DNA from: Thermodesulfobacteriota bacterium
GTDB taxonomy: Bacteria; Desulfobacterota; RBG-13-43-22
NCBI GenBank assembly: GCA_049520575.1
Contig: JBEKPQ010000002.1
Location: 32,834-96,833, forward strand
Direction: 5' to 3'
Length of the DNA: 64,000 nt
Part shown: positions 1 through 64,000 of the stretch, in pieces
Layout of the letters: the number at the start of each line of letters is the position of its first letter
How positions within the stretch are numbered: position 1 is the first letter of the stretch
Made by a program: the position numbers and the translations under genes
Notes under the pieces: generated by a model
Seen by the model: only the letters and a program-made list of their open reading frames with translations
Told to the model about the DNA's origin: nothing
Database searches by the model: none

Positions 1-30
1 TTGTTAAGGTTGAAAGAAATTTGTCGTATT

Positions 31-1188
31 CTATACTCTTTCAGCCTTCAGCCTTTTTTTAGACATTGCCTTCTCAAAAACCTCTAACGTAATTCTGGCC
101 GAGGTTTCCCAGGAAAATCTTTTGGCCTGTTCCAATCCGGCCATCCTTAATTTTTCAGCCAGTCCAGGCTCATGCACCAGACGAAGCATGGTCCCTTGCA
201 AATCCTCCAGGCTATTAGGGTCAATCAATAATTCTGCCTCACCAACGACCTCGGGCATGGCGCTTTTCCGTGAGGTGATCACCGGGCACCCGCACTGCAT
301 AGCCTCCAGTAGGGGCAGGCCGAATCCTTCATACCAGCTTGGATAGGCCAAAAAGCTTGCGGCATTGTAAAAAAGGACCCTTTCCGAATCCGGTACATAG
401 CCTATCCAGTGGACTCGTTGTTTTAGCCCCGGTCTTTCCATCTCCTTAAAAATCGGTTCCCATTTCCAACCCTTTTGTCCAACCAGAACCAGATCATGGG
501 GGATTTGATCCAGTATTCTGGCAAAGGCCTTAAGCAAGGTCAGGATATTCTTTCGAGGCTCCAAAGTGCCCAGGAAGAGGATAAAAGGTTTTTTTAGTCC
601 ATGGGTTTTAAGAAGTTTTTCTTGGGCTTCGATATCCGATAAGGGCTGAAAAGCCTCCTCGGCCCCATGATAAACAACCGTTATCTTCTCTTCGGAAACC
701 TTGAAAAGGGTGATCAAATCATTGCGAGTGGCTTCGGAAACGGCCAAGATATGATCATAACGCCGCAACATGGCCGGGTAGGCCAGAAGGTCCAGCACCT
801 TTTGCATAGGATTGAAAGGAAAAAAATGGGGAAATAAGTATCGGGTCAAATCATGCACGACCATAACCGAAGCTACTCCGGCAGGGATTCGGGCCGGACC
901 GTAAAGCCCGGGTGAAAAAACAAGATCAAATTGCGACAAGACTCTGGGAACCACTTGAAGATTCCAACGAGTGACCCGGGCAGGAGGTCGGGGAAGGTCC
1001 AATATGACTTGCTCGAATTTTTCTTTAAAGGGCGTTTGCTCTCGGCGGTGATCAATCAGGACATAATGATGCTCAGGGGCCAGCCTTTTCATGGCCAATA
1101 GGACCTGATGGAGGTAATGATCCATGCCGGCCTTCTGTTCGCTGATCCCCCCGTAAATGACCCCGATTTTTAGAGAGTTGCCCGTCAT
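31..1188 (-). CDS. Glycosyltransferase family 4 (group 1)
   Basis: GT-B C-terminal motifs FLGTLEPRKN and YPSWYEGFGLPLLEAMQCGCPVITS. Confidence 0.9.
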   Translation of the reverse strand: MTGNSLKIGVIYGGISEQKAGMDHYLHQVLLAMKRLAPEHHYVLIDHRREQTPFKEKFEQVILDLPRPPARVTRWNLQVVPRVLSQFDLVFSPGLYGPARIPAGVASVMVVHDLTRYLFPHFFPFNPMQKVLDLLAYPAMLRRYDHILAVSEATRNDLITLFKVSEEKITVVYHGAEEAFQPLSDIEAQEKLLKTHGLKKPFILFLGTLEPRKNILTLLKAFARILDQIPHDLVLVGQKGWKWEPIFKEMERPGLKQRVHWIGYVPDSERVLFYNAASFLAYPSWYEGFGLPLLEAMQCGCPVITSRKSAMPEVVGEAELLIDPNSLEDLQGTMLRLVHEPGLAEKLRMAGLEQAKRFSWETSARITLEVFEKAMSKKRLKAERV

Positions 1189-1209
1189 AACTTAGACAGA
1201 AAGGAAAAT

Positions 1210-1866
1210 TCACAGCTTGCCAAGCAATCGGGTAAAAAGGCGAATAGCTGATTCATCCATCTGTTGCAGGGCTTTTTTATTCAAACCTGCTCCTTCCACA
1301 ATACTTGCCCGCTGGTCCAAAGAGACAATATCTTCCGATGAATGGGTGTCGGAATTTAAAATCAGGCCGGCTTTGGCCTTTTGGGCCAGACGAACAACAT
1401 GACCGTTGGTCAAGCTGTGCCCTTTTCGGGAAGTGATCTCCAGAAAAACACCTTTTTCGGCTGCCCGGCGAACCTCGTCCAGGGTTATTAATCCCGGATG
1501 GGCCAGGATATTAACCCCGGCCTCGATGGCTGCCCGGTTGGTTCCCGAAGGCACCGGTTCAACAATGGTTTCCCCATGAACGACGATGAGAAGGGCACCA
1601 AGTTTTCTGGCCTTGGCGACCAAACCGGCAATCGTCTCCGGCGGAACATGGGTCAATTCAATCCCCGGAATCACTTTGATAGTCCAATGGGCATTTATTT
1701 CTCGTGCCGCAAAAACGATCCGAGGGATAATGTGATCCAGGTTGGAGACATCGGCGTGATCGGTAATGGCCCAATATTGATAGCCCTTAACTTCCGCCCT
1801 CCTGACCAGTTCCGAAGGCAGGAGAACACCATCACTAAATAGAGAATGCGTATGAAGATCGATCAT
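1210..1866 (-). CDS. PHP-domain phosphoesterase (histidinol phosphate phosphatase-like)
   Basis: MIDLHTHSLFSDG, AITDHAD, ILAHPG and NSDTH metal-binding motifs. Confidence 0.85.
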   Translation of the reverse strand: MIDLHTHSLFSDGVLLPSELVRRAEVKGYQYWAITDHADVSNLDHIIPRIVFAAREINAHWTIKVIPGIELTHVPPETIAGLVAKARKLGALLIVVHGETIVEPVPSGTNRAAIEAGVNILAHPGLITLDEVRRAAEKGVFLEITSRKGHSLTNGHVVRLAQKAKAGLILNSDTHSSEDIVSLDQRASIVEGAGLNKKALQQMDESAIRLFTRLLGKL

Positions 1867-2265
1867 GGTCGTGACTTAAGCAGAAAATCCTTTCTTTTGA
1901 ATTTAATAAAGAGCAGACCGTCAAACCCTCCCCCCAGACTATCCGCCAGGACATCGCCTAAGGTCGCATCTCGTCCGGGGGCAAATCATTGATGAAATTC
2001 ATCACTGAGTCCATAAAGGACACTGATGATCAGCACCCAGATAATTTTTTCCGGTAAGAAATGGGAAAACCATATTCTTCCAGGAGCCTGTCCAATAAAA
2101 CCCCAAAAATTCCGTATTCCAAAAATGATAAAATTTATCGGACGAAAAAAAATCAGGAGGTTCAAATAACCATCGGCTTTGACTGGACAAAAAAAAGATC
2201 AAGGCCGCATATCCCAATAAGGGAAAAATATAAAACCACCATCGGCGGGAGGCTTGGGAGGACAA
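1863..2265 (-). pseudogene. VanZ-family membrane protein, disrupted (two -1 frameshifts and an in-frame TGA)
   Basis: Joined frames read IFFLSSQ...DKFYHF / (L)EYGIFGVLL / IWVLIISVLYGLSDEFHQ*FAPGRDATLGDVLADSLGG, which are VanZ motifs. The final TGA overlaps the PHP ATG (ATGA). Confidence 0.8.
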
Positions 2266-2345
2266 AACCAGTCTCAGGGAATAGGAAAAAATCGGAATGG
2301 TCAGCCTCTCATATTGAAAGATTCTTAGTAAAATTCATCCCAAGA

Positions 2346-2472
2346 GACGGCACAGTAAAAAGATTCAGATAGCAAGGCGCACAAACCCTGAGGAATGAGG
2401 CGTACATTGAAGTACGCTGCAATGACGAAGGGTGCAGTGCAACACGGCAGATGGACTTTTTACGAAGCCGTC
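2346..2472. repeat. GTAC-hairpin MITE-like element, copy 1
   Basis: Imperfect terminal IR GACGGC..GTAAAAAG / CTTTTTAC..GCCGTC and central GCGTAC-attgaa-GTACGC; homologous to 23888-24012. Confidence 0.8.
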
Positions 2473-2968
2473 ACATTTTATATTTTCCGAAATCATCAGG
2501 AGCTAGGGATTCCAAGATTTCCGTCCACTTCTTGCCTTCAGTGGATTTAATTTCTTCTTTGGGCCCCATATCCATGTCTTTGGATTTCAGAATAACCTGT
2601 TCTTCCACATAAATGGGGGCCTCAGCACGCAAAGCCAGGGCGATGGCATCGCTGGGACGGGCATCCAAGGAAAATTCTTTATCCTTGAGGATCATATACA
2701 TGAGCGCAAAAAAGGTATTGTCCCGAAGATCGCATATTTCGACTTTGGCCAGTCTTATGCCCAGTTGATCCATCAGGTTCTTCATTAAATCATGGGTCAT
2801 GGGTCTGGAAAACTTGATATTTTCCAGTTCACTGGCTATGGCCGTGGCTTCCAAAAGGCCTATCCAGATAGGTATGGACTTGTCCCCCTCCAAATTTTTA
2901 AGGATCATGATCGGGCTGTTGGTCAAAGGATCGATGGTTAACCCGAAAATTTTCATTCGAATAGACAT
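2471..2968 (-). CDS. Bifunctional nuclease family protein (DUF151)
   Basis: IPIWIGLLEATAIA, RPMTHDL and DARPSDAIALALR motifs. Confidence 0.9.
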   Translation of the reverse strand: MSIRMKIFGLTIDPLTNSPIMILKNLEGDKSIPIWIGLLEATAIASELENIKFSRPMTHDLMKNLMDQLGIRLAKVEICDLRDNTFFALMYMILKDKEFSLDARPSDAIALALRAEAPIYVEEQVILKSKDMDMGPKEEIKSTEGKKWTEILESLAPDDFGKYKM

Positions 2969-3024
2969 ATAACCTCACTAATCAGGTTTAGATTCGAGAT
3001 ATTTAAAAAGTTGCCGTTTGATTT

Positions 3025-4344
3025 TTATAGTAACACACCTTTCAAAGAATGGATATAAGCCTTTTCAATCCGAACCGGGGCCGTTTTCCCCAACAGAACC
3101 GTGGGGCCGGAAAAATTGACAATTTTATTGGTCCGGGTTCTCCCCATCCACTCCTGGGAGGATCTTTTGCTGGTTCCTTCAACCAATACAGTTTGCACCG
3201 TCCCTTCCATGGTCTGGTTCTTTGAAAGGGTGACTTTTTTCTGATAGGTCTGAAGCTCCCGTAAACGGCGACTCTTTTCCTCCTCATTCACCTGATTTGA
3301 AAAATTGGAGGCCGTTGTGTTTGGACGATTCGAATATTTAAAGGAGAACATATCATCCAGTTGAACCGCCCGGATCAGATCCATAGTCTCATCAAAATCA
3401 GCTTCGGTCTCCCCGGGAAACCCTACAATGACATCGCTGGTTATGGCTATGTCCGGGCATTGCTGCCTGAGTTGAGCAATCTTTTCCAGGTAAGCTTCAC
3501 GGGTATAACGCCGATTCATCTTTTCCAGTGTGCGATTTGAGCCGGCCTGGACAGGGAGATGAATATGTTCGCATAAATTTGAAATCTGCCCAAAACAATC
3601 GATGAGTTCCGGGGAAAGGTCCTTGGGGTGAGAAGTCGTAAAACGAATCCGCTCCAGCCCGGTAACTTTTCCCAGAAGATGCAACAAAGAAGCAAAGGGC
3701 ATTTCCCCCGTCCGATTTTGCCCATAGGAATTGACGTTTTGGCCTAAAAGAAGGATCTCCTTGACTCCATTGGCCGCCAGGGTTTCCACCTCGGAAAGGA
3801 TTTCCCGACTCGGACGGCTTTCCTCGGGTCCGCGGACAAAGGGGACCACGCAATAAGCACAATAATTATTGCAGCCCTGCATAATGGTCACCGAGGCTTT
3901 AACCCCCTGGGAAAAGTCGGAGGCCATCAACAATGACTTGAGAAATAGATCCCCCTGGTCCATCTCAATTCGGGACAATCGGTTTTTACCCCGTCTGACC
4001 TTTTCAATCAGGCCGGGAAGCTGATGGATCATTCGAGTTCCAAAGACCAAATCCAGGTGAGGCACTTTTTCTAATAGGCGTTCTCCTTCCTGTTGGGCCA
4101 CACAGCCCCCCACTCCAATAACCAGATCGGGATTTTGGTTCTTCAACCGTTTAAGTCGTCCTAAAAGGCTATAGGTTTTTTCCTCTGCTTTTTGTCGGAC
4201 GCTACAGGTATTGACCAGAATCAAATCGGCCTCTTCCATCTTCTGGGTAACCTGGTAATCAGCAGAGAGCAAAAGCTGGGCGATTGTCTGGGAATCTCTT
4301 TCGTTCATCTGACAACCGAAGGTGGCAATATGAACCTGCTTCAT
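3025..4344 (-). CDS. miaB: tRNA-2-methylthio-N6-dimethylallyladenosine synthase
   Basis: TFGCQMNERDS, NTCSVR, GCVAQ, radical SAM CNNYCAYC and C-terminal TRAM domain. Confidence 0.95.
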   Translation of the reverse strand: MKQVHIATFGCQMNERDSQTIAQLLLSADYQVTQKMEEADLILVNTCSVRQKAEEKTYSLLGRLKRLKNQNPDLVIGVGGCVAQQEGERLLEKVPHLDLVFGTRMIHQLPGLIEKVRRGKNRLSRIEMDQGDLFLKSLLMASDFSQGVKASVTIMQGCNNYCAYCVVPFVRGPEESRPSREILSEVETLAANGVKEILLLGQNVNSYGQNRTGEMPFASLLHLLGKVTGLERIRFTTSHPKDLSPELIDCFGQISNLCEHIHLPVQAGSNRTLEKMNRRYTREAYLEKIAQLRQQCPDIAITSDVIVGFPGETEADFDETMDLIRAVQLDDMFSFKYSNRPNTTASNFSNQVNEEEKSRRLRELQTYQKKVTLSKNQTMEGTVQTVLVEGTSKRSSQEWMGRTRTNKIVNFSGPTVLLGKTAPVRIEKAYIHSLKGVLL

Positions 4345-4423
4345 GAAGATCTTTTCTGCTCTAAAACTTTTTTCTTGTTAAGCCTTCATGCCCGCCTGAG
4401 GTGGGCGCTACGAAATATGAAGA

Positions 4424-4555
4424 AGGTTTCAAGGGGCCAAGGATTCAAGTGAAAGGCGTTGGAGTAAAACCACGCGGTTCCCCGGAGGGGAACCTTTTCT
4501 ATAGCTCGACAAAGTCGAGCGTCTGAACTCTGGAATCCTCGAATCCTGGAATCCT
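4424..4555. repeat. GGATTC/GAATCC heptamer hairpin carrying one double-hairpin unit
   Basis: 4470-4528 is identical over 59 bp to 58568-58626; flanked by aggattcaagtgaa and gaatcctcgaatcctggaatcc. Confidence 0.85.
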
Positions 4556-4678
4556 TTTTTCAAATTAATAGTAACGAATCTCTAATAAAATATCAAGGAA
4601 GAAACCATCCGACAAAATTTCCTTGACTTATTTAAGGAAAAGGATACAAGGGTATAAAATTCGTCGGCAAAGCATGAC

Positions 4679-5347
4679 ATGATCCCCCTCAAGGATGACA
4701 ACCCAACCCAAACCTTTCCTCTGATTACCATTGTCATCATCAGCATCAATATTTTGGTTTATATCTATCAACTCACCTTATCGACTGAGGGACTGGAGAC
4801 CTTCCTCTTTCGCTACGGAGCCATTCCCTCTCGGCTATTACACCCTTTCTTTCAAGAGAATGCTTCTCGTCAAACCTTTCCCTTTGGATTGACCATATTC
4901 AGCTCCATGTTTCTTCACGGAGGTTTAATCCATTTATTCGGGAATATGCTTTATCTGTGGATCTTTGGAGACAACGTGGAGGATTACCTGGGACATGTCA
5001 AGTTTATCATTTTTTACTTGATGGCCGGCTTTTTTGCCGCCTTCATCCATACCCTTTCCGATCTCAACTCCCCCATACCCATGATTGGGGCCAGTGGGGC
5101 CATCGCCGGGGTCCTAGGGGCTTACCTGATCCTTTTCCCCAGAACCAATGTATCAACCTTGTTTATTTTTATTATCTTTTTCAAGATCATCAAGGTCCCG
5201 GCTGTTCTGATCCTTGGGTTGTGGTTTCTGATTCAGTTGTTAAACGCCGGCGCCGGAGGAGGCTCGGTGGCCTGGTATGCTCATGTGGGGGGGTTTCTGA
5301 CCGGGGTCATTCTAATTCGGACCTTCAAAGCGATCCGATTAAAGTAA
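4679..5347 (+). CDS. Rhomboid family intramembrane serine protease
   Basis: SMFLHGG, HLFGNMLYLWIFGDNVED, GASGAIAG and AHVGGF motifs. Confidence 0.92.
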   Translation: MIPLKDDNPTQTFPLITIVIISINILVYIYQLTLSTEGLETFLFRYGAIPSRLLHPFFQENASRQTFPFGLTIFSSMFLHGGLIHLFGNMLYLWIFGDNVEDYLGHVKFIIFYLMAGFFAAFIHTLSDLNSPIPMIGASGAIAGVLGAYLILFPRTNVSTLFIFIIFFKIIKVPAVLILGLWFLIQLLNAGAGGGSVAWYAHVGGFLTGVILIRTFKAIRLK

Positions 5348-5426
5348 ATAAGAAAAGGATTCAAAGGGTCAAGAGCACTGCTTAGAAAGTCAAAAGACCT
5401 GAAGTTTTGGGAGAAAACCACGGGAA

Positions 5427-5903
5427 TTAATTCCGGTCCTTTTCCCTTTTCCTTTCGACTATGCCCTGAATCTCTATTTTCTTCAAATGATCCAAAAGAA
5501 TTTGATAAGTCCCGGCCTTGATCTTCCCATAGGCCGTAACTCCTTTTTCCAAAAAAAGATCCATTTGACTGTGATCGGTCAACTCCACTTTGGCGGCTAT
5601 TCCTTTGGACTCCGAAGAAAGGGTGATCATCCGGATCTGACCAAAAGGAACAGTTACCCGGCCGGCCCCCAACTTTCCGGCCAAATAGGTTTGGCCGTTG
5701 ATACTGAATTGGTTCAGAGCCAGGGTCAGACCTTCGCTGTCGGTAATGACAACCGCAACCTCTTTGTCGGGAACCGGTATCACCCCGGGTTTCCCCGGTT
5801 GGCCCATGTTACCCATACCCAATAAAAATAATGCTGCCACCATAATACTGACCAGGCCGAATCGAGACTTCATCATTCTTTGTCCTTTCTCTTTCATCCC
5901 CAT
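5427..5903 (-). CDS. Exported hypothetical protein
   Basis: Signal-like N-terminus (ALFLLGMG); overlaps the nadK stop, so probably operonic. Confidence 0.6.
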   Translation of the reverse strand: MGMKEKGQRMMKSRFGLVSIMVAALFLLGMGNMGQPGKPGVIPVPDKEVAVVITDSEGLTLALNQFSINGQTYLAGKLGAGRVTVPFGQIRMITLSSESKGIAAKVELTDHSQMDLFLEKGVTAYGKIKAGTYQILLDHLKKIEIQGIVERKREKDRN

Positions 5904-6727
5904 TTCAATTTTGTTCGAAGGACTTCAAAATAATTTTTAAAAGGGGTTTTAATCAACCGGACGGATTTAGTCGCTTTTTGAACTCGCACCAGATCTCCGG
6001 CTTTTAAAGGATATCCTACTTGCCCATCAAAAGTCAACCAGACCTCACTGGCCTTAGACACTAAACGAATATCAATGACCGCATCGTCCTGGAGTATCAA
6101 CGGGCGGTTGGTCAGAGTGAAGGGGCAAATGGGTGTAATGAGAATGGTCTTCAAGGACGGATGCAGGATCGGTCCACCGGCGGATAGATTATAAGCCGTT
6201 GATCCCGTTGGGGTGGCTACGATCAAGCCGTCCCCGCGATAGGAGGTCAGAAATTGGCCGCCTATATTGGTTTCTATATCGATGATTCGGGCCAAAGCCC
6301 CCTTATTGACAACCACGTCATTTAAAAAAGGAACGACAGGAAGGTCTTCCTTGGCCCTAATAATCCGTCCCGTCAATACCATCCGATTTTCAGTCTCATA
6401 ATCCCCCTTGAGGATCTTTTCAAAAAGAAGACGGAATTCATCCAGGCCGATTTCAGTTAGAAACCCCAAACCGCCTAAATTCACCCCCAGGACAGGGGCT
6501 CCCAGATGGCCGTAAAGACGGGCCGCTTTAAGCAAGGTCCCATCGCCGCCTAAAACCACCACCAAATCCAAAGGTTCATCGGGCGGCCGAACTTCCAAGG
6601 CTGGAGGCTCTCCTTTTTCGTCCCAAAGAACTAAAATCCCTTTTTCCTTTTCCAGCCAGGTCTTGATTTTCAGGGCTTCTTGATAGGCAAAGGAAATATT
6701 TTTAACTACCAGTCTAATCTGTTTCAC
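5894..6727 (-). CDS. nadK: NAD(+) kinase
   Basis: LGGDGTLL, GGLGFL, NDVVV, DGLIVATPTGSTAYNLSAGGP; GTG start. Confidence 0.95.
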   Translation of the reverse strand: MKQIRLVVKNISFAYQEALKIKTWLEKEKGILVLWDEKGEPPALEVRPPDEPLDLVVVLGGDGTLLKAARLYGHLGAPVLGVNLGGLGFLTEIGLDEFRLLFEKILKGDYETENRMVLTGRIIRAKEDLPVVPFLNDVVVNKGALARIIDIETNIGGQFLTSYRGDGLIVATPTGSTAYNLSAGGPILHPSLKTILITPICPFTLTNRPLILQDDAVIDIRLVSKASEVWLTFDGQVGYPLKAGDLVRVQKATKSVRLIKTPFKNYFEVLRTKLKWG

Positions 6728-6745
6728 TTTGTTCTCCGTACCCTG

Positions 6746-8977
6746 TTAGGCCCCTAAAGGCAATTCTATGGTAAAAATGGTCCCCTTGGGGTCATTATTT
6801 TTAACTCGAATATGGCCGTGATGATCTGAGATAATAGAGCTGACAATAGTCAATCCCAGGCCGGTTCCCCCCTTTTTGGTGGAAAAATAAGGGACAAAAA
6901 GTCGATCTCTATCTCGGGGTGCAATCCCGATGCCGGTGTCGATAACTTCAATACGGGCCATCGCCAAAAACGGATCGTATTCTGTCAGGACCTTTATGGA
7001 ACCGCCTTTTTCAACGGCTGCCACCGCATTATCCAGCAAATTGAGCATCACCCTTTTCATCTGTTCCCGATCCAGGGGAAATTCGGGTAGGTTAGGTTCG
7101 GCCATAAAGGAAAAATCGATATTTTTGTGATTTTCCTGGTACAAAGTCAGGACTTCTTGAATAATGGCATTCAGGTCATTCAGGGACAGGGTCGTCGCCG
7201 GCAAGCGGCCAAAGGTAAAAAATTCATTGACCAGGCCGATCAATTCATCCACTTGATTGATGATGGTCTGAGTGCATTCGTCAAAAATTTCCTTTTCTTT
7301 TCCTTCGGATAAAAGGTGGGAATATTTTTTACGCAAACGCTGGGCCGATAATTTGATGGGGGTCAACGGGTTTTTGATTTCATGGGCCAGGCGTCTGGCC
7401 ACCTCTCTCCAGGCCGCCACCTTCTGCATTTTCTCAATCTCGGTTAAATCATCAAAGACCAGGACCATCCCTAAATTACGTTTTTCCTCGTCCTGTAACA
7501 GAGATACTTTTACCAACAAGGTCAACGTCTTATCCGAAAGCGGAACTTGAATGGTCCGCTCGAGGGTCCCTCTTTTAATCAAGTCCAGATTGACCAGCAG
7601 GTCGTGAAGCATAACCTTTTGTTCAGGACGAAGCACATCCTGATACCGTTTTCCAAGGACCTCCTCGGTTTTTAATCGAAGCATTTCCCTGGCCGAGTGG
7701 TTAATGGTGCTGATCCGTCCATCGGCATCTATGGAAATAACCCCGGTTCCAATATTGGCCAGGACCGTCTCCATGTATTGTTTCCGTTGATTGATTTCCT
7801 CGGTGCTCTTCCATAATTTTTGATAGGTCTGTTCGATCTCTTCCTTGCCTTTTTTTAAATCGGAAGTCATTTTATTGAAGGAATTAACCAACAAGCCGAA
7901 TTCATCTTTGGCCTCTAAGTCGATGGAAAAGTCATAGTCGCCCTGGGCGATCCTCAAGGTCCCTTCGGCCAGCCTTTGGATCGGGACCGTCATCCCTTTG
8001 GCCAGGTAAAAGCCAAACCAGGTGGCTGAAAAAAGGATCAACAAGGAGACGATGGAAAGAACGATCAGATAGATTAATTTAATAGGGTTTTTTAACATCT
8101 GCATCTGCCGGTACCCTTCCAGGCCGGTGGAAATGGTCTCCATTTTCTTGAGTAATGATCGCGGAAAATAGGAAGCAACCACCACGGTAGCCAGGGTTTT
8201 CCGGGCCCGAAAATTATCCCAGACCGGAACCCCGGCAATAAAAAAATCCCCCTCCGAAGTGGATTGAACCTCGGAAATTCCCTTGGGCTGAAAGCCTTTC
8301 TGTATAAGACTTAGGGGTGGTTCTTTAAAGGATTGCAGATAGGTCTCTGAAGTCACAACACGAACTTTTTGTTCCAGATTGGGCAAAAAAAGGCCGACCC
8401 AGGCCAATCCGTATTCCTGTCGTTTGTCCTGAATATTCCGTATGATCCCTTCCTGATCGTTTTTGGTTATAAGGCCGGACTGACTCAGATCGAGGCTAAG
8501 TTGTTGGGCATATATTCGGGTACCCCTCTGGGAAGCCTGATAATAGGCCCGGCCCACGTCGACGGAGTCCTGCAGGGATTTCTCGATATGGATGTTGAAC
8601 CAGTAATCCATGCCCATGGCCATGAATTGATAGGCAATGAAAAATAGGACGATGGTCGGCACCAGAGAGAGGGTAATAAATCCAATGACTAACCGGGTTC
8701 GGATCTTTGATCCCAGAACCTTTCGTCTTCTCTCGGTGACCAGTTTAAGCAGGTTTCGCACGACCAAAAAGATCAACAGGAGAAGCAAAATAATGTTGAT
8801 GTTGATTAAAGCAAAAAGGACGACCCGCTGGGATATAGAAAAAGGGAAATCAGGCCGAAGGATATTGGTTTCCCAAAATGTCAGTCCGAGGACCACCAAG
8901 ATGGTGATAACGATAATCAGGCGTTCTCTTTTTTTCCGCCGTTGTTCTTTTTGTTCTTCTGATAAAAGGGGGATCAT
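6746..8977 (-). CDS. NtrY-like PAS/HAMP sensor histidine kinase
   Basis: KIRTRLV N-terminus, HAMP and PAS regions, WREVARRLAHEIKNPLTPIKLSAQRL, HATPase G boxes; start taken at MIPLL (8977). Confidence 0.88.
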   Translation of the reverse strand: MIPLLSEEQKEQRRKKRERLIIVITILVVLGLTFWETNILRPDFPFSISQRVVLFALININIILLLLLIFLVVRNLLKLVTERRRKVLGSKIRTRLVIGFITLSLVPTIVLFFIAYQFMAMGMDYWFNIHIEKSLQDSVDVGRAYYQASQRGTRIYAQQLSLDLSQSGLITKNDQEGIIRNIQDKRQEYGLAWVGLFLPNLEQKVRVVTSETYLQSFKEPPLSLIQKGFQPKGISEVQSTSEGDFFIAGVPVWDNFRARKTLATVVVASYFPRSLLKKMETISTGLEGYRQMQMLKNPIKLIYLIVLSIVSLLILFSATWFGFYLAKGMTVPIQRLAEGTLRIAQGDYDFSIDLEAKDEFGLLVNSFNKMTSDLKKGKEEIEQTYQKLWKSTEEINQRKQYMETVLANIGTGVISIDADGRISTINHSAREMLRLKTEEVLGKRYQDVLRPEQKVMLHDLLVNLDLIKRGTLERTIQVPLSDKTLTLLVKVSLLQDEEKRNLGMVLVFDDLTEIEKMQKVAAWREVARRLAHEIKNPLTPIKLSAQRLRKKYSHLLSEGKEKEIFDECTQTIINQVDELIGLVNEFFTFGRLPATTLSLNDLNAIIQEVLTLYQENHKNIDFSFMAEPNLPEFPLDREQMKRVMLNLLDNAVAAVEKGGSIKVLTEYDPFLAMARIEVIDTGIGIAPRDRDRLFVPYFSTKKGGTGLGLTIVSSIISDHHGHIRVKNNDPKGTIFTIELPLGA

Positions 8978-9005
8978 GGACCTGTCGGGGAAGGGAGTTC
9001 CTCTT

Positions 9006-9602
9006 TTAATAAATGAAATCCACTTGATACCAATCCGTTTCAAAATCCCACAAGGAAACAAAAAACAAAATGTAATGGAGATATAAAGGAAACCGGACTT
9101 TATTAAGCTCTGCCTTTATCCGTAATTGATACTGGTTGTTCCTTTCCAGTGCTTGAAGGGGGATCAGTTGAATATTACTGACATCGGCCATCATCTCTTG
9201 GGCTTTGGAAAATTCCTTGACGACAAAAGTCTGATTTCCCCGTTCGCTTAATTGGATGGAATATTCATCCCTTAGAGAATCATATTTAACGGTATGATGT
9301 ATTTTTAGAGAGGCGATATGTTTATTGGGCCAAATAGAACGGGGTTTATACAATTCAATCAGGAAGGTAAAGGTGGTTGGTATCCCATTTTGGATCGCTT
9401 TATTCATTTCGGGCGTAAAACACCCTTTGGTAAAAAAATAAACCAATAGATGGTCCTGATTGTTGGTGACAATACTATCGGCAATTTGGGCTTGTTTGCT
9501 CCAGGCCGTTATTGGGCCGGAGAGAAGCAAGGAAAGAAAAATCAGGGAAACCCCGAGAATTTTCAGCAAGAAAAAACACTTTTCCAAAATAATTCGCTTC
9601 AT
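9006..9602 (-). CDS. DUF4390 domain protein
   Basis: AIQNGIPTTFTFLIEL, YDSLRDEY and WDFETDW; sits upstream of an ntrY-like gene, as is typical for the family. Confidence 0.75.
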   Translation of the reverse strand: MKRIILEKCFFLLKILGVSLIFLSLLLSGPITAWSKQAQIADSIVTNNQDHLLVYFFTKGCFTPEMNKAIQNGIPTTFTFLIELYKPRSIWPNKHIASLKIHHTVKYDSLRDEYSIQLSERGNQTFVVKEFSKAQEMMADVSNIQLIPLQALERNNQYQLRIKAELNKVRFPLYLHYILFFVSLWDFETDWYQVDFIY

Positions 9603-9736
9603 TAATATATATTATCAAAAAGACAAAAAAATGCAAGCCCATTCCGATCAGGCGATCTGACGGATGTTCCCAATAGAAGAACTTGGTTTACAAAGGCCTA
9701 CCCGGATTCCGATTACCGACAGGCTGTGATTTCCTT

Positions 9737-9859
9737 TCCAGCGGTTACAGCCTGAATGGGCAGGCGGTCAGCATTTTGAATAAAGGCTGTAACGGTTTTA
9801 TTCAGAAGCCGTTCACGATAGGTGAGTTATCACGGAAAATACGGCAGGTCCTTGATTAG
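9737..9859 (+). pseudogene. Orphan C-terminal fragment of a receiver (REC) domain
   Basis: Translates to SSGYSLNGQAVSILNKGCNGFIQKPFTIGELSRKIRQVLD*; no upstream in-frame gene. Confidence 0.8.
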
Positions 9860-9922
9860 GCATCTTTTGGATTTTTCTCTTTGTCTTACCCTTCAACCTG
9901 GCAAGAAGATGGTTCGGCTGTG

Positions 9923-10618
9923 TTAAGGTTCAATCCGGACTTTAGTCCCGATCGGGATTTGATCAAACAATTCCTGCATATGGGAATTGATCAAGGCGAT
10001 ACACCCTTGAGTCCAATCCACTCCTATCCCTTCCCCATGGATCTCGATTAAACCTCCGATCCCAATCTCTTCGGAAAACTGGTTGTTTTTCAAGGCCTGT
10101 TCATAACGAATTCGATCCGAATCATTCGGATAGTCTAAAAGAAAGGCCAGATAGTAGTTGGTTTGACCTTGATTTTTTTTCTCAACAATCCGGTATTCCC
10201 CTTCCGGAGTTTTCATGTCTCCTTGATGGACTTTTGGCCCTTCAGGGTTTTCTCCCAGGTCAATGGGATACCATTTCAGCAATTCTCCCTCTTGGAAAAG
10301 GAGCAGTTTTCGTTGTTTCTTTTTGACTACGATTTTCCATGATTCGGGGGGAAGGACTTGGACTTTATCTTTCAAGGGGGTCAGAACTGGGACGGGGGGA
10401 GGGATATCCTCCACAATTCGGGCTGTCAAAGCCAGTTCCTCTGACCAAGGCTGGTCAATAGTCTGAGTCGGTCCCGGAGATAAGGGAATGGCCATAACTA
10501 CTTGGGGAGGTGGGACCATTGGGCGGCAGGATAACAATCCCAGAAAGAGAAAGGTGGTCAAAAGCAGAAATGGGTTTCCACTAAAATAACCGTGGCTGAT
10601 TGTAGGCTTGCCGTTCAT
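9923..10618 (-). CDS. L,D-transpeptidase family (YkuD) lipoprotein
   Basis: LGLLSC lipobox, GDMKTPEGEY and IEIHG...WTQGCIAL catalytic motif. Confidence 0.88.
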   Translation of the reverse strand: MNGKPTISHGYFSGNPFLLLTTFLFLGLLSCRPMVPPPQVVMAIPLSPGPTQTIDQPWSEELALTARIVEDIPPPVPVLTPLKDKVQVLPPESWKIVVKKKQRKLLLFQEGELLKWYPIDLGENPEGPKVHQGDMKTPEGEYRIVEKKNQGQTNYYLAFLLDYPNDSDRIRYEQALKNNQFSEEIGIGGLIEIHGEGIGVDWTQGCIALINSHMQELFDQIPIGTKVRIEP

Positions 10619-10787
10619 GTTCTCCGGTGTTTTTGAGTAGTTCCCTTTAGAATTAGTAACAAGGAAAGGCTATTGTCAAGAGAATAATTCCCTAAAAAAT
10701 AGGCGTCTAAATTTCCCTTTAACAGGTCATAAAAAAGATATTTTTTTAAGGCGGTTGAGGGGACAAGTTATAATATTTTTTTTCTTT

Positions 10788-11654
10788 TTATCGAATGACT
10801 TGCCCTCTCTTGGGCAACGAGCCAGATTTTTTCAATCGTTCCGGCAAGGCAAGATAGAAATGACTTTCCTTTTCCCTGCCTCGTTTTAAGCACCCCTGCC
10901 CATAAATACGGCATTTGGCTTTCAGTTCCTTGAAGGCTAGGTTGTATTGCACGGCAGTTAACTGCCCCGAATCTAAAATTTTAACTAGGGACTGGATACG
11001 AAAGCGATCCAAGGCAGGCGTAGTTCGAGAGAGCTGGTCCGGGTGTCCGCCCCGTTTGACCACTAAGGGCTGGTCGATCAAAAAAATGGGGAATTGGGCC
11101 GAAATCCTGAGCCAGAGGTCATAATCCTCACAGGCCGGCAGGGTCTCATCAAAACAACCCACCTGCTCGAATAATTCCCTTTGGATCATCACGGCCGAGG
11201 GACTGACCAGACATAGCAGGAGAGAAGGGGCAAAAATATCGCCTGAATATTTTCGATGTTTTTCACGGGGATTCACCCGGCGGCCGTTGCGAATCCAGAT
11301 CTCTTGGGTCTGACAAATCATGCCTTCAGGGTTTTTGGAAAAGAAGTCGATCTGTGTTTTTAATTTTTCAGGTAGCCAGAGGTCGTCGTCATCCAAAAAG
11401 GCGACCCATTTTCCTCTGGCCGTTTGGATTCCTCGGTTACGGGCCGTACTAACCCCCTGATGGTCTTGGAAGCTGTAAATTAAACGACCTTTATATGGGT
11501 TGAGGGCCTCTGCCGTTCCGTCAATGGACCCGTCGTCGACAACGATCAATTCAAAATCTTTAAAGGTTTGTTTAAAAATGGAGTCAACAGCCTCAAGGAC
11601 AAAGAAAGACCGATTGTAGGTTGGGACAATAACACTTACCAGAGGAGAAGTCAT
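10788..11654 (-). CDS. Glycosyltransferase family 2
   Basis: VSVIVPTYNR, VVDDGS, AFLDDDDLW, CEDYDLWLR. Confidence 0.92.
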   Translation of the reverse strand: MTSPLVSVIVPTYNRSFFVLEAVDSIFKQTFKDFELIVVDDGSIDGTAEALNPYKGRLIYSFQDHQGVSTARNRGIQTARGKWVAFLDDDDLWLPEKLKTQIDFFSKNPEGMICQTQEIWIRNGRRVNPREKHRKYSGDIFAPSLLLCLVSPSAVMIQRELFEQVGCFDETLPACEDYDLWLRISAQFPIFLIDQPLVVKRGGHPDQLSRTTPALDRFRIQSLVKILDSGQLTAVQYNLAFKELKAKCRIYGQGCLKRGREKESHFYLALPERLKKSGSLPKRGQVIR

Positions 11655-11670
11655 GGGAATTTTAAGAGAG

Positions 11671-13398
11671 TCACGGCACCAATAAGGCAGTCAATCCGGC
11701 TAGAATAAATCCGGCATCCACCATAGTCTCGAAAAAGACATTCCCGGGCAAAGCCCGATTTCTTTCATAAATAATGAGAAAACCAAATTGGTATAAAAGG
11801 CTGATCAGCAGCCATAGGCTCCAAAGGGGCAGAAGGCCTCCAAGAACTCCCGCCGACAAACCCGCCATAGTCGCCAGACTGATAATTTTCAGAACACGGA
11901 TGGTTTTTTCTTCTCCGATAATAATCGGTAGGGTTTCTTTGCCAACGATCATATCGCCCTGGATATCCAAAATATCAAAAAGACCGGAGCTGATATAGAC
12001 AAAAGAACAAATGACGAAAAAAATCATAATCAGAGAAAGGTTCACCGGCTGCTGTTCGGCCATGGCCGGGATCAAGGTGGTTACAGCTCCCCACCCCAGG
12101 GCCACGGAAAGGGTTTTAGATGCCGGGAGGTCTTTTATTTTTTTCATTCTGGTAAAGCGCTGCCAAACAGCCGGCACGATTTGAAAACTGTAGAGGATTC
12201 CCAAGGCACTCAAGGCGATAAGGAAAAGAAACGGGGCCAAGCCTAAGTGCAGGGCCAAGGCCAGGGAAACCAGGACGGCAGCAATTCCTGAAAAGAAGAA
12301 GGCGGATCGATGCCGCTGATAAAATTCAGAACGATCCGGATCGTTATATTCCGCAGCCCCCCGGTCAAGGAGGTGATTCAGGATGTGCATGGCATAAATA
12401 TGCAGGAAGGTTATAGCAAAATAAATCCAGTTCAAAGGGGCTTGCCGCAACCGGGAGGCGGTCAAGCTCAGGCACCCGGCCCCCAGGGCAATCATCAGAT
12501 TACTTTTTAATAAGAAACGTACCCAACTAAAAAGAAAGGTGCTCCAGGTGTATTCTCCCTGACCCTGAATCATTTCCAGTTCCTGGACTACTTTTCGAAT
12601 CATCCAGTTGGGGGTTGAAGCCCCGGCGGTAACACCCACGGTTTTAAATCGACGGATTTCATTTTTATCCAATTGATCTTCCGTCTCTATATGAAAGCAG
12701 GGAGTGCCCACGGATTCGGCGATGGCTGCCAGTCGACGGGTATTTCCGCTGTTATAACCTCCCACAACTACCAGTCCATCCACCTGCCGGGCCAGGTCAC
12801 GCACTTCTTCCTGCCGTTCGTGGGTGGCATTGCAGATGGTATTAAAAACCAGACTGTTGGGAAATCGCTCTCTGATTTTTTCCACGGCCGCCTGAAAAAG
12901 GGATTCATCCTGAGTCGTTTGGGCCACCACAATCACCTGTTTCAAATCCGGAAGCTCTTTAACCTGATCCGGATGGGTCAGGATAATTCCCCTGTCTTGA
13001 GAATAGCCCAGCAGTCCTATGACTTCCGGATGATCCCGATCGCCGACAATGATCGGGGTATATCCTTCCTGGGCATATTTCTTGATAATGGCCTGGACCT
13101 TGATCACCCTTGGACAAGTGGCGTCCACAATGGTACACCCACTCTTTTTCAGCCGATCGTGATCCTGAGGAGATATGCCGTGGGCCCGGATAACGACCGT
13201 GCCGGTTTGCCCCTCTTGAACGGGGTCCAGGATACGGATGCCTTTTTCCCCCAGCATCGATAAGACCTGAGGATTATGAATCAAGGGTCCAAAGGTGTAA
13301 ACAGGATCGGGATAATGGTAATTGGCCTCCAGGGCCATTTCCATAGCCCGGCGGACGCCCATACAAAATCCAGCCTTTTTTGCCAGACGGACTTTCAT
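11671..13398 (-). CDS. ispH: IspH fused to a C-terminal UbiA-like prenyltransferase membrane domain
   Basis: AGFCMGVRRA, IHNPQV, DATCPRV, AQTT, TICNAT and GASTP motifs, then 8-9 TM segments with NHLLD..D and DILDIQGD; start taken at MKVRLA. Confidence 0.9.
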   Translation of the reverse strand: MKVRLAKKAGFCMGVRRAMEMALEANYHYPDPVYTFGPLIHNPQVLSMLGEKGIRILDPVQEGQTGTVVIRAHGISPQDHDRLKKSGCTIVDATCPRVIKVQAIIKKYAQEGYTPIIVGDRDHPEVIGLLGYSQDRGIILTHPDQVKELPDLKQVIVVAQTTQDESLFQAAVEKIRERFPNSLVFNTICNATHERQEEVRDLARQVDGLVVVGGYNSGNTRRLAAIAESVGTPCFHIETEDQLDKNEIRRFKTVGVTAGASTPNWMIRKVVQELEMIQGQGEYTWSTFLFSWVRFLLKSNLMIALGAGCLSLTASRLRQAPLNWIYFAITFLHIYAMHILNHLLDRGAAEYNDPDRSEFYQRHRSAFFFSGIAAVLVSLALALHLGLAPFLFLIALSALGILYSFQIVPAVWQRFTRMKKIKDLPASKTLSVALGWGAVTTLIPAMAEQQPVNLSLIMIFFVICSFVYISSGLFDILDIQGDMIVGKETLPIIIGEEKTIRVLKIISLATMAGLSAGVLGGLLPLWSLWLLISLLYQFGFLIIYERNRALPGNVFFETMVDAGFILAGLTALLVP

Positions 13399-13401
13399 AA
13401 G

Positions 13402-13530
13402 TTTACCTCGATGTTGCAAAAGCCGAGGATGCTACAGATCCGAGGCAGCAAGGGTGAAGCCGTACTAAGGTACTGCGAACCCTTGCCAACAAAAGAGATG
13501 CAGCATCATACGGCTTTTCCGAAGGGTAAA
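13402..13530. repeat. GTAC-hairpin MITE-like element, divergent copy
   Basis: Nested IRs TTTACC/GGTAAA, AAAAGCCG/CGGCTTTT, GATGCT/AGCATC, GCAAGGGT/ACCCTTGC around GTAC-taag-GTAC. Confidence 0.72.
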
Positions 13531-13668
13531 AATTGATCGATATTTTAGTAAGATCCAAACTTCACCTGGGTTTGCTTTTTGCGTCGGCCCCGAAATCATT
13601 AGGACATTAGTTTATTATTATTAAATTAACATTTCTAGATCAATTTTTATGCAACTTCGAGGGTCACT

Positions 13669-14646
13669 TTACTCTAATGAACCCAGGGAATCAAAATATT
13701 CTTCAAAAAGGATCTTTAATCTTTCTTTACTTTTGGCCAAGGCCACATTTTGCCTGAATTCTCCTGATGCCGGAAGTCCCCTGGTCAGGACAAACAAGGT
13801 CCTACGCAAGGCTTTGACTTGATCCGGGCCCTGATAATTTTCCTCAATCCATTCCCAGTAGGAAAAAAGCCAATCCCTTCTTTTCTCCGGATCAGGATGG
13901 ATCGGGGTTTCTCCGGCCTCCATTTCCTTTATTTGTTTAAATATCCAAGGAGTCCTCAAGGCTTGACGGCCTATCATGATCCCATCACACTGGGTTTGCC
14001 TTTTAAGATGCAGGGCTAGCGAAGGAGAGGTGATATCTCCACTCCCAATGACAGGGATATGGACCCATGCTTTGAGTTCCGTTATCACCGACCAGTCCGC
14101 CTGACCGGAAAAACCCTGGATTGCATAACGGGGGTGGATAATCAGGGCATCGACTCCGGAATCCTCGGCGACCTGGGCCAAGGTCCGGTAGATTCGATCT
14201 CCTTCTTGCCATCCGGAGCGAATCTTGATCGTCAGGGGAAGATGGGTTGCCTTCCGAACGGCTTTTATTATCATTTTGGCTTGGTGCAGATCCTTAAGTA
14301 AGGCCGCTCCTGATCCGGATTTGGAGACCTTTTTTACTGAACAGCCCATGTTGATATCTATAATGTCCGCACCGGCTTCCCCGGACAGAACAGCGGCCCG
14401 GGCCATCACTTCCGGGTTAAAACCAAATAACTGAACCGATAAGGGATGGTCCTCGGGAACGTTTTTCAGGATCGACCAGGTCAAGGGGATCTTTCGGACC
14501 AGTCCTTCGGCGCTGACCATTTCGGTACAGGCCAGCTCGCAGCCCATTCTTCGGACCAGCAGACGGAAGGGCAGGTCCGTGTATCCGGCCATGGGGGCCA
14601 TGATATAGGGGAAAGCAATAGTTTGGGTTCCCAGTTTCATAATCAA
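13669..14646 (-). CDS. dusB: tRNA-dihydrouridine synthase
   Basis: APMAGYTD, TEMVS, DINMGC, TIKIRSGW, IHPR and GIMIGR motifs. Confidence 0.88.
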   Translation of the reverse strand: MIMKLGTQTIAFPYIMAPMAGYTDLPFRLLVRRMGCELACTEMVSAEGLVRKIPLTWSILKNVPEDHPLSVQLFGFNPEVMARAAVLSGEAGADIIDINMGCSVKKVSKSGSGAALLKDLHQAKMIIKAVRKATHLPLTIKIRSGWQEGDRIYRTLAQVAEDSGVDALIIHPRYAIQGFSGQADWSVITELKAWVHIPVIGSGDITSPSLALHLKRQTQCDGIMIGRQALRTPWIFKQIKEMEAGETPIHPDPEKRRDWLFSYWEWIEENYQGPDQVKALRRTLFVLTRGLPASGEFRQNVALAKSKERLKILFEEYFDSLGSLE

Positions 14647-14668
14647 GAGTTTAACCCGACCAGACTGA

Positions 14669-14753
14669 TTCTGGATACTGGTTTCTGGATCCTGGATAAT
14701 TGGTGAAATTCACCCGAGAAGAAGGTTTTATCCAGTATCAAGCATCCAGCATC
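14669..14753. repeat. Inverted heptamer array (GATNCTG / CAGNATC)
   Basis: ctggatactggtttctggatcctggat ... atccagtatcaagcatccagcatc. Confidence 0.75.
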
Positions 14754-14847
14754 TTTATCAAATATCTTTGGCTCGAAATTAATTCGTAAGTTGATTAGCA
14801 TATATATTTTTAAATAACATACAATCGGCAATTTGACAAACCGCAGC

Positions 14848-14876
14848 TTGACTAATCTGCTCGAATATCTTATAAA
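14848..14876 (+). promoter_or_regulatory. Sigma70-type promoter of selC
   Basis: TTGACT-17 nt-TATAAA ending 8 nt before the tRNA. Confidence 0.7.
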
Positions 14877-14884
14877 AAATTAAC

Positions 14885-14982
14885 GGAAGTGGAAAGCTCA
14901 CTGGTGGGGCTCCCGGACTTCAAATCCGGTGTGCCGTCTGAAGAGGGCGGCAGGTGGGTTCGATTCCCATGCACTTCCGCCA
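14885..14982 (+). tRNA. selC: tRNA-Sec (anticodon TCA)
   Basis: GGAAGTG/CACTTCC acceptor stem with encoded GCCA end, CCGGA-CTTCAAA-TCCGG anticodon arm, long variable arm, GTGGG-TTCGATT-CCCAT T arm. Confidence 0.95.
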
Positions 14983-15117
14983 AGTTTTCCTGATTAGATG
15001 GGGTTAGGGTTTTAATTTTTTTGTAACACCACACCATTATCATTATTAGAAATCGCCCTGGCCAACGGATAAAAAAAGCCTATTAAAAACCCCCACTGCC
15101 TAGATTTTTTCCAAGGC

Positions 15118-15146
15118 TTGACTAATCTGCCCGAATATCTTATAAA
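15118..15146 (+). promoter_or_regulatory. Near-exact duplicate of the selC promoter
   Basis: 15116-15149 matches 14846-14879 with one mismatch. Confidence 0.65.
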
Positions 15147-15425
15147 AAAATCATCTCCAAAAACGTTGGCGATAATAGAAAAAATCGAGAGTTCGAGGAT
15201 TAACCTAACCCTTTGAATCCCAGAATCCTTGGATCCTTGATTCCTTTCTCCCAACTCATTTGAAGAAGAACCTCATTATTAAGATTTGTCCACATTTTTT
15301 AGAAAAAGGCACAGTCGGGCGCAGTCGCTCAATTTAATTTTCATAGCTATTAGGGCTGTGGCTTCGTTTACCAATCTCATATCGTATCTCTTGCTTCTTC
15401 CACTAGGATTCCAACAGGAGGGAAA

Positions 15426-16655
15426 ATGGATAATTCCAGAATGCACTACGGTTGGATCGTAATCCTTATGGGCCTTCTGGTCCTTATCGGGGCCCATGGA
15501 TTCGGCCGTATGTCTTATACCCTGATCTTGCCGGCCATGAAGGACGGACTTCATTTTTCTTATACCCAGTTGGGTCTAATCGGCACCGGGAATTTTTTAG
15601 GTTATCTGTTTATGGCCTTAGTCGGCGGGGCCTTGGCCGCCCGTTTCGGGTCCCGCTTGACCATCTGTCTGGGCTTGGCCTTTATGGGAATGACCATGTT
15701 CCTGACCGGTCTGGCCCAAAAATTTGAAATGGCCTTTGCCATGCGCATGCTGACCGGCTTAGGTCATGGGGCCGCTTACGTCCCGGCTATGGCCCTGAGT
15801 TCAGCCTGGTTTGCCTCCAAGCGGCGGGGCTTTGCCACCGGCATTGTAACGGCCGGAACCGGAATCGGTACCGTGATCGCCAGTTTGGTTATCCCGATCA
15901 TCCTCAAATCCCAAGGGGTCGAGGGATGGCGTTATGCCTGGTATTTACTGGGTGCAGCCATGCTTATCATCGCCGTTTTGGACGGTGTGTTCATTCGGAG
16001 CCGACCGGAAGAAATGGGACTTCGTCCTGTTGGGGAACAGACAGACACCCCTAAGGTGCAAGCGGTTTCTGCACCGTCCAAGATCCTGAACTGGGGGGAA
16101 GTTTATAAGGTCAAGGCCGTCTGGTATCTGGGCTTGGTTTATTTCATGTACGGTTTTTCCTATATCATTTATATGACCTTTTTTGCCGCCTACCTGATCA
16201 AAGAATTGGGAATGACCCCGGCCAAAGCCGGAGGCTTATGGGCCTTGGTCGGGGGATTGAGTATTTTTTGCGGGGTAATCTGGGGAAGCATATCCGATTT
16301 TCTGGGTCGGGCCCGAGGAGCAGCCTTGGCTTATCTGATCTTGACGATCTCCTATCTGTTGTTCGCCCTGATCCGGACTGCTCCGGGCTATTATTTATCG
16401 GCTGTGTTTTTCGGCCTCAGTGCCTGGAGCATTCCAACCATTATGGCCGCTACGGCCGGTGATATGGTCGGTCCCAAGCTGGCCCCGGCCGGTCTTGGAT
16501 TTATCACTCTCTTTTTTGGAATAGGCCAAGCCTTGGGACCGTGGATTGGGGGCTATCTTTCCGATGTCAGCCGATCTTTTTCCGTCCCCTTTCTATTGGC
16601 CGGCGGGGTTTCAATCCTCGGAGGTTTGATGGCTTTAAGAATTAAAACAAAATAG
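15426..16655 (+). CDS. MFS transporter (YbfB/YjiJ-like)
   Basis: 12 hydrophobic segments, GFGRMSYTLILPAM, GALAARFGSR and SDFLGR; RBS GGAGG. Confidence 0.88.
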   Translation: MDNSRMHYGWIVILMGLLVLIGAHGFGRMSYTLILPAMKDGLHFSYTQLGLIGTGNFLGYLFMALVGGALAARFGSRLTICLGLAFMGMTMFLTGLAQKFEMAFAMRMLTGLGHGAAYVPAMALSSAWFASKRRGFATGIVTAGTGIGTVIASLVIPIILKSQGVEGWRYAWYLLGAAMLIIAVLDGVFIRSRPEEMGLRPVGEQTDTPKVQAVSAPSKILNWGEVYKVKAVWYLGLVYFMYGFSYIIYMTFFAAYLIKELGMTPAKAGGLWALVGGLSIFCGVIWGSISDFLGRARGAALAYLILTISYLLFALIRTAPGYYLSAVFFGLSAWSIPTIMAATAGDMVGPKLAPAGLGFITLFFGIGQALGPWIGGYLSDVSRSFSVPFLLAGGVSILGGLMALRIKTK

Positions 16656-16660
16656 AGAAA

Positions 16661-16763
16661 GATGCTGGATGCTGGATTCTTGATGCTGGATACTTGATAC
16701 TGGATAGTCGATGATCCTTTTTATCGGCTCGATGCTTAAGGTTTTTCTCCAGCATCCAATATC
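16661..16763. repeat. Inverted heptamer array (GATGCTG family) between convergent genes
   Basis: gatgctggatgctggattcttgatgctggatacttgatactggat ... tccagcatccaatatc. Confidence 0.78.
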
Positions 16764-16769
16764 AGTCCT

Positions 16770-17948
16770 CTATTTTTTTCCTCGTATCCTGTCTACAAGC
16801 CCCCGAGGGACCCATAACCCTTCATGGGGACAATGTTCCAGACAACAATAACACTCAATGCACAGCTCCTGATTAAGGGCTAACCCTTGGTCGGAGAGTG
16901 TCAAAGCCTGGGCCGGACAAGCCTGAACACATAGGCCGCATTCTTGACACTGTTCCGGACGCCAGCGAGGTTTGGCTTCGTACAACCAGTCATAGGCCCG
17001 GCCGATCAACCAGGTTGGTATGACCCTCTCGGCCCACTCACGTGATCTAGTAAAAGGGTGTTTAAAACCAGGAACCGGAAGTTCAGACCAGTCAGCTCCC
17101 CGAAGTTCGATACGAGACGGGTCGGCGATTCCTAAGCCGGCCTTGGTAGCCAGAACAATGGTAAGGACTCTGGCCGGATTAAATCCCATGATGGAAGCAG
17201 CAGCAACATCCAAAGCCACTGGGTCCGTCGAAGCCAGAAGCCAGCCGGTTTGCCTGGCCTGGCCGTGGCCAGGGCCGATCCCTTCCATGGCGATGACCCC
17301 ATCCATGAGATTCAAGGTCAAAGGGACTTTAGCCCTTATCCCGCTGAAAATATCAACCAAGGCCTGGGACATGGCCGGGCCACTGAAGGCAATCTTATGA
17401 ACGGCGCGTTTGAGCGAACCGGGCAGTAAGCCCAGACAATTTTTAATCGCCCCGGTGATCCCGGTCAGGATGTGCGTTTTCATCTTGGGCAGATTGACAA
17501 TGGCATCAACCTGCTCCAACAAGTCCGTGGCCATGAATTTAGGCAATATCTGGCCTTCAGGGCTTTGGAGTTCGATAACTCGGAGTTCCTCAAGATTGAC
17601 TAACTCAGCCTTGAGGCGGACTGCCGCCTGATCCAGCCCCATGATTGTATAAGCCCGTTTGGTCTTGCCGTAAGACCCCATTCCACTGGAATCGGCGATA
17701 ACCAGTTTAACTTGATGACGGTTAAGCAGGTAATCTCCAACCGCCTCAATCACCTCAACCCTGGTATTGACCGGCTGATCAGGACCATGGTCGGCCGATA
17801 GACAATTGGGTTTAAGCAGGACCCGGGCGCCCTTGGACAAAGGGAGGGGTTCCAGGGCGGATAAAATTTTTTCCACCGCCCTGGTCATATAGGCTGGTTG
17901 ATAATCCGGACAGCGGCAGACACTGACCCGGCTGGAATATTCAGGCAT
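16770..17948 (-). CDS. DUF362 protein with C-terminal 2x[4Fe-4S] domain
   Basis: VLLKPN, NLPKMKTH, GAIKNCLG, STDPVALD, CQECGLCVQACP and CIECYCCLEHCP. Confidence 0.88.
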   Translation of the reverse strand: MPEYSSRVSVCRCPDYQPAYMTRAVEKILSALEPLPLSKGARVLLKPNCLSADHGPDQPVNTRVEVIEAVGDYLLNRHQVKLVIADSSGMGSYGKTKRAYTIMGLDQAAVRLKAELVNLEELRVIELQSPEGQILPKFMATDLLEQVDAIVNLPKMKTHILTGITGAIKNCLGLLPGSLKRAVHKIAFSGPAMSQALVDIFSGIRAKVPLTLNLMDGVIAMEGIGPGHGQARQTGWLLASTDPVALDVAAASIMGFNPARVLTIVLATKAGLGIADPSRIELRGADWSELPVPGFKHPFTRSREWAERVIPTWLIGRAYDWLYEAKPRWRPEQCQECGLCVQACPAQALTLSDQGLALNQELCIECYCCLEHCPHEGLWVPRGLVDRIRGKK

Positions 17949-17971
17949 AGGAATTTTAATTTATTTATCGT

Positions 17972-18598
17972 TTATGACTGCGCAGGTTGGGAGACAACTC
18001 TTTCCACAATCGGGAGCCCTTCTCCCGCCTTTAGATCATCATAAAACCGGGCTAACGTAGTTTGCAAATAAGGCATGATCCACAGGAAGCCTATTCCTAG
18101 GCTTAGGATTCCCAACAGGAACCAGCCAAAGAATCTCCAGAAGAGATAAAATAACTTCCAACGGTTTCCTATCATCATGTCCTTGCTTTTACGCAAGGCA
18201 TCCGACCCGGCCATCTGAGGGTTCTCAGCCAAGATGAAAAAGGTCTGGGAATAGGAAAAGAAGGCGACAATACCGGGAATGACCAGAAGGATGGTCCAGA
18301 GTAAAATAAATAAGATCATCAAAAGATAGGCCACCAGGGCCTGGGTAAAACGCTGGAAACCGTCAAATAACTGGGAGAGTTGGGCGTCTTGTTTTCGGGA
18401 AAAGGACAGAAAAAAAACGGACATTCCTAAAATTAAAGGACCGTTGATGATCAGGCTTCCGATCCAACCCACTTTCGGGATAGCTGAAATCAGTATGGCA
18501 AGGATAAAATAGATCACACTTCCGCCGATAGCCAATCCCCAACGCTCTTTCAGGGCTTCTCTGGCCTGTTGCATCAAAGCGCGATTCGTGGTTTCCAT
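17972..18598 (-). CDS. DUF975 family membrane protein
   Basis: LWTILLVIPGIVAFFSYSQTFFILAENP and ALRKSKDMMIGNRWKLF. Confidence 0.88.
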   Translation of the reverse strand: METTNRALMQQAREALKERWGLAIGGSVIYFILAILISAIPKVGWIGSLIINGPLILGMSVFFLSFSRKQDAQLSQLFDGFQRFTQALVAYLLMILFILLWTILLVIPGIVAFFSYSQTFFILAENPQMAGSDALRKSKDMMIGNRWKLFYLFWRFFGWFLLGILSLGIGFLWIMPYLQTTLARFYDDLKAGEGLPIVERVVSQPAQS

Positions 18599-18632
18599 AG
18601 AACACCTCCTTGTTATTATTTCCCGCAGATTT

Positions 18633-19424
18633 TTAGATTATACTAAATTTCCAGGCACAAAACCAGTTCTCCGGGTGATGATCCGGAGGACAGCCGAGAC
18701 ATTCGGTTTTGATCCGACGGTCAATCGTCGAAGCAAAAAAGGGATATTCGACCAGGCCCGCAGATTTGCAGGGATAATCGGGCAATCCTTTCCGTTTTCT
18801 GGCCGACTGGACACGGCAGTCGTTCATGTAAAATACAAATTGGGTCTTATCTATCTCTTCAATGGATTGTCTATTGATTTGGGCATAAATGCGGAACCCA
18901 AGCGCGGTTTTTAATCCTTCCAGCCCCGGAGATTCAGGCAAACCCAGGAGTTTTTTGATCCTCCAGGCTTCGTAAGGGGAAAAACGGGACCAGCAGGTGT
19001 CGTTACAGCGTTTGGCATAGTCCATCCCATATTGGTTTTCCACGGTTTGAAACCAGACCCCGTCAGCAGCCAGCCAATTGAGGGCCAAGGTATCAATAGC
19101 CTCAAGCAGTTTTTCTTTGCTCAAGGATTTCAAAATCCGGGGAACCCCATTTTCGATTTCGAAACCGAATAGACCGGCCAGACGTTTTAATATGATTTGC
19201 CAAGCCTGATCCCCGGCTTCCCCTTCAATTTCGGCGGCCCTTTCAATGCCAAGCTGATATTCTACTTCTCGAAACCAGCAGCCGTAATGGATCAAGGTCC
19301 TCCGAAATCCTTCCATGAGCCACTGGACCAGTTCGGGTTGGGATAACTCATCCATACCTTTTGGAAAATTATGTTCAGACATCAAGTTTCCTTTTTTTAC
19401 ACTTGGTTTCTTTCCTTGGATCAA
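18633..19424 (-). CDS. DUF6125 family protein (true start may be MSEHN, ~14 codons in)
   Basis: Tandem HYGCWF / ADGVWFQ repeats, CRVQSARKRKGLPDYPCK and CPPD..P..WFCAWKF. Confidence 0.75.
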   Translation of the reverse strand: MIQGKKPSVKKGNLMSEHNFPKGMDELSQPELVQWLMEGFRRTLIHYGCWFREVEYQLGIERAAEIEGEAGDQAWQIILKRLAGLFGFEIENGVPRILKSLSKEKLLEAIDTLALNWLAADGVWFQTVENQYGMDYAKRCNDTCWSRFSPYEAWRIKKLLGLPESPGLEGLKTALGFRIYAQINRQSIEEIDKTQFVFYMNDCRVQSARKRKGLPDYPCKSAGLVEYPFFASTIDRRIKTECLGCPPDHHPENWFCAWKFSII

Positions 19425-19978
19425 CTCATTTCAAGATGATCTCTGAGAGCTTGAGGTGGAAAGGATAGGTGTAGAAAAATCATTTCTTCTACCTTCAGGG
19501 TGTCTTGATATAAGGCTTCGATACGCTGTACGGCCTCTCGAGAACGCCCATAGGTCTCCACCAGATACGCAAAACGTTCTTCTAAATCGACCACTTCTTC
19601 GTGGCGGACCCGTTTATCGGCATAATGAACAAGGACCACCTCGTCCAGGCATCCATTTTGGAAATACTTGTCTTCCAGGAGGACATGCTGGGCCACGATT
19701 GGGGCCAACGAATCAAAACCCATGGCCCTGACCTTTTCTTCGCCAACCAAAGCATGATTGGCCCGTGTTTTAAGGCATTCGGTTTTAGCAATGTCATGGA
19801 GTAAGGCACCGGCATCAACCAGATCTAAATTCAATTTCGGGAAATGAACCATCAAATTTTTCCCAAGACAAAGGGCTATCCGGGCCACTTGTAGGCTGTG
19901 GGCTTTAATATTTGGGAGCATGCCTTCTTGATCCATCAGAGTCAGGCAAGTCTGGCGTGAGGGGATGAAATCGGCCAT
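19421..19978 (-). CDS. HD-domain (HDIG) phosphohydrolase
   Basis: NIKAHS, LLHDIAK, NHA and HYADKRV. Confidence 0.85.
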   Translation of the reverse strand: MADFIPSRQTCLTLMDQEGMLPNIKAHSLQVARIALCLGKNLMVHFPKLNLDLVDAGALLHDIAKTECLKTRANHALVGEEKVRAMGFDSLAPIVAQHVLLEDKYFQNGCLDEVVLVHYADKRVRHEEVVDLEERFAYLVETYGRSREAVQRIEALYQDTLKVEEMIFLHLSFPPQALRDHLEMS

Positions 19979-19981
19979 TTA

Positions 19982-21934
<1,953 letters not shown>

Positions 21935-22298
21935 AATATTTTTTTCTTATTATTTATTTTATTCTGTTAATCCTGTCAAAAAACTAATTGGTTATTGAGA
22001 TTTTAATAATGGAAGGGATTTTTATCAACCTAAATCTTCACCATTTGAAAATCCTTTGATTCCCAATTAAATGACACCCAATGAATAAAATAAGAGTATC
22101 TGGTTTTCCTTTTGAAGAACAACCTTGGAAAGGTGAAAAACATAATATTTGACTTGACAATAAGCAGGGCTTTAATGCAGCATACTTGTAAGATTTAATG
22201 GTAGACCTCATAAGGCACGTCCCCGCTAAATCAATCCAAGGGGTTAATTCATTAAAGTATAACCCTATCTTTTAAATACTTAGGAGGAACTGATAAAT

Positions 22299-23498
22299 AT
22301 GGTTAAACCTGCAGGAAATCGAATGATACAAATTAACAATGGAATAATCGGACCGCGCGAACCCCGAAGAAAGACGGTCAAAGTCAAGAAGACCAGTGAC
22401 TATCCGGAGGTGTCCAAGGCCCACCTTGAGGTTGCGGAACTATATGCCGACCGTAAGATGGCCGGAGGCGTTCCGATCTGTGACGAATCCATTGCCTTGA
22501 TGCTGCATTTATTCACGGAAGAAGAGGCCTCAATCATGAGGCACTTGAAACCAGGGGCAAAAGAAACGGCCAAATCATTGGCCGAGGCCGAGAACCGGCC
22601 GGTTGAAGAAATAAAAAAAATTCTGTACAGCCTGGCCGAGGAGAAACATATCATTGTCAGTATCGGTTCGGGAGAAGAAAAAATTTACATGGCCATTCCC
22701 TTACTTCCGGGTGTTTTTGAGTTTGTCTTATTCAGATCTTCAATGGACACCCTTACGGATTGGCATCGCCGTTTCTGCGAGTTGTTCGAAAAACTCTATG
22801 AGACCGGCTATTCCGTAGACGTTGTGAGCAAGGCCCCTCCGGCCATTAAATATTTGCCTATCGGCCAGGTGATTGAATCCAACTCCATGGCTTTTCCGTC
22901 GGATAAACTTGAGGAGGTTTTCTCCCGGTATAAGACCTTTGGCGTAACCCTTTGTCAGTGCCGCATAGCGGAAAAAGTGGTTGGCCGCGGTTGTGAAAGA
23001 CCCATGGAGGTATGCATGTCCATGGGACCTATAGCCGAAGCGGCCATCCGATCAGGCCGATTACGCCCTATCGAACTGAAGGAGGCCCTGGAGATCAAGG
23101 CCGAGGCCGAAGCCAATGGATTGGTCACCTGGATTGACAACAGGGATCCGAAATTGGGTGGGACCTCTTGTTCCTGCTGCGGGTGCTGTTGTCACTTTAT
23201 GAGAAGGATATCCGAGTTTAATATGCCGGGAAGGATTGCCCCTCCGCACTTCATGCCCAAGGTCGATTTTGATCAGTGTAATTTTTGCGGCAAATGCGCC
23301 CTGGCCTGTCCGATGGGGGCTATCACGGTGGATATCGTAAATAATAAGCATGTCCACGACCCCAATCGCTGTATCGGCTGTGCCCAATGTGCTGTGGCCT
23401 GTAGTAAACTCAAAGCCATCGAGATGCAAGCCGTTCCGGACTACCAGGAATTTATTCAGAACAGTACCAGATCGTTACTGAGTTCCTCCGGGGATTAA
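22299..23498 (+). CDS. 4Fe-4S dicluster domain protein
   Basis: CQCR, CSCCGCCC, CNFCGKCALACP and CIGCAQCAVAC. Confidence 0.85.
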   Translation: MVKPAGNRMIQINNGIIGPREPRRKTVKVKKTSDYPEVSKAHLEVAELYADRKMAGGVPICDESIALMLHLFTEEEASIMRHLKPGAKETAKSLAEAENRPVEEIKKILYSLAEEKHIIVSIGSGEEKIYMAIPLLPGVFEFVLFRSSMDTLTDWHRRFCELFEKLYETGYSVDVVSKAPPAIKYLPIGQVIESNSMAFPSDKLEEVFSRYKTFGVTLCQCRIAEKVVGRGCERPMEVCMSMGPIAEAAIRSGRLRPIELKEALEIKAEAEANGLVTWIDNRDPKLGGTSCSCCGCCCHFMRRISEFNMPGRIAPPHFMPKVDFDQCNFCGKCALACPMGAITVDIVNNKHVHDPNRCIGCAQCAVACSKLKAIEMQAVPDYQEFIQNSTRSLLSSSGD

Positions 23499-23542
23499 AA
23501 TCAAACCAGGCGTTAACAGGCCTAAGGCCTTAGGAAAACATT

Positions 23543-23887
23543 ATGCATGAAATGTCCCTGGTCCAGAATATCATCGACATTGTTGAACAGGAGATGGCTC
23601 GTCACGGTGTGGAGAAACTTAAGGCCATCCATCTGGCCGTCGGAAGGATGTCCGCCGTCGTCCCGGAGCAACTGACTTTGTGCTTTGAGATTTTGACCAG
23701 CAAGACAAATCTGGCCGGTACTGCTCTCAATATAAAAATGGTGCCGGTGACTTATCAATGCCGAGATTGTCATCAGGAATTTACTTCGGAAGGGTTTACT
23801 TACAAATGCCCTTCCTGTAATGGAGAAAATGCGGAACTGATATTCGGTCGGGAATTGAAGATAGAATGCATCGAGGTCATGGATTAG
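23543..23887 (+). CDS. hypA: Hydrogenase maturation nickel metallochaperone
   Basis: MHEMSL, CRDC and CPSC, GRELKI. Confidence 0.93.
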   Translation: MHEMSLVQNIIDIVEQEMARHGVEKLKAIHLAVGRMSAVVPEQLTLCFEILTSKTNLAGTALNIKMVPVTYQCRDCHQEFTSEGFTYKCPSCNGENAELIFGRELKIECIEVMD

Positions 23888-24012
23888 CAGGTTGCTGAAA
23901 AAGGTCCATCTACTACGTTGCCCTCATTCCTCGTCATTGCAACGTACTTTTGTGTACGTCTCATTCCTCGGAATTTCGGGCGTCTTGTATCTAAACCTTT
24001 TTGAGCAACCTG
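23888..24012. repeat. GTAC-hairpin MITE-like element, copy 2
   Basis: Terminal IR CAGGTTGCT-AAAAAGG / CCTTTTT-AGCAACCTG; core homologous to the reverse complement of 2346-2472. Confidence 0.82.
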
Positions 24013-24077
24013 TAATTAAGTCTTTTCCAACATCCTATTAAAAAGTGTTCCCCCCAATTTTTTCAAATTAGGAGGTA

Positions 24078-24746
24078 ATGATGAAAATACCCGTGGTACG
24101 TAATGTTTTGGAAGTCAATGACCGGATCGCCGATCAGAATCGGGAGATATTCGACCGGAACAACTTGTTTGTGATCAACCTCATGTCCAGTCCAGGGGCC
24201 GGCAAGACAAGCCTCTTGGAAAAAACCATAGAACGATTAAAAGACCGTCTGCCTATGGGGGTGATCGAAGGGGATATCCAGTGCAGTTTTGATGCCGAAC
24301 GGATCGCCAAAAAAGGGATTCAGGCCATACAGATCAACACCGACGGGGCCTGTCACCTGGATGGAAATATGATCCGGGAGGCAATGAATCAGCTTGATTT
24401 ATCTGCCCTGGATCTGCTCATCGTGGAGAATGTGGGCAACCTGGTCTGCCCTGCTGAATTCAAGGTGGGGGAGAATATGAAAGCCATGCTTTTATCCGTC
24501 ACCGAAGGGGATGACAAGCCATTAAAATATCCCCTGATGTTTCAGGAAAGCCGGGTTCTTATTATCAATAAGATCGATCTGCTTCCTTATGTCGATTGCA
24601 ACGTTGATAAAATCAAGGAAGCAGTGTCCCAGCTGAATCGGGATATGATCATTTTTGAAGTGTCCTGCAAGACCGGTGAAGGGATTGAAGCCTGGACGAA
24701 CTGGCTGGAAGAGCAGGTCCATCGATCAAAAATTGCCAAAGGTTGA
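24078..24746 (+). CDS. hypB: Hydrogenase nickel incorporation GTPase
   Basis: SSPGAGKTSLLE, GACHLD, ENVGNLVCPAEF, DKPLKYP and NKIDLL. Confidence 0.95.
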   Translation: MMKIPVVRNVLEVNDRIADQNREIFDRNNLFVINLMSSPGAGKTSLLEKTIERLKDRLPMGVIEGDIQCSFDAERIAKKGIQAIQINTDGACHLDGNMIREAMNQLDLSALDLLIVENVGNLVCPAEFKVGENMKAMLLSVTEGDDKPLKYPLMFQESRVLIINKIDLLPYVDCNVDKIKEAVSQLNRDMIIFEVSCKTGEGIEAWTNWLEEQVHRSKIAKG

Positions 24747-24802
24747 GGTGGACACTGGCGTTTGAAGACGTGATTGACTGATATTCATTTTCAATCAGGA
24801 GG

Positions 24803-25618
24803 TTGATTATGACACTGGTGAAATTAAACCAGGTTAATCTGAATTATAAAGTGGTTGGAAAAGGAGAAGCGGTGATCTTCCTTCACGGCTTCACGGGCAG
24901 CGGGATGGACTGGTCTAACCAGATGAAGGTTGTAAAAAACAAATACCGGGGGATTGCCCTGGACTTCAGAGGCCACGGCAAGTCGGAAGCCCCGACTAAA
25001 GAAAAGGACTATTCGATTTATCTCAACGGTGAAGATGTTTATCGGTTGTTAAATCATCTTGGCATCGGACGCTGCTGCCTGGTGGGGCATTCCATGGGAG
25101 GTTTCACTGCTTTGCAGTTCGCCCTGGATCATCCTGAGATGGTCAGGGGATTGGTGCTGGTCGATACCTCCAGCGGCGAATGGGATATCATCCCCGGATA
25201 TGCGGAATTAAGGGCCAAGCTTGACGAACTGGCCAGGACGAAGGGACTTGAGGCCGCCTTTGCCTATGACGCCGCCAACAACCCTATTCGAATCCAAAGA
25301 TTTCAAAAACAACCCGAACAGCGGGAAATAGCCCGGCAGAAAACCATCAACACCTCCGTGTATGGCTACATATACGTTCCAAGGTCTTTTGGGAAATGGA
25401 AGCCGGTTACCCAGAGGCTGGGTGAAATCAAGGTGCCGACCATCATTTTCCGTGGAGAGGAGGACTTGGGCTTCGTACGGGCATCCAATATCTTGAAGGA
25501 ATCCATCAAAGGGGCTGAACTGGTTGTCGTACCGGAAGCCTATCACAATCCCCATGAAGAATCTCCTGCCTTCTTCAATGAAATCTTCTTGAAATTTCTA
25601 TCTGCAATAAAGTGGTAG
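24803..25618 (+). CDS. Alpha/beta hydrolase
   Basis: LHGFTG, DFRGHGKS, GHSMGG nucleophile elbow and C-terminal HNPH. Confidence 0.9.
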   Translation: MIMTLVKLNQVNLNYKVVGKGEAVIFLHGFTGSGMDWSNQMKVVKNKYRGIALDFRGHGKSEAPTKEKDYSIYLNGEDVYRLLNHLGIGRCCLVGHSMGGFTALQFALDHPEMVRGLVLVDTSSGEWDIIPGYAELRAKLDELARTKGLEAAFAYDAANNPIRIQRFQKQPEQREIARQKTINTSVYGYIYVPRSFGKWKPVTQRLGEIKVPTIIFRGEEDLGFVRASNILKESIKGAELVVVPEAYHNPHEESPAFFNEIFLKFLSAIKW

Positions 25619-25671
25619 TTGTTCTTTTTGAATGGCTTTAATCGAAGAGCAGCAATGAAAACAGGAATCGA

Positions 25672-25695
25672 AGCGGGGCTGATATCGGCCCCGCT
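25672..25695. terminator. GC-rich hairpin between convergent genes
   Basis: AGCGGGGC-tgatatcg-GCCCCGCT; weak U-tracts. Confidence 0.5.
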
Positions 25696-25706
25696 CCGAC
25701 TTTGTT

Positions 25707-27791
25707 TTATCTCTTAAAATCTTTGAAACCTTTACCCTCCTTGGCCAATTTTTCCAAAAGGGCCGACGGCTTCCAAACGTCGCCTTCCTTCTTCTGGAAT
25801 TCGACCATCTTGTCGTAGATCTTTTTGACCCCCACCAGATCGGCATAGAACATGGGCCCCCCGCGATAGATGGGCCAGCCGTATCCGTAAATCCAGATGA
25901 CATCAATATCACTGGGCCGGATGGCGATCCCCTCTTCCAGAATCTTGGCCCCTTCATTGATCATGGGATACAGACTCTTTTCCAGGATCTCTTCATCGGA
26001 AATCGCTCGTTGGGTGAAATTGTGCTCGGCCGCAAAGTCTTTGATCATTTTTTCCACGACCGGTGAGGGAATCGGGGTCCTGTTACCCGGCTGGTAATCA
26101 TAGAAACCGGCATTGGTCTTTTGACCCAGTCGTCCGGCCTCACAGAGACGTTCTCGAAGGGTGGCCCCCTTGGAGGCGGCCTTGTTCCAGCCGATATCCA
26201 GCCCGGCCATATCGCTCATGGTGAATGGTCCCATGGGGAATCCAAAATCGAAGATCACCTTATCGATCTGTTGAGGCGAACCCGATTCCAAGATCATTTT
26301 ATTGGATTCGCGGGAGCGTTGAGCAAGCATACGGTTACCCACGAACCCTTGGCAGACTCCGACAAGAACGGCTATTTTTTGTATCCTTTTTCCAAAGGCC
26401 ATCGAGCTGGCAATGACATTCTTGGCCGTCTTGGCTCCGCGCACAACCTCCAGAAGCCGCATGACATTGGCCGGGCTGAAGAAATGTAATCCGATAACGC
26501 TCTCCGGCCGCTTGGTCGCCGAAGCGATTTCATCAATATTCAAGCCCGAGGTGTTGGATGCCAGAATGGCCCCCGGCTTGCAGATCTTGTCGAGTTTGGC
26601 AAAGGTCTCTTTTTTGAGATCCATATTTTCGTATACGGCCTCGATCACCAAGTCGACATCCTTAAGGTCATCCAGGGACAGAGTACCCTTGATGAGCGAC
26701 AGGCGCTTTTCCACGTCCTCCTTGGTGATCCGTCCTTTGGCCGCTGTGTTTTCGTAGTTCTTTCGGCAAATGCTCAAACCCTTGTCCAGCAACTGCTGGT
26801 TGACTTCCATAATGATGACCGGTATCCCTACATTGGCACAACTCATGGCAATACCGCCGCCCATGGTTCCCGCTCCCACGATACCGATCTTGTTGATGGG
26901 TATCTGCGGGGTGTCGGCCGGCACATCGGGTATCTTGGCCACTTCTCTTTCGGCAAAGAAGGCATAACGCTGGGCCGCAGACTGTGAACCCATCATTAAT
27001 TTGGTGAAAAGTTCTCTCTCTTTTTTCAGCCCTTCTTCAATGGGAAGGTTTACTGCGGCTTCTAGGGCATCGATACAGGCCTGAGGCGCCTCGAATCCCC
27101 GCTTGGACCGGGCAAAGGCCTTGCGGGCCTCGGCAAAAATCTCCGGTTTGCCTTTGGCCGCTTCAACTTTTTCCCGCCGGTCGCGGATTTTTTTCAAAGG
27201 ACGCCCTTCCGCCAGGACTTTTTTGGCAAAGGCAACGGCTCCGGTCAGGAGATCTCCCTCGATAATCGCATCAATCAAGCCCTCCTTAAGGGCCTCCTGG
27301 GCGCTGATCTGATTGCCGGTGGCAATCATCTGAATGGCCTTTTCAGCCCCGACGACCAGGGGTAATCTCTGCGTTCCGCCCGCCCCGGGTAATAACCCGA
27401 GAAGGACTTCAGGCAGACCAAATCTGGCTGAAGGCACGGCTACCCGAAAATGACAGACCAAACAGGTCTCTAAACCGCCGCCCAAGGCAGTGCCATGAAT
27501 GGCGGCAATAACCGGCTTCTTGCCGTTTTCAATCAAAGCGAAGGGAACCTCCAGGCCGGGTTCCTTAGGTGGCTTCCCGAACTCTGTGATATCCGCTCCA
27601 GCGATAAAGGTCCGTCCCGCACAGGCGATCACCACAGCCTTGACTGAATCATCTTCCATAGCCGCCTTGACACCGTCGGCCATGCCTTTACGTACCCCTA
27701 CACTGAGGGCATTGACAGGTGGATTGTTGATCATGAGAACGGCAATCTCACCCTGTTTCTCCAGATCAACCACCTCGGTAATTTTGGTCAT
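25707..27791 (-). CDS. Bifunctional enoyl-CoA hydratase / 3-hydroxyacyl-CoA dehydrogenase
   Basis: [48 protein letters not shown] and GFVGNR. Confidence 0.92.
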
Positions 27792-28380
27792 TTTTTTCCT
27801 CCTTTTCGATCAGATTTCAACTGGGTCATAATTATCAAAAGTGAATAAAGTGTCAAGGCAATAATGAAAGCTTTTTTAGGTTAACGCCTTTTTAGACCAA
27901 ACCGGTTTGATTGCCATTTTCTCTTCAACCTGCCGCCTGGCCACGAGATCGAAGCTCATGGCTGAAAGTTCTAAGGGAGTTTAAAGTATGGTGTTTGGAG
28001 TTCGAAGTTAAAATTTGGGGATAGAATCAGGAGCTCAAAGCTCGGCCCCATTAAACCCTTTCTGAAAGAAGGTAAGAAAAAATTTCTTCTTGATCTTTTA
28101 AAATGATTTGGACTGGAGATTCGAAATTAATCCATTTTATTGAAATTTCTTTTTCGGAAAAATTGATATATGATATAATTGAGATGATCAATCAGGTTTT
28201 TGCGGGAGATTTTTTTGGTATGCTTGAATCCTTTTTCAAGTTCTCCTTCGATCAATAATTGGCCCAGTTCAAATAAATTCTTATAGGTCAGGTCTCGACC
28301 CCCAGATTCTTTTTCTTTCGATAGATTAGGGGCCTGGATGGCCATGCTCATTTCTTGACTGAAAGATTTGAAGATTCCTT

Positions 28381-29571
28381 TTAATCCGCCCCTTTTCGGA
28401 TAAAAGTCGGGACTTCCAGTTCTTCTTCATCGAAGTAGTATTCCGGAGCCTTGGCCGGCCTTTTGGGCCCGTATTTGTCGATCTCTTTTCCCTTGCGAAC
28501 AAAGGTCGGGGTTTCCCGATCTTCCGATCGATCCGGTTTTATCTCCGACAAGCCGGGCCGTATCCGGTCAAAGTCGATAACAACCCTTTCTTCCTTGGGA
28601 TTGATCCCAGTGGCCACAACGGTAACCCGGAGTTCGTCTCCCATACTTTCATCAATGGCCGTCCCCCAAATAATATTGGCCTCTTCATGCACTTCCTTCT
28701 GAATCAAGGTGGAAGCTTCAATGACCTCTTCAAAACCGAGGTTTGAACTGGCGGTAATATTCAATAATAAAGCCTTGGCCCCGGTGATGGAGATATCCTC
28801 TAATAAAGGACTCGAAATGGCCCGTTGAGCCGCCTCCAGGGCCCGATTCTCACCGCTGGCGATACCGGTTCCCATGAGAGCCACACCCATTTCAGCCATG
28901 ATCGTCTTAACATCAGCGAAATCAAGAACAATCAAGCCTGGAGCCACGATTAAGTCGGAAATACCTTTAACGGCATAGAGTAAAACATCATCGGCCTTTT
29001 TAAGCATTTCCAAAAAGCTGGCCTTCTTGGTGGCCAGAGAAATAAGACGATCATTGGGAATAGTGATCAGGCTGTCCACGACCTTCCGCATTTCAATGAT
29101 TCCTTCGTTGGCCTGTTTTTGACGTATCGGCCCTTCAAAATGAAAGGGTTTGGTAACCACGGCTACGGTCAGGATATCCAACTCTTTACAGATCTGGGCT
29201 ACAATCGGGGCACCGCCTGTTCCGGTTCCTCCCCCCATCCCGGCCGTGATAAAAACCATGTCGCTGCCTTCCAATTCCTGACGGATTTTTTCGGCATCTT
29301 CCAAGGTTGCGTTTCTGCCGATTTCCGGAACGCCCCCGGCCCCCAACCCCTTGGTCAAGACGGTCCCGAGTTGGATGCGGGTATCGGCCAATGAAGAAGT
29401 GAGGGCCTTTAGATCCGTATTGGCAGCGATAAACTCCACTCCTGTTAGGAGTTGGGACCTGATCATATTATTGATGGCATTATTCCCCCCTCCTCCAATC
29501 CCGACCACTCGGATTTTAGCCCCTTTTTGGATTTCTTCTTCCACTCCGATCATTTCAATATTCATCATCAT
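28381..29571 (-). CDS. ftsZ: Cell division protein FtsZ
   Basis: [23 protein letters not shown] and C-terminal VPTFIRK. Confidence 0.97.
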
Positions 29572-29607
29572 TTACCTCCCCTTTTAATATGATCTGTCTG
29601 CCTATGA

Positions 29608-30834
29608 CTAAAAAATTTTCATATCCATAAACCATTTTTTCATTCGTTCCATAACCCGATAGAAAATCTGTTGATCGCGGATCCTAAATTTCTTTTTGGG
29701 CATCGCTTTGGCCCCGTAAAGGACCAAACCCACAGCAGTGGCATACATCGGGCTGTTGACCACATCCATTATGCCTCCAAAACCCTGGGGATAGCCCCGC
29801 CGGCTCGGAAGGTTAAAAATCTGCTCCGCCAGTTCCGGAATCCCTTCCAATAGGGATGCTCCTCCGGTGATCACCACACCGGAGGCAAGGATGTCCCCAA
29901 AACCCGATTTCAGGATTTCCCGATTGACCAGAGAAAAAATTTCTTCAACCCTCGGTTCCAGAATTTCTCCCAAAATTTGGCGGGATAGGGGCCGAGGTTT
30001 TCTTCCCCCGACACTCGATACCTCGATGGTTTCATCTTTATTGATCATGGAAGTCAAACAACAGCCATGAATTTTTTTGATCCGTTCCGCTGCCTGGTGC
30101 GGAGTTCTGAGACCAATGGCGATATCATTGGTTAAATTGTTTCCACCCAAGCCCAGAATCGAGGTATGTTTGATGCAGCCATTGGAAAAAATGGCCAAAT
30201 CGGTGGTGCCTCCTCCAAAGTCGACCAGGGCCACCCCGAGTTCTTTTTCTTCAGAAGAAAGCACCGTTTCGCTTGACGCAATCGATTCTAAAACAATATC
30301 CGAGACATCCAATCCAGCCTTGTTTGCACAGCGAATAATATTCTGGGCCGAGGTGACCGCCCCGGTTATGATATGGACCTTGACTTCCAATCGGACACCG
30401 GAAATGCCCAGGGGATCTTGGATTCCATCCTGATCATCAACGATAAACTCCTGGGGAAGCACATGAATAACTTCCCGATCCAAAGGGATGGCTATGGCCT
30501 TGGCGGCATCAATGACCCTTTCAATGTCAGTTTTAGTGACTTCCCGGGTTTTTACGGCAATAACCCCATGGCTGTTGAAGGCTTTGATATGCCCCCCGGC
30601 AATACCGGCATAAACCGACCTGATTTCACAGCCGGCCATAAGTTCCGCCTCTTCCACCGCCTTTTTGATGGAGTTAACCGTACTTTCAATATTGACCACT
30701 ACCCCTTTGCGTAAACCCACCGAGGGATGGGTCCCGATACCCACGATATCAATACCACCCGAAGAGATTTCACCAACTACCGCACAGATCTTGGTGGTTC
30801 CGATATCCAATCCTACGATCAGATGATCTTCCAA
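29608..30834 (-). CDS. ftsA: Cell division protein FtsA
   Basis: GLDIGTTKI, GLRKGVVVNIE, DFGGGTTD and YATAVGL. Confidence 0.97.
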   Translation of the reverse strand: MEDHLIVGLDIGTTKICAVVGEISSGGIDIVGIGTHPSVGLRKGVVVNIESTVNSIKKAVEEAELMAGCEIRSVYAGIAGGHIKAFNSHGVIAVKTREVTKTDIERVIDAAKAIAIPLDREVIHVLPQEFIVDDQDGIQDPLGISGVRLEVKVHIITGAVTSAQNIIRCANKAGLDVSDIVLESIASSETVLSSEEKELGVALVDFGGGTTDLAIFSNGCIKHTSILGLGGNNLTNDIAIGLRTPHQAAERIKKIHGCCLTSMINKDETIEVSSVGGRKPRPLSRQILGEILEPRVEEIFSLVNREILKSGFGDILASGVVITGGASLLEGIPELAEQIFNLPSRRGYPQGFGGIMDVVNSPMYATAVGLVLYGAKAMPKKKFRIRDQQIFYRVMERMKKWFMDMKIF

Positions 30835-30912
30835 TCGAGACGCACCCCCTTTCTTTTTCTCTGGTTTTTAGTATTCTTTTCTACCTCGGACATTGCTCTT
30901 CGCCTTCTATTC

Positions 30913-31779
30913 TCAGACTCCCTTGAAGGATTTAGACCTAAGGCCATGAACAATAATCCGCTGGCCGAATTGGAGGGAAATCCCATTCAAAAGGACCTGG
31001 TTGGGCCGTTTCTCAAGCTCGGCCCAAACCCTTTCCAGACGCTTGATCCGCACCGGGATTTCTTCTTTCCCTAGGGTGATCCGGATTCCTCTTTCCAAGG
31101 TGAATAAAGAAAAACCACAATCAGGATCGTAATGAATTTCCGAAAGTTTATTGGGATAAAATGGATCTGCCCCTTGACTCAAATACCTTTGAAGCAATAC
31201 CAGTTCTTGAAGGATAGGGGACTTAAGTTGTCTCGCCGGAGTCCAATCGTTTTCCCCCAGGCCGGTTAAGAGCGGAAGAGAGGCTCCTTCTTTCATCTCG
31301 CATTTTTTAAAAAGGAGACCCTCTTCATTTAAATAAAAAAGATCTTGTTGGACCGGAACCAGAAATTTCGCTTGATGTTCGGTAACCACCACCTGGAGTT
31401 TGTTGGGAAGTTCCCGTCGGAGATAAATACTTTTTACCCAGGGGATGGACTCCATATTTTTTTTAACCTCACTCAAATTCAAAGCCAGTAGATTGGCCCT
31501 GTTTTCTAGACCCCCTTTTTGAAGCAATTCGGTTTGAGAAACATGTTTTATCCCCTTAAAACCGACATCTTCCAATTTAAAAATCGGAGTGGACAAGGCG
31601 GCCAGATACCCGATCAACAAGACAATGCTTACCCCGACAATAATCATCATAATCAATGAACCAACCCAGAAATGATGCATCAGCTTTTCCGTCCAGGAAA
31701 ACCCGGAGTCCACTTCCACTAACGACCCTCGATAATAATTGCGACCTATAGTTCCCAACCTGGTTTTTCCTATATACAT
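30913..31779 (-). CDS. ftsQ: Cell division protein FtsQ/DivIB
   Basis: Single TM, POTRA (IPWVKSIYLRRELPNKL), position in dcw, RBS AAGGAG. Confidence 0.85.
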   Translation of the reverse strand: MYIGKTRLGTIGRNYYRGSLVEVDSGFSWTEKLMHHFWVGSLIMMIIVGVSIVLLIGYLAALSTPIFKLEDVGFKGIKHVSQTELLQKGGLENRANLLALNLSEVKKNMESIPWVKSIYLRRELPNKLQVVVTEHQAKFLVPVQQDLFYLNEEGLLFKKCEMKEGASLPLLTGLGENDWTPARQLKSPILQELVLLQRYLSQGADPFYPNKLSEIHYDPDCGFSLFTLERGIRITLGKEEIPVRIKRLERVWAELEKRPNQVLLNGISLQFGQRIIVHGLRSKSFKGV

Positions 31780-31833
31780 GATGATTTCTCCTTAGTCCCA
31801 ACAAGAGATATTTGATAAATTGGATCCAGAATT

Positions 31834-32772
31834 CTATTCATCTTTCAAACTACAACCCCACAATCGCACCTCGGGTTCGAGGAGGATCCCGAATTGTTTC
31901 CTGACCCGGGTCCGTATCAGGTTCATTAAATACAAAACATCCTTAGCCCGGGCTTCGCCCTGATTAACAATAAAATTAGCATGTCGATTTGATATCTGTG
32001 CCCCGCCCCTTCCGACCCCTTTGAGGCCGGCTTTTTCAATCAGCCGTCCGGCATAGTCTCCCGGAGGATTTTTAAAAACCGATCCGCAGCTCGGTCGGTC
32101 GAAAGGTTGGGCGGCTTTACGCAGTGCCCAAAGCCTCCGGGTTTCTTTTTGAATACTTTCCGCATCCCCTGAAGACAGCTTGATGCCTCCTGAAATGATG
32201 ATTTCTCCCGGTTCCAACTTTAAAGTTCGATAGCCGAAGCAAAGCTGTTTTTCTCCTTTCCGAATCAGCCGTCCTTCAGAAGAAACCATTTTCAAGTAGG
32301 CGGTTATGTCTTTTATTTCCTGGCCGTAGCTTCCGGCATTCATGGCCCAGGCTCCTCCGACCGATCCCGGGATACCGACTAAGAACTCAAGACCTCTAAA
32401 CTGGTTTTTTATCCCGAACCCAACCAGTCTTGAGAGGGGAAATCCGGCCTCCACTTCCATAAGGATTCGACCGTCTTTAAAACGTTTAACGGGTTTTGGC
32501 ATCCCGGGAGACGAACACTGAATAACTATTCCCCGCACTCCTCGGTCGGATACCAGCAAATTGCTTCCCTGTCCTAGGACAAACCAGAGGATATTTTGCG
32601 TCTTCGCTACCTCCAAAAGCTTTTTTATCTCCGACATAGTTTGGGGTTGTATAAACCAATCCGCCCTTCCACCTATCTGAATTGTGGTATAAGGACCCAA
32701 TCGTTCCCTCTGTTTAACCCGTCCAGGGCAAATCTTGTCCAAGAGCTTTTTAAGACCCTGTGGTCGATACAA
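31834..32772 (-). CDS. murB: UDP-N-acetylmuramate dehydrogenase
   Basis: IGGRAD, GQGSNLLV, GIPGSVGGA..MNAG and SCGSVFKNP. Confidence 0.95.
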   Translation of the reverse strand: MYRPQGLKKLLDKICPGRVKQRERLGPYTTIQIGGRADWFIQPQTMSEIKKLLEVAKTQNILWFVLGQGSNLLVSDRGVRGIVIQCSSPGMPKPVKRFKDGRILMEVEAGFPLSRLVGFGIKNQFRGLEFLVGIPGSVGGAWAMNAGSYGQEIKDITAYLKMVSSEGRLIRKGEKQLCFGYRTLKLEPGEIIISGGIKLSSGDAESIQKETRRLWALRKAAQPFDRPSCGSVFKNPPGDYAGRLIEKAGLKGVGRGGAQISNRHANFIVNQGEARAKDVLYLMNLIRTRVRKQFGILLEPEVRLWGCSLKDE

Positions 32773-34138
32773 TTTCCTGACCTATCTTCCAGACATCCCC
32801 GGCACCCAAGGTAACCAATACATCTCCGGCCTTCATTATTTTCTGAAGAGATGAAATGACTTCCGCAGGATTGGAAAACAACCTCACCTCCCGGTGCCCT
32901 TTTCCCTTGATTCCCTCCATCAGGTATTCGGAATTGACCCCTTCTATCGGATCTTCACTGGCCGCATAAATGGGCAGCAACAGCAAGCAGTCGGCCTGAT
33001 AAAAGGAAGTGGTAAATTCATCAAAAAGGGCCTTGGTCCGGCTGAAACGATGGGGCTGAAAAACAACCACAATCCGGTGGTCGGGCCAGCATCCCCGAAC
33101 CGCATTCAGAGTGGCTCGAATCTCCGTCGGGTGATGGCCGTAGTCATCCAGGACGGTTACCCCCCGGTATTCCCCTCTGACCTGAAAACGCCGCTGAACC
33201 CCTTCCAAACTTTCAAAGGCCTCCTGGATCCGATTGAAAGGAACCTCTAATTCAAATCCAACGGCAATGGCTGCCAGCGAGTTATAGACATTATGGAGTC
33301 CTGGAAGTTTGAAATGAATCTCTCCCCAATCCTTTCCAGCGCTGTAAAGACGATATTGGCTGACCAGACCGTTCTGAATGACATCCCTGGCCTGAAAGTC
33401 GGCTTGAGCGGTCAAGCCATAGGTTCGATATCTCTTTTTGATTTGCGGGATCAAGGATAGTAAATGGGGATCGTCCAAACAAAGGATTGCCAGGCCGTAA
33501 AAAGGCAGCCGACTTAAGAAATCCAAAAAGGTATTCTGGATATGATCTAGGTCTTTATAGAAATCCAGATGCTCCAGATCTATATTGGTGACCACGGCAA
33601 TGCTCGGGGACAGATGCAGAAAAGATCCGTCGCTTTCATCAGCCTCCGCTACCAGAAAGGCCCCCTGCCCCAACCGGGCATTGCTCCCCCATTTATCCAA
33701 TCGTCCTCCGATAATTACCGTGGGATCCAATTCACCGTAGGCCAGGACGTTGGCCACCATGGAGGTGGTTGTTGTTTTTCCGTGAGACCCGGCCACGGCG
33801 ACACCATATTTCAGTCGCATTAACTCGGCCAGCATCTCTGCCCTGGGGATGACCGGCAGAAGGGCTTGCCTGGCCGCCAGGACTTCAGGGTTATCCGGCC
33901 GCACCGCCGAAGAGATGACCACCACCTCGGCCCCTTGAATATGTTCTCTCTTATGCCCGTAAGCAATTTCCCCGCCCAGGGATTTGAGACGGCGGGTGAT
34001 CTCGGTTTCTTTCAGGTCCGATCCGCTGACCTGATAACCGAGATTCAACAAGACCTCGGCAATACCGCTCATGCCGATACCGCCGATTCCTATAAAGTGA
34101 ATATGTTGAAAGCGAGGATACATGTATACCTCAACCAA
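32750..34138 (-). CDS. murC: UDP-N-acetylmuramate--L-alanine ligase
   Basis: GIGGIGMSGIA, GSHGKTTTTSM, EADESDGSF and DDYGHHPTEI. Confidence 0.97.
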   Translation of the reverse strand: MVEVYMYPRFQHIHFIGIGGIGMSGIAEVLLNLGYQVSGSDLKETEITRRLKSLGGEIAYGHKREHIQGAEVVVISSAVRPDNPEVLAARQALLPVIPRAEMLAELMRLKYGVAVAGSHGKTTTTSMVANVLAYGELDPTVIIGGRLDKWGSNARLGQGAFLVAEADESDGSFLHLSPSIAVVTNIDLEHLDFYKDLDHIQNTFLDFLSRLPFYGLAILCLDDPHLLSLIPQIKKRYRTYGLTAQADFQARDVIQNGLVSQYRLYSAGKDWGEIHFKLPGLHNVYNSLAAIAVGFELEVPFNRIQEAFESLEGVQRRFQVRGEYRGVTVLDDYGHHPTEIRATLNAVRGCWPDHRIVVVFQPHRFSRTKALFDEFTTSFYQADCLLLLPIYAASEDPIEGVNSEYLMEGIKGKGHREVRLFSNPAEVISSLQKIMKAGDVLVTLGAGDVWKIGQEIVSTTGS

Positions 34139-34191
34139 GACATTTTAAAGTTTTCAGTTAAGCCCCATTGAACTACAAATACCCTATCAAG

Positions 34192-34282
34192 TTGGAATAC
34201 TGGAATAATGGAATATTGGAATGACATCCTTGGGAAAAACCCTTCTTCCAATATTCCAATATTCCATCACTCCAACACTCCA
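34192..34282. repeat. Inverted heptamer array (GGAATAN / NTATTCC) inside the dcw operon
   Basis: ttggaatactggaataatggaatattggaatg ... ccaatattccaatattccatcactccaacactcca. Confidence 0.8.
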
Positions 34283-34286
34283 GGTT

Positions 34287-35393
34287 TTAATTCAACGATC
34301 CCTTGAATCCTTTTCTTTCATCAACCATTTGATAACAGGCTTCCACGATCTCCTCGGCGGCCTGCCGTCGGCCCAGGGCCCCGGCCTTTTTCCCCATGTG
34401 GGTTAATTTATCCCGATCGGCCAACCAGCCCCGAATGCGGTCCGCCAGGACGCCAGGCTTTATTTCACTTTCTAATATCATTTCCGCTGCCCCGGCATTA
34501 ACCAAGGACCGAGCATTGTGTTCCTGATGATTATTGGCGGCAAAAGGAAAAGGGATCAATAAGCTCGGTTTTCCCAGGGCCGTGATTTCACTTAAGGTCA
34601 TGGCCCCGGCCCGTCCGATGATCATATCCGACTGCCGGTAAGCCCAAACCATGTCTGAAATAAAAGCCATGACTTGGTGCTGGAAGTCTTTTTCCTGATA
34701 GGCCAGAGTAACCCCTTTTTCATCTTGTTCCCCCGTCTGATGAATAAAATAAAGATCATCTTTCCACGGCTTTAATTCATCCAAAGCATCTACGATCGTT
34801 TGATTGATACGGTGAGCCCCCTGGCTGCCTCCCAGAATTAATAAGGTGAGATGTCCCTCCAGAGAAACCTGGCGATCGGAGACCTCTTGAAATTCCTTTC
34901 GGATTGGGTTGCCTGTTATTTGACATTTCTTTTTTGGAAAATAGATCTCGCTTCCTTCAAAGGCCAAAAATACGCGATTCACCACCTTACCCAACAACCG
35001 ATTGGTTATTCCGGGGATCGAGTTCTGCTCTTGAACGGCACAAGGGAGATGCTTCCACCAAGCAGCCAGAACCATTGGTCCGGTAACATATCCCCCCACC
35101 CCCAGAATCACCTCCGGCCGAACCTCCTCAATAATTTTCAGAGAACTTCTAAAGGCCTGCGGAAGTTGAATCATCGATTGTATCTTTCCGGCCATCCCTT
35201 TGCCCTTGATCCCCTCCACCTTAAGGGTCCTGAAAGAAAACCCCCGTTCCCCCAATATCTTTGAATCCAGAGCCCGCTGGGTGACGACAAATTCCACCTG
35301 ATTTTCCCGATCTCTATTCATAAAGGCTTCCGCCAATGCAATGGCTGGGAACAAATGTCCCCCGGTCCCACCTCCCACAATCAGGATACGCAC
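34287..35393 (-). CDS. murG: Undecaprenyldiphospho-muramoylpentapeptide beta-N-acetylglucosaminyltransferase
   Basis: GGGTGGHLFP, GGY, EQN..PG.TN, GNPIR and GGSQGA; GTG start at 35393 after GAGG. Confidence 0.95.
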   Translation of the reverse strand: MRILIVGGGTGGHLFPAIALAEAFMNRDRENQVEFVVTQRALDSKILGERGFSFRTLKVEGIKGKGMAGKIQSMIQLPQAFRSSLKIIEEVRPEVILGVGGYVTGPMVLAAWWKHLPCAVQEQNSIPGITNRLLGKVVNRVFLAFEGSEIYFPKKKCQITGNPIRKEFQEVSDRQVSLEGHLTLLILGGSQGAHRINQTIVDALDELKPWKDDLYFIHQTGEQDEKGVTLAYQEKDFQHQVMAFISDMVWAYRQSDMIIGRAGAMTLSEITALGKPSLLIPFPFAANNHQEHNARSLVNAGAAEMILESEIKPGVLADRIRGWLADRDKLTHMGKKAGALGRRQAAEEIVEACYQMVDERKGFKGSLN

Positions 35394-36562
35394 CCCTTTT
35401 CCTCTTGATTCTGGGCGGTAAGATTCATCAGGATACCAATACAAATCATGTTCAGAAGAAGAGAAGACCCGCCATAACTCAAGAAAGGCAAGGTCAATCC
35501 CTTGGTTGGGAGAAGTCCCATAACCACCAACATATTGATCAAGGCCTGAAGGCCGATCATCACCGTAATCCCGACTACCAGGTACATTCCAAAAAGATCC
35601 TTTATCTTGACCGCCAACTGAAGGCATTTAATAATCAGGACCAGATATAAAGCTGCTATGATAAAAACGCCGATAAAACCAAATTCCTCCCCGACAATGG
35701 AAAAAATGAAATCAGTATGAGGTTCGGGTAGGTAAAAGAGTTTTTGCTGGCTCCCGGTTAATCCCCGTCCTACAAAGCCTCCTGAGCCGAAGGCCAGGAA
35801 AGAGTGCTTGAGGTGGAATCCTGAACCCAAAGGGTCCTTCCAGGGATCCAGATACGACAAGATCCTTATCCGGCGATAAGGAACCCTCCAGACCAGGAAA
35901 TAGGCCAAAGGGATCAAGGGGAAGATGGAGATGATCAAATGCTTCATCCGTACCCCGCCTACAAAGAGCATGATTCCGGTGATCAAGAGCAAAGTGATGG
36001 CCATTCCCAAATCCGGTTCTAAAAGGATCAGGGCGAGAAAAACCCCGACCACTCCCCAATGAAACAGAAAACCTTTCATTAAATCTTTCATCTGATCTCG
36101 ATACCTGGTCATGGACCAAGCTAAAAAAACAACCAGGACCAACTTGGAAAATTCCGCTGGTTGAATCGAGATGCCCGCCAATCGAAACCAGCGGGATGCC
36201 CCGCCCATGCGGGAACCGATCCCCGGGACAAGGACCAGGATTAAGCTTAAAAAACTACCCAGTAAAAGCCAGTAAACCCATTTTTGAAACTTTTGGTAAG
36301 GAATAAATCGAAAGACGATCATGGCCAAAAAACCGATTAAAGCAAAACAGGCTTGTTTCTGGGCGAAATAGAAGCTGTTATGGTACCGCCTGGCGGCCAA
36401 CTGAGAGCTAGCGCTGTAAACCATAACGATCCCAAAAATAACCAGGGCCATGGTTACCCCCAACCAGGTGTAATCGATTTTCCATTCGGGCTTAGCTTCT
36501 TGCTGCCCGGCATTGCTTTGAAAATCCAAAAGCTGATTTCTTTCAAAAAAGGACGAAGACAT
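35381..36562 (-). CDS. ftsW: Peptidoglycan polymerase FtsW
   Basis: GIVMVYSASS, QPAEFSK, EPDLG, LPEPHTDFIF and LPFLSYGGSS. Confidence 0.95.
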   Translation of the reverse strand: MSSSFFERNQLLDFQSNAGQQEAKPEWKIDYTWLGVTMALVIFGIVMVYSASSQLAARRYHNSFYFAQKQACFALIGFLAMIVFRFIPYQKFQKWVYWLLLGSFLSLILVLVPGIGSRMGGASRWFRLAGISIQPAEFSKLVLVVFLAWSMTRYRDQMKDLMKGFLFHWGVVGVFLALILLEPDLGMAITLLLITGIMLFVGGVRMKHLIISIFPLIPLAYFLVWRVPYRRIRILSYLDPWKDPLGSGFHLKHSFLAFGSGGFVGRGLTGSQQKLFYLPEPHTDFIFSIVGEEFGFIGVFIIAALYLVLIIKCLQLAVKIKDLFGMYLVVGITVMIGLQALINMLVVMGLLPTKGLTLPFLSYGGSSLLLNMICIGILMNLTAQNQEEKGCVS

Positions 36563-37926
36563 TAATTCCTTAATTCCCCCAGTGTTCTGACCGCTTGCTG
36601 AAAAACATTTCCTCTGTGGATATAATCCTGGAACATGTCAAAACTGGAACAGGCTGGAGAGAGCAGGACCACATCCCCTGACTGCCCTTGCTGAAAGGCC
36701 CAAAGGACCGCCTCCTCCAGGATGCCGGCGTATTCGGTTTTGGTCAGCCCTCCCAGTTGTTCCCTTATGATATCTCTGGCCTCTCCTATTAAAACCATGG
36801 CCTTGACCTTGGCTTGAACCAATTCCTTCAGGGGAAGATAGTCTCCACCTTTGTCGCGGCCGCCGGCAATCAAGATAATCGGCCGGTCAAAACCCTCTAA
36901 GGCCTTGACCACAGCCCCAACATTGGTGGCCTTGGAATCATCATAAAACCGTATCCCCTTAACCTGGCCGATATATTCCAATCGATGTCCGAATCCCTTA
37001 AAAGTCAAAAGGGTCTTTTGGACAGCCTCTGGGATCGCTCCCATCAAGCGGGCCCCGAGGATGGCTGCCAGGGCATTTTCCAGGTTGTGGACACCTGGTA
37101 AAGTAAATCCTTTCAAATCGTACGTCTCAAGTGTGGGGCCGATTTGAACAATAGCCTTGTGTTCCTCCAGATAAGCCCCCTGAGTGACTTGCCGGGTCCG
37201 GCTGAAAAAATAAACCGGCCCGCAGAGACTTTCCCCGATGGAACGACAAATCTCGTCATCCCAATTGACCACCGCCGGTTCATTTTCTTTTTGATTGCGA
37301 AAAAGCCCGGCCTTGGAGGCCACATAAGCCTGAAACCCGGGATAACGATCCAGATGATCCTCGGTGATATTCAAAAGGAGACCTACCTTGGGAGAGAAAT
37401 GACAGGCGGCATCCAATTGGAAACTGCTGATCTCCGCCACCACAATCTCTTTGTTTTGTCCGTTGAGGATATAGTCCGTCAAAGGCCGCCCGATATTTCC
37501 ACCCAGGAAAGTCTTCTTTCCGGAATTGACCAGCATTTCATTTAATAAGGCTGTTGTGGTTGTCTTGCCGTTAGTTCCTGTTATGGCGACCACCGGGGTT
37601 GTTGATCGATCGGCAAATACCTCGAGTTCCCCAAGGATCGGAATCCCTTTTCTCCGAGCGGCATTCAAGGCCGGGGTATCCAGAGGTATTCCGGGGCTGA
37701 CTAAGACCACATCCGCGGTTGAAAAAAAGGCCGGGCTGTGACCTCCACCCTCCAGAATCAAAGGAAGACCGATCCCTTGAAAAGAGGATACCATTTCTTG
37801 GAGTTCGGAAATTTTCCGGGAGTCGGACACCATCACCTCGGCCCCTTGACCCAATAGAAAGGACACCAAAGCCATCCCCGTTTTCCCCAGGCCGACCACC
37901 AGGATTTTTTTACCTTGAAAGTCCAA
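36562..37926 (-). CDS. murD: UDP-N-acetylmuramoyl-L-alanine--D-glutamate ligase
   Basis: ITGTNGKTTT, EISSFQL, DHLDRY, DDSKATN and LLSPACSSFD; TTG start. Confidence 0.96.
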   Translation of the reverse strand: MDFQGKKILVVGLGKTGMALVSFLLGQGAEVMVSDSRKISELQEMVSSFQGIGLPLILEGGGHSPAFFSTADVVLVSPGIPLDTPALNAARRKGIPILGELEVFADRSTTPVVAITGTNGKTTTTALLNEMLVNSGKKTFLGGNIGRPLTDYILNGQNKEIVVAEISSFQLDAACHFSPKVGLLLNITEDHLDRYPGFQAYVASKAGLFRNQKENEPAVVNWDDEICRSIGESLCGPVYFFSRTRQVTQGAYLEEHKAIVQIGPTLETYDLKGFTLPGVHNLENALAAILGARLMGAIPEAVQKTLLTFKGFGHRLEYIGQVKGIRFYDDSKATNVGAVVKALEGFDRPIILIAGGRDKGGDYLPLKELVQAKVKAMVLIGEARDIIREQLGGLTKTEYAGILEEAVLWAFQQGQSGDVVLLSPACSSFDMFQDYIHRGNVFQQAVRTLGELRN

Positions 37927-37936
37927 AAAAAATTCC

Positions 37937-39016
37937 TCATCTGAGTTTTAGTGTACTCAGGGATATTAAACTCAGGATCACAGCGATGATCCAAAAACGA
38001 ACGATTATTTTGGGTTCCGGCCAGCCCTTCAACTCAAAATGATGGTGTAAGGGGGCCATTCGGAAAATCCGTTTCCCCCGGGTCATTTTGAAATAGCCCA
38101 CCTGAAAGATGACCGAGAGGGCCTCAATCAAAAAAAGTCCGCCGACAATGATCAATAATATTTCATTTTTGGTGATCACCGCTACGGTTCCCAAGGCGGC
38201 CCCAAGAGGCAGGGAGCCCACATCTCCCATAAAAAGCTGGGCCGGATAGCTGTTGAACCAGAGGAAGCCCATACCGGCTCCGACCATGGCCCCGCAAAAA
38301 ACAGACAACTCTCCTGACCCGGGAACAAATGGGATCTGGAGATAATTGGCAATCTTGACGTTTCCACTTAGGTAACTGAGCAGCAAAAAGGTGCCGAACG
38401 CGATTGTGGCCGGGCCGATGGCCAGACCGTCCAGCCCATCAGTCAAATTGACGGCATTAGAGAAGCCGACGATGATAAATAAAGCCAAAAGGATGTACCC
38501 CCAATAAAGATCCGGGGTCATGGCTTTAAAAAAAGGGATGTTCAAACGAGTACTATATTTAAAATTCAGATACAGAAAGATGGCCGGTATCAGAGCAATA
38601 ACAATCTGGACGATAAATTTGGCCCTGGCGCTGAAGCCCTTGTTCCTCTTTTTGATCAGCATCAAATAGTCATCCCAAAAGCCGATCCCCCCAAAACATA
38701 AGGTGACCAACAGGACCAGCCAGATATAGACATTGGTCAGATCGGCCCAGGAAAGAGTGGCCGCAAAGACGGCAAAAAGGATCAACACCCCGCCCATTGT
38801 TGGAGTCCCCTCTTTACTGAAATGGGAACGGGGGCCGTCCTCCCGAATATACTGCCCAATTTGATATTTGGTCAGCAGTCGAACCACATAAGGGCCGAGA
38901 AGAAAGGTGATCAGCAGGGCCGTCAGGGTGGAATAGATGGTCCTTAAGGTAATGTATCGGAAGACATTAAAGAAAGAGACCTGATCATGTAAGGCATATA
39001 ACAGATAATACAACAT
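37937..39016 (-). CDS. mraY: Phospho-N-acetylmuramoyl-pentapeptide transferase
   Basis: [31 protein letters not shown] and MAPLHHHFE. Confidence 0.97.
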
Positions 39017-39019
39017 GGC

Positions 39020-40414
39020 TTACTCTTGCTCCTCCAAGACCCTGACGATGGATTCCATGTCCAGACCATGGGACCCCTTGACCAACAGCCAATCCCCTTC
39101 CCGGATGATGCCCCTTAATAGATCAATTGTTTTTTTATGATCCGATGCCCAGAAGGCCTTTTGAGGAGGGTTTAGACCGCTTTGGGCTTCTGTCAGCATC
39201 TCTTCGGAAAACGGCCCCAAACCCAGAAGATAATCCACCCCCATGGTCCCGATCATCCTGCCGATTTCTTTGTGGGCCTCAGATGACTGATTCCCCAGTT
39301 CCAGCATATCTCCAAGAACCAGCCCTCCCCTTGTCCCTTGCCTTAAAGATTGGAAGACATTCAAGGCGGCTTTCATCGATGCCGGATTGGCATTATAGGT
39401 GTCGTCTATTAAACGGACTCCCAGGATGCCTTTTTTAATCTGTAGCCTGTGTTCAGGGAGTTGAAAATCCTTCAAACCTTGCCGGACTCTTTCCAGGGAA
39501 AGGCCGAGGGCCAAGGCCGTTGCCGCGGCCCCTAGGGCATTACTGATATTATGTGCTCCCTGAATAGGCAAAAATATTTCTTCTTCTCCCTGAAAAAGGA
39601 TTCGGAACCGAGTACCCCGGTCAGTTAGGGATAATCGATCCGCCCTGACCTGCGCCTCTGTCGCCTGCCCAAAGGTTATTTTTCGGGCCTTGCAAGTTCG
39701 AGCCAGATCCCGTATCCTTGGATCATCCCAATTGACCACCCCCCAATGGTCCGGTTCAAGGGCTTCAAAGAGTTCCCCCTTGGCCCTGGCCACGGCCGAA
39801 AGGGTTCCCAAACCCTCCAAGTGGGCTGGCCCGATATTGGTCAGCAACCCCACGGATGGCCGTGCTATCTGACATAATCGGGCGATCTCTCCGGAATGAT
39901 TCATGCCCATTTCCATGACAGCAAAACGATGTCCTCCATCTAAAGAAAAAAGACTCAAAGGCAAACCGATCCAGTTATTCATGTTGCCCGGATTTTTTAA
40001 GGTCGGGCCTTCCTGTTCCAAAATGGCCGCCAGCATTTCCTTGGTCGTCGTCTTTCCGTTACTCCCGCTGATCCCGATCAGGGTTACCGGAAATTTCCTG
40101 CGCCAAAGCGAAGCTAAGTCTCCTAAGGCCGAGAGAGTATCCTTGACCTGTATAACCAACTTATCCGCCGGAAGTATCCCCGGTTCTGTGAGCTCGGAAA
40201 CCAGGACGGCTGCTGCCCCTTTTTCAAAAGCCTGGCGGACATGATCGTGACCGTTAAATCGGGGGCCTTTCAAGGCAATAAACAGATCCCCGGCCTTCAG
40301 GGTCCTGGTATCGGTCGATACTCCGCTGGCCTTTCCCTCCAGATCTCCCTGAATCAGCCGGCCGGATAGGCCGGAAATCAATTCGTCCCATACCAGTTCA
40401 TCCGTGCTGAACAT
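39020..40414 (-). CDS. murF: UDP-N-acetylmuramoyl-tripeptide--D-Ala-D-Ala ligase
   Basis: SGSNGKTTTKEM, EMGMNHSGEI, DDTYNANPASM and LVKGSHG. Confidence 0.95.
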   Translation of the reverse strand: MFSTDELVWDELISGLSGRLIQGDLEGKASGVSTDTRTLKAGDLFIALKGPRFNGHDHVRQAFEKGAAAVLVSELTEPGILPADKLVIQVKDTLSALGDLASLWRRKFPVTLIGISGSNGKTTTKEMLAAILEQEGPTLKNPGNMNNWIGLPLSLFSLDGGHRFAVMEMGMNHSGEIARLCQIARPSVGLLTNIGPAHLEGLGTLSAVARAKGELFEALEPDHWGVVNWDDPRIRDLARTCKARKITFGQATEAQVRADRLSLTDRGTRFRILFQGEEEIFLPIQGAHNISNALGAAATALALGLSLERVRQGLKDFQLPEHRLQIKKGILGVRLIDDTYNANPASMKAALNVFQSLRQGTRGGLVLGDMLELGNQSSEAHKEIGRMIGTMGVDYLLGLGPFSEEMLTEAQSGLNPPQKAFWASDHKKTIDLLRGIIREGDWLLVKGSHGLDMESIVRVLEEQE

Positions 40415-41942
40415 CCTTAGCCTCTATGGCCTTCCGGACTTCTTCCCGATCATCAAAGTCAACAGTTTTTGAACCAAGAAGTTGATAAGTTTCATGCCCT
40501 TTCCCGGCAATCAAGACTTTGTGTCCGGACAGGCCCAGGTTGACGGCCAAGGCAATGGCCTCCCTACGATCAGGAACTATGGTATATCCGGGAGATTCAG
40601 GGATTTCTTTCAAATCCTTCCGATCCAGAAAAGTTACGCCTTGTTCCTTCAACCCTTGTTCAATATCCAAAATAATTTTTTCAGGATCCTCGGACCTCGG
40701 ATTATCCGAAGTGATTATCGTCAGGTGACTCAGTTGCCCGGCAATACGACCCATGATTGGCCGTTTTTGTTGATCTCGGTCCCCGCCGCAGCCGAATACG
40801 GTCAGGATTTTTCCTTCGCCATATCCATTCAAAGCCGACAAGGCAAAACGCAGGGCCTCCGGCTTATGAGAATAATCCACCAGAATAGTCAGACCCTTTT
40901 TATTGGGAACCGGTTCCATACGGCCGGGTACGATCGTCAGGGATTCAATCCCTTTTTGAATAATATTCCCCTTCAGAAGAAAACCCTCTCCCACCGCCCA
41001 GGCAGCCAGGATATTGTACATATTAAAACGCCCGATTAAGGAGGACTTAATAGGATATTCACCCTGGGGTGTCTGAATTCTGGCCTGGATTCCATTTAAA
41101 CTCGAGCGAATCTCTAAAGGAAAGTAAGAGGCCTTATGCTCTATCCCAAAATCTTTTTTAGGATCTTGACATTCCCGCCAAAGCCGTTGTCCATAAGGAT
41201 CATCACGATTAATAATGGCCAGACCTTTCCCATTTTTTTTAAGGTGTTGATGAAAAAGTCCGGTCTTGGCCTGAAAATACAATTCCATATCCTGGTGGTA
41301 GTCCAGATGATCCTGAGATAGATTGGTGAACACCGCCTGATCAAAAACCATTTCCCCCAACCTTCCCTGATCCAGAGCGTGGGAGGAAACCTCCATGACG
41401 ACATGGGTGATCCCCTCCCTGACCATTTCGGCCAACAGGGCCTGCAGATCCAGAGATTCCGGTGTGGTTACCGGTGCAGGCTTTACCTTGGCCCCATAAC
41501 GATAAGAGACCGTTCCCAAAACACCAACCGAAAATCCGGCTGTATGTAATATCGATTCGACCAGGTAAGACGTGGTCGTCTTTCCACTCGTTCCGGTGAT
41601 GCCGATCAGCCGGAGTCGGGAAGCGGGATAGCCATAAAAACAGGCCGACAAAAGCGAGAGGGCCTGCCGGCTGTTTTTAACCTTGATCTGAGTCACCGAA
41701 GGAGGGACAGTCCCCTCCTCTTTCTCAACTACAATGGTCCGAGCCCCGTTTTTAACCGCTTGTTCTATAAAACGGTGCCCATCAGCCTTGTGACCCTTTA
41801 TGGCTACAAACAACCCTTTCCCCATGACCTTCCTGGAGTCATAAGCCAGGTTGGTTATTTCCTGAGCCGTATCCCCTTTGATCTCTGTCCCGGGCAGTGC
41901 TTTTACTAATTTTTTGAGCTGCAAAAAATTCTTTCTCTTCAC
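40398..41942 (-). CDS. murE: UDP-N-acetylmuramoyl-dipeptide--meso-DAP ligase
   Basis: GITGTSGKTTT, TTPES, MEVSSH, DHLDYH, GCGGDRD and SDNPRSE (DNPR = mDAP specificity motif). Confidence 0.96.
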   Translation of the reverse strand: MKRKNFLQLKKLVKALPGTEIKGDTAQEITNLAYDSRKVMGKGLFVAIKGHKADGHRFIEQAVKNGARTIVVEKEEGTVPPSVTQIKVKNSRQALSLLSACFYGYPASRLRLIGITGTSGKTTTSYLVESILHTAGFSVGVLGTVSYRYGAKVKPAPVTTPESLDLQALLAEMVREGITHVVMEVSSHALDQGRLGEMVFDQAVFTNLSQDHLDYHQDMELYFQAKTGLFHQHLKKNGKGLAIINRDDPYGQRLWRECQDPKKDFGIEHKASYFPLEIRSSLNGIQARIQTPQGEYPIKSSLIGRFNMYNILAAWAVGEGFLLKGNIIQKGIESLTIVPGRMEPVPNKKGLTILVDYSHKPEALRFALSALNGYGEGKILTVFGCGGDRDQQKRPIMGRIAGQLSHLTIITSDNPRSEDPEKIILDIEQGLKEQGVTFLDRKDLKEIPESPGYTIVPDRREAIALAVNLGLSGHKVLIAGKGHETYQLLGSKTVDFDDREEVRKAIEAKDVQHG

Positions 41943-43933
41943 AGAACCGGCTGAAATTGGACCTGACAGCGGGTTTTCTGATTTAAAATCGTACCGGGCA
42001 AGGGCGATTGGGCCATGGCCTTTCCGCTCCCCAGGAAAACGACCGGGATTTCATATCCTTTCATAACCTCAAGTACTTTACGCATACTCATTCCCCGGAT
42101 ATCAGGCATGATCCGCTTGGTTTGTAAATCCGCCGGACTGACCTTCTCTTCTTCTCCGGTCTTTTGGGCCATGATCAAAGGGGCCATGTCCGGTTTCTCG
42201 TAAAGAGGCTCATCGGGCTGCTCAGAGGGTACAACCGGTGCAGGCCGTCTTATGCCCAGTATGGATAAAGATTGCTCGGCTATCGCCTTGAAAATCGGGG
42301 CCGCAACTACTCCCCCATAATGGGATCCCTTGGGTTCGTCAACCACCACCAGGATGACCAAAGAAGGATCTTCGGCAGGAAGGAAGCCCATAAAATTGGA
42401 CATATATCTCCCCGGCGCATAATTCCTGGTCTCCGGTGAAACCTTCTGGGCCGTACCTGTCTTTCCTCCGACCGAAAGGCCCTCTATGGCCGCCTGAGGG
42501 GCCGTTCCTCCTTCTTCAGTCACCCGGGTCAAGAGACTTCGCATCAACCGGGCTGTTTCCGGAGAGATGACCTGACGTACGCATTGAGAGGAAAATTGTT
42601 TAACTGGGTTCCCTTTCTGATCGAGAATTTGCCGGACCACGTAGGGTTTCATCAAACGGCCGTTATTGGCAATGGCCCCCAAGGCGCAGGCCAGTTGAAG
42701 CGCGGTCACCGTGACCCCCTGCCCAAAACAGATATTGGAGGCCTCAATTTCTCCCCAACGATGGTAAGGCCAGACCACTCCACTGACTTCCCCTGGCAGA
42801 TCAATGGCCGTTTCTTTTCCAAAGCCGAAATTTTTAAGATAGGTATAATGCGTCTTGGGCCCTACCTTTTTCCCAATTTTAGTGGCTCCGATATTACTGG
42901 AAACTTTGAGCACATCCTGGAAAGAAAGCCACCCATGGGGGTGGGCATCATGAATCACATGGCTTCCCACCCGATAGTTCCCGTTCTCACAGAAAATCAT
43001 ATCATTGGGGGAAAACTTTTTTTCCTCCAGGGCGCTGGCCAACAAAAAAGTCTTAAAGGTCGATCCCGGCTCAAAGGTATCGGTTATGGCCTGGTTCCTT
43101 CTAAAGGACGCCGGAGTCTTTTGAAAGATATTCAAATTAAAGGTCGGGTAATTGGCCAGAGCAAGTATCTCCCCGGTTTTAGGATTCAGTACAATGGCCA
43201 TCCCCCCTTTGGCCTGGGCCTTAATCACACCTTTTTTTAATTCTTTTTCAGTAAAATATTGTATGTTTTTATCAAGGGTCAAGACCAGGCTTAAGCCTTC
43301 ATTTTCCTGGATAGACTCGACATCATTCAAATACAGAGACCGCCCCAAGGCATCTCGAAAACTGGGTTCATATAAATAAGGGCTCTTTAAATACGAATTG
43401 TATTGTCTCTCCAGACCTTCTAAACCATTGGGGTCCATTCCAATGAAGCCGATGACATGACAGGCCAGGTCTATATAGGGATAAAAGCGTTGGGCTTCTT
43501 TAGTAAAGGCCACCCCTTCCAAGGCCTTGGCCCGCACGGCCTCATATTCATTGGGGGTGGCCCGGCGTTTTATATAGACAAAGGGTTTTGAAGGATTAAG
43601 CAAATTGGAAAGATGTTTCTGGTCCATGGAAAGCAGGGGGCTTAATTGAACCGAGACTTCCTGGATGTTTTTTATTTCTTTGGGTTGGGCAAAAATAGAT
43701 TCCATTTCAACGGTCATAGCTAGTTCAAAACGGTTGCGGTCATAAATAATTCCCCGTTTATGGGACCTGGGAATCAGTTTTTCTATTTCTCCCTTGGCAA
43801 TCCTGGCCAATTTGGGTCCCTCCCACAACTGGAGCTGGACGGCCCGTCCGACGACCAAGATAAAGAGGAGACAAACTAGTCCAAAAACCCAATATAAACG
43901 AAAACGGATCCACTTAAATTCCGGTTCTCTCAT
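41939..43933 (-). CDS. ftsI: Penicillin-binding protein 3 with C-terminal PASTA domain
   Basis: EPGSTFK (SxxK), SSN, GKTGTAQK and PDIRGMSMR PASTA. Confidence 0.93.
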   Translation of the reverse strand: MREPEFKWIRFRLYWVFGLVCLLFILVVGRAVQLQLWEGPKLARIAKGEIEKLIPRSHKRGIIYDRNRFELAMTVEMESIFAQPKEIKNIQEVSVQLSPLLSMDQKHLSNLLNPSKPFVYIKRRATPNEYEAVRAKALEGVAFTKEAQRFYPYIDLACHVIGFIGMDPNGLEGLERQYNSYLKSPYLYEPSFRDALGRSLYLNDVESIQENEGLSLVLTLDKNIQYFTEKELKKGVIKAQAKGGMAIVLNPKTGEILALANYPTFNLNIFQKTPASFRRNQAITDTFEPGSTFKTFLLASALEEKKFSPNDMIFCENGNYRVGSHVIHDAHPHGWLSFQDVLKVSSNIGATKIGKKVGPKTHYTYLKNFGFGKETAIDLPGEVSGVVWPYHRWGEIEASNICFGQGVTVTALQLACALGAIANNGRLMKPYVVRQILDQKGNPVKQFSSQCVRQVISPETARLMRSLLTRVTEEGGTAPQAAIEGLSVGGKTGTAQKVSPETRNYAPGRYMSNFMGFLPAEDPSLVILVVVDEPKGSHYGGVVAAPIFKAIAEQSLSILGIRRPAPVVPSEQPDEPLYEKPDMAPLIMAQKTGEEEKVSPADLQTKRIMPDIRGMSMRKVLEVMKGYEIPVVFLGSGKAMAQSPLPGTILNQKTRCQVQFQPVL

Positions 43934-44256
43934 TTCAGGATCTCAATCTGTCCTTTTCCCGGAGGCCTCAACCCTAACTGGTTCAGGGCGATGCCTTCTA
44001 TTCTTTCCGGAGATTTCATATTGGCCACTTGGATGCGCAATTTTTTGTTGATTTCCGTCAGCTCCTTTCTTTGTTTCTGGGCGCTGGCGATATCATAGCT
44101 CAGACTTAAGGTCTGGACATGGAGCCAGATAAAGGTCAGAACCCCTAAGACCAAAAAGGTCAACAGAATGAAAAAATATTTTTTAGGGCTACGGGGAAGT
44201 TTTTCCCTAACTTTTTTTCCCCTCGAATGGGGTTGAGGCTTAATGGAAGCGTTCAA
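43930..44256 (-). CDS. ftsL: Cell division protein FtsL
   Basis: Single TM plus coiled coil, SPERIEGIALNQLGL, position between rsmH and ftsI. Confidence 0.85.
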   Translation of the reverse strand: MNASIKPQPHSRGKKVREKLPRSPKKYFFILLTFLVLGVLTFIWLHVQTLSLSYDIASAQKQRKELTEINKKLRIQVANMKSPERIEGIALNQLGLRPPGKGQIEILK

Positions 44257-45170
44257 ACCAATCCTCCCATCCGTTCCCCTATCCGTAGTTTTGCCCCTCG
44301 GGATCTGGGGTTCTCTTTTATCTCATTTGAAGACGGAACGATTGGTTTGGGGATCACCCTTTTAAATGCCGGCTGATCCTTTGGCCGGCCTGGCTCTGCC
44401 AATCCGAGTGGATCCTGGGTCCCTCGTTCCAATTTTAAAAAGGCCTGTTTGATAAGCCGGTCTTCTAAGGAATGATAGGCTATCAAACAGACCCTCCCTC
44501 CATCCGTCAAGGCCTCAAGAAACTGTTCCAGAAAAGCCTTTAACTGGATCATCTCGTCATTAATCAGGATCCGCAGGGCCTGAAACGTCCGGGTGGCCGG
44601 ATGAATCCGTCCTCCCCTGGGAATGGACCCGGATATCAGATCAGCCAACTCTCGCGTGGTCTTAACAGGCCTTTTGGCCTGAAAGGCCATAATTTTGCCG
44701 GCAATGCGTCTGGCCCATCTTTCTTCCCCATATTCTTTTAAGACCCCGGCTAATTCCTTTTCATTGGTCCGGGTCAACCATTCCCGGGCACTGATCCCCT
44801 GAGTCTGATCCATTCGCATATCCAAAGGATCATCCCGTTGGAAGCTGAACCCCCTTCCTGGATTTTCTATCTGAAAAGAAGAAAAACCCAGATCAAGGAG
44901 GATGCCGTCCACCGCACGGACACCCAATTTGGAAAGGATTTTTCTTAAGTCTCCAAATTTTCCATGAATCGGATAAAGTCGATTGGAAAAAGGTTTTAAT
45001 CTTTCCCGGGCTAAAGCCAACTCTTCAGGGTCTCGATCTATCCCAATAACCTGGGTCGTTACAGGACTGTGTTGAAAAATAGCCAGGGTATGTCCTCCAG
45101 TTCCGAGGGTGCCGTCCACAAAGAGGCCTCCCTTTTCGCATTGAAGATAATGAACCACCTCATTAATCAT
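44253..45170 (-). CDS. rsmH: 16S rRNA m4C1402 methyltransferase (true start probably upstream; see findings)
   Basis: DGTLGTGGH, DLGFSSFQ, PLDMRMD, HPATRTFQALRI, HSLEDR and NPRSRGAKLR. Confidence 0.95.
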   Translation of the reverse strand: MINEVVHYLQCEKGGLFVDGTLGTGGHTLAIFQHSPVTTQVIGIDRDPEELALARERLKPFSNRLYPIHGKFGDLRKILSKLGVRAVDGILLDLGFSSFQIENPGRGFSFQRDDPLDMRMDQTQGISAREWLTRTNEKELAGVLKEYGEERWARRIAGKIMAFQAKRPVKTTRELADLISGSIPRGGRIHPATRTFQALRILINDEMIQLKAFLEQFLEALTDGGRVCLIAYHSLEDRLIKQAFLKLERGTQDPLGLAEPGRPKDQPAFKRVIPKPIVPSSNEIKENPRSRGAKLRIGERMGGLV

Positions 45171-45205
45171 TACCGGCTGATGGATGATCGATGTCGTTGC
45201 TCCTT

Positions 45206-45646
45206 TTAAAGACCTAACGAGGCCAATTTGTCTTCCAACACGGGCAAATTTTCTTTGCTTTTAGCCCATTCTTTTTCAAACTTGACCTTGTCCCAAATCT
45301 CAAAATATTTAAGCTGACCAACGAGGATGACCTCTTTCTCCAACCCGGCATGTTCTCGAAGGGTCGGCGGTATCAGGATTCGGCTTTGGCTGTCCAGGCT
45401 GCATTCACAGGCTCCGGAAATAAAAAACCGTTTATATGCACGGATATCCCTATCTGCCAGGGAGAGCTGACTTACTTTTTCTTCAATCTCCTGCCATTCT
45501 TGATAAGGGTAAACCGCCAGGCATTGGTCGGAGTTGGTCACAATTAGACGAGGGTCGCCGTTGGTTTTTATTAAGTCCCGGAATCGTGCCGGAACATTGA
45601 CTCGACCCTTGGAGTCAATTAGATGGTTCGATCGGCCACGAAACAT
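45206..45646 (-). CDS. mraZ: Transcriptional regulator MraZ
   Basis: MFRG, IDSKGRV, LDSQSRILIP and FEIWD. Confidence 0.96.
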   Translation of the reverse strand: MFRGRSNHLIDSKGRVNVPARFRDLIKTNGDPRLIVTNSDQCLAVYPYQEWQEIEEKVSQLSLADRDIRAYKRFFISGACECSLDSQSRILIPPTLREHAGLEKEVILVGQLKYFEIWDKVKFEKEWAKSKENLPVLEDKLASLGL

Positions 45647-45671
45647 ATTTCTGCTCCCCTTTTATTGGTCT

Positions 45672-45701
45672 AACTACCCACAATACTCCATAATTCCCCA
45701 C
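45672..45701 (-). promoter_or_regulatory. MraZ-binding direct repeats
   Basis: GTGGGG-aatt-ATGGAG-tatt-GTGGGT (10-nt period), downstream of TTGACA-16 nt-TATAGT. Confidence 0.7.
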
Positions 45702-45977
45702 TTTCATGTAACTATAGTAAAAAAACAGCCTTTGTCAAGGAAAAAAATAGGATTACCGTTGGAAATTCTTTAAATTTCTCCCTTTGCCGGAGAAAAAGGG
45801 TTACAGGTTGAAAAGGCCGGGAGGATGCATTATATTTATAGCTAATCGGAAGTAACCCGTTGTGCCAAAAAACGTTCAGGGTTTTGCGGACAATGATGTT
45901 GGGCAAAAATAGAATTCAGAAGACAAAATTCATAAGAAATCTCTTGATGTTGACTTCTGGGTCCTGGATGCTAACTT

Positions 45978-47810
45978 ATGGTTTTTCATAAAAAAAGAGG
46001 AGTTATGAATAACTTAGAGAAAAGAAAAAATATTTCACAGGAATTAAACCAGAACCTCCCCACCCAAAAAGAATTGGAAAGGGAATTGAGCGATTATCTT
46101 TCCAAGAAATATGGAGACCGGGTAAAGATCATCACACCTTTTGTTTTTCCAAAGGAGGAAAGCGAGGAAACCCAAGGCCCTCCCAAAGAAAAGAAAGGGG
46201 TGGCCTCAAAAATTAATTTCAATCTTAAGCCGGAAGAATTGGAAGCGTTTTTGAACGAATACGTCATCAGGCAGGATGAGGCCAAGGCCGTACTGGCCAC
46301 CAAAATCTGCACCCATTTTAAGCGCATCAAGTTCTGGGAGCAGCAGGAGAAGGGAAACGAGTCCGATCCGGTGGGAATGATCAAAAACAACATCATCATG
46401 ATTGGGCCTACGGGAGTTGGAAAAACTTATTTAATCAAATTGATTGCCAAGAAACTCGGAGTCCCTTTTGTCAAAGGGGATGCCACCAAATTCAGCGAAA
46501 CCGGCTATGTTGGAGGAGATGTCGAGGATCTGGTACGAGATTTGGTTTATGAGGCCGGTGATGATATTGAATTAGCTCAATACGGGATCATATACATAGA
46601 TGAGATCGATAAAATCGCTGCCAGCAGCCAGATGATCGGCCCTGATGTATCCAGAACCGGGGTCCAAAGGGCTTTGCTGAAACCCATGGAAGAAACCGAA
46701 GTGGACTTGAGGGTTTCCCATGACCCGATCTCGCAAATACAGGCCATAGAAAATTATCGTAAAACTGGCAAAAAGGAAAAGAGAACCGTCAATACCCGGA
46801 ATATTCTATTCATTGTCAGCGGGGCCTTTAATCACCTGGAAAAAATCATACAAAAAAGGATCCAGGAAAAGGGAATGGGATTCGGGGCTCCTCTCAAATC
46901 GAAGAAGCAGACCGCTAAACTACTGAGCCAGGTGCGTGCCGAAGACCTGATTGCCTATGGATTTGAATCGGAGTTTGTGGGAAGATTGCCGGTGGCCGTT
47001 GTCCTGGAAGAGCTGTCCGAAGAAGACCTTTATCAGATCCTGAAAAACCCCAACAACCCGATTATTCGAAGCAAGAAGAGGGATTTTAAATCTTACGGCA
47101 TCGACATCCTGTTTGAAGACGAGGCCCTTCGCCTGTTGGCCCAAAAGGCTTTTAAAGAAAAGACCGGGGCTCGGGGTCTGGTCAGTGTGGTGGAAAAGTC
47201 CTTAATTAAATTTGAAAAAAAATTACCTTCCACCTCGATTAATCAACTTCTCGTTTCACGTGAGGTGGTCCTCAATCCGGAAACGGAACTGGAACGGCTT
47301 TTGAGCGATCCGGAAAATCCCAAAATAAAGGCCGCTTTTCTTAACGCCTGGGATAAGGAACAAAAGACCCTGATTGAAAAGCTTAAAGAAAAGAGTTCTG
47401 AATTCACCGCCCGGTTTGACAGCGGGTTAACGGAATTCCGAATGAAATTGGTCGCGGAGCGTTGTCTGGAATTGGTTCAGGATTTCCCAAGATCTCTCGA
47501 AGAAGTATGGCAGATGATCCGGCAGGTCCGGGAATATGAACTGCGTTTTTTCGAGCGCTTCGGGATCAGTCTGAAGTTCTCCGAGGATGGGATTGATGCG
47601 GTCCTTCAAAAGGCCATCGAGTCTAGGGTGAGTGTCTGGTCCATTTGTGAAAATCTGTCAAAAGATTTTGAGTATGGATTTAAACTGGTCCAGGAAAAAA
47701 CCGGAAGGAAGCAATTTATCATAACCCCGGAAGCCGTTTCCAACCCGGAAGGATATATTCAACAGCTGATCCGAACCTATTACCAGGGCGGGGAATCCGT
47801 GCAGCCATAA
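45978..47810 (+). CDS. ClpX-like AAA+ ATPase with no N-terminal zinc domain and a duplicated C-terminal small domain
   Basis: KNNIIMIGPTGVGKT, DATKFSETGYVGGDVE, YIDEIDKI, GMGFGA loop and EFVGRLP. Confidence 0.85.
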   Translation: MVFHKKRGVMNNLEKRKNISQELNQNLPTQKELERELSDYLSKKYGDRVKIITPFVFPKEESEETQGPPKEKKGVASKINFNLKPEELEAFLNEYVIRQDEAKAVLATKICTHFKRIKFWEQQEKGNESDPVGMIKNNIIMIGPTGVGKTYLIKLIAKKLGVPFVKGDATKFSETGYVGGDVEDLVRDLVYEAGDDIELAQYGIIYIDEIDKIAASSQMIGPDVSRTGVQRALLKPMEETEVDLRVSHDPISQIQAIENYRKTGKKEKRTVNTRNILFIVSGAFNHLEKIIQKRIQEKGMGFGAPLKSKKQTAKLLSQVRAEDLIAYGFESEFVGRLPVAVVLEELSEEDLYQILKNPNNPIIRSKKRDFKSYGIDILFEDEALRLLAQKAFKEKTGARGLVSVVEKSLIKFEKKLPSTSINQLLVSREVVLNPETELERLLSDPENPKIKAAFLNAWDKEQKTLIEKLKEKSSEFTARFDSGLTEFRMKLVAERCLELVQDFPRSLEEVWQMIRQVREYELRFFERFGISLKFSEDGIDAVLQKAIESRVSVWSICENLSKDFEYGFKLVQEKTGRKQFIITPEAVSNPEGYIQQLIRTYYQGGESVQP

Positions 47811-47815
47811 TGTAT

Positions 47816-48000
47816 GATGCACGATACAGGATTCAGGAAATGTGATTCAGGTTGTCCGATAATGGGTTTGAAAAAATGTGGACATTGGGTTGTGCCAAAA
47901 TCTTTTAAAATTCTTCTATTCCTTTTTCTGACACCCTGAAATATTATTATCTTCGACCTTGCATCTTTTATCGTGTATCCTGTATCCAAAACCTTGTATC
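47816..48000. repeat. Inverted heptamer array (GATACAG / CTGTATC family)
   Basis: gatgcacgatacaggattcagg ... cttgcatc..atcgtgtatcctgtatcc..ccttgtatc. Confidence 0.65.
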
Positions 48001-48014
48001 AAGAATAAATCACT

Positions 48015-49223
48015 ATGATCGGCATATCGAAACTCTATCTGGGCACCGTTGAACCCTCCGATGCCTTGCGTTACGGGCGGCGTTCGGATGAACTGCCTTC
48101 GCACCTCCTTCAATTTTCTCAGGATAAAAAGCCGGTTGTGGTCTGGAACATCACCCGGCAGTGCAACCTGAAATGCCGCCATTGTTATGCCCAGGCCCAA
48201 GCGAAAAAACCAAAAGGGGAACTGACCACCCAAGAAGGGAAGGTCTTATTGGATGACTTAAGTTCCTTTGGAGCTCCGGTGATCCTGTTCTCCGGCGGAG
48301 AACCGGTCTTGCGCCCGGACCTTCCGGAATTGGCTCAATATGCCGTGGCCAAAGGGATGCGGGCGGTCATCTCAACCAATGGCACCTTAATAACCAAAGA
48401 GCTGGCTAAAACTCTAAAAGATATCGGCCTGTCATATGTAGGTATCAGTCTCGACGGGATGGAAGCGGTCAATGATCGCTTTCGCGGGGTCCCCGGGTCC
48501 TTTGCCAAGGCCTTGGCTGGTATCCGGAATTGCCGAGAAGCCGGGATCAAGGTGGGCTTGCGTTTTACCATCAACCGTCTGAATAGGGATCAAGTCTCTC
48601 CTATCTTTGATCTTATTAAAAACGAGGATATCCCCAGGGTCTGTTTTTATCACCTGGTTTATGCCGGCCGGGGCTCAAGCTTGATCAAGGAAGATCTGAA
48701 TCACATCCAGACCCGGCAAATCGTGGATTTGATCATCGACCGCACCAAAGAATTATTCGATGCCGGTTATGAAAAAGAAGTGCTTACCGTGGACAACCAT
48801 GCTGACGGCCCCTATCTGTATCTGCGGATGTTGAAAGAAGGCTCTTCCCGCGCCCCGGAAGTTCTGGAATTATTAAAAATGAATGAAGGTAATAGTTCCG
48901 GCCGGGGGATCGGCTGCATCAGTTGGGACGGCGAGGTCCATGCCGATCAATTCTGGCGTCATTATTCCTTCGGCAACGTCCGAGAGAGGACATTCAGCGC
49001 GATCTGGGAAGATACAACCCATCCTTTGATGGCCCGACTGAAGGACAAAAAAAAATATGTCACCGGCCGCTGTGCCGGCTGCCGCTGGTTGGATATTTGC
49101 GGTGGGAATTTCCGAGTCCGTGCCGAAGCTGCCACCGGTGAACTTTGGACCCCGGATCCGGCTTGTTACCTGACGGATGAGGAGATTAAAGTGTCCGAAA
49201 TCTTGTCTTTTTTAAAAAAATGA
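48015..49223 (+). CDS. ahbC: 12,18-didecarboxysiroheme deacetylase (NirJ1/AhbC radical SAM)
   Basis: MIGISKLY, DALRYGR, KPVVVWNITRQCNLKCRHCYA, VLTVDNHADG and GNSSGRGIGC. Confidence 0.9.
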   Translation: MIGISKLYLGTVEPSDALRYGRRSDELPSHLLQFSQDKKPVVVWNITRQCNLKCRHCYAQAQAKKPKGELTTQEGKVLLDDLSSFGAPVILFSGGEPVLRPDLPELAQYAVAKGMRAVISTNGTLITKELAKTLKDIGLSYVGISLDGMEAVNDRFRGVPGSFAKALAGIRNCREAGIKVGLRFTINRLNRDQVSPIFDLIKNEDIPRVCFYHLVYAGRGSSLIKEDLNHIQTRQIVDLIIDRTKELFDAGYEKEVLTVDNHADGPYLYLRMLKEGSSRAPEVLELLKMNEGNSSGRGIGCISWDGEVHADQFWRHYSFGNVRERTFSAIWEDTTHPLMARLKDKKKYVTGRCAGCRWLDICGGNFRVRAEAATGELWTPDPACYLTDEEIKVSEILSFLKK

Positions 49224-49450
49224 AATTTTGAAGAGTTCAGTAATCGAGCAGATTTTGGAAAGTTTTGCCTCTACTAAAATTTTGAAGAGTTTTTCTTAAA
49301 AATAACTATTTCCGTTCGAAATTGAGCAAAATGGCGGCGAGAGGGATGTTTTCAATTACCTAAAAGCGCGAAAGCAATTACATGTGACATTTGTGAAATT
49401 TCCCCTCTGCCCTTTTGTCTCAAATGTTAGCAAATTGCTCAATCCCGTTT

Positions 49451-51295
49451 TTATTTTGGGATAGCGCGAACTTCTAAGGATCTCAGCCAATATTTCCCGG
49501 CAATCTTGCCCGGAGAGATCCTTATTTGTATTTGCCCATGTAAATCCTGGCCATCCAACAATGGTGCATAGGTTATATTTTTTCCAGGTTGTAATTCTTC
49601 AGAAAAACTATGTTCTTTATCATAATGTCGCATCTGTGGCGTACGATAAAATATCTGCATAATCGTCTTTTGAGGAGCATATAAGGCGACTCGGAGACCG
49701 TACATTTTGGTGGCGTCAATTTGTAACTTTGGAAGTTCGAAATATGGATCGTACCCCGTTGAAATCAAAGAGTAGCCATCTTTAGCAGGGGCAATTGTGA
49801 TTTGATGAAGCGGCCTCAATTCTTCCTTGTGCTGGTCGGGTAATTGATAAACCATATTCCACATTTGAAATTGTAATATGGGGACTGTCTTTAAACCTCG
49901 TTCCACCCGTTCTTGAATAACAATATCAGGAGAATACTGTTCGACATATCTTTCCAAAGTATCAAAATCTAGTTGCCATCCCGGATTTATATACAGTGCT
50001 TTTGAAAAATATTGAGAAATATAGGGTTGTAATAAGGTAAACATTGAATCTCGAAAGATTAATGCCGATGGTGCCGTAGAGTTGCAGGTCGTCATAAATG
50101 GAGTATCCCATTTATTTTCAGTTAATTCTTTTAGTTCTGTTCTATCACACCCTGTTAAAGGGTTTCGCAGCGTTGGAAAATTTTGCTCTTTTAAATGATC
50201 CTGAAGATTTAACATTTGTCCAATATCTCCGACCTTTCCCGTACTCCAGGAAAAATCTTTTGCATGGTACTGAATTGGACTGATACCCGGGTAGAGTTTG
50301 GTGATATACTGCATAATCTCATATTGGGCAATGGCAGCGCCAAAACTATTCCAGTGCGTGTCCGTTTTATAAAATAATTGCCCTTCTGATTTGGCCTGAA
50401 TGAGTTTCTGACGCAGGTCCAGAATCGGCACTTCGGAATTTTTCATATAGTCTAAAAATTGGTCAAGACGTGACTGCCTCCCAACGCGTGTCACGTGTGA
50501 TGGATAATATTCCCCATAAATTGAATGTTTCTCAGGGGGAATAACTACAAGATAGTGAATCCCCTTTCTCTTCAAATACTGAAAATTCGTTTCTAATATT
50601 GATTTCCATTGCCATAATTGAATAGGAGTTAATGGATCGTTTTTTCGATAATCTTCCATATTGCTCAAATCTTCTCCCCAAAAATACCAGCCATCCCTGC
50701 CTACCGTAATCTTGGAATTTGGGGGACTGCCAACCATAATCGACAGTAAATAATACCATTTGGCCAAATCATCGCGAAAGCCAAAGTGGTCGGCGAAAAA
50801 CTTTTCAAATTTTTCCGGGAAATTTATAAGGGTGCTTAGATTCCATTTCAACTCAGGAAATGGACAAAGTTTGCGTCTTTCAATCATTGATTCCGTTTGT
50901 TCATCTGTAAATACCAACGGTAAAAAGAGGAAAATGATAAATATGACGATCAGGAAGTGATCAAAAAAGGGTCGATTTCTGGATGTGGAGCTACCTGAAT
51001 TAATTTCAATGGCCTTTACCCCGTCGACTCTGAGGACCACCCATAATCTTTTGAGTAATCCGGTTAAAGTAGATCCATCTTTATAAGTTCCCAATGCCTT
51101 GAATATGAGACTAAGAAGGTATAAAAGAAAAGAAATTCGGATTGGATTAATTAATGATGTGAAAGAAACCTTGCTGCCAAATATCTCAGTCTTAATAGGA
51201 CCAAAAATGATGAACGAAAATACAGCAGCACCTATATACACTATACTTGATAATAGAAAGAGACGACAAAAAGTTAAAAAAATATTTTTTTTCAT
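49451..51295 (-). CDS. AlgJ/AlgX-family SGNH O-acetyltransferase with an extra N-terminal TM module and a C-terminal carbohydrate-binding-like domain
   Basis: FADHFGFR, VGRDGWYF, PEKHSIYGE, FYKTDTHWNSFGA, RDSM and ERVER; start taken at MKKNIF (51295). Confidence 0.82.
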   Translation of the reverse strand: MKKNIFLTFCRLFLLSSIVYIGAAVFSFIIFGPIKTEIFGSKVSFTSLINPIRISFLLYLLSLIFKALGTYKDGSTLTGLLKRLWVVLRVDGVKAIEINSGSSTSRNRPFFDHFLIVIFIIFLFLPLVFTDEQTESMIERRKLCPFPELKWNLSTLINFPEKFEKFFADHFGFRDDLAKWYYLLSIMVGSPPNSKITVGRDGWYFWGEDLSNMEDYRKNDPLTPIQLWQWKSILETNFQYLKRKGIHYLVVIPPEKHSIYGEYYPSHVTRVGRQSRLDQFLDYMKNSEVPILDLRQKLIQAKSEGQLFYKTDTHWNSFGAAIAQYEIMQYITKLYPGISPIQYHAKDFSWSTGKVGDIGQMLNLQDHLKEQNFPTLRNPLTGCDRTELKELTENKWDTPFMTTCNSTAPSALIFRDSMFTLLQPYISQYFSKALYINPGWQLDFDTLERYVEQYSPDIVIQERVERGLKTVPILQFQMWNMVYQLPDQHKEELRPLHQITIAPAKDGYSLISTGYDPYFELPKLQIDATKMYGLRVALYAPQKTIMQIFYRTPQMRHYDKEHSFSEELQPGKNITYAPLLDGQDLHGQIQIRISPGKIAGKYWLRSLEVRAIPK

Positions 51296-51305
51296 TTCTA
51301 AGTCT

Positions 51306-51443
51306 TTAAGGTAAATATGGAACAAGTTTGCGTCTTTCAATCATTGATTCCGCTCGATTGTCCATGAATACCAAAGGCAAAAAGAGACAAATTATAAATG
51401 TGACGATCAGGAAATTATCAAAAAGCCGGTGTTCTTTTTTCAT
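51306..51443 (-). pseudogene. 45-aa duplicated AlgJ N-terminus
   Basis: MKKEHRLFDNFLIVTFIICLFLPLVFMDNRAESMIERRKLVPYLP* matches NRPFFDHFLIVIFIIFLFLPLVFTDEQTESMIERRKLCPFP inside the next gene. Confidence 0.85.
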
Positions 51444-51464
51444 AAATATTTCACTGGGCGTGCA

Positions 51465-52922
51465 TTAAAACCTGAAATAGATAAACGAATTATAGGTGCC
51501 TGCTGCCAAGTAGGAAACAGAAAGACAAAACAGAAAGGCCAAAAGACCATAATGCCCCAAATCAAGCAGAAGTTGCCCCCCTTTTTTAAATCCAGAATTC
51601 TCAATGGCTGATTGTAGCCGCTGACCAATTCCTGAAGCAATTGGCATTGCGATGATGCATCCAATCAGCAGGGTTAGGACGGTTTTGGGGTCGCAATAAA
51701 ATAAGGCATAATATTTGATGCCGGTTGCATTAGTAAACCCGAACATGCTTGCAAGATACTGAACGGCTTGCGTCAATGTTTCTGCCCGGAAAAAGACCCA
51801 GCCTATGATGACCAACAGCAATGCATACCCATGGCGTATGGGCCGCCATAATTTATTAAGATACTGGTCCCAGCCCAACCTTTCGATTACTAAATAGCTG
51901 CCATGCAATGCGCCCCAAATGATGAAATTCCACTTGGCGCCGTGCCATAACCCGCATAAGAAAAAGACAACCCACAAATTCAGGTAGGTCCTCAGAAATG
52001 ATTTCCGATTTCCCCCCAAAGGAATGTACAGATAATCACGAAACCAGTTTGATAAGGAAATATGCCATCTTCGCCAAAATTCTCTAATGGATTGGCTTAT
52101 ATACGGAAAATTGAAATTTTCTAAAAATTCGAATCCCAACATTCGTCCTAATCCAATGGCCATATCCGAATATCCTGAAAAATCAAAATAAATTTGCAGG
52201 GTATAACACACGATTCCGAGCCAGGCCATACCGCTTGTCACTTCCTGGACGGGGACGGCGAAAATTTTATCAGCAACTTCCCCTAACGTATTGGCTATAA
52301 TGATTTTTTTTGACAAACCGAAAATAAATCGTTGAATGCCTGATGAACATAGTTGACGGGTTATGGCGCGCGATGCGATTTGCTTGGCTATGTCATGATA
52401 TTGAACGATCGGGCCGTTAACAATTTTAGGAAATAATGCCACATACAAGGCACAATTTAATGGATTTAACGGTGCCTCTGCTTTTTGACGATAAATATCA
52501 ATGACATAGGTCATCGCCTGAAATGTAATAAAGGAGATGCCTATCGGCAAAGAAACGTTCGGAAACATAACAGGGGCAACGTGAACATACTGAAGAATGT
52601 CATTAACGTTGTTGAAAAAGAAATTGGTATATTTAAAATAAAATAATAAGGCTAAATTTGCCGCTATAGAGGCGATTAAAACGGTTTTTCCGGTCAACGC
52701 CACATGTTGATTCCGCCTACTAAAATGAATTAGGAGTCCACTGACGTAATTCAGAAAGATTGAGCCGAGCAGCAAAAATATATAGATCGGTCCTCCCCAG
52801 GAATAAAAAAGCAAGCTCATCACCAATAAAAACATATTCCGTGATTTTGCTCTGACGAGGAAATATCCGGCTAATGTTATAGGTAAGAATAAAAATAAGA
52901 ATAATGCTGATGGAAAAACCAC
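51465..52922 (-). CDS. algI: MBOAT family O-acyltransferase (AlgI/PatA-like)
   Basis: MVFPS..FLFLFLP, LPIGISF, GPIVQY, QIYFDFSGYSDMAIG, FWRRWHISL and GLWHGA. Confidence 0.9.
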   Translation of the reverse strand: MVFPSALFLFLFLPITLAGYFLVRAKSRNMFLLVMSLLFYSWGGPIYIFLLLGSIFLNYVSGLLIHFSRRNQHVALTGKTVLIASIAANLALLFYFKYTNFFFNNVNDILQYVHVAPVMFPNVSLPIGISFITFQAMTYVIDIYRQKAEAPLNPLNCALYVALFPKIVNGPIVQYHDIAKQIASRAITRQLCSSGIQRFIFGLSKKIIIANTLGEVADKIFAVPVQEVTSGMAWLGIVCYTLQIYFDFSGYSDMAIGLGRMLGFEFLENFNFPYISQSIREFWRRWHISLSNWFRDYLYIPLGGNRKSFLRTYLNLWVVFFLCGLWHGAKWNFIIWGALHGSYLVIERLGWDQYLNKLWRPIRHGYALLLVIIGWVFFRAETLTQAVQYLASMFGFTNATGIKYYALFYCDPKTVLTLLIGCIIAMPIASGIGQRLQSAIENSGFKKGGQLLLDLGHYGLLAFLFCLSVSYLAAGTYNSFIYFRF

Positions 52923-53308
52923 AGGGGCTTCCTTAATATAATTACAAAGTACTGCCTAATTTACTTATGATTGCTAACTTCTGGGTCAGCTTCAAGGCCG
53001 CCTTATGACTGAGTTGGGTTCATTCGTTAGTATAACGTTGGTGCAGAAAGGGCTTAGCTGACGTATCCTAATGAAACCGTTTTGACATAATGAACCCCAC
53101 CTCTCTCCTGAGAAATGGGGTTTATTTTGCTTCCATCGACACTCCCTTTTTAAAGGTTGCCAACAAGAAAACTTTATCAACTTTCTTCTATAATTCGTAC
53201 CCTTCTATTGCTAAAAAGTCAATAAATTTCAATCCCCTTTTCACTGATTACCGTTTGTACTCTTCTGATTTTTCCAAATCGAATTTTGAAGATTTCAGTC
53301 AACTATCT

Positions 53309-53865
53309 TTATATAGTCTCCATTTCTCTAAAGAAGGTTCGCTGAGAAAGCATGGCATAAATAACTCGGATCAGCTTGTGGGCCACGGCAAATAAAGCCT
53401 TTTGAGGGGCCAGGCACTCTTTTTTTCTCTTAAAAAAATATGACTTGAAAAAAGGGTTTTGACTCACCACGGATGCGGCCATCAGATAGATGGCTCTTCG
53501 CAAATGACGATTGCCTCTTTTCGATATTTTACTCTGGCCGACAAACTTTCCGGATTGATGGAGCGAAGGGTCCAATCCGGTAAAAGCGATCAGCTTTTTA
53601 TAAGAGGGAAAATCTTTAACCGTCCCCATCTCAGCTAAAAAAGAAGCCGCGGTATTCGGCCCCACGCCTCTAATGGACTGGAGGATATTAAAATCCTCTA
53701 ACCGGGTCTTCCGGCATAGATCCGTAAGCAACCGAGTCATTTCATCCAATCTTTCCTGAAAATGCAGCAGAGTAACGATCTTCCCCTGGAGGATGATTTC
53801 TTTGGCCGGACTGGTGGTGGCTATCGAGCTTCGAGCCGCCCTGAGTATATCCTCTACTAGTAGTA
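53309..53865 (-). mobile_element. IS110-family transposase, 5'-truncated remnant
   Basis: SIRGVGPNTAASFLAEMG, FTGLDPSLHQSG and SKISKRGNRHLRRA; frame stays open up to the RAYT IR at 53866; RuvC-like N-terminus absent. Confidence 0.88.
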
Positions 53866-54806
53866 GGGTCAGGTCTTTTATTTTGGTATTCTGGTGGTGT
53901 ATTTATCTCTTTTCCTTTACAAGGTTGCTTATCGTCGAATAATGCATGCCCAAATAGCTGGCAATTTCAACCTGCAAATAGCCATATTTTACGAGGGCCT
54001 CAACAATCTTCTTATCCCGTTTCAATTTGTCCATTTTTATACCTTCTTGGAAAATTTGGTCAAGGGACGGTCTGTTCACATAGCGTTGGCTCTTCGGAAT
54101 CTCATGTACGTCTTTATGCTTTTTTAGGTGATCCATGAGACTGTACACAAATTCATCATCTCCCAGTATAGTCTGCCCCTTAACTTCTGTCCAGATTGCT
54201 GTTTTTCCCATTCCTCCTTGCACAAACTGCCGGTATGCCTTCTCCGCTTTGGTTCTCTTGCCACTTAATTGGCCGAGTATCCAGTCGGTTTTCAAGCAGG
54301 GACGAGGTTTTCCCCTCCCTGCCGTACCACGATAGCTAGACCACTTCCAGTCTTCCGGCCGCTCAACCATCCCGGCACGGACAGGGTTTAAGACAACATA
54401 TCGACAGACTTCAAGCAAATGATTCTCCTTCTGGATAAGGATGGCCTTGTATCTCCCCTGGAAAAGGTGACCTACCCTTCGGTATCGCTTGTTGAAAAGT
54501 TGGGTGTAGACGCCGTTTAATTGCCGCATACCTATAGAGAGATTCCCGTCTGGGGTCTCGATGAGGAGGTGATAGTGGTTGCCCATAAGGCAGTAGGCAT
54601 GGCAGAACCAGTTATATCGGTGATTGACATGCTGCAGAGTATCTAGGAAAATCTTGCAATCTTGGTCGTCTTTAAAAACAGCTTTCTTTTCATTTCCCCG
54701 GCTGGTGATATGATAGACCGCTCCAGGATATTCTATGCGCAGAGGACGAGTCATGGATAGACCATATCATAGTCTTGTAAATATATCAAAATAAAAGACC
54801 TGACCC
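53866..54806. mobile_element. 941-bp element bounded by perfect 20-bp inverted repeats and encoding a Y1/RAYT transposase
   Basis: GGGTCAGGTCTTTTATTTTG at 53866-53885 and its reverse complement at 54787-54806. Confidence 0.85.
53903..54754 (-). CDS. REP-associated tyrosine transposase (Y1_Tnp/HUH) with C-terminal HTH
   Basis: MTRPLRIEYPGAVYHITSRGN, YCLMGNHYHLL (HUH), GHLFQGRY, YVVLNPVRAG and WKWSSY. Confidence 0.92.
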   Translation of the reverse strand: MTRPLRIEYPGAVYHITSRGNEKKAVFKDDQDCKIFLDTLQHVNHRYNWFCHAYCLMGNHYHLLIETPDGNLSIGMRQLNGVYTQLFNKRYRRVGHLFQGRYKAILIQKENHLLEVCRYVVLNPVRAGMVERPEDWKWSSYRGTAGRGKPRPCLKTDWILGQLSGKRTKAEKAYRQFVQGGMGKTAIWTEVKGQTILGDDEFVYSLMDHLKKHKDVHEIPKSQRYVNRPSLDQIFQEGIKMDKLKRDKKIVEALVKYGYLQVEIASYLGMHYSTISNLVKEKR

Positions 54807-54845
54807 CCTTTCCTCTTTATTTTGGATTAAACTTAAAGTGGTCCA

Positions 54846-55775
54846 TTATAGGGAAAATTGTGGCACCCATTCCAAAGCATACTCACGTTTGGCCATGGAG
54901 GCTTGATAAAATTCAACTCCGGGGTTTAGCTTTTTTGCCAAAAGGATTAGTCTGTTTTTCTTTTCATCAATCATTCGGGATCCAAAATAAATTGCTGATA
55001 ATTCTTTAGGATTAAAATTCAATGTTACATACTTTTTTCCATTGGGAATAAGATCCGGGATAGCTATCCGATATTCCATTTCATATGCCCAATCTAAACT
55101 CTTGGTAAAAATTATTTTTTCAATCATTGTATCTATTGGTGGTTCGTTCGTTAGGTAGCTCTGTAAAAGATCTTTTGAAGATTTATAAAATACCGGCCTT
55201 GCCTGAGAGTAGTTAATGGATTTAGATGCCAAAAAAAAAGAATCCTTCTTTATATCCGGCTGAAATTTTAGAACTACTCCTTCGTGGTGATTTCCATAAT
55301 GAGACCACATTAATGTACTATCCTTTGTTTTAGAAGAGCAGAAGATACCATAGGAATTAAAAACTTTTTGAATTTCTGTAACAATCCCCTGTGTGATTTT
55401 AATTAATCGATCCCAATCGTCCCTATTTTCAATAGGATTTTTAATAAATTCGGCAAATAACTCTTTTTTATAGTCATCGGGTAAAGGTTTTAAAAGTTGA
55501 TTTAAAATAATAATTTGGTCTTTTCGGTCTTTTAATTTGGACGTAAGATTCCGGTAATCGAAATCGTTTAAAAGAAAATTGAAAAATTCGGCAGGAAGGG
55601 ACTGCATAAATTCTTTTATTTCTAACCCAAGAATGTCCCCTATAGAAATATCAAATGGATCATTTAAAACAATTGGGGATGAAAATTTTACAGCACAATT
55701 TTCAAGGGTTTTCTCAGCTCCTTCATAATTTAAATATTTATATAACCCTTCTGTAACATCGATAAATTTTGGCAT
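54846..55775 (-). CDS. DUF2971 domain protein
   Basis: LYKY, NDPFD, IFCSS, LMWSHYGNHHEGVVL and KSLDWAYEMEYR; very AT-rich. Confidence 0.82.
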   Translation of the reverse strand: MPKFIDVTEGLYKYLNYEGAEKTLENCAVKFSSPIVLNDPFDISIGDILGLEIKEFMQSLPAEFFNFLLNDFDYRNLTSKLKDRKDQIIILNQLLKPLPDDYKKELFAEFIKNPIENRDDWDRLIKITQGIVTEIQKVFNSYGIFCSSKTKDSTLMWSHYGNHHEGVVLKFQPDIKKDSFFLASKSINYSQARPVFYKSSKDLLQSYLTNEPPIDTMIEKIIFTKSLDWAYEMEYRIAIPDLIPNGKKYVTLNFNPKELSAIYFGSRMIDEKKNRLILLAKKLNPGVEFYQASMAKREYALEWVPQFSL

Positions 55776-56061
55776 TTTAAACTCTTGCTAAACGGGAAGA
55801 CTGATTACTTTACAAATTTAGCCTTTGAATGAACCACATTATACACACTTTTGGGAATAGTGAATAGGGGGATTTCCCTTTGGAATTGGGCCGGTAAACA
55901 GGAAGGGTTCATCAACAATTAGCGTTTGTACTCTGCCATTTTTTTGAATTGGCAATTTAAACGATTTCAGGAAGTAATGACTAGTGGTCGTCTTTACATC
56001 TATTGTCAAGAAAACTCTGTCCTAGGGCAAAAAAAATTCTGCCTAAATAGCTTATTCCAGC

Positions 56062-57633
56062 TTAAGGTTGGTGTTCCGGTCTCAACAAATCAGTGATGGT
56101 CTTAACCGGACTGAAGGTCTGGATGGGCACCTCCACAAAACAGGTAATCCATTTGGCCATACCGCCGTTCCACAGCCCGGGCAATTCCAGGGCCTTAAGG
56201 TCTCGCCCATTTTGGGATTTCCGAGAAATAAAAACGGCCTCTGGATCTACATACCGGTTTAGATCAAAAGGCCGGCCTTCATAATTTCGAACAGAACAGA
56301 CCAGATCAACCGGATTGAAATGAGTGGCAGCCGCCCATCGGGCCTTTTGTTCGGCGGATTCGGGATCGAGCTGAGCCTTTTCCACAATCTGCAGGGAAAG
56401 GGATCCATCAACTCCCTCCACCCAGAATGGTCCACCACCGGGTTCTCCTTCGTTTTTAACCATGCCGCAGACCCGAATAGGTCTATTTAAAAAATTGAAC
56501 AGATGAGTGTTTTGTTCTTTAAGGGACCAATTGGCGAACCCTGGGGGTTCAGAAAACCAAAGCCGGTCTTGGCAAAAACTCATGGATTCTTTAAGAAGGT
56601 CCGGAGTATCCATTCCTTCTGCCAGTTTCCGCGTGAGGGGATGAATCATTTGCTCAATTTTAACCAGATAGCCGCCTAGAATCTTTTTCCAGACAATCGT
56701 CGTGTCTTTCAGCCGATCAGGCAGGACATTGTCGATATTTTTGATATAAATCAGATCGCCCTGGAGATCGTTCAGGTTTTGGATCAGTGCCCCGTGACCG
56801 CCAGGCCTAAAAAGAAGAGCTCCGGAATCGTCTCGAAAAGGCCTGTTGTCCAAATCTACGGCCAGAGTATCGGTGGAACGACTTTGGAATGAAAAGGTGA
56901 CCTTAAAACGGCAGTGGTATCGTCTCTCATAGGCCGGTTGCAAAGTTTCAAAAAAATCCCTAAAAATGCCTTCACATTCCGGTGAGATCGTAACATGAAA
57001 ATGACATTGCCCGGTTCGATCACAAATCGTATGAACGGCTTCAACCAGGTGTTCTTCAAAGGCCGTTCGGTTGTGGTCCGGGTAAGTATGGAATTGATGT
57101 AATCCCTTAGGTCGGTTCAGGTAATTCAAACCGCGGTCAGTGAGGAGATAGTCTAAAATCTCTCCCCATTGACTTTGTCGGATGGCCTTGGTGATGTTCA
57201 GCCCGTCTTGGACCATCGATCCTTTCAAATCTTCAAAAAAAGCAAACTGATCGATCCTCTGGATAAACCTGACCAATTCCGCGGCTTGTGGATCATTTTC
57301 GTTTAATTCCGTTTGATTTCCGTCAAGGTTAAATTTAGAGCGATTCAGAGAAAAAGATAGGATATCCTGAAACATCCGCGTCGCAGCGCCAGAAGCGGGG
57401 ACGAATTTTAAAAATCGACCCTCCCGGGCCGCTTCCTCCTGCAATGAAACCAAGACCTCTGTTTCTGATGAAGGGATCTCTTGAATCCCATCACCGATAG
57501 TGCACGGTCGGTGAAGGCAAAGATAACCGCATGTCTTTTGAAACAGGGCCATCTGTGCCCTCACCTGGCTTTCGGAAATCCCCAGCTTTGACATCAGCTG
57601 CAGATCATCCTGATTGAATGCCCAGTCCTTCAT
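56062..57633 (-). CDS. DUF4301 family protein
   Basis: KFVPASGAATRMF, FRPGGHGAL, IKNIDNV, GEPGGGPFW, THFNPVDLVC and LELPGLWNG. Confidence 0.9.
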   Translation of the reverse strand: MKDWAFNQDDLQLMSKLGISESQVRAQMALFQKTCGYLCLHRPCTIGDGIQEIPSSETEVLVSLQEEAAREGRFLKFVPASGAATRMFQDILSFSLNRSKFNLDGNQTELNENDPQAAELVRFIQRIDQFAFFEDLKGSMVQDGLNITKAIRQSQWGEILDYLLTDRGLNYLNRPKGLHQFHTYPDHNRTAFEEHLVEAVHTICDRTGQCHFHVTISPECEGIFRDFFETLQPAYERRYHCRFKVTFSFQSRSTDTLAVDLDNRPFRDDSGALLFRPGGHGALIQNLNDLQGDLIYIKNIDNVLPDRLKDTTIVWKKILGGYLVKIEQMIHPLTRKLAEGMDTPDLLKESMSFCQDRLWFSEPPGFANWSLKEQNTHLFNFLNRPIRVCGMVKNEGEPGGGPFWVEGVDGSLSLQIVEKAQLDPESAEQKARWAAATHFNPVDLVCSVRNYEGRPFDLNRYVDPEAVFISRKSQNGRDLKALELPGLWNGGMAKWITCFVEVPIQTFSPVKTITDLLRPEHQP

Positions 57634-57736
57634 GAATTTTTCTTTGCCTCATATTATTAATTAAACAGGTTTACCAAACCCTTTGATTATTTTTGAACCA
57701 TAATAGAATTTTTCTCGGGGGTCAACACCCAAACCT

Positions 57737-58501
57737 ATGGATGTTTTTCCCCTTGACTCCCATTTCACTCCCATTTTATATTCTTTCTATCGAATATTTG
57801 ACAATCGAATCATTATCACCCGAAAAGAAGGAGGGATCATGGAAACAAGCGATCTGGCAACCTTGATCAAAGGCCGCCGTTCTATTCGTTTGTGGCAAGA
57901 CAAGCCTGTCCCGGAAGAGCAACTGCTAAAAGCCATAGAACTGGCTACCTATGCTTCGAATGCAGGGAACCAGCAAAACTGGCATTTTTACCTCATCCTT
58001 AATAGAGAGGTTATCAAGACTATTGCCGATGCCGTACAAGACAGCGCCAATTATATTGCTTCTTTACCTGAGGCCGCTGGTTTCAGTGAAATAGCCATCA
58101 GGATGTTGACAGGCGCAGGATTCTTTCGTCATGCCCCTGCCGGCATTGCTGTGACCAGCAGCCAATATCAGTCGCCAGTGGACAAGATTCTGGAGGCCAG
58201 AGAAAAATCGAATCCTGAAGACAGCAAGGCCGCTCAAATCCGCCGTTGGCGTACCATCGCCAACTCACGAACTCAGTCCGCAGCCGCAGCTATCGCTTAT
58301 CTGCTTTTAATTTTACATCAAATGGGTTTAGGAGCGGTCTGGATGACCGGCCCGATGCAGGCCAAGGGGGCAATAGAAAAGGTCCTCAAGGTTCCCGCTG
58401 GCCAAGATCTTATCGCTTACATACCGGTTGGCTACCCGGCTGAAACGCCGGCCCTGAGACCCAGAAAACCAATCCAAGAGGTTTGTGAAATCCTAAGGTA
58501 A
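57737..58501 (+). CDS. Nitroreductase family protein (likely start METSD at ~57839)
   Basis: RRSIR, ASNAGNQQNWHF, GLGAVWM and IPVGYP. Confidence 0.85.
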   Translation: MDVFPLDSHFTPILYSFYRIFDNRIIITRKEGGIMETSDLATLIKGRRSIRLWQDKPVPEEQLLKAIELATYASNAGNQQNWHFYLILNREVIKTIADAVQDSANYIASLPEAAGFSEIAIRMLTGAGFFRHAPAGIAVTSSQYQSPVDKILEAREKSNPEDSKAAQIRRWRTIANSRTQSAAAAIAYLLLILHQMGLGAVWMTGPMQAKGAIEKVLKVPAGQDLIAYIPVGYPAETPALRPRKPIQEVCEILR

Positions 58502-58532
58502 GAATTATCTAAAAAAACAATAAAAGAAATAT

Positions 58533-58645
58533 CCAAGGATTCAATGGGAAGGCCTGGAAGTTAAAACCCACGCGGTTCCCCGGAGGGGAACCTTTTCTAT
58601 AGCTCGACAAAGTCGAGCGTCTGAACCCTTGAATCCTTGAATCCT
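58533..58645. repeat. GGATTC/GAATCC heptamer hairpin carrying one double-hairpin unit
   Basis: 58568-58626 is identical to 4470-4528. Confidence 0.85.
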
Positions 58646-60557
58646 ATTTTTGTTTTAAGTCGTTGTTCCCCTGACCCACCGGCCCGCCATCTCCCGGCTT
58701 GACCGAATTGGTGAAGGGGATGGTCAGGTTATAAACGCCGGAAGCAAGGGCGGTGGTCAAAGGGTAAGGGCCTTTCTTAAACACCTGGAGCATCCCTTTA
58801 TTGGAAGGCAGGACGGAAGCCGTAAATCCCTCGATCCCGTTTTTCTTAGCTGCATTAATCAGCATCTGATACAGATATGAGGCGATCCCCTTTCCCTGAT
58901 ATTCTTCATCCACAATAAAGGCCACATCGGCAAACGAACTGCTCGGCTCACGGACATATCTGGCCTCGGCCACAAGCCGGCTGTCTCCTTTCGGACCCAC
59001 CAACCCCACGATAGACACGATATTTCGGTAGTCCACGTTGACATATGACTGCATTTTGGTGTGAGGCATGGTTCGGACAGGACTGAAATAACGGTAATAG
59101 ACGTCCTCTTCGGAAAAACGATAAAACAACCTTCGCATTTGATCTTCGTCCGAGGGTCTGATGGACCGAAAGCGAAACCTTAGATTATCCTTAAAGGTAT
59201 GGGAATGTTCCAAATCCCCCGGGTAGAAATGACCGGCCTCGGTGAGATAGATCTGGTCCGAATAGATCATGTTGACCTCTTTGGCCTGCCGGACCAGTTC
59301 GGCCCGATCGTCCGGATGGGCGATGTCGATCAGGGCCAGGGCCCTTTCGCGGATGCTTATGCCCTTAAGGTAGGCAATGCCGTATTCGGTGACGATCATA
59401 TCCAGGGCCTCGCGGATATTGACCTGATTCGGATACTCATCAATCGAGATCTTGATATTCGATTGATTCCGTAAATTACGGCTGGGCAGGGCACAGATGG
59501 CCCGGCCGTTCTTGGACAGCCCCACACCGGCCAGCAATTCCAGGGCTTCACCCATACCGTAAGCCACATTGCTCATCCCCACATGCATGGCAACTTCACC
59601 GGTCAAATCCACCTTGCGGATGGGGATAATCAGGGTAAAGAAATCATGTGAGCCGATGATCTTGGGATCTCCCACAACGTCTATCCCCTGAAACTCGATC
59701 ACCGGATTTCGATCCAACCATTGCATGAGTTCGGCCGTGCCCAGGGCATAGGAGACGACACTTTTCCCCCGGTAGTAGGTCTTGTTCCGGTTGGTGACCA
59801 CACCACATTTGATAAGGTCCATGAGGGGATCGGTGATAAAAGGGGAATGTACGTTCAAATTTTTTTTATGTCTCAGATGGGGACCAAGGGCCTCAAACAG
59901 GCTGCCGGTGAAAAAAGGGAGACAACATCCGTTATCCACCAGTATCGCAACATTAGCTGCCACTTTATCCATAACAGGGTCCGTAGGCCAGCGGTCAAAG
60001 GTGATGGGCGGCAACTCGGCTTGAACCAGACAGTCGAATTCTTCTACGTTGACCAAGGTATCCCCCAGGGTTCGAGGCACCTGGGGGTTGATCTCCCCAA
60101 CCACCAGATCGGCCCTTTTCATGGCCGCCCTGGCCGCATCCACGGATACACCCAGACTGGCCCAGCCCGATTCATCCGGAGGTGTTATTTGAACAAAAGC
60201 CACCTCAATCCTTAGGGAACCGGATTCGATCAGCCCGGGGATTCGCGAGAACCGGCAGGGGATCATGTCCACTCGGCCCGAACGGACGGCCTGATCAGCC
60301 ATCCAGCCTGAGTAAAAGGTTTTCAGCCGAAATTTGGTTTGTTGCCGATCCTCCAAAAGAATGGTATCTCCCAGGCTAATGAGCTGAAGGACCTCGAGAT
60401 CTCTCAGATTGGATAAGGTCGAAGAAAGGAGATGCTTGACCAGGGTCCGGGGTTCAGCCGGCCCGGTGCCCACGAAGATGCTCATGCCCGGTTCGATTTT
60501 TTCTAGAACCTTTTCGGGAGCGAGGACCTTTTGTTGCCAGGTGTCATTCATGAGCAA
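58644..60557 (-). CDS. Acetyl-CoA hydrolase/transferase fused to a C-terminal GNAT domain
   Basis: AEPRTLV, EINPQVPRT, VTEYGIAYL.G..IRERALALIDIAHPDDR and AFIVDEEYQGKGIA. Confidence 0.9.
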   Translation of the reverse strand: MLMNDTWQQKVLAPEKVLEKIEPGMSIFVGTGPAEPRTLVKHLLSSTLSNLRDLEVLQLISLGDTILLEDRQQTKFRLKTFYSGWMADQAVRSGRVDMIPCRFSRIPGLIESGSLRIEVAFVQITPPDESGWASLGVSVDAARAAMKRADLVVGEINPQVPRTLGDTLVNVEEFDCLVQAELPPITFDRWPTDPVMDKVAANVAILVDNGCCLPFFTGSLFEALGPHLRHKKNLNVHSPFITDPLMDLIKCGVVTNRNKTYYRGKSVVSYALGTAELMQWLDRNPVIEFQGIDVVGDPKIIGSHDFFTLIIPIRKVDLTGEVAMHVGMSNVAYGMGEALELLAGVGLSKNGRAICALPSRNLRNQSNIKISIDEYPNQVNIREALDMIVTEYGIAYLKGISIRERALALIDIAHPDDRAELVRQAKEVNMIYSDQIYLTEAGHFYPGDLEHSHTFKDNLRFRFRSIRPSDEDQMRRLFYRFSEEDVYYRYFSPVRTMPHTKMQSYVNVDYRNIVSIVGLVGPKGDSRLVAEARYVREPSSSFADVAFIVDEEYQGKGIASYLYQMLINAAKKNGIEGFTASVLPSNKGMLQVFKKGPYPLTTALASGVYNLTIPFTNSVKPGDGGPVGQGNNDLKQK

Positions 60558-60558
60558 A

Positions 60559-62229
60559 TTAATGCACCCTTCGCTTTTTGCGGCTTAGATAATCCACCAG
60601 CAGATATTTGCCTAACTGGTTCGGAGCAGTGAAGAAGGCCCGGCCTTTATTGATCTTGGTTAACTCATTCACGAAGCTCACCAGGATTGGTGAACGGTCG
60701 AGCATAAAGGTATTGATGGTTGCCCCGGAGCGGGTGAAGGCGCGAACCTCTTTGAGGGTTTCCCGCACCGCGGTGGGACTGATTCCGAAGGTGGGCCATT
60801 CGATGTGCAATTGTCCGTTCATGGTAAAGGCCGTAGGTTGCCCGTCGGTGATGAGGATGACCTGTTGCCGGGCGTCCGGGTGTTGTCCGAGCAATCGGTG
60901 GGCCAAACGCAGGCCGTCCTGGATATTGGTGAACACGTCGTCTCCGAAATTACCCATGGCCTCTAAAAGCTCCTTGCGGTTAAGCCGACGCGCTTGGGTG
61001 GCGAACCCGACCATATAGAACTTGTCGCGCGGATAGCGGGTGCGGATCAAGTGTTCGAGGGCCAGGGCCACCTTTTTCGCCGCGGTGAAGCGGTCATTCT
61101 GAAACATACTGAAACTCATGTCCAGCATCAGGACGGTAGCAGTGGCGGCCTGTAACTCGTTCTTCAGGACCTCGAAGTCTTCGGCTTTAAGTCGGAGTCT
61201 GGTCTTTCCCGAGCGCAAGGCCTCCGCCTTAAGGCCGCTGCTTACCTCCCTAAATACCGCATTGGACAAAGTTCGGGGCAAATGCAGTTGGAAAGGGTCG
61301 CCGAAAACAAAAGGCCGGCTCTCGTCAGGCAGGGCTTCACCAGGCCCGCGAAAGGCCGTGCTGTGTGCCCCGAAGGCACCGCGGCCGACCAGGGCGTAAA
61401 TATCACGGAGGGCTTTTTGGGCAATGAGCCTCATGGCCTTGGGTGTGAGCACCAGCCGGCCTTGCTCCGCAGCCACGAACCCGGACTCGCGCAGGAAGTC
61501 CATGAACTGAAGGAAGGTTTGAATCGAACGACGGGCTTCTTCGCCCAGATATTGGGCCAGGTCTTCGAGGTTCATGCCCTGCAAGTCCCCGCGTTCGAGG
61601 GCCTCGATCAGCTCGTTCAAACGGCGCAGTTGTTCGGCCATCTCAGCAGCCTGATCCATACTCATGGGCTGGTTCCCCTGGAAAAAATTCTGGGCAGCCA
61701 ACTGCTGCAACTGAGACAGGGTCTGGAGAAACTCCTGAAATTCTGCCGCAGCCTCCGGGCTCAGGAAGTTGTAATTTTGAAGCTGCTTCACCGCCTCACC
61801 GAGATTCTGCGGCAGCCCGTGTAATTGCCCCTCGCGCTGGAACAACTCCTCAAGCTTTTTTCGCGCCTGTTCCGAGCCGGTGGCTGAAAGTTCCTGACTG
61901 GCTTGCTCCTCTGCCTGCTGTATGGCCTCCAGCTCCTTTTTTACGATCTGGTCGAGTTGGCGCCGCAACTCTTCACTTAAGCCTTTGGTATTGAACTGCC
62001 GGAGCATTTGTTCGCGCTGTTGGCTCAGCCGGTTGGCCAGGCGGTCCAGACCTTCGAGGCGGAAGTTCTGGAAATCGAAAGAGAGTCCCTCCCGCAGCAT
62101 CCATTCCAAGGCATAAGCGGCGTCCCCGGTCTCGAGAAACTTTTCAAGGAAGTCATTGGTCATGGCCTTGAACTCAAGGTCGATGACCTGGTTGCCGTCC
62201 CACCGGCTGTAACGATAAATCCTGGGCAT
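60559..62229 (-). CDS. VWA domain protein (actinobacterial Rv0959-like)
   Basis: YSRWDG N-terminus, MLDMSFSM MIDAS, TNIQDGL and ILITDGQPTA. Confidence 0.85.
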   Translation of the reverse strand: MPRIYRYSRWDGNQVIDLEFKAMTNDFLEKFLETGDAAYALEWMLREGLSFDFQNFRLEGLDRLANRLSQQREQMLRQFNTKGLSEELRRQLDQIVKKELEAIQQAEEQASQELSATGSEQARKKLEELFQREGQLHGLPQNLGEAVKQLQNYNFLSPEAAAEFQEFLQTLSQLQQLAAQNFFQGNQPMSMDQAAEMAEQLRRLNELIEALERGDLQGMNLEDLAQYLGEEARRSIQTFLQFMDFLRESGFVAAEQGRLVLTPKAMRLIAQKALRDIYALVGRGAFGAHSTAFRGPGEALPDESRPFVFGDPFQLHLPRTLSNAVFREVSSGLKAEALRSGKTRLRLKAEDFEVLKNELQAATATVLMLDMSFSMFQNDRFTAAKKVALALEHLIRTRYPRDKFYMVGFATQARRLNRKELLEAMGNFGDDVFTNIQDGLRLAHRLLGQHPDARQQVILITDGQPTAFTMNGQLHIEWPTFGISPTAVRETLKEVRAFTRSGATINTFMLDRSPILVSFVNELTKINKGRAFFTAPNQLGKYLLVDYLSRKKRRVH

Positions 62230-62249
62230 GGTTCGTATTCCTATTTAAA

Positions 62250-62664
62250 AGGATTCAAGGATTCCAGGGGTCAAGGATTCAAGTGAAATGCTTGGAAATA
62301 AAAACCCGGGTTCCCCGATCCGGCTTCCAGCCGATCGTTCCGCTCGGCTTTGCCGAGCTCCCTAAGAGGTTTCCATTCGGAAACCGACCCGATCTTTTGG
62401 GGAGACTCCCGAAGGGAGTTGGACAGGAAGCCTCCCTTTTAGGTCGGCGCCGGCCTCCTTGGGAGGCCTCTTCAATCAGGTCGGCGAAGCCGACCGTACG
62501 GGAACCTTTTCTATAGCTCGACGCCAGCCTCCTTGGGAGGCCTCTTCTATAGGTCGGCAAAAGCCGACCGCAAAGTCGAGCGGCCCGGCTTCCGAATGGA
62601 AGCCTCCTTTTAGGTCGGCAAAGCCGACCGGCTGAACCCTCGAATCCTTGAATCCCTGAATCCT
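62250..62664. repeat. Nested array of about 7 double-hairpin units inside a GGATTC/GAATCC heptamer hairpin
   Basis: See findings; outer unit arms match the solo copies at 4470 and 58568. Confidence 0.85.
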
Positions 62665-62674
62665 GTGTTATTTA

Positions 62675-64000
62675 TTAATGAAATCCCTCTCCTCGTTCTC
62701 GCCGCAAGACCGGTTTGGGCTTGGGTGCAGCAGGCGGCGAGGTTTTATAAACCGTTTTGTCCTTACGCAGTTCTTTGTTCAGTTTCTGGTTTAGATGAAG
62801 CCCTTCCAGGATAAACTCCGCGGCCGAGGCCAGTTGTGCCGGCGAATCCGTTAAGCCCAGGTTTTTCAGCGTCTCAAACATTGCCGGTACCTGTTGGAAA
62901 AACTCCCGGTATTGTGAAGCGGGTGAGTCGGCTGAGACCTCAACCACAGCCCCGGCGTTAAAGACCCGGATCACCGGCTCCAAATCCTCGACCCTGAAAT
63001 GGCTGTCAAAAACACCCTTGATGGCACGGCGGAGCAAGCGATCAATCACCTCGATCTCGGTCTGATCTTCACCGGCATACTCGATCTCAATCTTGCCCCG
63101 AGAACTGGCAAAAACCGCCGGTAAATCGGAAATACGCGGCACCACTTCTGGCTCACCCAAGCGAATCGCCCGCTTCTGTGCGCTGGCCACCACGCTTTCA
63201 AAATTGGATATGCTCATGCGCACCGAGACACCGGAGGACTGGTTGATCTCCGGGCACTGCCGGGCCTCAAAGGTCAGCCCGATGATAATCTCCTTAATAT
63301 ACTCCGGCACAAAAATCTGTCTTTTGGGTGTGACACGAACCAGAGCCTCCTGTTCGACAATGGCCATCTCGGTCTCACGCTTGGTCGGATAGTGGGTGCG
63401 CACCTGGGAGGCGTATCGGTCCTTGAGCGGTGTAATGATGCGGCCGCGATGGGTGTAATCCTCCGGGTTGGCCGTGGCCACGATCAACATGTCAAGCGGA
63501 AGACGCACCTTGAAGCCCTTGACCTGCACGTCGCCTTCCTCGAGGATGTTGAATAAACTGACTTGCACCTTCTCGGAAAGGTCGGGTAGTTCATTAATGG
63601 CAAAGATGCCCCGGTTGGTGCGGGGCAACAGCCCAAAATGGATAACCCCTTCGTCCGAGAGATAACGTCCCTCGGCCACTTTGATCGGGTCCACATCACC
63701 GATCAGGTCCGACACCGAGACATCGGGAGTGGCCAGTTTCTCTCCAAAGCGGTCCTCCCGCGGGACCCAAATGATAGGTAACCGGTCCCCCAGTTCGACC
63801 GCCCGAATCCGGCAGTCGTGGCAGACAGGTGCAAAAGGGTTGTCTAGGATCTCGCAGCCGGCCACCGCCGGCATCCACTCGTCAAGGAGCAGGACAAGGG
63901 TGCGGATCAAGCGGCTCTTGGCCTGGCCGCGTTCGCCCAGGATCATGATGTCGTGTCCCGAGAGGATTGCATTCTCTATCTCCGGGATCACGGTCTCGTC
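62675..64000 (-). CDS. Mg-chelatase-like AAA ATPase (Rv0958-like), 5'-partial at window edge
   Basis: GERGQAKSRL, FGEKLATPD, DVDPIKVA, INELPDL, TANPEDYTHRGRIITPLKDR; frame open to position 64000. Confidence 0.85.
   Translation of the reverse strand, partial: DETVIPEIENAILSGHDIMILGERGQAKSRLIRTLVLLLDEWMPAVAGCEILDNPFAPVCHDCRIRAVELGDRLPIIWVPREDRFGEKLATPDVSVSDLIGDVDPIKVAEGRYLSDEGVIHFGLLPRTNRGIFAINELPDLSEKVQVSLFNILEEGDVQVKGFKVRLPLDMLIVATANPEDYTHRGRIITPLKDRYASQVRTHYPTKRETEMAIVEQEALVRVTPKRQIFVPEYIKEIIIGLTFEARQCPEINQSSGVSVRMSISNFESVVASAQKRAIRLGEPEVVPRISDLPAVFASSRGKIEIEYAGEDQTEIEVIDRLLRRAIKGVFDSHFRVEDLEPVIRVFNAGAVVEVSADSPASQYREFFQQVPAMFETLKNLGLTDSPAQLASAAEFILEGLHLNQKLNKELRKDKTVYKTSPPAAPKPKPVLRRERGEGFH

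Follow-up and report, generated by a model that had tools for sequence, protein, structure and literature searches.

The closest described match for the larger of the two elements reported here is the S23p-bearing intervening sequence of 23S rRNA genes, known from Coxiella burnetii and Leptospira (PMC4990558). Such intervening sequences have a long stem, formed by terminal inverted repeats, with an S23p open reading frame (ORF) in its loop, in Coxiella with tandem GACAGAT heptamers beside the start codon, and they have been described as selfish, their mobility being unclear (PMC4990558). The element that we describe, referred to below as the host, resembles them in having an S23p ORF in a stem loop, short tandem repeats by the start codon, and an ORF that decays. 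In contrast to them, it is not located in helix 25 or 45 of 23S rRNA. The window (the whole 64,000-nt stretch of Thermodesulfobacteriota DNA that was analyzed) and the loci L094, L118, L108, L071, and L099 gave no match to rRNA, and the three loci of the window that are considered here (A, B, and C) are all intergenic between protein-coding genes. Because host elements lie outside rRNA, they lack that defining feature of the intervening-sequence family. Peculiar to the host are arms that consist wholly of 8-bp repeats, the fact that most copies are gene-less miniatures, and its role as the target of a second element, a unit of 50 nt.

For the unit, several systems offer partial parallels. Like REP and REPIN sequences with their RAYT proteins (PMC3116915), it is short, extragenic, hairpin-forming, and gene-less, it inserts next to or into its own kind, and each genome has its own “master” sequence, the copies within a genome being highly identical; the conserved AG at the foot of its hairpin 2 also recalls the REP tetranucleotide. 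Unlike a REPIN, it is composed of two different hairpins in direct order rather than of two inverted REPs, and, unlike REP/RAYT systems, it has no cognate flanked RAYT that we could find, exists in a handful of copies, and is confined to one other element. With IS200/IS605 elements and their gene-less derivatives it shares a hairpin near each end, the absence of both terminal inverted repeats and target duplication, an orientation set by a short target, and a preference for DNA able to become single-stranded. However, those derivatives measure a few hundred nucleotides (vs. 50 nt), and the unit has no conserved tetra- or pentanucleotide 5′ of its left end; furthermore, no autonomous partner with the unit's ends was found in ~0.8 Mb. 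The small dispersed repeats (SDR) of the Nostocaceae, which Elhai et al. are said to have described in 2008, are reportedly very small, mutually nested, situated in hairpin contexts, and without a known transposase. They belong to a different phylum and have different sequences, and the parallel with the unit is tentative. Finally, nested MITEs and IS elements that target REPs are likewise cases in which one repeat family is the landing site for another, but such passengers have either inverted-repeat ends with target duplications or an encoded transposase, and the unit has neither. By the classical test for a MITE, the unit shows neither hallmark, and the host has inverted-repeat arms and a possible duplication of CTTTTTTC.

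In our reading, the window probably contains two nested layers of non-coding selfish DNA, an insertable unit within a palindromic host. The host is a palindromic element of ~100–190 nt, the arms of which are inverted arrays of an 8-bp repeat, (GGATTCAA)n ... (TTGAATCC)n. In copies with the unit, its parts run from the left end (..CACGAARCATGAAAAAGG) through 3–4 octamers, a spacer (GTGAAAGGCNTGGAAWTTAAAACC), the unit, and CTGAAC-type octamers to the right end (CCCTATTTTCGAACTAAA). Locus A is situated between divergent genes (for a MiaB-like radical-SAM enzyme and a rhomboid protease), locus B between convergent genes (for a nitroreductase and an acetyl-CoA hydrolase/GNAT protein), and locus C between a VWA gene and an AAA gene (Table 1). 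All three fold as long hairpins in which the octamer arms pair, and these are far stabler than shuffled controls (z-scores of −3.7, −4.8, and −9.3 for A, B, and C, respectively). The covariance model of the unit (see below) matches locus C at 62339-62389 (minus strand), 62448-62498, 62522-62572, and 62583-62632.

Table 1. Host and unit features in the window (positions are those of the window)
Feature	Position	Strand	Basis
Locus A, whole element (host and unit)	4377..4566	+	L023 1-525 aligns to 3852-4376, and 532-2113 to 4567-6193 (blastn)
Locus A, host left-end hairpin CATG..GCCCGCC TGAG GTGGGCG..ACGAAATATG	4387..4419	+	Same left end (..CACGAARCATGAAAAAGG) in occupied and empty hosts of other genomes
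Locus A, host left arm, three GGATTCAA-type octamers	4420..4448	+	
Locus A, host spacer GTGAAAGGCGTTGGAGTAAAACCAC, remnant of start and last codons of S23p gene	4449..4473	+	Deletion series from L094/L118 ORF
Locus A, 50-nt unit (hairpin 1, 4476-4494; linker TTTTCTATA; hairpin 2, 4504-4520)	4474..4523	+	Covariance model, 53.8 bits; fold
Locus A, host right arm TGAACTC TGGAATCC TCGAATCC TGGAATCC	4524..4554	+	
Locus A, T-rich host right end, family consensus CCCTATTTTCGAACTAAA	4555..4568	+	16-copy alignment
Locus B, short left arm (58533-58544) and spacer (58545-58571)	58533..58571	+	Host ends in common with orthologous L018/L019 site
Locus B, 50-nt unit, same as that of locus A	58572..58621	+	Exact copy; covariance model
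Locus B, right arm (58622-58644) and right end (58645-58659)	58622..58659	+	Contains stop codon of convergent acetyl-CoA hydrolase/GNAT ORF
Locus C, same host and unit backbone with at least four further units inside	62247..62664	+	Covariance-model matches
Unit-free host remnant, left arm AAGGATTCAAAGGGTCAAG and S23p C-terminus-like remnant	5350..5420	+	Missing in L023/L024; no covariance-model match
Unit-free host hairpin, four octamers, almost loopless, short right arm	15184..15269	-	No covariance-model match

A sequence-only reading of this DNA had drawn attention to a 59-mer (CCACGCGGTTCCCCGGAGGGGAACCTTTTCTATAGCTCGACAAAGTCGAGCGTCTGAAC) present in two identical copies with diverged flanks. 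The 59-mer indeed occurs exactly at 4470-4528 and 58568-58626 and at no other site in the window, where no third copy was found even with up to three mismatches allowed (chance expectation 0). The divergence of the flanks was likewise borne out: between A and B the unit is 100% identical, the 25- to 27-nt spacer 65%, and the right arm 68%. Contigs from JGI, ENA, and Logan have the identical sequence at A (L001, L003) and at B (L007-L010), and every one of the same-strain contigs is identical and unit-occupied. Given the concordance of these independent assemblies, the duplication of the 59-mer is no assembly artifact. Other details had to be revised. The arm repeat, taken to be a heptamer, has a period of 8 (GGATTCAA / TTGAATCC), and the mobile part is not the full 59 nt but 50 nt (4474-4523 and 58572-58621), the other nine shared bases being host sequence (CCAC on the left and TGAAC on the right). 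Also, locus A extends beyond the interval 4424-4555 originally assigned to it, as 4377-4566 is missing from the ~90% identical relative L023. The notion of one insertion point common to A, B, and C, between AAAAC and CTGAAC, holds to the extent that locus C shares the backbone GGTTCCCC...GGGAACCTTTTCTATAGCTCGAC...AAAGTCGAGCGG...CTGAAC, but the target is better defined as the 5′ edge of a TGAAYCC octamer (see below).

The origin of the host is evident from its full-length relatives, which have an S23p gene between the octamer arms (PF05635/TIGR02436, a four-helix bundle; PF05635 is S23p, the “23S rRNA intervening-sequence protein”). The example from L094 (6765-7136, minus strand, 123 aa) matches PF05635 and TIGR02436 with E-values of 3e-35 each, and Avd models more weakly. 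The progenitor ORF ends in ..E N K P L N P stop (GAA AAC AAA CCC TTG AAC CCT TGA), and thus its last codons are also the first octamers of the right arm. Graded internal deletions can be arranged in the series L108 > L142 > L141 > L145 > L078 > L099/L071/L165, ending in a spacer of 23–25 nt. The copies in the window are miniature hosts in which the gene has been deleted to about 25 nt, and their ~25-nt spacer, to judge from this series of sequences, is the residue of the S23p gene. The unit-free hairpin on the minus strand at 15184-15269 has the flank motif TCTCCCAACT..GAAGAAGA, which is typical of S23p elements.

Several further features were noted in and around hosts. In S23p-bearing hosts (L094, L118, L108, L129, L145; also at 15245-15269 of the window), the short hairpin TTCTCCAACTnnnTTGGAGAAGA is repeatedly found immediately beyond the octamer arms and may represent a further conserved end of the full-length S23p element. 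The DNA immediately to the left of many hosts (L047, L048, L062, L067; 4367-4386 of the window) reads ..TCGAACTAAACCCT and resembles the host right end. At locus A, CTTTTTTC is present at both edges (4367-4374 and 4554-4561); this pair could be a long target duplication, reflect a right-end-like target, or result from head-to-tail insertion. In addition, the arms of some hosts (L101, L102, and L139 among them) include a small extra insert within the octamers, GGGCCTGCGACGAGCTTAGGA or its complement, which suggests a third kind of passenger.

The unit is composed of GCGG, hairpin 1 (GGTTCCCC GGA GGGGAACC), the linker TTTTCTATA, hairpin 2 (GCTCGAC AAA GTCGAGC), and GKC, giving the ends GCGG...GAGCGKC, and contains no gene. 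The two hairpins are unlike in sequence and stand in direct order on one strand. Comparison of the junctions with empty hosts revealed neither terminal inverted repeats nor a target-site duplication. Sister sub-families have the stems GGCCTCC, GGCTTCC, or GGCTCCC, and GTCGGC or CTCGGC; the differences between their stems are compensatory (8 pairs are altered on both sides), and sister units occupy the loops of other units as well as a second slot (CATGT^) at the host left end. A covariance model of the unit family was built from 18 seeds and has 14 base pairs; the seeds were picked for perfect pairing, so the figure of 100% pairing is partly built in. No match was found in Rfam by either gathering or E-value thresholds, and nothing was found in the literature for the repeat strings.

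To establish where units occur, 185,579 species genomes were scanned for CCTYTTCTATAGSTCGRC (the window's own genome is not among the matches). This yielded 42 loci, of which ~24 are real, the rest being chance matches in genes of unrelated taxa. The real copies come from at least nine Thermodesulfobacteriota/“Deltaproteobacteria” MAGs, all in the same host. The covariance model gave 36 matches in 307 kb around unit loci plus the window, every one of them within a host or a nested cluster, and, among the matches listed, it found units in 6 of 79 host-bearing metagenome loci (507 kb). Thus, across the ~0.8 Mb scanned with the model, no unit was found outside a host or another unit. Viral contigs gave no match to the unit; octamer arrays are present in them, which is uninformative.

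Hosts were sampled independently of their contents using a metagenome probe, GGATYCAAGTGAAAKGC, that spans the arm/spacer junction and is blind to the interior. At least 120 loci were retrieved, ~35–40 of which are chance matches. Among the matches listed, ~75–85 are genuine hosts, and the unit is present in four of them (L073, L093, L135, L139). L139 is from the same peat sample as a contig of the window organism, and its unit is of the GAGCGTC variant that is specific to the window. Short, empty hosts number at least 25, the spacer running directly into the right arm (GTGAAAGGCNTGGAANTTAAAACCC/TTGAACCCTCGAATCC, the slash marking the junction), and at least 20 others have an ORF that starts at the ATG within GTGAAATGC, or a recognizable remnant of it. 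This count takes the place of the genome-wide one that the sequence-only reading had proposed as a check. One contig, L058, has an occupied host and two empty ones, and the window itself includes two unit-free host remnants (Table 1). In all four of four runs, peat metagenome contigs were found that skip the unit (with CCCT or TCCT instead), at other loci. Logan unitigs (depth ~3- to 5-fold) also include empty hosts elsewhere, but they break within the repeat and so are blind to polymorphism at locus B. The number of unit copies per genome equivalent suggested by these data is a handful, about 3–5. Had host and unit been a single composite element, neither should occur without the other. This expectation is matched on one side, in that the unit was never found outside a host or another unit, but not on the other, given that hosts without the unit are common.

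The polarity of the change can be read from the sequence AAACCC/TTGAACCC, which is unbroken in the progenitor coding sequence, in all of the deletion derivatives, and in at least 25 unit-free hosts, and is split only in unit-bearing copies. As it is unbroken in the coding progenitor and its derivatives, the unit is the derived insertion. Together with the unit-free hosts, this polarity supports the two-tier interpretation originally put forward, with an older repeat-armed hairpin as landing site and a younger double-hairpin unit. The target is best seen in CAZSTT01, where L037 and L069 have the unit at the spacer/right-arm junction, and L030, L034, and L053 have it, reversed with respect to the spacer, where the left arm meets the spacer. 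Both arrangements place it directly 5′ of a TGAMCCC octamer, as read along the strand of the unit. In L162 and in one peat contig, the unit is between two octamers within an arm. Being found at either junction, and always 5′ of TGAAYCC, the unit tracks the arm repeat and not the spacer, and positions that follow the arm repeat are not predicted by a fixed composite. The orientation of the unit is fixed relative to the TGAAYCC octamer. The bases at the 5′ junction vary (CCCT, CCAC, CCCAT, CCGT, CAC), the constant neighbor being the 3′ octamer, and thus there is no sharp target motif beyond the octamer edge.

Orthologous sites in relatives, located through contigs that code for the flanking proteins, are consistent with insertion of the host itself. 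At site A, L023 (~90% identical DNA) has 6 nt in place of the element, and the more distant L025 and L026-L028 also lack it. At site B, L021 and L022 (75% protein identity) have an empty 12-nt spacer between two stop codons, and L018 and L019 (91% amino-acid identity) have an octamer-armed host with the same outer ends and a different hairpin in the slot; no other copy of the L018 slot hairpin was found in the sample. Since A and B have a host where the corresponding sites of relatives have none, the host, too, has been inserted, and the three states at site B imply that the content of the slot changed after the lineages split. Among the relatives compared, no clean filled/empty pair for the unit was found in the same host at the same orthologous site, and at site A host and unit are missing together.

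The identity of the units at A and B should be viewed against the uniformity of units in general. When unit and flanks were compared, as had been suggested at the outset, the unit proved to be far more uniform than the host: averaged over all pairs of 16 simple copies, identity amounts to 93% in the unit, 82% in the spacer, and about 69% in the arms, and the corresponding values within CAZVHO01 are 98.7%, 88%, and 68%. Overall, within-genome identity of units ranges from 98.7% to 100%. Between A and B, 8 of 25 spacer positions differ but none of the 50 unit positions, and this despite variation of unit loop and end positions between genomes. There are genome-specific variants, GAGCGTC with an AAA loop in the window organism and GAGCGGC with a GAA loop in CAZVHO01. 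Fifty unchanged bases would be expected with P ~1e-9 under flank-like divergence, but with P ~0.5 if units differ only as much as they do within other genomes. That A and B are identical is thus the normal state of the unit population, and, because units are near-identical and genome-specific, it points to recent copying within the genome, by transposition or by conversion, into two hosts that had already diverged. It should be noted that three CAZVHO01 loci have one common nested variant and that copying of entire composites probably accounts for many occupied hosts; in consequence, independent insertions of the unit are fewer than its copies.

How the unit reaches its target can be sketched as follows. 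We think it decidedly probable that the unit is a separate insertion module. The long host palindrome would be extruded as single-stranded hairpin DNA during replication or repair, and a trans-acting, structure-specific enzyme would then put the 50-nt module in, the unit being copied to the 5′ edge of a TGAAYCC octamer in fixed orientation and with no visible target duplication. By analogy with IS200/IS605 or RAYT systems, the leading candidate for the enzyme, named here tentatively, is an HUH/Y1-type nuclease. In sequence, the hairpin 1 stem (GGNTTCC/GGAANCC) is similar to the arm octamer (GGATTC/GAATCC), and it may be that a single protein recognizes the two. The fuller version of that idea, in which the unit is a hyperparasite and a single protein (an undescribed nuclease, or the S23p of full-length hosts) reads the arm repeat as well as hairpin 1, strikes us as rather improbable. 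Of low probability, yet a serious rival to insertion, is gene conversion or template switching between dispersed hosts, by way of arm homology or of microhomology in palindrome repair, with no dedicated transposition chemistry. Conversion would fit the presence of units only where host or unit sequence flanks both sides, the concerted within-genome pattern of units, and the fairly similar right arm beside the unit at A and B (95% over 82 nt in family D1). Contig L004, in which the 59-mer connects the left side of B with the right side of A, could also be cited in its favor if the link arose by recombination rather than as an assembly join; however, as a 1.3-kb metagenome contig, L004 is most simply a repeat-induced chimera. 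Conversion is harder to reconcile with the opposite-junction units of L030, L034, and L053, where the left neighbor is CTTTCAC rather than AAAACCC, with the unit within an arm in L162, and with the related units in hairpin loops of other units, where there is no two-sided homology.

Two other readings were weighed. Host and unit might be one composite, always together, with a core under selection and with empty hosts arising by secondary deletion. Every u1-type unit, in at least nine genomes, is in the same host context, host and unit are jointly missing at A in relatives, and the nested variant at three loci of one genome points to whole copying, all of which would suit a composite. Nevertheless, we consider it very unlikely. 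Uninterrupted AAACCC/TTGAACCC is progenitor coding sequence, which makes the unit-free state ancestral, and, among the matches listed for the probe that is blind to the interior, there are more than 10 unit-free hosts for each occupied one. Moreover, the unit is found at two junctions and within arms, and its lack of any difference between A and B, at loop and end positions that vary between genomes, is at odds with a spacer that differs at about a third of its length. Least probable of all, in our estimation, is a cellular function, be it as an intrinsic terminator or as a binding module for protein or RNA, with purifying selection accounting for the identity of A and B. It is true that hairpin 1 plus TTTTCT scores as terminator-like on the plus strand at A and B (and at A also on the minus strand) and that locus B is between convergent genes. 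But the linkers of sister sub-families (TCTTCGGAAG, TGCTGGGAG, TCATTGGGAG) are not rich in T, locus A is upstream of both of its divergent genes, relatives lack the unit at the same sites, and Rfam contains no match.

With insertion of a separate module as the preferred reading, the unit is a parasite on a parasite and one of the smallest sequences observed to insert in bacteria: it behaves as a discrete insertion of 50 nt with a specific orientation, has no gene, inverted-repeat ends, or target duplication, and is below the size of described MITEs. S23p elements have been a puzzle since the 1990s, and here they appear outside rRNA as dispersed, decaying palindromes that spawn miniatures. What is new is the identity of the host, the argument for polarity, the definition of the target, and the occupancy figures. 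The target edge being known, and empty, filled, and nested states being available in nature, the system lends itself to direct testing with oligonucleotides and candidate enzymes. If arm repeat and hairpin 1 are both read by one protein, an undescribed nuclease or S23p, this would amount to a new insertion chemistry for DNA of less than 100 nt, and if that protein is S23p, this would be the first function of the long-orphan family PF05635 outside diversity-generating retroelements. There is also a practical aspect, in that units and hosts break and mis-join metagenome assemblies (e.g., the L004 chimera, and contig breaks within the unit). L004 is JGI 3300038418 (1273 bp), and the start of L002 breaks within the unit; the join in the one and the break in the other are most likely repeat-induced assembly artifacts.

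Transposase genes in the vicinity were considered as well. The window has a Y1_Tnp gene (PF01797; 53903-54754, minus strand, 283 aa) bounded by 20-bp inverted repeats (GGGTCAGGTCTTTTATTTTG / CAAAATAAAAGACCTGACCC), and adjoining it is a truncated IS110-family transposase fragment (PF02371; 53309-53749, minus strand). The IS110 fragment is unconnected with the octamer repeats, and no support was found for reading these as miniature IS110 elements, given the S23p gene of their full-length form. The Y1 relatives in L063 and L108 have other inverted repeats. Because the terminal inverted repeats that bound the Y1 transposase genes of the window, L063, and L108 are their own and unrelated to the unit, these genes were rejected as its mobilizer, and no other mobilizing gene was found there.

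Other repeats were encountered in the window and in its relatives. A tRNA-Sec gene (14885-14978) is bracketed by a 34-bp direct repeat, GCTTGACTAATCTGC.CGAATATCTTATAAAAAA (14846-14879 and 15116-15149, 97% identical), which looks like a duplicated promoter; the unit-free octamer hairpin at 15184-15269 comes after this repeat pair. A second kind of repeat-armed hairpin, with GGAGTTCG-type arms, is present between the acetyl-CoA hydrolase and VWA genes in L020 (5708-5893) and L021 (5551-5745), where the window has a single nucleotide. In L018, an insertion of ~200 nt (~2640-2840) with several small GC hairpins is situated upstream of the nitroreductase gene; it is missing from the window and sits within a different inverted repeat (ACAGGTTGATGAAAAAGG / CCTTTTTGAGCAACCTGT). 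Lastly, the window has a 108-nt direct repeat (50860-50967 and 51317-51424, 83% identical) with a distance of 457 nt between its copies, which overlap the end of an AlgX-like ORF as well as the region that precedes an MBOAT gene.

Follow-up and report, generated by a model that had tools for sequence, protein, structure and literature searches.

RAYT-like genes with long terminal inverted repeats (TIRs) bearing the motif GGGGWSAS were named TIRtrons/TIRYTs in 2013 (Di Nocera et al., PMC3733652). In 2018 TIRYTs were assigned to TnpAY1 subclass 2.1 (Quentin et al., PMC6006769), and their counterpart are the Group 1 RAYTs of Bertels et al. 2017 (PMC5581495). Published surveys of subclass 2.1 gave about 1.9 copies per genome and low identity between the copies within a genome. 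Mobility of TIRtrons was not shown in PMC3733652 or PMC6006769, and this branch, catalogued in 2013 and 2018, has never been tested. REPtrons consist of RAYT/TnpAREP with REP/BIME or REPIN (Nunvar 2010, PMC2817692; Bertels & Rainey 2011, PMC3116915; Ton-Hoang 2012, PMC3333891; PMC8266576). RAYT-type enzymes are usually presented as domesticated, their own genes being immobile, and according to PMC8266576 there is 'no evidence of tnpAREP mobility'. The comparisons given below provide sequence-level evidence of whole-unit transposition.

In the 64-kb stretch of DNA analysed here (the window), positions 53866-54806 constitute a 941-bp (~0.94-kb) unit with one transposase gene between two TIRs. 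This unit is a member of the TIRtron/TIRYT class, TnpAY1 subclass 2.1, and not a new kind of element. The original prediction had seen in this arrangement a contradiction of established knowledge, which does not hold because it had already been named in 2013 (PMC3733652) and classed in 2018 (PMC6006769).

The unit and its terminal inverted repeats

A repeat search gave TIR arms of 24 nt with one mismatch (Table 1). They include 20 perfect nucleotides, since GGGTCAGGTCTTTTATTTTG at 53866-53885 recurs as a perfect reverse complement at 54787-54806. The perfect 20-bp TIRs enclosing only the RAYT gene, as initially described, were thus confirmed and slightly extended. Allowing up to three mismatches, the TIR was present only twice in the window, against a chance expectation of 0.04 and with two or more copies in 0 of 100 shuffles, which ruled out a chance origin. 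The 10-nt TIR core alone had one further exact copy in the window, at 28286 (about 0.12 expected); a chance origin is possible for this bare core, and no other TIR copies (singles, dimers or groups) were found in the window. TIR copies were abundant in other assemblies, e.g. as several doublets on JAEPEX01 contigs.

The 5' arm (GGGGTCAG) fits the motif GGGGWSAS and the 3' arm (AGGGTCAG) differs from it by one base. In the family-wide logo, which comprised 205 arms, position -1 was G in 98% and position -2 was G or A. Folding of the window's arms revealed no significant self-hairpins (z-scores -0.5 to -2.2). Outside the 5' TIR, the CCTTTCC shared with copy B (see below) and L126 suggests an extended or hitch-hiked end, and the adjacent 54814-54828 segment, by its resemblance to the inverted inner part of the TIR, may be a degenerate third arm. 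A promoter-like site is directed into the TIRYT gene, and its predicted -35 hexamer falls within the 5' TIR.

Table 1. Features identified at the TIRtron locus of the window.
Feature	Coordinates	Strand	Description
IS110-family remnant	53296..53854	-	3' 559 bp: C-terminal ~181 codons and intact right end (ATAGTTGACTG)
Junction filler TACTAGTAGTA	53855..53865		11 nt between the IS110 break and the TIR
3'-side TIR	53866..53889		Conserved tip TAG/GGTCAGGTCT when 53864-53865 are included; family-wide logo
TIRYT gene	53903..54754	-	283 aa; N-terminal Y1 HUH nuclease domain; predicted C-terminal three-helix HTH at ~residues 243-282
Promoter-like site TTGATA-17-TATGGT	54761..54789	-	TG before the second hexamer; consensus match only
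5'-side TIR	54783..54806		Minus-strand reading GGGGTCAGGTCTTTTATTTTGATAT from 54807; tip GGGGTCAG matches the published TIRYT motif GGGGWSAS
5' TIR flank	54807..54828		CCTTTCC (54807-54813) common to copy B/L126; CTCTTTATTTTGGAT (54814-54828) like the inner TIR, inverted

The transposase

The TIRYT gene is the sole long ORF between the TIR arms. Its product matched Pfam Y1_Tnp (E 1.4e-12) and NCBIfam REP_Tyr_transpos (97.9 bits, cutoff 80). The HUH motif is H60-Y61-H62, within N59-H60-Y61-H62 (NHYH), and the catalytic tyrosine is Y119 in YVVLNP (Y119-V-V-L-N-P), which aligns with YIYINPV of E. coli TnpAREP. Residues H60, H62, Y119, N123 and P124 were all invariant in an alignment of 28 homologues. 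The best match in both sequence and fold was E. coli TnpAREP (4ER8), followed by the transposases of IS200, IS608 and ISDra2.

As regards the C-terminal HTH, Pfam yielded sub-threshold matches only (HTH_38, E 0.0027; HTH_3; HTH_23), some close homologues bear precomputed PF13384 or PF13936, and AlphaFold predicted three confident helices at residues 243-282. The AlphaFold model, with a mean pLDDT of 57 and unreliable over residues 106-226 including the catalytic tyrosine helix, served solely to judge the fold of the N-terminal part and the helices at the C-terminus.

Relatives, copies and gene-less derivatives of the unit

Inverted repeats with the tip (T)RGGGTCAGGTCT were present on both sides of the gene in 16 of 21 relatives (L001-L021), which range over Deltaproteobacteria, Nitrospirota/Thermodesulfovibrionia, Thermodesulfobacteriota, Acidobacteriota and Actinomycetota. 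The inner parts of these TIRs were lineage-specific, and the flanks were all different. When the window's unit was compared by blastn with five relatives from other genomes and metagenomes (L001, L003, L004, L161 and L126; 76-95% identity), homology started at 53864-53866 and ended at 54807-54816. In addition, a sister lineage (P0036) carries a 923-bp unit at four loci, with 1-4 nt differences (at least 99.5% identical) and unrelated distal flanks. A second unit about 95% identical to that of the window, with other flanks, was present in the same peat runs (copy B). Three chimeric contigs (L215, L220 and L222) joined the 5' flank of the window's locus to copy B sequence and the 3' flank of copy B, and their switch points fell at differing positions within the unit.

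A search for other copies with the same repeats, and a comparison of their flanks for target-site duplications, had been proposed in the original prediction. The scan covered 54 non-redundant elements, offsets of 0-4 from the ends and repeat lengths of 2-12, and the best direct repeats in the flanks did not differ from those of the shuffled control. Joined 80-nt sequences from each flank of 102 elements were searched as empty sites in all fetched loci and gave self-hits only, and no excision or circle joints at the TIRs were found in the assembled contigs of eight peat/wetland runs. Loose ends at 53871 and 54813, considered as such joints, were found to belong to the second copy and the chimeric contigs. 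Depth was equal over the unit and its flanks, which makes the unit roughly single-copy in this case, and possibly inactive.

Among the loci fetched by the 20-mer there were 24 short gene-less doublets versus 11 gene-containing pairs, and the same 20-mer also occurred as solo copies in other genomes. The doublets of 124-342 bp are internal-deletion derivatives, and two that were folded formed hairpins with z-scores of -7.4 and -9.6.

The ends of homology at the tips, the unrelated flanks and the four loci of the 923-bp unit support the proposal of a self-mobile compact unit. They indicate a discrete element that has moved whole into many unrelated sites, without target-site duplication. The gene could also be regarded as a fixed, domesticated and immobile one of the RAYT type, with flanking repeats that are local members of a REP-like family spread by the enzyme. 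Single copies and vertical inheritance are the rule for RAYTs (PMC5581495; PMC8266576), and the depth of about one copy here, together with the doublets without a gene and the solo copies seen in other genomes, would agree with this. We consider it improbable, however, as relatives with 88-95% DNA identity stand in unrelated contexts with homology stopping at the repeat tips, the four loci of the sister lineage are nearly identical, strict synteny of close relatives was not observed, and the window contains no other repeat copy apart from the extra 10-nt core.

DDE elements typically have TIRs of 20-30 bp and MITE-like derivatives, and the TIRs here might accordingly be the ends of a DDE-type element or MITE moved in trans by another transposase, the Y1 gene being cargo. 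This is highly improbable: target-site duplication was absent in the 54 elements, the same tip goes with this family of proteins in different phyla and varies together with it from lineage to lineage, and no other transposase gene is consistently nearby.

Tandem duplications at the repeat/flank junctions

Perfect tandem duplications across the flank/TIR junction were detected at 24 of 194 arms versus 0.5% of random positions; when one mismatch was allowed, the values were 38 of 199 versus 2.6% in the control. The arrays reached up to 7 units. This short tandem 'stutter', found at 12-19% of repeat/flank junctions (0.5-2.6% in controls), is new here. It is consistent with nicking, extension and rejoining by an HUH enzyme, and a nick, extend and strand-transfer model of amplification was previously published for TnpAREP (PMC3333891). 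The reading of one nick site from the stutter boundaries was dropped because these were scattered over -1 to +7. The TIR sequence CC/TGA is similar to the iREP-I site TGCC/TGAT of E. coli TnpAREP, a similarity to be taken as a lead only.

The IS110 remnant and its junction with the TIR

At 53309-53866 the minus strand carries the coding sequence for an IS110 transposase, but only for its C-terminal half; the matches were to Pfam Transposase_20 (E 4e-27) and to positions 178-341 of 343 in NCBIfam transpos_IS110. The breakpoint was mapped on intact IS110 relatives: homology ends at 53854, within 11 nt of the TIR tip, the right end being intact at 53296. About 860 of ~1417 bp, comprising the left end and the DEDD domain, are gone. 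The IS110 reading frame had been reported as open up to 53865. This was confirmed, the frame being open all the way from the RAYT stop codon across the TIR into the IS110 frame, but IS110-derived DNA ends at the mapped breakpoint and the codons LLLV are not IS110 sequence because they correspond to the filler. The filler together with 53864-53866 reads TAC TAG TAG TAG, a period-3 stutter of the first three bases of the TIR, and GTAGTA (53860-53865) is also present in the flank of copy B.

The 5' half of the IS110 is not on the other side of the unit, as already stated in the original prediction, nor anywhere else in the entire window, and no contigs with this half beside a TIR were found. The search for an ancestral allele via two neighbouring genes led only to loci arranged as in the window or to copy B chimeras, and the missing half was not in the L215 3' flank, which holds an MBL-fold gene and a gene for a 330-aa membrane protein. 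A recurrent module of 'IS110 C-terminal fragment + TIRYT' was also considered and rejected, the ~190-aa IS110 products of relatives being split or decayed genes with no TIRYT nearby. The IS110 here is a dead, truncated neighbour lying outside the TIRtron. Fixed synteny of orthologous RAYT loci with repeats of variable extent, together with an IS110 truncation point away from the repeat in relatives, had been named as findings that would speak against mobility. This test did not refute it, since the window's IS110 breaks off no more than 11 nt from the tip and none of the related IS110 fragments examined had a RAYT beside it.

An IS110 subgroup of 367 aa was found within the TIR core, directly after GACCTG(A), at four independent loci (L207/L208 and L210; L080; L123; L163), and REP-targeting IS110 elements such as ISPpu9 are known (PMC12288879). 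Both facts are compatible with the IS110 having arrived at the TIR, i.e. with a TIR-targeting IS110 that inserted beside or into the TIR and later decayed from its 5' end. However, the window's fragment belongs to a different subgroup, with 22% amino acid identity to the TIR-targeting one, and the intact relatives of its own subgroup (L200 and L201) have flanks that are not TIR-like. As, in addition, the window's TIR is complete and the junction falls midway through the transposase gene and not at an IS end, such an arrival is quite improbable.

Instead of the transposase, either general recombination involving two TIRtron copies or some unrelated deletion could have created the junction. One copy would have sat in the IS110, and exchange with another copy would have parted the IS110 halves. 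The switching of the three chimeric contigs to copy B at different points inside the unit points in this direction, but these contigs may be assembly artefacts across a repeat with identical stretches of a few hundred nucleotides. Moreover, no contig was found in which a TIR adjoins the 5' half of the IS110, and the junction filler is a stutter of the first bases of the TIR, as at other active-looking ends. We consider this origin unlikely.

Proposed mechanism and significance

The most probable explanation, which we favour, is a TIRtron moving as a unit via Y1 HUH chemistry, with one end-centred event having broken the IS110. TIRYT would act on single-stranded DNA in the manner of IS200/IS605 and RAYT enzymes. 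The two TIRs might pair as a panhandle, or as a hairpin in short doublets, or each could be bound by the HTH domain; this step is a conjecture because the window's arms have no hairpin of their own, so that the canonical Y1 substrate is missing. Pairing or binding would bring the tip, conserved as 5'-AGACCTGACCCY-3' on the strand that terminates the element, to the HUH site. The tyrosine would cut at the tip or a few bases outside it, the enzyme keeping the 5' phosphate and a 3'-OH being freed. Strand transfer between the ends would then excise or copy the unit, and the donor would be resealed without duplication.

When the reaction is aborted, the enzyme might rejoin the strands only after a host polymerase has added a few to about 20 nt at the 3'-OH, which would leave a tandem stutter made up of flank and first TIR bases. 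In the window, one end-centred event would have put the 3' TIR against the middle of the IS110, removing its 5' ~860 bp. The unit might have inserted, with one side lost afterwards; alternatively, a deletion or recombination beginning at the TIR tip might have removed the neighbouring DNA.

More tentatively, TIRtrons may be an active autonomous HUH (Y1) IS family with TIR ends, linking IS200/IS605 to the 'domesticated' RAYTs. They would be cut at or just outside the AGACCTGACCC tip, carrying a few flank bases, the nick-primed stutters would be footprints of aborted reactions, and a dedicated IS110 subgroup targeting the TIR core would hunt them. We hold this broader view as possible, somewhat short of an even chance.

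The comparisons point to the probable location of the cut by the enzyme, and a reaction of nicking, extension and rejoining, as put forward on the basis of TnpAREP experiments in vitro, would naturally leave the junction stutter behind as its footprint. With ~0.9 kb, one protein and 24-nt ends, the TIRtron is a testable system, which could show how Y1 HUH enzymes handle hairpin-less ends and how REP-like repeat families originate. For the window itself, the resulting annotation is one TIRtron and one dead IS110.

Comparison with known systems

The remnant at 53296-53854 belongs with the IS110 family of bridge-RNA guided DEDD recombinases, having Transposase_20 and a right end common to intact relatives. 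The unit differs from DDE-type IS and MITEs in that it shows no target-site duplication and its only ORF encodes a Y1 HUH protein.

With IS200/IS605 (IS608, ISDra2) the unit shares the Y1 HUH fold (Foldseek E ~1e-5), the small size and the lack of target-site duplication, as expected of single-strand 'peel and paste'. Unlike these elements, which have asymmetric subterminal hairpins and Y---Q, it has symmetric hairpin-less TIRs and Y---NP, carries no TnpB and has no fixed tetranucleotide target on one side only.

The similarities to REPtrons are a class-2 Y1 HUH enzyme with Y---NP, a gene between inverted copies of a short repeat, and inverted doublets that fold into long hairpins, as REPINs do. 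The published model of tandem BIME amplification by nicking, extension and strand transfer also fits the stutter. In contrast to REPtrons, the window's arms are not GTAG-tagged self-complementary palindromes and do not fold alone, and the protein has a predicted extra HTH domain. The TIRtron gene with its repeats occupies many sites, whereas tnpAREP is not known to be mobile (PMC8266576). GTAG-tagged high-copy REPs, which characterize REPtrons and RAYTs proper, are absent although the REP_Tyr_transpos cutoff was passed (97.9 vs 80).

No structural difference was found between the window's unit and TIRtrons/TIRYTs. Both have a RAYT-like Y1 HUH gene, long TIRs at similar distances from the gene, the tip motif GGGGWSAS (here GGGGTCAG), NH[YF]H and Y[IV]xLNP. 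They also agree in the few copies per genome. The C-terminal HTH of the known members (Bac_DnaA_C, HTH_23 or HTH_28 like) has a putative counterpart here in the sub-threshold matches and predicted helices, and TIR copies as singles, dimers and groups, which the class shows in some genomes, were found here in other assemblies. Long TIRs stand in place of REP hairpins, the 24-nt arms having no significant hairpin of their own. To this class the present comparisons add evidence of whole-unit transposition, the lack of target-site duplication, miniatures derived by deletion, the junction stutter and the use of the TIR as a target by an IS110 subgroup, all of them unreported in PMC3733652, PMC6006769 and PMC5581495.

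Structure and relatives of the TIR-bounded unit

The RAYT-like transposase gene of the window lies between two terminal inverted repeat (TIR) arms. On sequence inspection, GGGTCAGGTCTTTTATTTTG in the 3' arm has an exact reverse complement in the 5' arm, and a repeat search lengthened the arms to 24 nt with one mismatch. Allowing up to three mismatches, the TIR 20-mer was present in two copies only in the 64-kb window (0.04 expected; no shuffle gave two). The single long ORF between the arms encodes a protein matching Pfam Y1_Tnp (E 1.4e-12) and NCBIfam REP_Tyr_transpos (97.9 bits, above the cutoff of 80), and the reading frame is uninterrupted from the RAYT stop codon across the repeat. The HUH motif is N59-H60-Y61-H62, and the tyrosine motif, Y119-VVLNP, occupies invariant alignment columns. 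The match to E. coli TnpAREP (4ER8) was weak and correctly aligned; Foldseek on the predicted structure gave 4ER8 as best match, followed by the IS200, IS608 and ISDra2 transposases. C-terminal helices were confidently predicted, with sub-threshold HTH profile matches. The original prediction had described exact inverted repeats enclosing a RAYT gene, with a truncated IS110 adjoining, and sequence, ORF and profile matches proved this description correct.

By themselves, the arms of the window did not fold (z-scores -0.5 to -2.2). Adjoining the 5' TIR, CTCTTTATTTTGGAT resembles the inner part of a TIR in inverted orientation and can pair with the TIR through 11 bp, perhaps as a degenerate third arm. 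A third exact 10-nt TIR core is found in intergenic TAGGTCAGGTCT without the remaining repeat (about 0.12 expected by chance), which makes it a relic or else coincidental.

Feature coordinates, in window numbering unless a comparison locus (L) is named
Feature	Position	Strand	Detail
3' TIR	53866-53889		exact 20 nt at 53866-53885
5' TIR	54783-54806		exact 20 nt at 54787-54806
Transposase ORF	53903-54754	minus	283 aa
IS110 C-terminal half	53309-53866	minus	profile positions 178-341 of 343
Homology to L199 and L200	53854 down to 53296-53298
Period-3 stutter	53855-53866		scored at L108, the same locus
TACTAC	53860-53865
GGAAAGG	54807-54813
Possible third arm	54814-54828
10-nt TIR core	28284-28295
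Multi-copy short repeat	53093-53295		65-nt skip 53126->53192
108-bp direct repeat	50860-50967 / 51317-51424		83% identical
Copy B	L215:5216-7134		also on L126, L220, L222
One-TIR miniature	L003:306-430		also L101, L134 (two copies), L156, L175, L185
TIR-inserted IS110	L207:1330-1345 (L207/L208)		P0036 unit
TIR-inserted IS110	L210:1575-1590		P0036 unit
TIR-inserted IS110	L080:~5985-5995
TIR-inserted IS110	L123 ~1015-1030	reverse
TIR-inserted IS110	L163 ~3760-3775	reverse

Homologues of the 283-aa protein number at least 8000 at E <= 1e-10, most of them of 282-288 aa and many on contigs of about 1 kb. Full-length relatives (44-90% aa identity) were compared at 21 loci, and inverted repeats bracket the gene in 16 of them. 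The loci belong to MAGs labelled Deltaproteobacteria, Nitrospirota/Thermodesulfovibrionia, Thermodesulfobacteriota, Syntrophaceae, Actinomycetota and Acidobacteriota. Across these repeats the outermost 12 nt, (T)RGGGTCAGGTCT, are conserved, and the inner part is lineage-specific and near-identical between both arms of each element.

Movement of the unit

The flanks were all different, and in blastn of the window against relatives' loci the unit alone aligned (53864-53866 to 54807-54816, 76-95% identity). Information content fell to zero five bases outside GGTCAGG (205 non-redundant arms). In addition, the protein cluster P0036 (73% identity to the window's protein) has its gene at four distinct loci, the 923-bp units being 1-4 nt apart and their distal flanks unrelated. 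Unrelated flanks, homology limited to the unit and the four P0036 loci all support the earlier reading of a compact mobile unit.

Depth over the unit equalled flank depth in the peat and wetland runs holding the window's locus, and therefore about one copy of the exact window sequence is present there. A second, about 95% identical unit (copy B, the window's being copy A) was found in the same samples; its 5' flank (L126) and 3' flank (L215 beyond position 5215) differ from those of copy A, and it co-occurs with copy A in peat runs X4-X8. The 3' tip of copy B reads AGACCT-ATA-TACTAC and that of copy A AGACCT-GACCC-TACTAC. Three contigs (L215, L220, L222) join copy A sequence to copy B sequence, each with a different internal switch point, through either real recombination or assembly chimerism.

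In the P0036 lineage, (G)ARCCTATAG precedes the 5' arm in all four loci and CTATATGCT follows the 3' arm in both loci whose 3' end is intact; copies A and B have GGAAA(A)GG in common ahead of the 5' arm, and TACTAC beyond the 3' arm. These shared outer bases suggest that the true cut sites may fall 6-10 nt beyond the conserved core, and hint that flank bases could travel with the unit. IS608 and E. coli TnpAREP also cleave some way off the structure they recognise, which resembles such putative cuts outside the TIR core. Recent copies have 6-10 bases beyond the core in common, for example GAACCTATAG and CTATATGCT in the L207-L214 flanks.

A comparison of flanks beside other copies had been proposed for detecting target duplications. 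Further TIR-bounded copies with unrelated flanks were indeed found; as for target duplication, the best direct repeats between flanks of 54 non-redundant elements were distributed like those of shuffled flank pairs. Therefore, a staggered-cut DDE mechanism is unlikely, and the absent duplication fits single-strand HUH transposition.

Gene-less derivatives

A 20-mer scan of metagenome contigs gave at least 120 loci. Among the matches listed there were 11 gene-containing pairs, 24 gene-less short doublets (60-144 bp) and numerous arms that seemed to be solo, some of which probably match by chance or have partners that have diverged. The doublets measuring 124-342 bp are derivatives formed by internal deletion. 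One recurrent type, seen as miniatures in several lineages, retains one TIR and the last ~105 nt of the unit, where the HTH-coding region ends and the 3' TIR lies; another retains the first 324 nt. Retention of these ~105 nt suggests either that they are required in cis or that the miniatures form an old, co-evolving family of MITEs.

The 83-88-bp doublets consist of two 26-36-nt arms separated by about 30 nt of spacer. Folding of two doublets, of 88 and 124 bp, gave strong hairpins (z-scores -9.6 and -7.4). The 83-88-bp doublets were observed at L110, L117, L120, L122, L138 and L154, all on JAEPEX01 contigs, and at L158, L166 and L186. Half of the spacer is conserved (GCCAAnnTGnTGnC...) and half varies from copy to copy on the contigs of one assembly, an unusual pattern if all were copies of one MITE.

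Tandem duplications at the junctions

Directly outside many arms there is a tandem duplication (stutter), on that side of the junction, of flank plus the arm's first 0-7 bases, as in L001, CCATAGGGGTCA CCATAGGGGTCA|GGTCT. Perfect junction-spanning duplications were present in 24 of 194 non-redundant arms versus 20 of 3880 random positions of the same loci, and when one mismatch and periods of 3-20 nt were allowed, in 38 of 199 arms versus 2.6%; the rate is thus 12% of arms for perfect duplications and 19% with the mismatch, control positions giving 0.5-2.6%. Arrays reached seven units (L210), and L209 carries them at both element ends. The window's TAC TAG TAG TAG is one case; others, with periods of 3-19 nt, are L001, L003, L006, L009, L011, L012, L015, L056, L087, L093, L115, L155, L164, L192 and L207-L211, among others. 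The right boundary of the duplication fell at -1 to +7 of GGTCAGG, and no motif was seen at the left boundary.

According to known HUH chemistry, the enzyme could cut the TIR tip and remain on the 5' phosphate, freeing a 3'-OH. A polymerase would then extend this end into the flank by a few to ~20 nt, and rejoining of the strands by the enzyme would leave the copied stretch duplicated. The same scheme of nick, extension and strand transfer was proposed by Ton-Hoang et al. for tandem BIME amplification by TnpAREP (PMC3333891). One E. coli cleavage site was mapped to TGCC|TGAT (PMC3333891), and its similarity to the TIR tip GACC|TGAC on the corresponding strand may offer a lead.

IS110 elements at the TIRs

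The right end of the window's IS110, ATAGTTGACTG, also occurs in L200 and L201, and the flank after it is unrelated. The homologous DNA of the window is 85% identical to L199 and 72% to L200. Intact elements measure about 1417 bp (L200 versus L201); therefore, about 860 bp are missing from the window's copy, namely the left end and the DEDD domain, which were not found anywhere in the 64 kb. Relatives called full-length have 312-314 aa, calls that themselves lack some N-terminal sequence, since L200 has its first DEDD motif further upstream. Between the IS110 break (53854) and the repeat there are 11 nt, TACTAGTAGTA, which with the first bases of the repeat read TAC TAG TAG TAG|GGTCAGG.

A conserved module of IS110 fragment and RAYT was rejected: the ~190-aa IS110 products of relatives come from split or decayed genes with no RAYT nearby, and the adjacency in the window is therefore a one-off event. 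The locus comprises a complete unit, a short stuttered filler and an IS110 without its 5' 60%, with IS110 right end and flank intact. It is possible that the unit inserted into the IS110 and the other side was then lost; an adjacent deletion or strand transfer from the TIR tip, and an exchange between two copies of the unit, are also possible routes. No ancestral allele was found among the loci examined.

Beyond the IS110 right end, a segment with a depth of 15-74 in peat-run contigs (about 4 nearby), many loose ends and an internal skip is a multi-copy short repeat family, with no second copy within the window. A 108-bp direct repeat is situated around the end of the 629-aa ORF and the region in which the MBOAT gene starts.

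A different IS110 subgroup, of 367 aa, starts directly after GACCTG(A), inside the TIR core, with the conserved left end TA(T)AAYCATAT..GGCACCTC. These insertions represent four independent loci of about 130 selected solely for TIR presence, and on sequence grounds the subgroup looks like a lineage targeting these repeats. This parallels the REP targeting known for IS110 elements such as ISPpu9 (PMC12288879). The window's IS110 was rejected as a further example, since it belongs to another subgroup (22% aa identity) and is joined to the TIR mid-gene.

Comparison with known elements

The arrangement is already described. Di Nocera et al. (2013) reported RAYT-like genes without REPs, flanked by long TIRs sharing GGGGWSAS, named the unit TIRtron and the enzyme TIRYT, and found TIR families as singles, dimers or groups (PMC3733652). 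A full-text literature search for both terms found only this paper and Quentin et al. (2018), and evidence of the unit's own movement is absent from both (PMC3733652, PMC6006769). The window thus contributes one further TIRtron member and one truncated IS110; the broader results, as far as sequence comparison indicates, would be whole-unit mobility, no target duplication, MITE-like derivatives, junction stutter and a TIR-targeting IS110. Quentin et al. assigned 20 of 26 TIRYTs to TnpAY1 subclass 2.1, which is Bertels' Group 1, with about 1.9 copies per genome, the HuH motif NH[YF]H, the Y motif Y[IV]xLNP and a C-terminal Bac_DnaA_C/HTH_23/HTH_28-like domain (PMC6006769). The window's element, with GGGGTCAG in its 5' arm compared with the published GGGGWSAS, agrees with TIRtrons and subclass 2.1 in TIR motif, HUH motif and Y motif, and its C-terminal helices may correspond to the HTH-like domain.

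Follow-up and report, generated by a model that had tools for sequence, protein, structure and literature searches.

The 445-nt gap between the genes of a MoxR-like AAA ATPase and a VWA-domain protein in the genome of an uncultured, sulfate-reducer-type member of the Thermodesulfobacteriota is occupied by a block of small hairpins nested in one another's loops, as found by direct reading and by a scripted check of the stems. We think that this block is probably a record of repeated DNA insertions and not one designed fold. The original prediction that its units are inserted DNA is borne out by relatives in which the same locus is empty, partly filled or filled in a different orientation, and by the recurrence of the same unit subfamilies in different host positions and genomes. 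Read from these alleles, a stepwise insertion of DNA appears well supported. In what follows, the window is the whole stretch of DNA that was analysed, 64,000 nt in length.

Layout of the nested block

Each unit is 45-53 nt long and consists of a first hairpin (H1, GGYYYCC type), a conserved T/C-rich spacer of 8-10 nt and a second hairpin (H2, GSTCGRC type). The host unit, S, has 51 nt in the order leader, H1, 9-nt spacer, H2 and a trailer GGC or GTC. Positions 62250-62664 hold S, split open, together with the intact sister units W, Y', Y and Z and two split ones, the clear Z' and the weak V, with the nesting in hairpin loops. The parts of the block, its flanking genes and the un-nested copies of the window are the following.

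4385-4570, plus strand: un-nested element 1, with left module, 8-mer arms, loop, S core (4476-4520) and right arms
58520-58660, plus strand: un-nested element 2, S core at 58574-58618, between convergent genes
60559-62229, minus strand: VWA-domain protein gene, downstream flank; its RBS adjoins the left arm of the element
62250-62283, plus strand: left arm of the shell, about four tandem 8-mers, AGGATTCA / AGGATTCC / AGGGGTCA / AGGATTCA
62284-62308, plus strand: remnant of the shell loop, GTGAAATGCTTGGAAATAAAAACCC(G), matching the 5' end (GTGAA-ATG-C) and the 3' end of the four-helix-bundle/IVS-protein ORF of full-length relatives
62309-62581, plus strand: host unit S, split open, equal to the solo S cores except for its loops and one base
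62309-62315 and 62500-62506: S H1, GGTTCCC / GGGAACC, perfect stem of 7 bp
62507-62515, plus strand: S spacer, TTTTCTATA
62516-62522 and 62575-62581: S H2, GCTCGAC / GTCGAGC, perfect stem
62322-62448, plus strand: unit Z', in the S H1 loop, matching unit Z on both halves
62322-62328 and 62426-62432: Z' H1, GGCTTCC / GGAAGCC, perfect stem
62442-62448, plus strand: left arm of Z' H2, GGTCGGC, preceded by the Z' spacer TCCCTTTTA
62333-62419, minus strand: unit V, inverted and degenerate, in the Z' H1 loop; the weakest unit
62405-62419: V H1, ACTCCC / GGGAGT, perfect, 6 bp
62333-62337 and 62390-62394: V H2, GATCG / CGATC, 5 bp only
62342-62385, minus strand: unit W, inverted and intact, in the V H2 loop; covariance model R1, 61.9 bits, E = 1e-14
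62452-62495, plus strand: unit Y', directly 3' of the left arm of Z' H2, leader GCC; model R1, 60 bits
62526-62569, plus strand: unit Y, directly 3' of the left arm of S H2 (GCTCGAC), its H1 of only 6 bp; model R1, 56.6 bits
62587-62629, plus strand: unit Z, preceded by the last bases of S (GTCGAGC GGC) and followed by the right arm's first 8-mer; model R1, 62.2 bits
62633-62664, plus strand: right arm of the shell, four tandem 8-mers, TGAACCCT / CGAATCCT / TGAATCCC / TGAATCCT
62675-63991, minus strand: MoxR-like AAA ATPase gene, upstream flank

The nested double-hairpin array of the original prediction is confirmed here, with stems that the script finds perfect everywhere except in V H2. Some of its details required correction. 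The outer H1 had been given arms of eight bases (62309-62316 and 62499-62506); seven pairs hold, but the eighth does not, position 62499 being a C. Six sister units had been counted, of which W, Y', Y and Z are intact and Z' is clear, but V is weak and Z' lacks a right arm of its own for H2: either the GCCGACC at 62489-62495 is common to Z' and Y', or the Z' copy was deleted between two direct copies. Model R1 misses V because W splits it. The two arms of the shell are 81-91% complementary; these inverted 8-mer arrays, which bound the whole block, were absent from the original prediction.

The arrangement of Y' is 79% identical to that of Y, which keeps the host loop AAA on its 3' side. An origin of the two from a 74-nt segmental duplication was rejected: the likeness stops where the units stop, and the arms around them differ in the way that the hosts S and Z' predict. 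The site of Z is of the type that S itself occupies.

The solo units expected at 4470 and 58568 are both present; those positions include the leader, and the cores begin at 4476 and 58574. The 23-nt centre of S in the block, GGGAACCTTTTCTATAGCTCGAC (62500-62522), is identical to both solo copies. All three copies of the window are bounded by inverted tandem 8-mer arrays, built from AGGATTCA-type repeats at the left and TGAATCCT-type repeats at the right, and they lie in different kinds of gap: divergent for element 1 (between miaB-like and rhomboid genes), convergent for element 2, and intercistronic for the block, which is antisense to the AAA-VWA operon. In the whole 64 kb, a covariance model of the unit recovers only W, Y', Y, Z and the two solo copies, with E values between 1e-12 and 1e-15. 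A scan of the window for perfect hairpins finds intact units at these three loci only (17 overlapping stem/loop registers, against a mean of 0.5 and a maximum of 3 in composition-matched shuffles), and none of the ordinary GC-rich hairpins of the window is invaded by units. Searches of Rfam, at the gathering threshold and with a permissive E value, matched no family, the best score being 23 bits against a cut-off of 196 bits. No transposase or Y1/RAYT gene was found among the 24 of the 53 window ORFs scanned with Pfam.

The shell and its alleles in relatives

The solo unit had been described as free-standing. It turns out to be always the core of a shell, a long hairpin of about 130-200 nt with arms of tandem 8-mers, which is related to a cassette for an IVS protein. 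The un-nested loci align to a consensus of about 195 nt: left hairpin module, 8-mer arms, loop GTGAAAGGCnTGGAAnTTAAAACC, S core, arms and ATTTTCGTACTAAA. When metagenomes were scanned with the left arm-loop junction, 120 loci were recovered, many of which have the same arms around an ORF whose ATG lies inside GTGAA-ATG-C. Its product is a 23S-rRNA-intervening-sequence/four-helix-bundle protein (PF05635, Pfam E = 3e-22), and the intact ORF, in L029 and L050, has 123 aa. Among 123 shell matches, 2 have the intact ORF, 37 a decayed and 18 a short one, and 25 are gene-less miniatures; in the rest, a right arm cannot be recognised or the match runs off its contig. Both ends are common to the shell and the cassette, and the shells of the window look like gene-less miniatures of it. 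The layout is of the IVS type, with a terminal inverted-repeat stem around a PF05635 ORF and tandem 7-8-mers upstream of the start, but the location is not that of an rRNA IVS (helix 25 or 45 of 23S rRNA), all copies being intergenic among protein-coding genes. Full-length relatives of the shell carry only the 123-aa PF05635 ORF and no transposase. The shells are themselves nested in, or invaded by, other hairpins at seven loci (L007, L035, L042, L055, L129, L131 and L137). In IMG/VR the shell pattern has 2 matches and the S core none, and a BLAST search of the elements against annotated plasmids and phages gave no match.

VWA orthologues of graded identity to that of the window were traced to their contigs, where the AAA-VWA spacers are as follows.

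VWA identity 62% (L152, L153): no spacer, the genes overlap
VWA identity 78% (L149-151): 144 nt of unrelated sequence
VWA identity 84% (L155): 17 nt
Member of cluster P0004, representative 85% (L166-170): 112 nt, with a different arm family
VWA identity 90% (L156): 117 nt, shell only
VWA identity 96% (L148, L154, two samples): 159 nt, same shell in the same orientation, one inverted S on the other side of the loop
VWA identity 97% (L147): 190 nt, with a third arm family
VWA identity 100% (window, L001, L002): 445 nt, shell, S and six units

These alleles include a graded series such as the original prediction had hoped for (no spacer, 17 nt, shell, shell plus S, 445 nt), which is not a strict line of ancestors and descendants: S is inverted in the 96% allele, and the 97% allele has another arm family. 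The arm family of L166-170 is flanked by a direct repeat of TTTAAT, a sequence that is single in L155. A second filled and empty pair comes from element 2: in the 96% relative L148 this shell is present, and S is cleanly absent from precisely the site that it occupies in the window. The missing 51 nt are ACGC GGTTCCCC GGA GGGGAACC TTTTCTATA GCTCGAC AAA GTCGAGC GTC.

S stands to its shell in at least four arrangements: forward; with the shell inverted, in CAZSTT (L003, L005, L017); one 8-mer deeper, in L143; and as in L148. In every one of them the 3' arm of the shell follows directly after the trailer GGC/GTC of S. The orientation of the loop is kept while S flips, and recombination between the arms therefore cannot interconvert the forward and inverted forms; an arm-mediated inversion was rejected on this ground as the source of the L148 allele. 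Hence, S entered shells at least two times independently. As a counterpoint to insertion, gene conversion between dispersed homologous shells could move S without transposition.

Units in other genomes and rival explanations

Further dispersed copies exist: the units recur in at least 10 Thermodesulfobacteriota MAGs, with CAZVHO01, CAZSTT01, CAVYLJ01 and MGQB01 among the carriers. A degenerate pattern of the unit centre gives 22 real loci in at least 10 MAGs named Thermodesulfobacteriota or "delta proteobacterium"; two more from the genome scan (L009, L020) were rejected as chance matches inside coding regions. Nesting in these MAGs goes up to four levels deep. At 9 of the 22 loci a further unit lies within the S H2 loop: the guest is of the GGCTTCC type in L003 and L005, of the GGCTCCC type in L010, L019, L024 and L026, and of the GGCCTCC (Y) type in L006 and L022, where its position is precisely that of Y in the window. 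L016 (RBG_13_43_22) has a four-level nest that includes an inverted unit, and in L018, L025 and L083 inverted units occupy one hairpin position of the left module.

The original prediction had units targeting hairpin tips. The nested insertions that can be recognised do lie in loops (about 10 of the tabulated events, with none in the 9-10-nt spacer and 1 at the junction of S and the arm), a bias that may partly be one of survivorship because insertions that break a stem leave the host unrecognisable. The targeting does not extend to hairpins in general. Model R1 finds units only inside the repeat family in about 880 kb (235 kb of window and MAG loci and 645 kb of shell-bearing metagenome loci), and on this sequence evidence the placement of insertions is confined to this repeat family. 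Shells free of units are widespread, from which an enzyme restricted to a lineage would be expected.

We suggest the following course of events. The shell, a hairpin with tandem 8-mer arms, would have inserted between the AAA and VWA genes; the 51-nt double hairpin S would then have inserted at the junction of the shell loop and the 3' arm; and sister elements with other stems (GGCTTCC, GGCCTCC, GGTTTCC, ACTCCC) would have entered the 3-4-nt H1 and H2 loops of units already in place, some forward and some inverted, with one further insertion at the junction of S and the arm. Each insertion adds two hairpin loops, that is, two targets, and nesting is therefore self-reinforcing. The elements are non-autonomous, since no gene is carried by them or recurrently linked to them: an all-against-all clustering of the ORFs of 26 unit-bearing loci, a shallow search of about 300 kb of unit-bearing DNA, gave as recurrent neighbours only ordinary paralogous families. 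The units would be moved by an activity acting in trans that recognises or needs the unpaired loop DNA of the family's hairpins or cruciforms, and its substrate may be single-stranded or cruciform DNA. For the host, the insertions are probably neutral or have a mild regulatory influence, through a long stem in the AAA-VWA transcript.

A serious rival, although in our judgment an unlikely one, is recombination or template-switching without any dedicated enzyme. Template-switching, slippage and ectopic gene conversion among palindromes would do the work, and quasi-palindrome correction would keep the stems perfect. The number of 8-mers in the arms does vary between alleles, an arm of Z' seems to have been lost between direct copies of GCCGACC, Tandem Repeats Finder (TRF) reports a 37-nt period at 62440-62558, and the rarity of G.U pairs described below fits a mechanical correction of palindromes. 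The contig L161, which links two loci via S, the failure to find an enzyme among the 24 of 53 window ORFs and at the 26 unit-bearing loci, and a composite of S and a GGCTCCC unit at three loci of one MAG point the same way; the three loci have the same composite, and most spread is therefore that of whole elements. However, conversion requires homology on both sides, and the same unit types occur in hosts that are not homologous: the S H1 loop, the H2 loops of S and Z', the left-module hairpin, and the junction of shell loop and arm in both orientations of the shell. Moreover, no nested unit is ever a copy of its host, and the inverted insertions (W, V and the fourth level of L016) are not products of slippage.

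Could the units instead be moved as single-stranded hairpins by an HUH (Y1) enzyme of the IS200/IS605-TnpA or RAYT type? This sub-case of the insertion explanation, favoured by the original prediction, now seems improbable to us. It would suit a tiny element of high copy number in extragenic space that ends in two short GC-rich hairpins without terminal inverted repeats and inserts in loops, which are expected to be single-stranded. A nearly constant C precedes H1 and a nearly constant G follows H2, and one subfamily has a recurrent GAT(A/C)C leader. However, IS200/IS605 elements are known for insertion 3' of a single tetra- or pentanucleotide, and the junction table of the units has no such fixed target sequence: the 5' flanks vary (AACCC, TTCAC, AATCC, TCGAC, TCGGC, TTCCCC, TCATG and also GATCGG). 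S often lies between direct repeats of 3-6 nt (AAYCC: AACCC in element 2, AATCC in L023, AAACC in L025, GAATCC in L143). These possible duplications, unexpected for Y1 transposition, are ambiguous, as they could merely reflect the tandem 8-mer target; the CAZSTT copies have no flanking direct repeats. The likeness to REPINs fails on their defining feature, H1 and H2 being unrelated tandem hairpins and not inverted copies of each other. Finally, no Y1 gene was found in the 24 of 53 window ORFs and the 26 unit loci, which is a weak test.

The stems bear on another explanation, namely that the array works as a structured RNA or in cis-regulation, for instance as an insulator or RNase III processing site between the AAA and VWA genes, with the extra helices as expansion segments kept by selection on the RNA fold. 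The expected covariation of stems between units is certainly there: in a set of 29 distinct units, pairing holds in 98.8% of stem cells, against 37-61% in slid-register controls, and compensatory double changes occur in 8 of the 14 stem pairs. The ends of the elements often adjoin the RBS of a gene, one unit of L016 has a stem that pairs only with G.U, and the shell is of the IVS type, whose stems in rRNA are cut by RNase III (PMC4990558). Yet we hold this explanation to be very improbable. Of 405 stem cells, only 5 are G.U and 5 non-standard, imperfect pairs too few for a test of strand asymmetry (G.U against A.C); the near-absence of G.U fits a palindrome at the DNA level. Relative to the genes beside them, the units show no preferred orientation (8 co-directional, 7 antisense, 3 convergent, 3 divergent); the nested block runs antisense to the AAA-VWA operon, and other elements occupy divergent and convergent gaps. 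Rfam has no match, and close relatives lack the element or have unrelated arm families at the site. The nested fold of the array, at -69 kcal/mol, is 44 kcal/mol worse than the minimum of -114 kcal/mol; as a test of nesting itself this energy says nothing, because pairing between inverted and direct units yields a non-nested fold of lower energy. Together, the data on covariation, orientation and folding favour DNA-level palindromes and a history of insertion over a selected RNA fold.

An assembly artefact, in which dispersed repeats collapsed into a chimeric block, can practically be dismissed: all sequences are metagenome assemblies and such repeats do break or mis-join short contigs (L159, L161, L162), but the 445-nt spacer is identical base for base in three assemblies of different samples (window, L001 and L002, on contigs of 64, 31.5 and 2.5 kb) and is therefore not a chimera, the units differ from one another (shared stretches are of at most 23-57 nt, and imperfect), and comparable nests occur in unrelated MAGs.

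Known small elements and wider meaning

The claim that self-nesting of this kind had not been described holds for double-hairpin units, for which the searchable literature has no description of the family or its self-nesting; Geobacter genome papers list only unnamed "multicopy nucleotide sequences." It does not hold for nested small hairpin repeats in general, which have a precedent in cyanobacteria. According to Elhai et al. in 2008 (Genome Res 18:1484), SDR4-6 of Nostocaceae are tiny hairpin-forming repeats without coding capacity, single hairpins of 21-27 nt. Their mobility was reportedly inferred from filled and empty sites, they are said to nest inside other repeats, and the host genome is reportedly rich in tandem heptamer repeats. 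SDRs are reported only in Nostocaceae (PMC5861425). Our units differ in being double hairpins of 45-53 nt with a conserved T/C-rich spacer, found in Thermodesulfobacteriota MAGs, in nesting to four levels and in having a miniature of an IVS-protein cassette as host.

REP and BIME elements are short GC-rich extragenic palindromes of high copy number, non-autonomous and forming mosaics with other motifs (PMC3116915), and our units resemble them in all these respects. However, BIMEs are tandem mosaics and the units form nests of loop within loop, no GTAG-like foot is conserved across all units, and no RAYT was found in the ORFs and loci scanned (24/53 and 26). Nor are the units REPINs, which are two inverted copies of one REP (PMC3116915), because H1 and H2 are unrelated and in tandem. 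Like the IS200/IS605-derived PATEs, the units have a hairpin at either end, are devoid of terminal inverted repeats and plausibly depend on single-stranded DNA; they differ in having no constant left tetra- or pentanucleotide and no linked TnpA, in being about ten-fold smaller than known PATEs and in their possible short duplications. Unlike DDE-type MITEs, they have no terminal inverted repeats; the arms of the shell are inverted, but its relatives have no transposase. BOX elements of Streptococcus pneumoniae are also modular small repeats with strong predicted structure, and contain a variable number of an internal module of about 45 nt. The boxB modules are of the same type and in tandem, whereas our units nest in loops. 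Insertion sequences of the IS1397/IS621 type target REP palindromes (PMC3184786). The units likewise insert into repeated extragenic palindromes, but the invader is here a 50-nt palindromic repeat, not a full IS with its transposase, and its targets include its own kind.

The closest counterpart of the shell is the IVS of 23S rRNA. In Coxiella, the IVS has a terminal inverted-repeat stem with an S23p ORF in the loop and variable tandem heptamers just upstream of its start, and the origin and mobility of IVSs are described as unclear (PMC4990558). The shell resembles the IVSs of Coxiella and Leptospira in its long terminal stem, variable tandem 7-8-mers, PF05635 ORF and reductive decay of this ORF. 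IVSs are extra helices on the tips of existing helices, which is the topology of unit nesting. The shells differ in being intergenic and mostly gene-less, and double-hairpin invaders are not described for IVSs. As a tentative idea, which we consider possible but doubtful, the units and the shells with their tandem-repeat arms could form one class of hairpin-loop-invading DNA that enters tips or loop-stem junctions, is neither HUH nor DDE in type and encodes no enzyme of its own. If so, the 51-nt S core would be among the smallest mobile DNAs known, and the class would account for the IVS-type helices on the tips of rRNA helices.

If the block is a record of insertions, it supplies a time series from nature for an element of 51 nt that has no features beyond its two hairpins, and the succession from empty site to shell, shell with core and deep nest would limit what the mobilising activity must recognise. 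It would also tie small hairpin repeats to the poorly understood cassettes of four-helix-bundle (IVS-protein, Avd-like) genes. Self-nesting would then have made an intergenic spacer grow from 0 to 445 nt within about 15% of protein divergence, a growth relevant to operon architecture, to metagenome assembly errors at such repeats and to strain typing in uncultured Thermodesulfobacteriota.

Arm families in the window and at one intergenic site

The shell, a long hairpin with arms of tandem 8-mers that surrounds the double-hairpin core unit S, is not alone in having arms built of short tandem repeats. Three intergenic hairpins in the window also have arms made of inverted tandem arrays of 7-8-mers:

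14667-14753, arm repeats GATTCTG/GATACTG
16661-16760, arm repeats GATGCTG
34193-34282, arm repeats TGGAATAA

These repeats differ in sequence from those of the shell. The loop of the first hairpin begins with TTGGTGAAAT, resembling the shell's GTGAAATGC, and the three look like further arm families of the same superfamily. Among close relatives, a single intergenic site, the AAA-VWA spacer, holds three unrelated arm families (the spacer lies at L147 1811-2000, L166 2389-2500 and L155 634-650). Direct repeats of TTTAAT border the element of L166, and the empty allele L155 has a single TTTAAT, a pattern that resembles a target-site duplication for the arm-type elements.

Nested and possibly rearranged copies in metagenomic relatives

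Nested copies include a shell and a unit:

L007 5850-6080, minus strand, shell lacking S, enclosed in a larger hairpin's loop
L016 6464-6506, minus strand, nested unit with a wobble-paired first hairpin (H1)

The outer hairpin of L007 has heptamer arms (CGTTACT/GGTTACT ... AACGAGT/AACCAGT), and within the left arm of the enclosed shell there is an additional short hairpin, TCCCGCC aaa GGCGGGA, with further copies in L013 and L024 (from the same MAG as L007) and in L016. In the L016 unit, H1 (GGCCCCT / GGGGGTT) forms only with three G.T(U) wobbles, the sole hint of strand-specific pairing, as RNA or single-stranded DNA. In L161, a 1273-nt contig (JGI 3300038418), the left flank of element 2 and the right flank of element 1 (the two un-nested S-bearing shells of the window) are joined through the identical S core; this junction reflects either mis-assembly caused by the repeat or genuine recombination.

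Separately, the window encodes on its minus strand (11671-13419) a single 582-aa ORF fusing a LytB/IspH domain to a UbiA prenyltransferase domain, which has no relation to the nested hairpin units.

Intact and decayed IVS-protein cassettes

The four-helix-bundle/IVS-protein (PF05635) cassette, of which the shell is seemingly a gene-less miniature, was found in different states:

Window 15140-15290, decayed cassette adjoining tRNA-Sec (14885-14978)
L029 5917-6310, intact 123-aa PF05635 ORF
L050 ~380-790, minus strand, intact 123-aa PF05635 ORF

Of the decayed copy there survive the outer end on the left (ATCATCTCCAAAAACG), a piece of the coding region (..IERML..) and, on the right, the 8-mer arms together with the outer hairpin CTTTCTCCCAACTCATTTGAAGAAGAACC. 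A promoter-like 33-nt sequence, CTTGACTAATCTGC(T/C)CGAATATCTTATAAAAAA, occurs in two copies in this region, at ~14848 (upstream of tRNA-Sec) and ~15117.

Among the metagenome loci, 123 match the pattern of the shell's left end; L029 and L050 are the only two with an intact ORF, and the rest are decayed, short or miniature. These proportions suggest a selfish IVS-protein cassette that decays, outside rRNA, into MITE-like hairpins.
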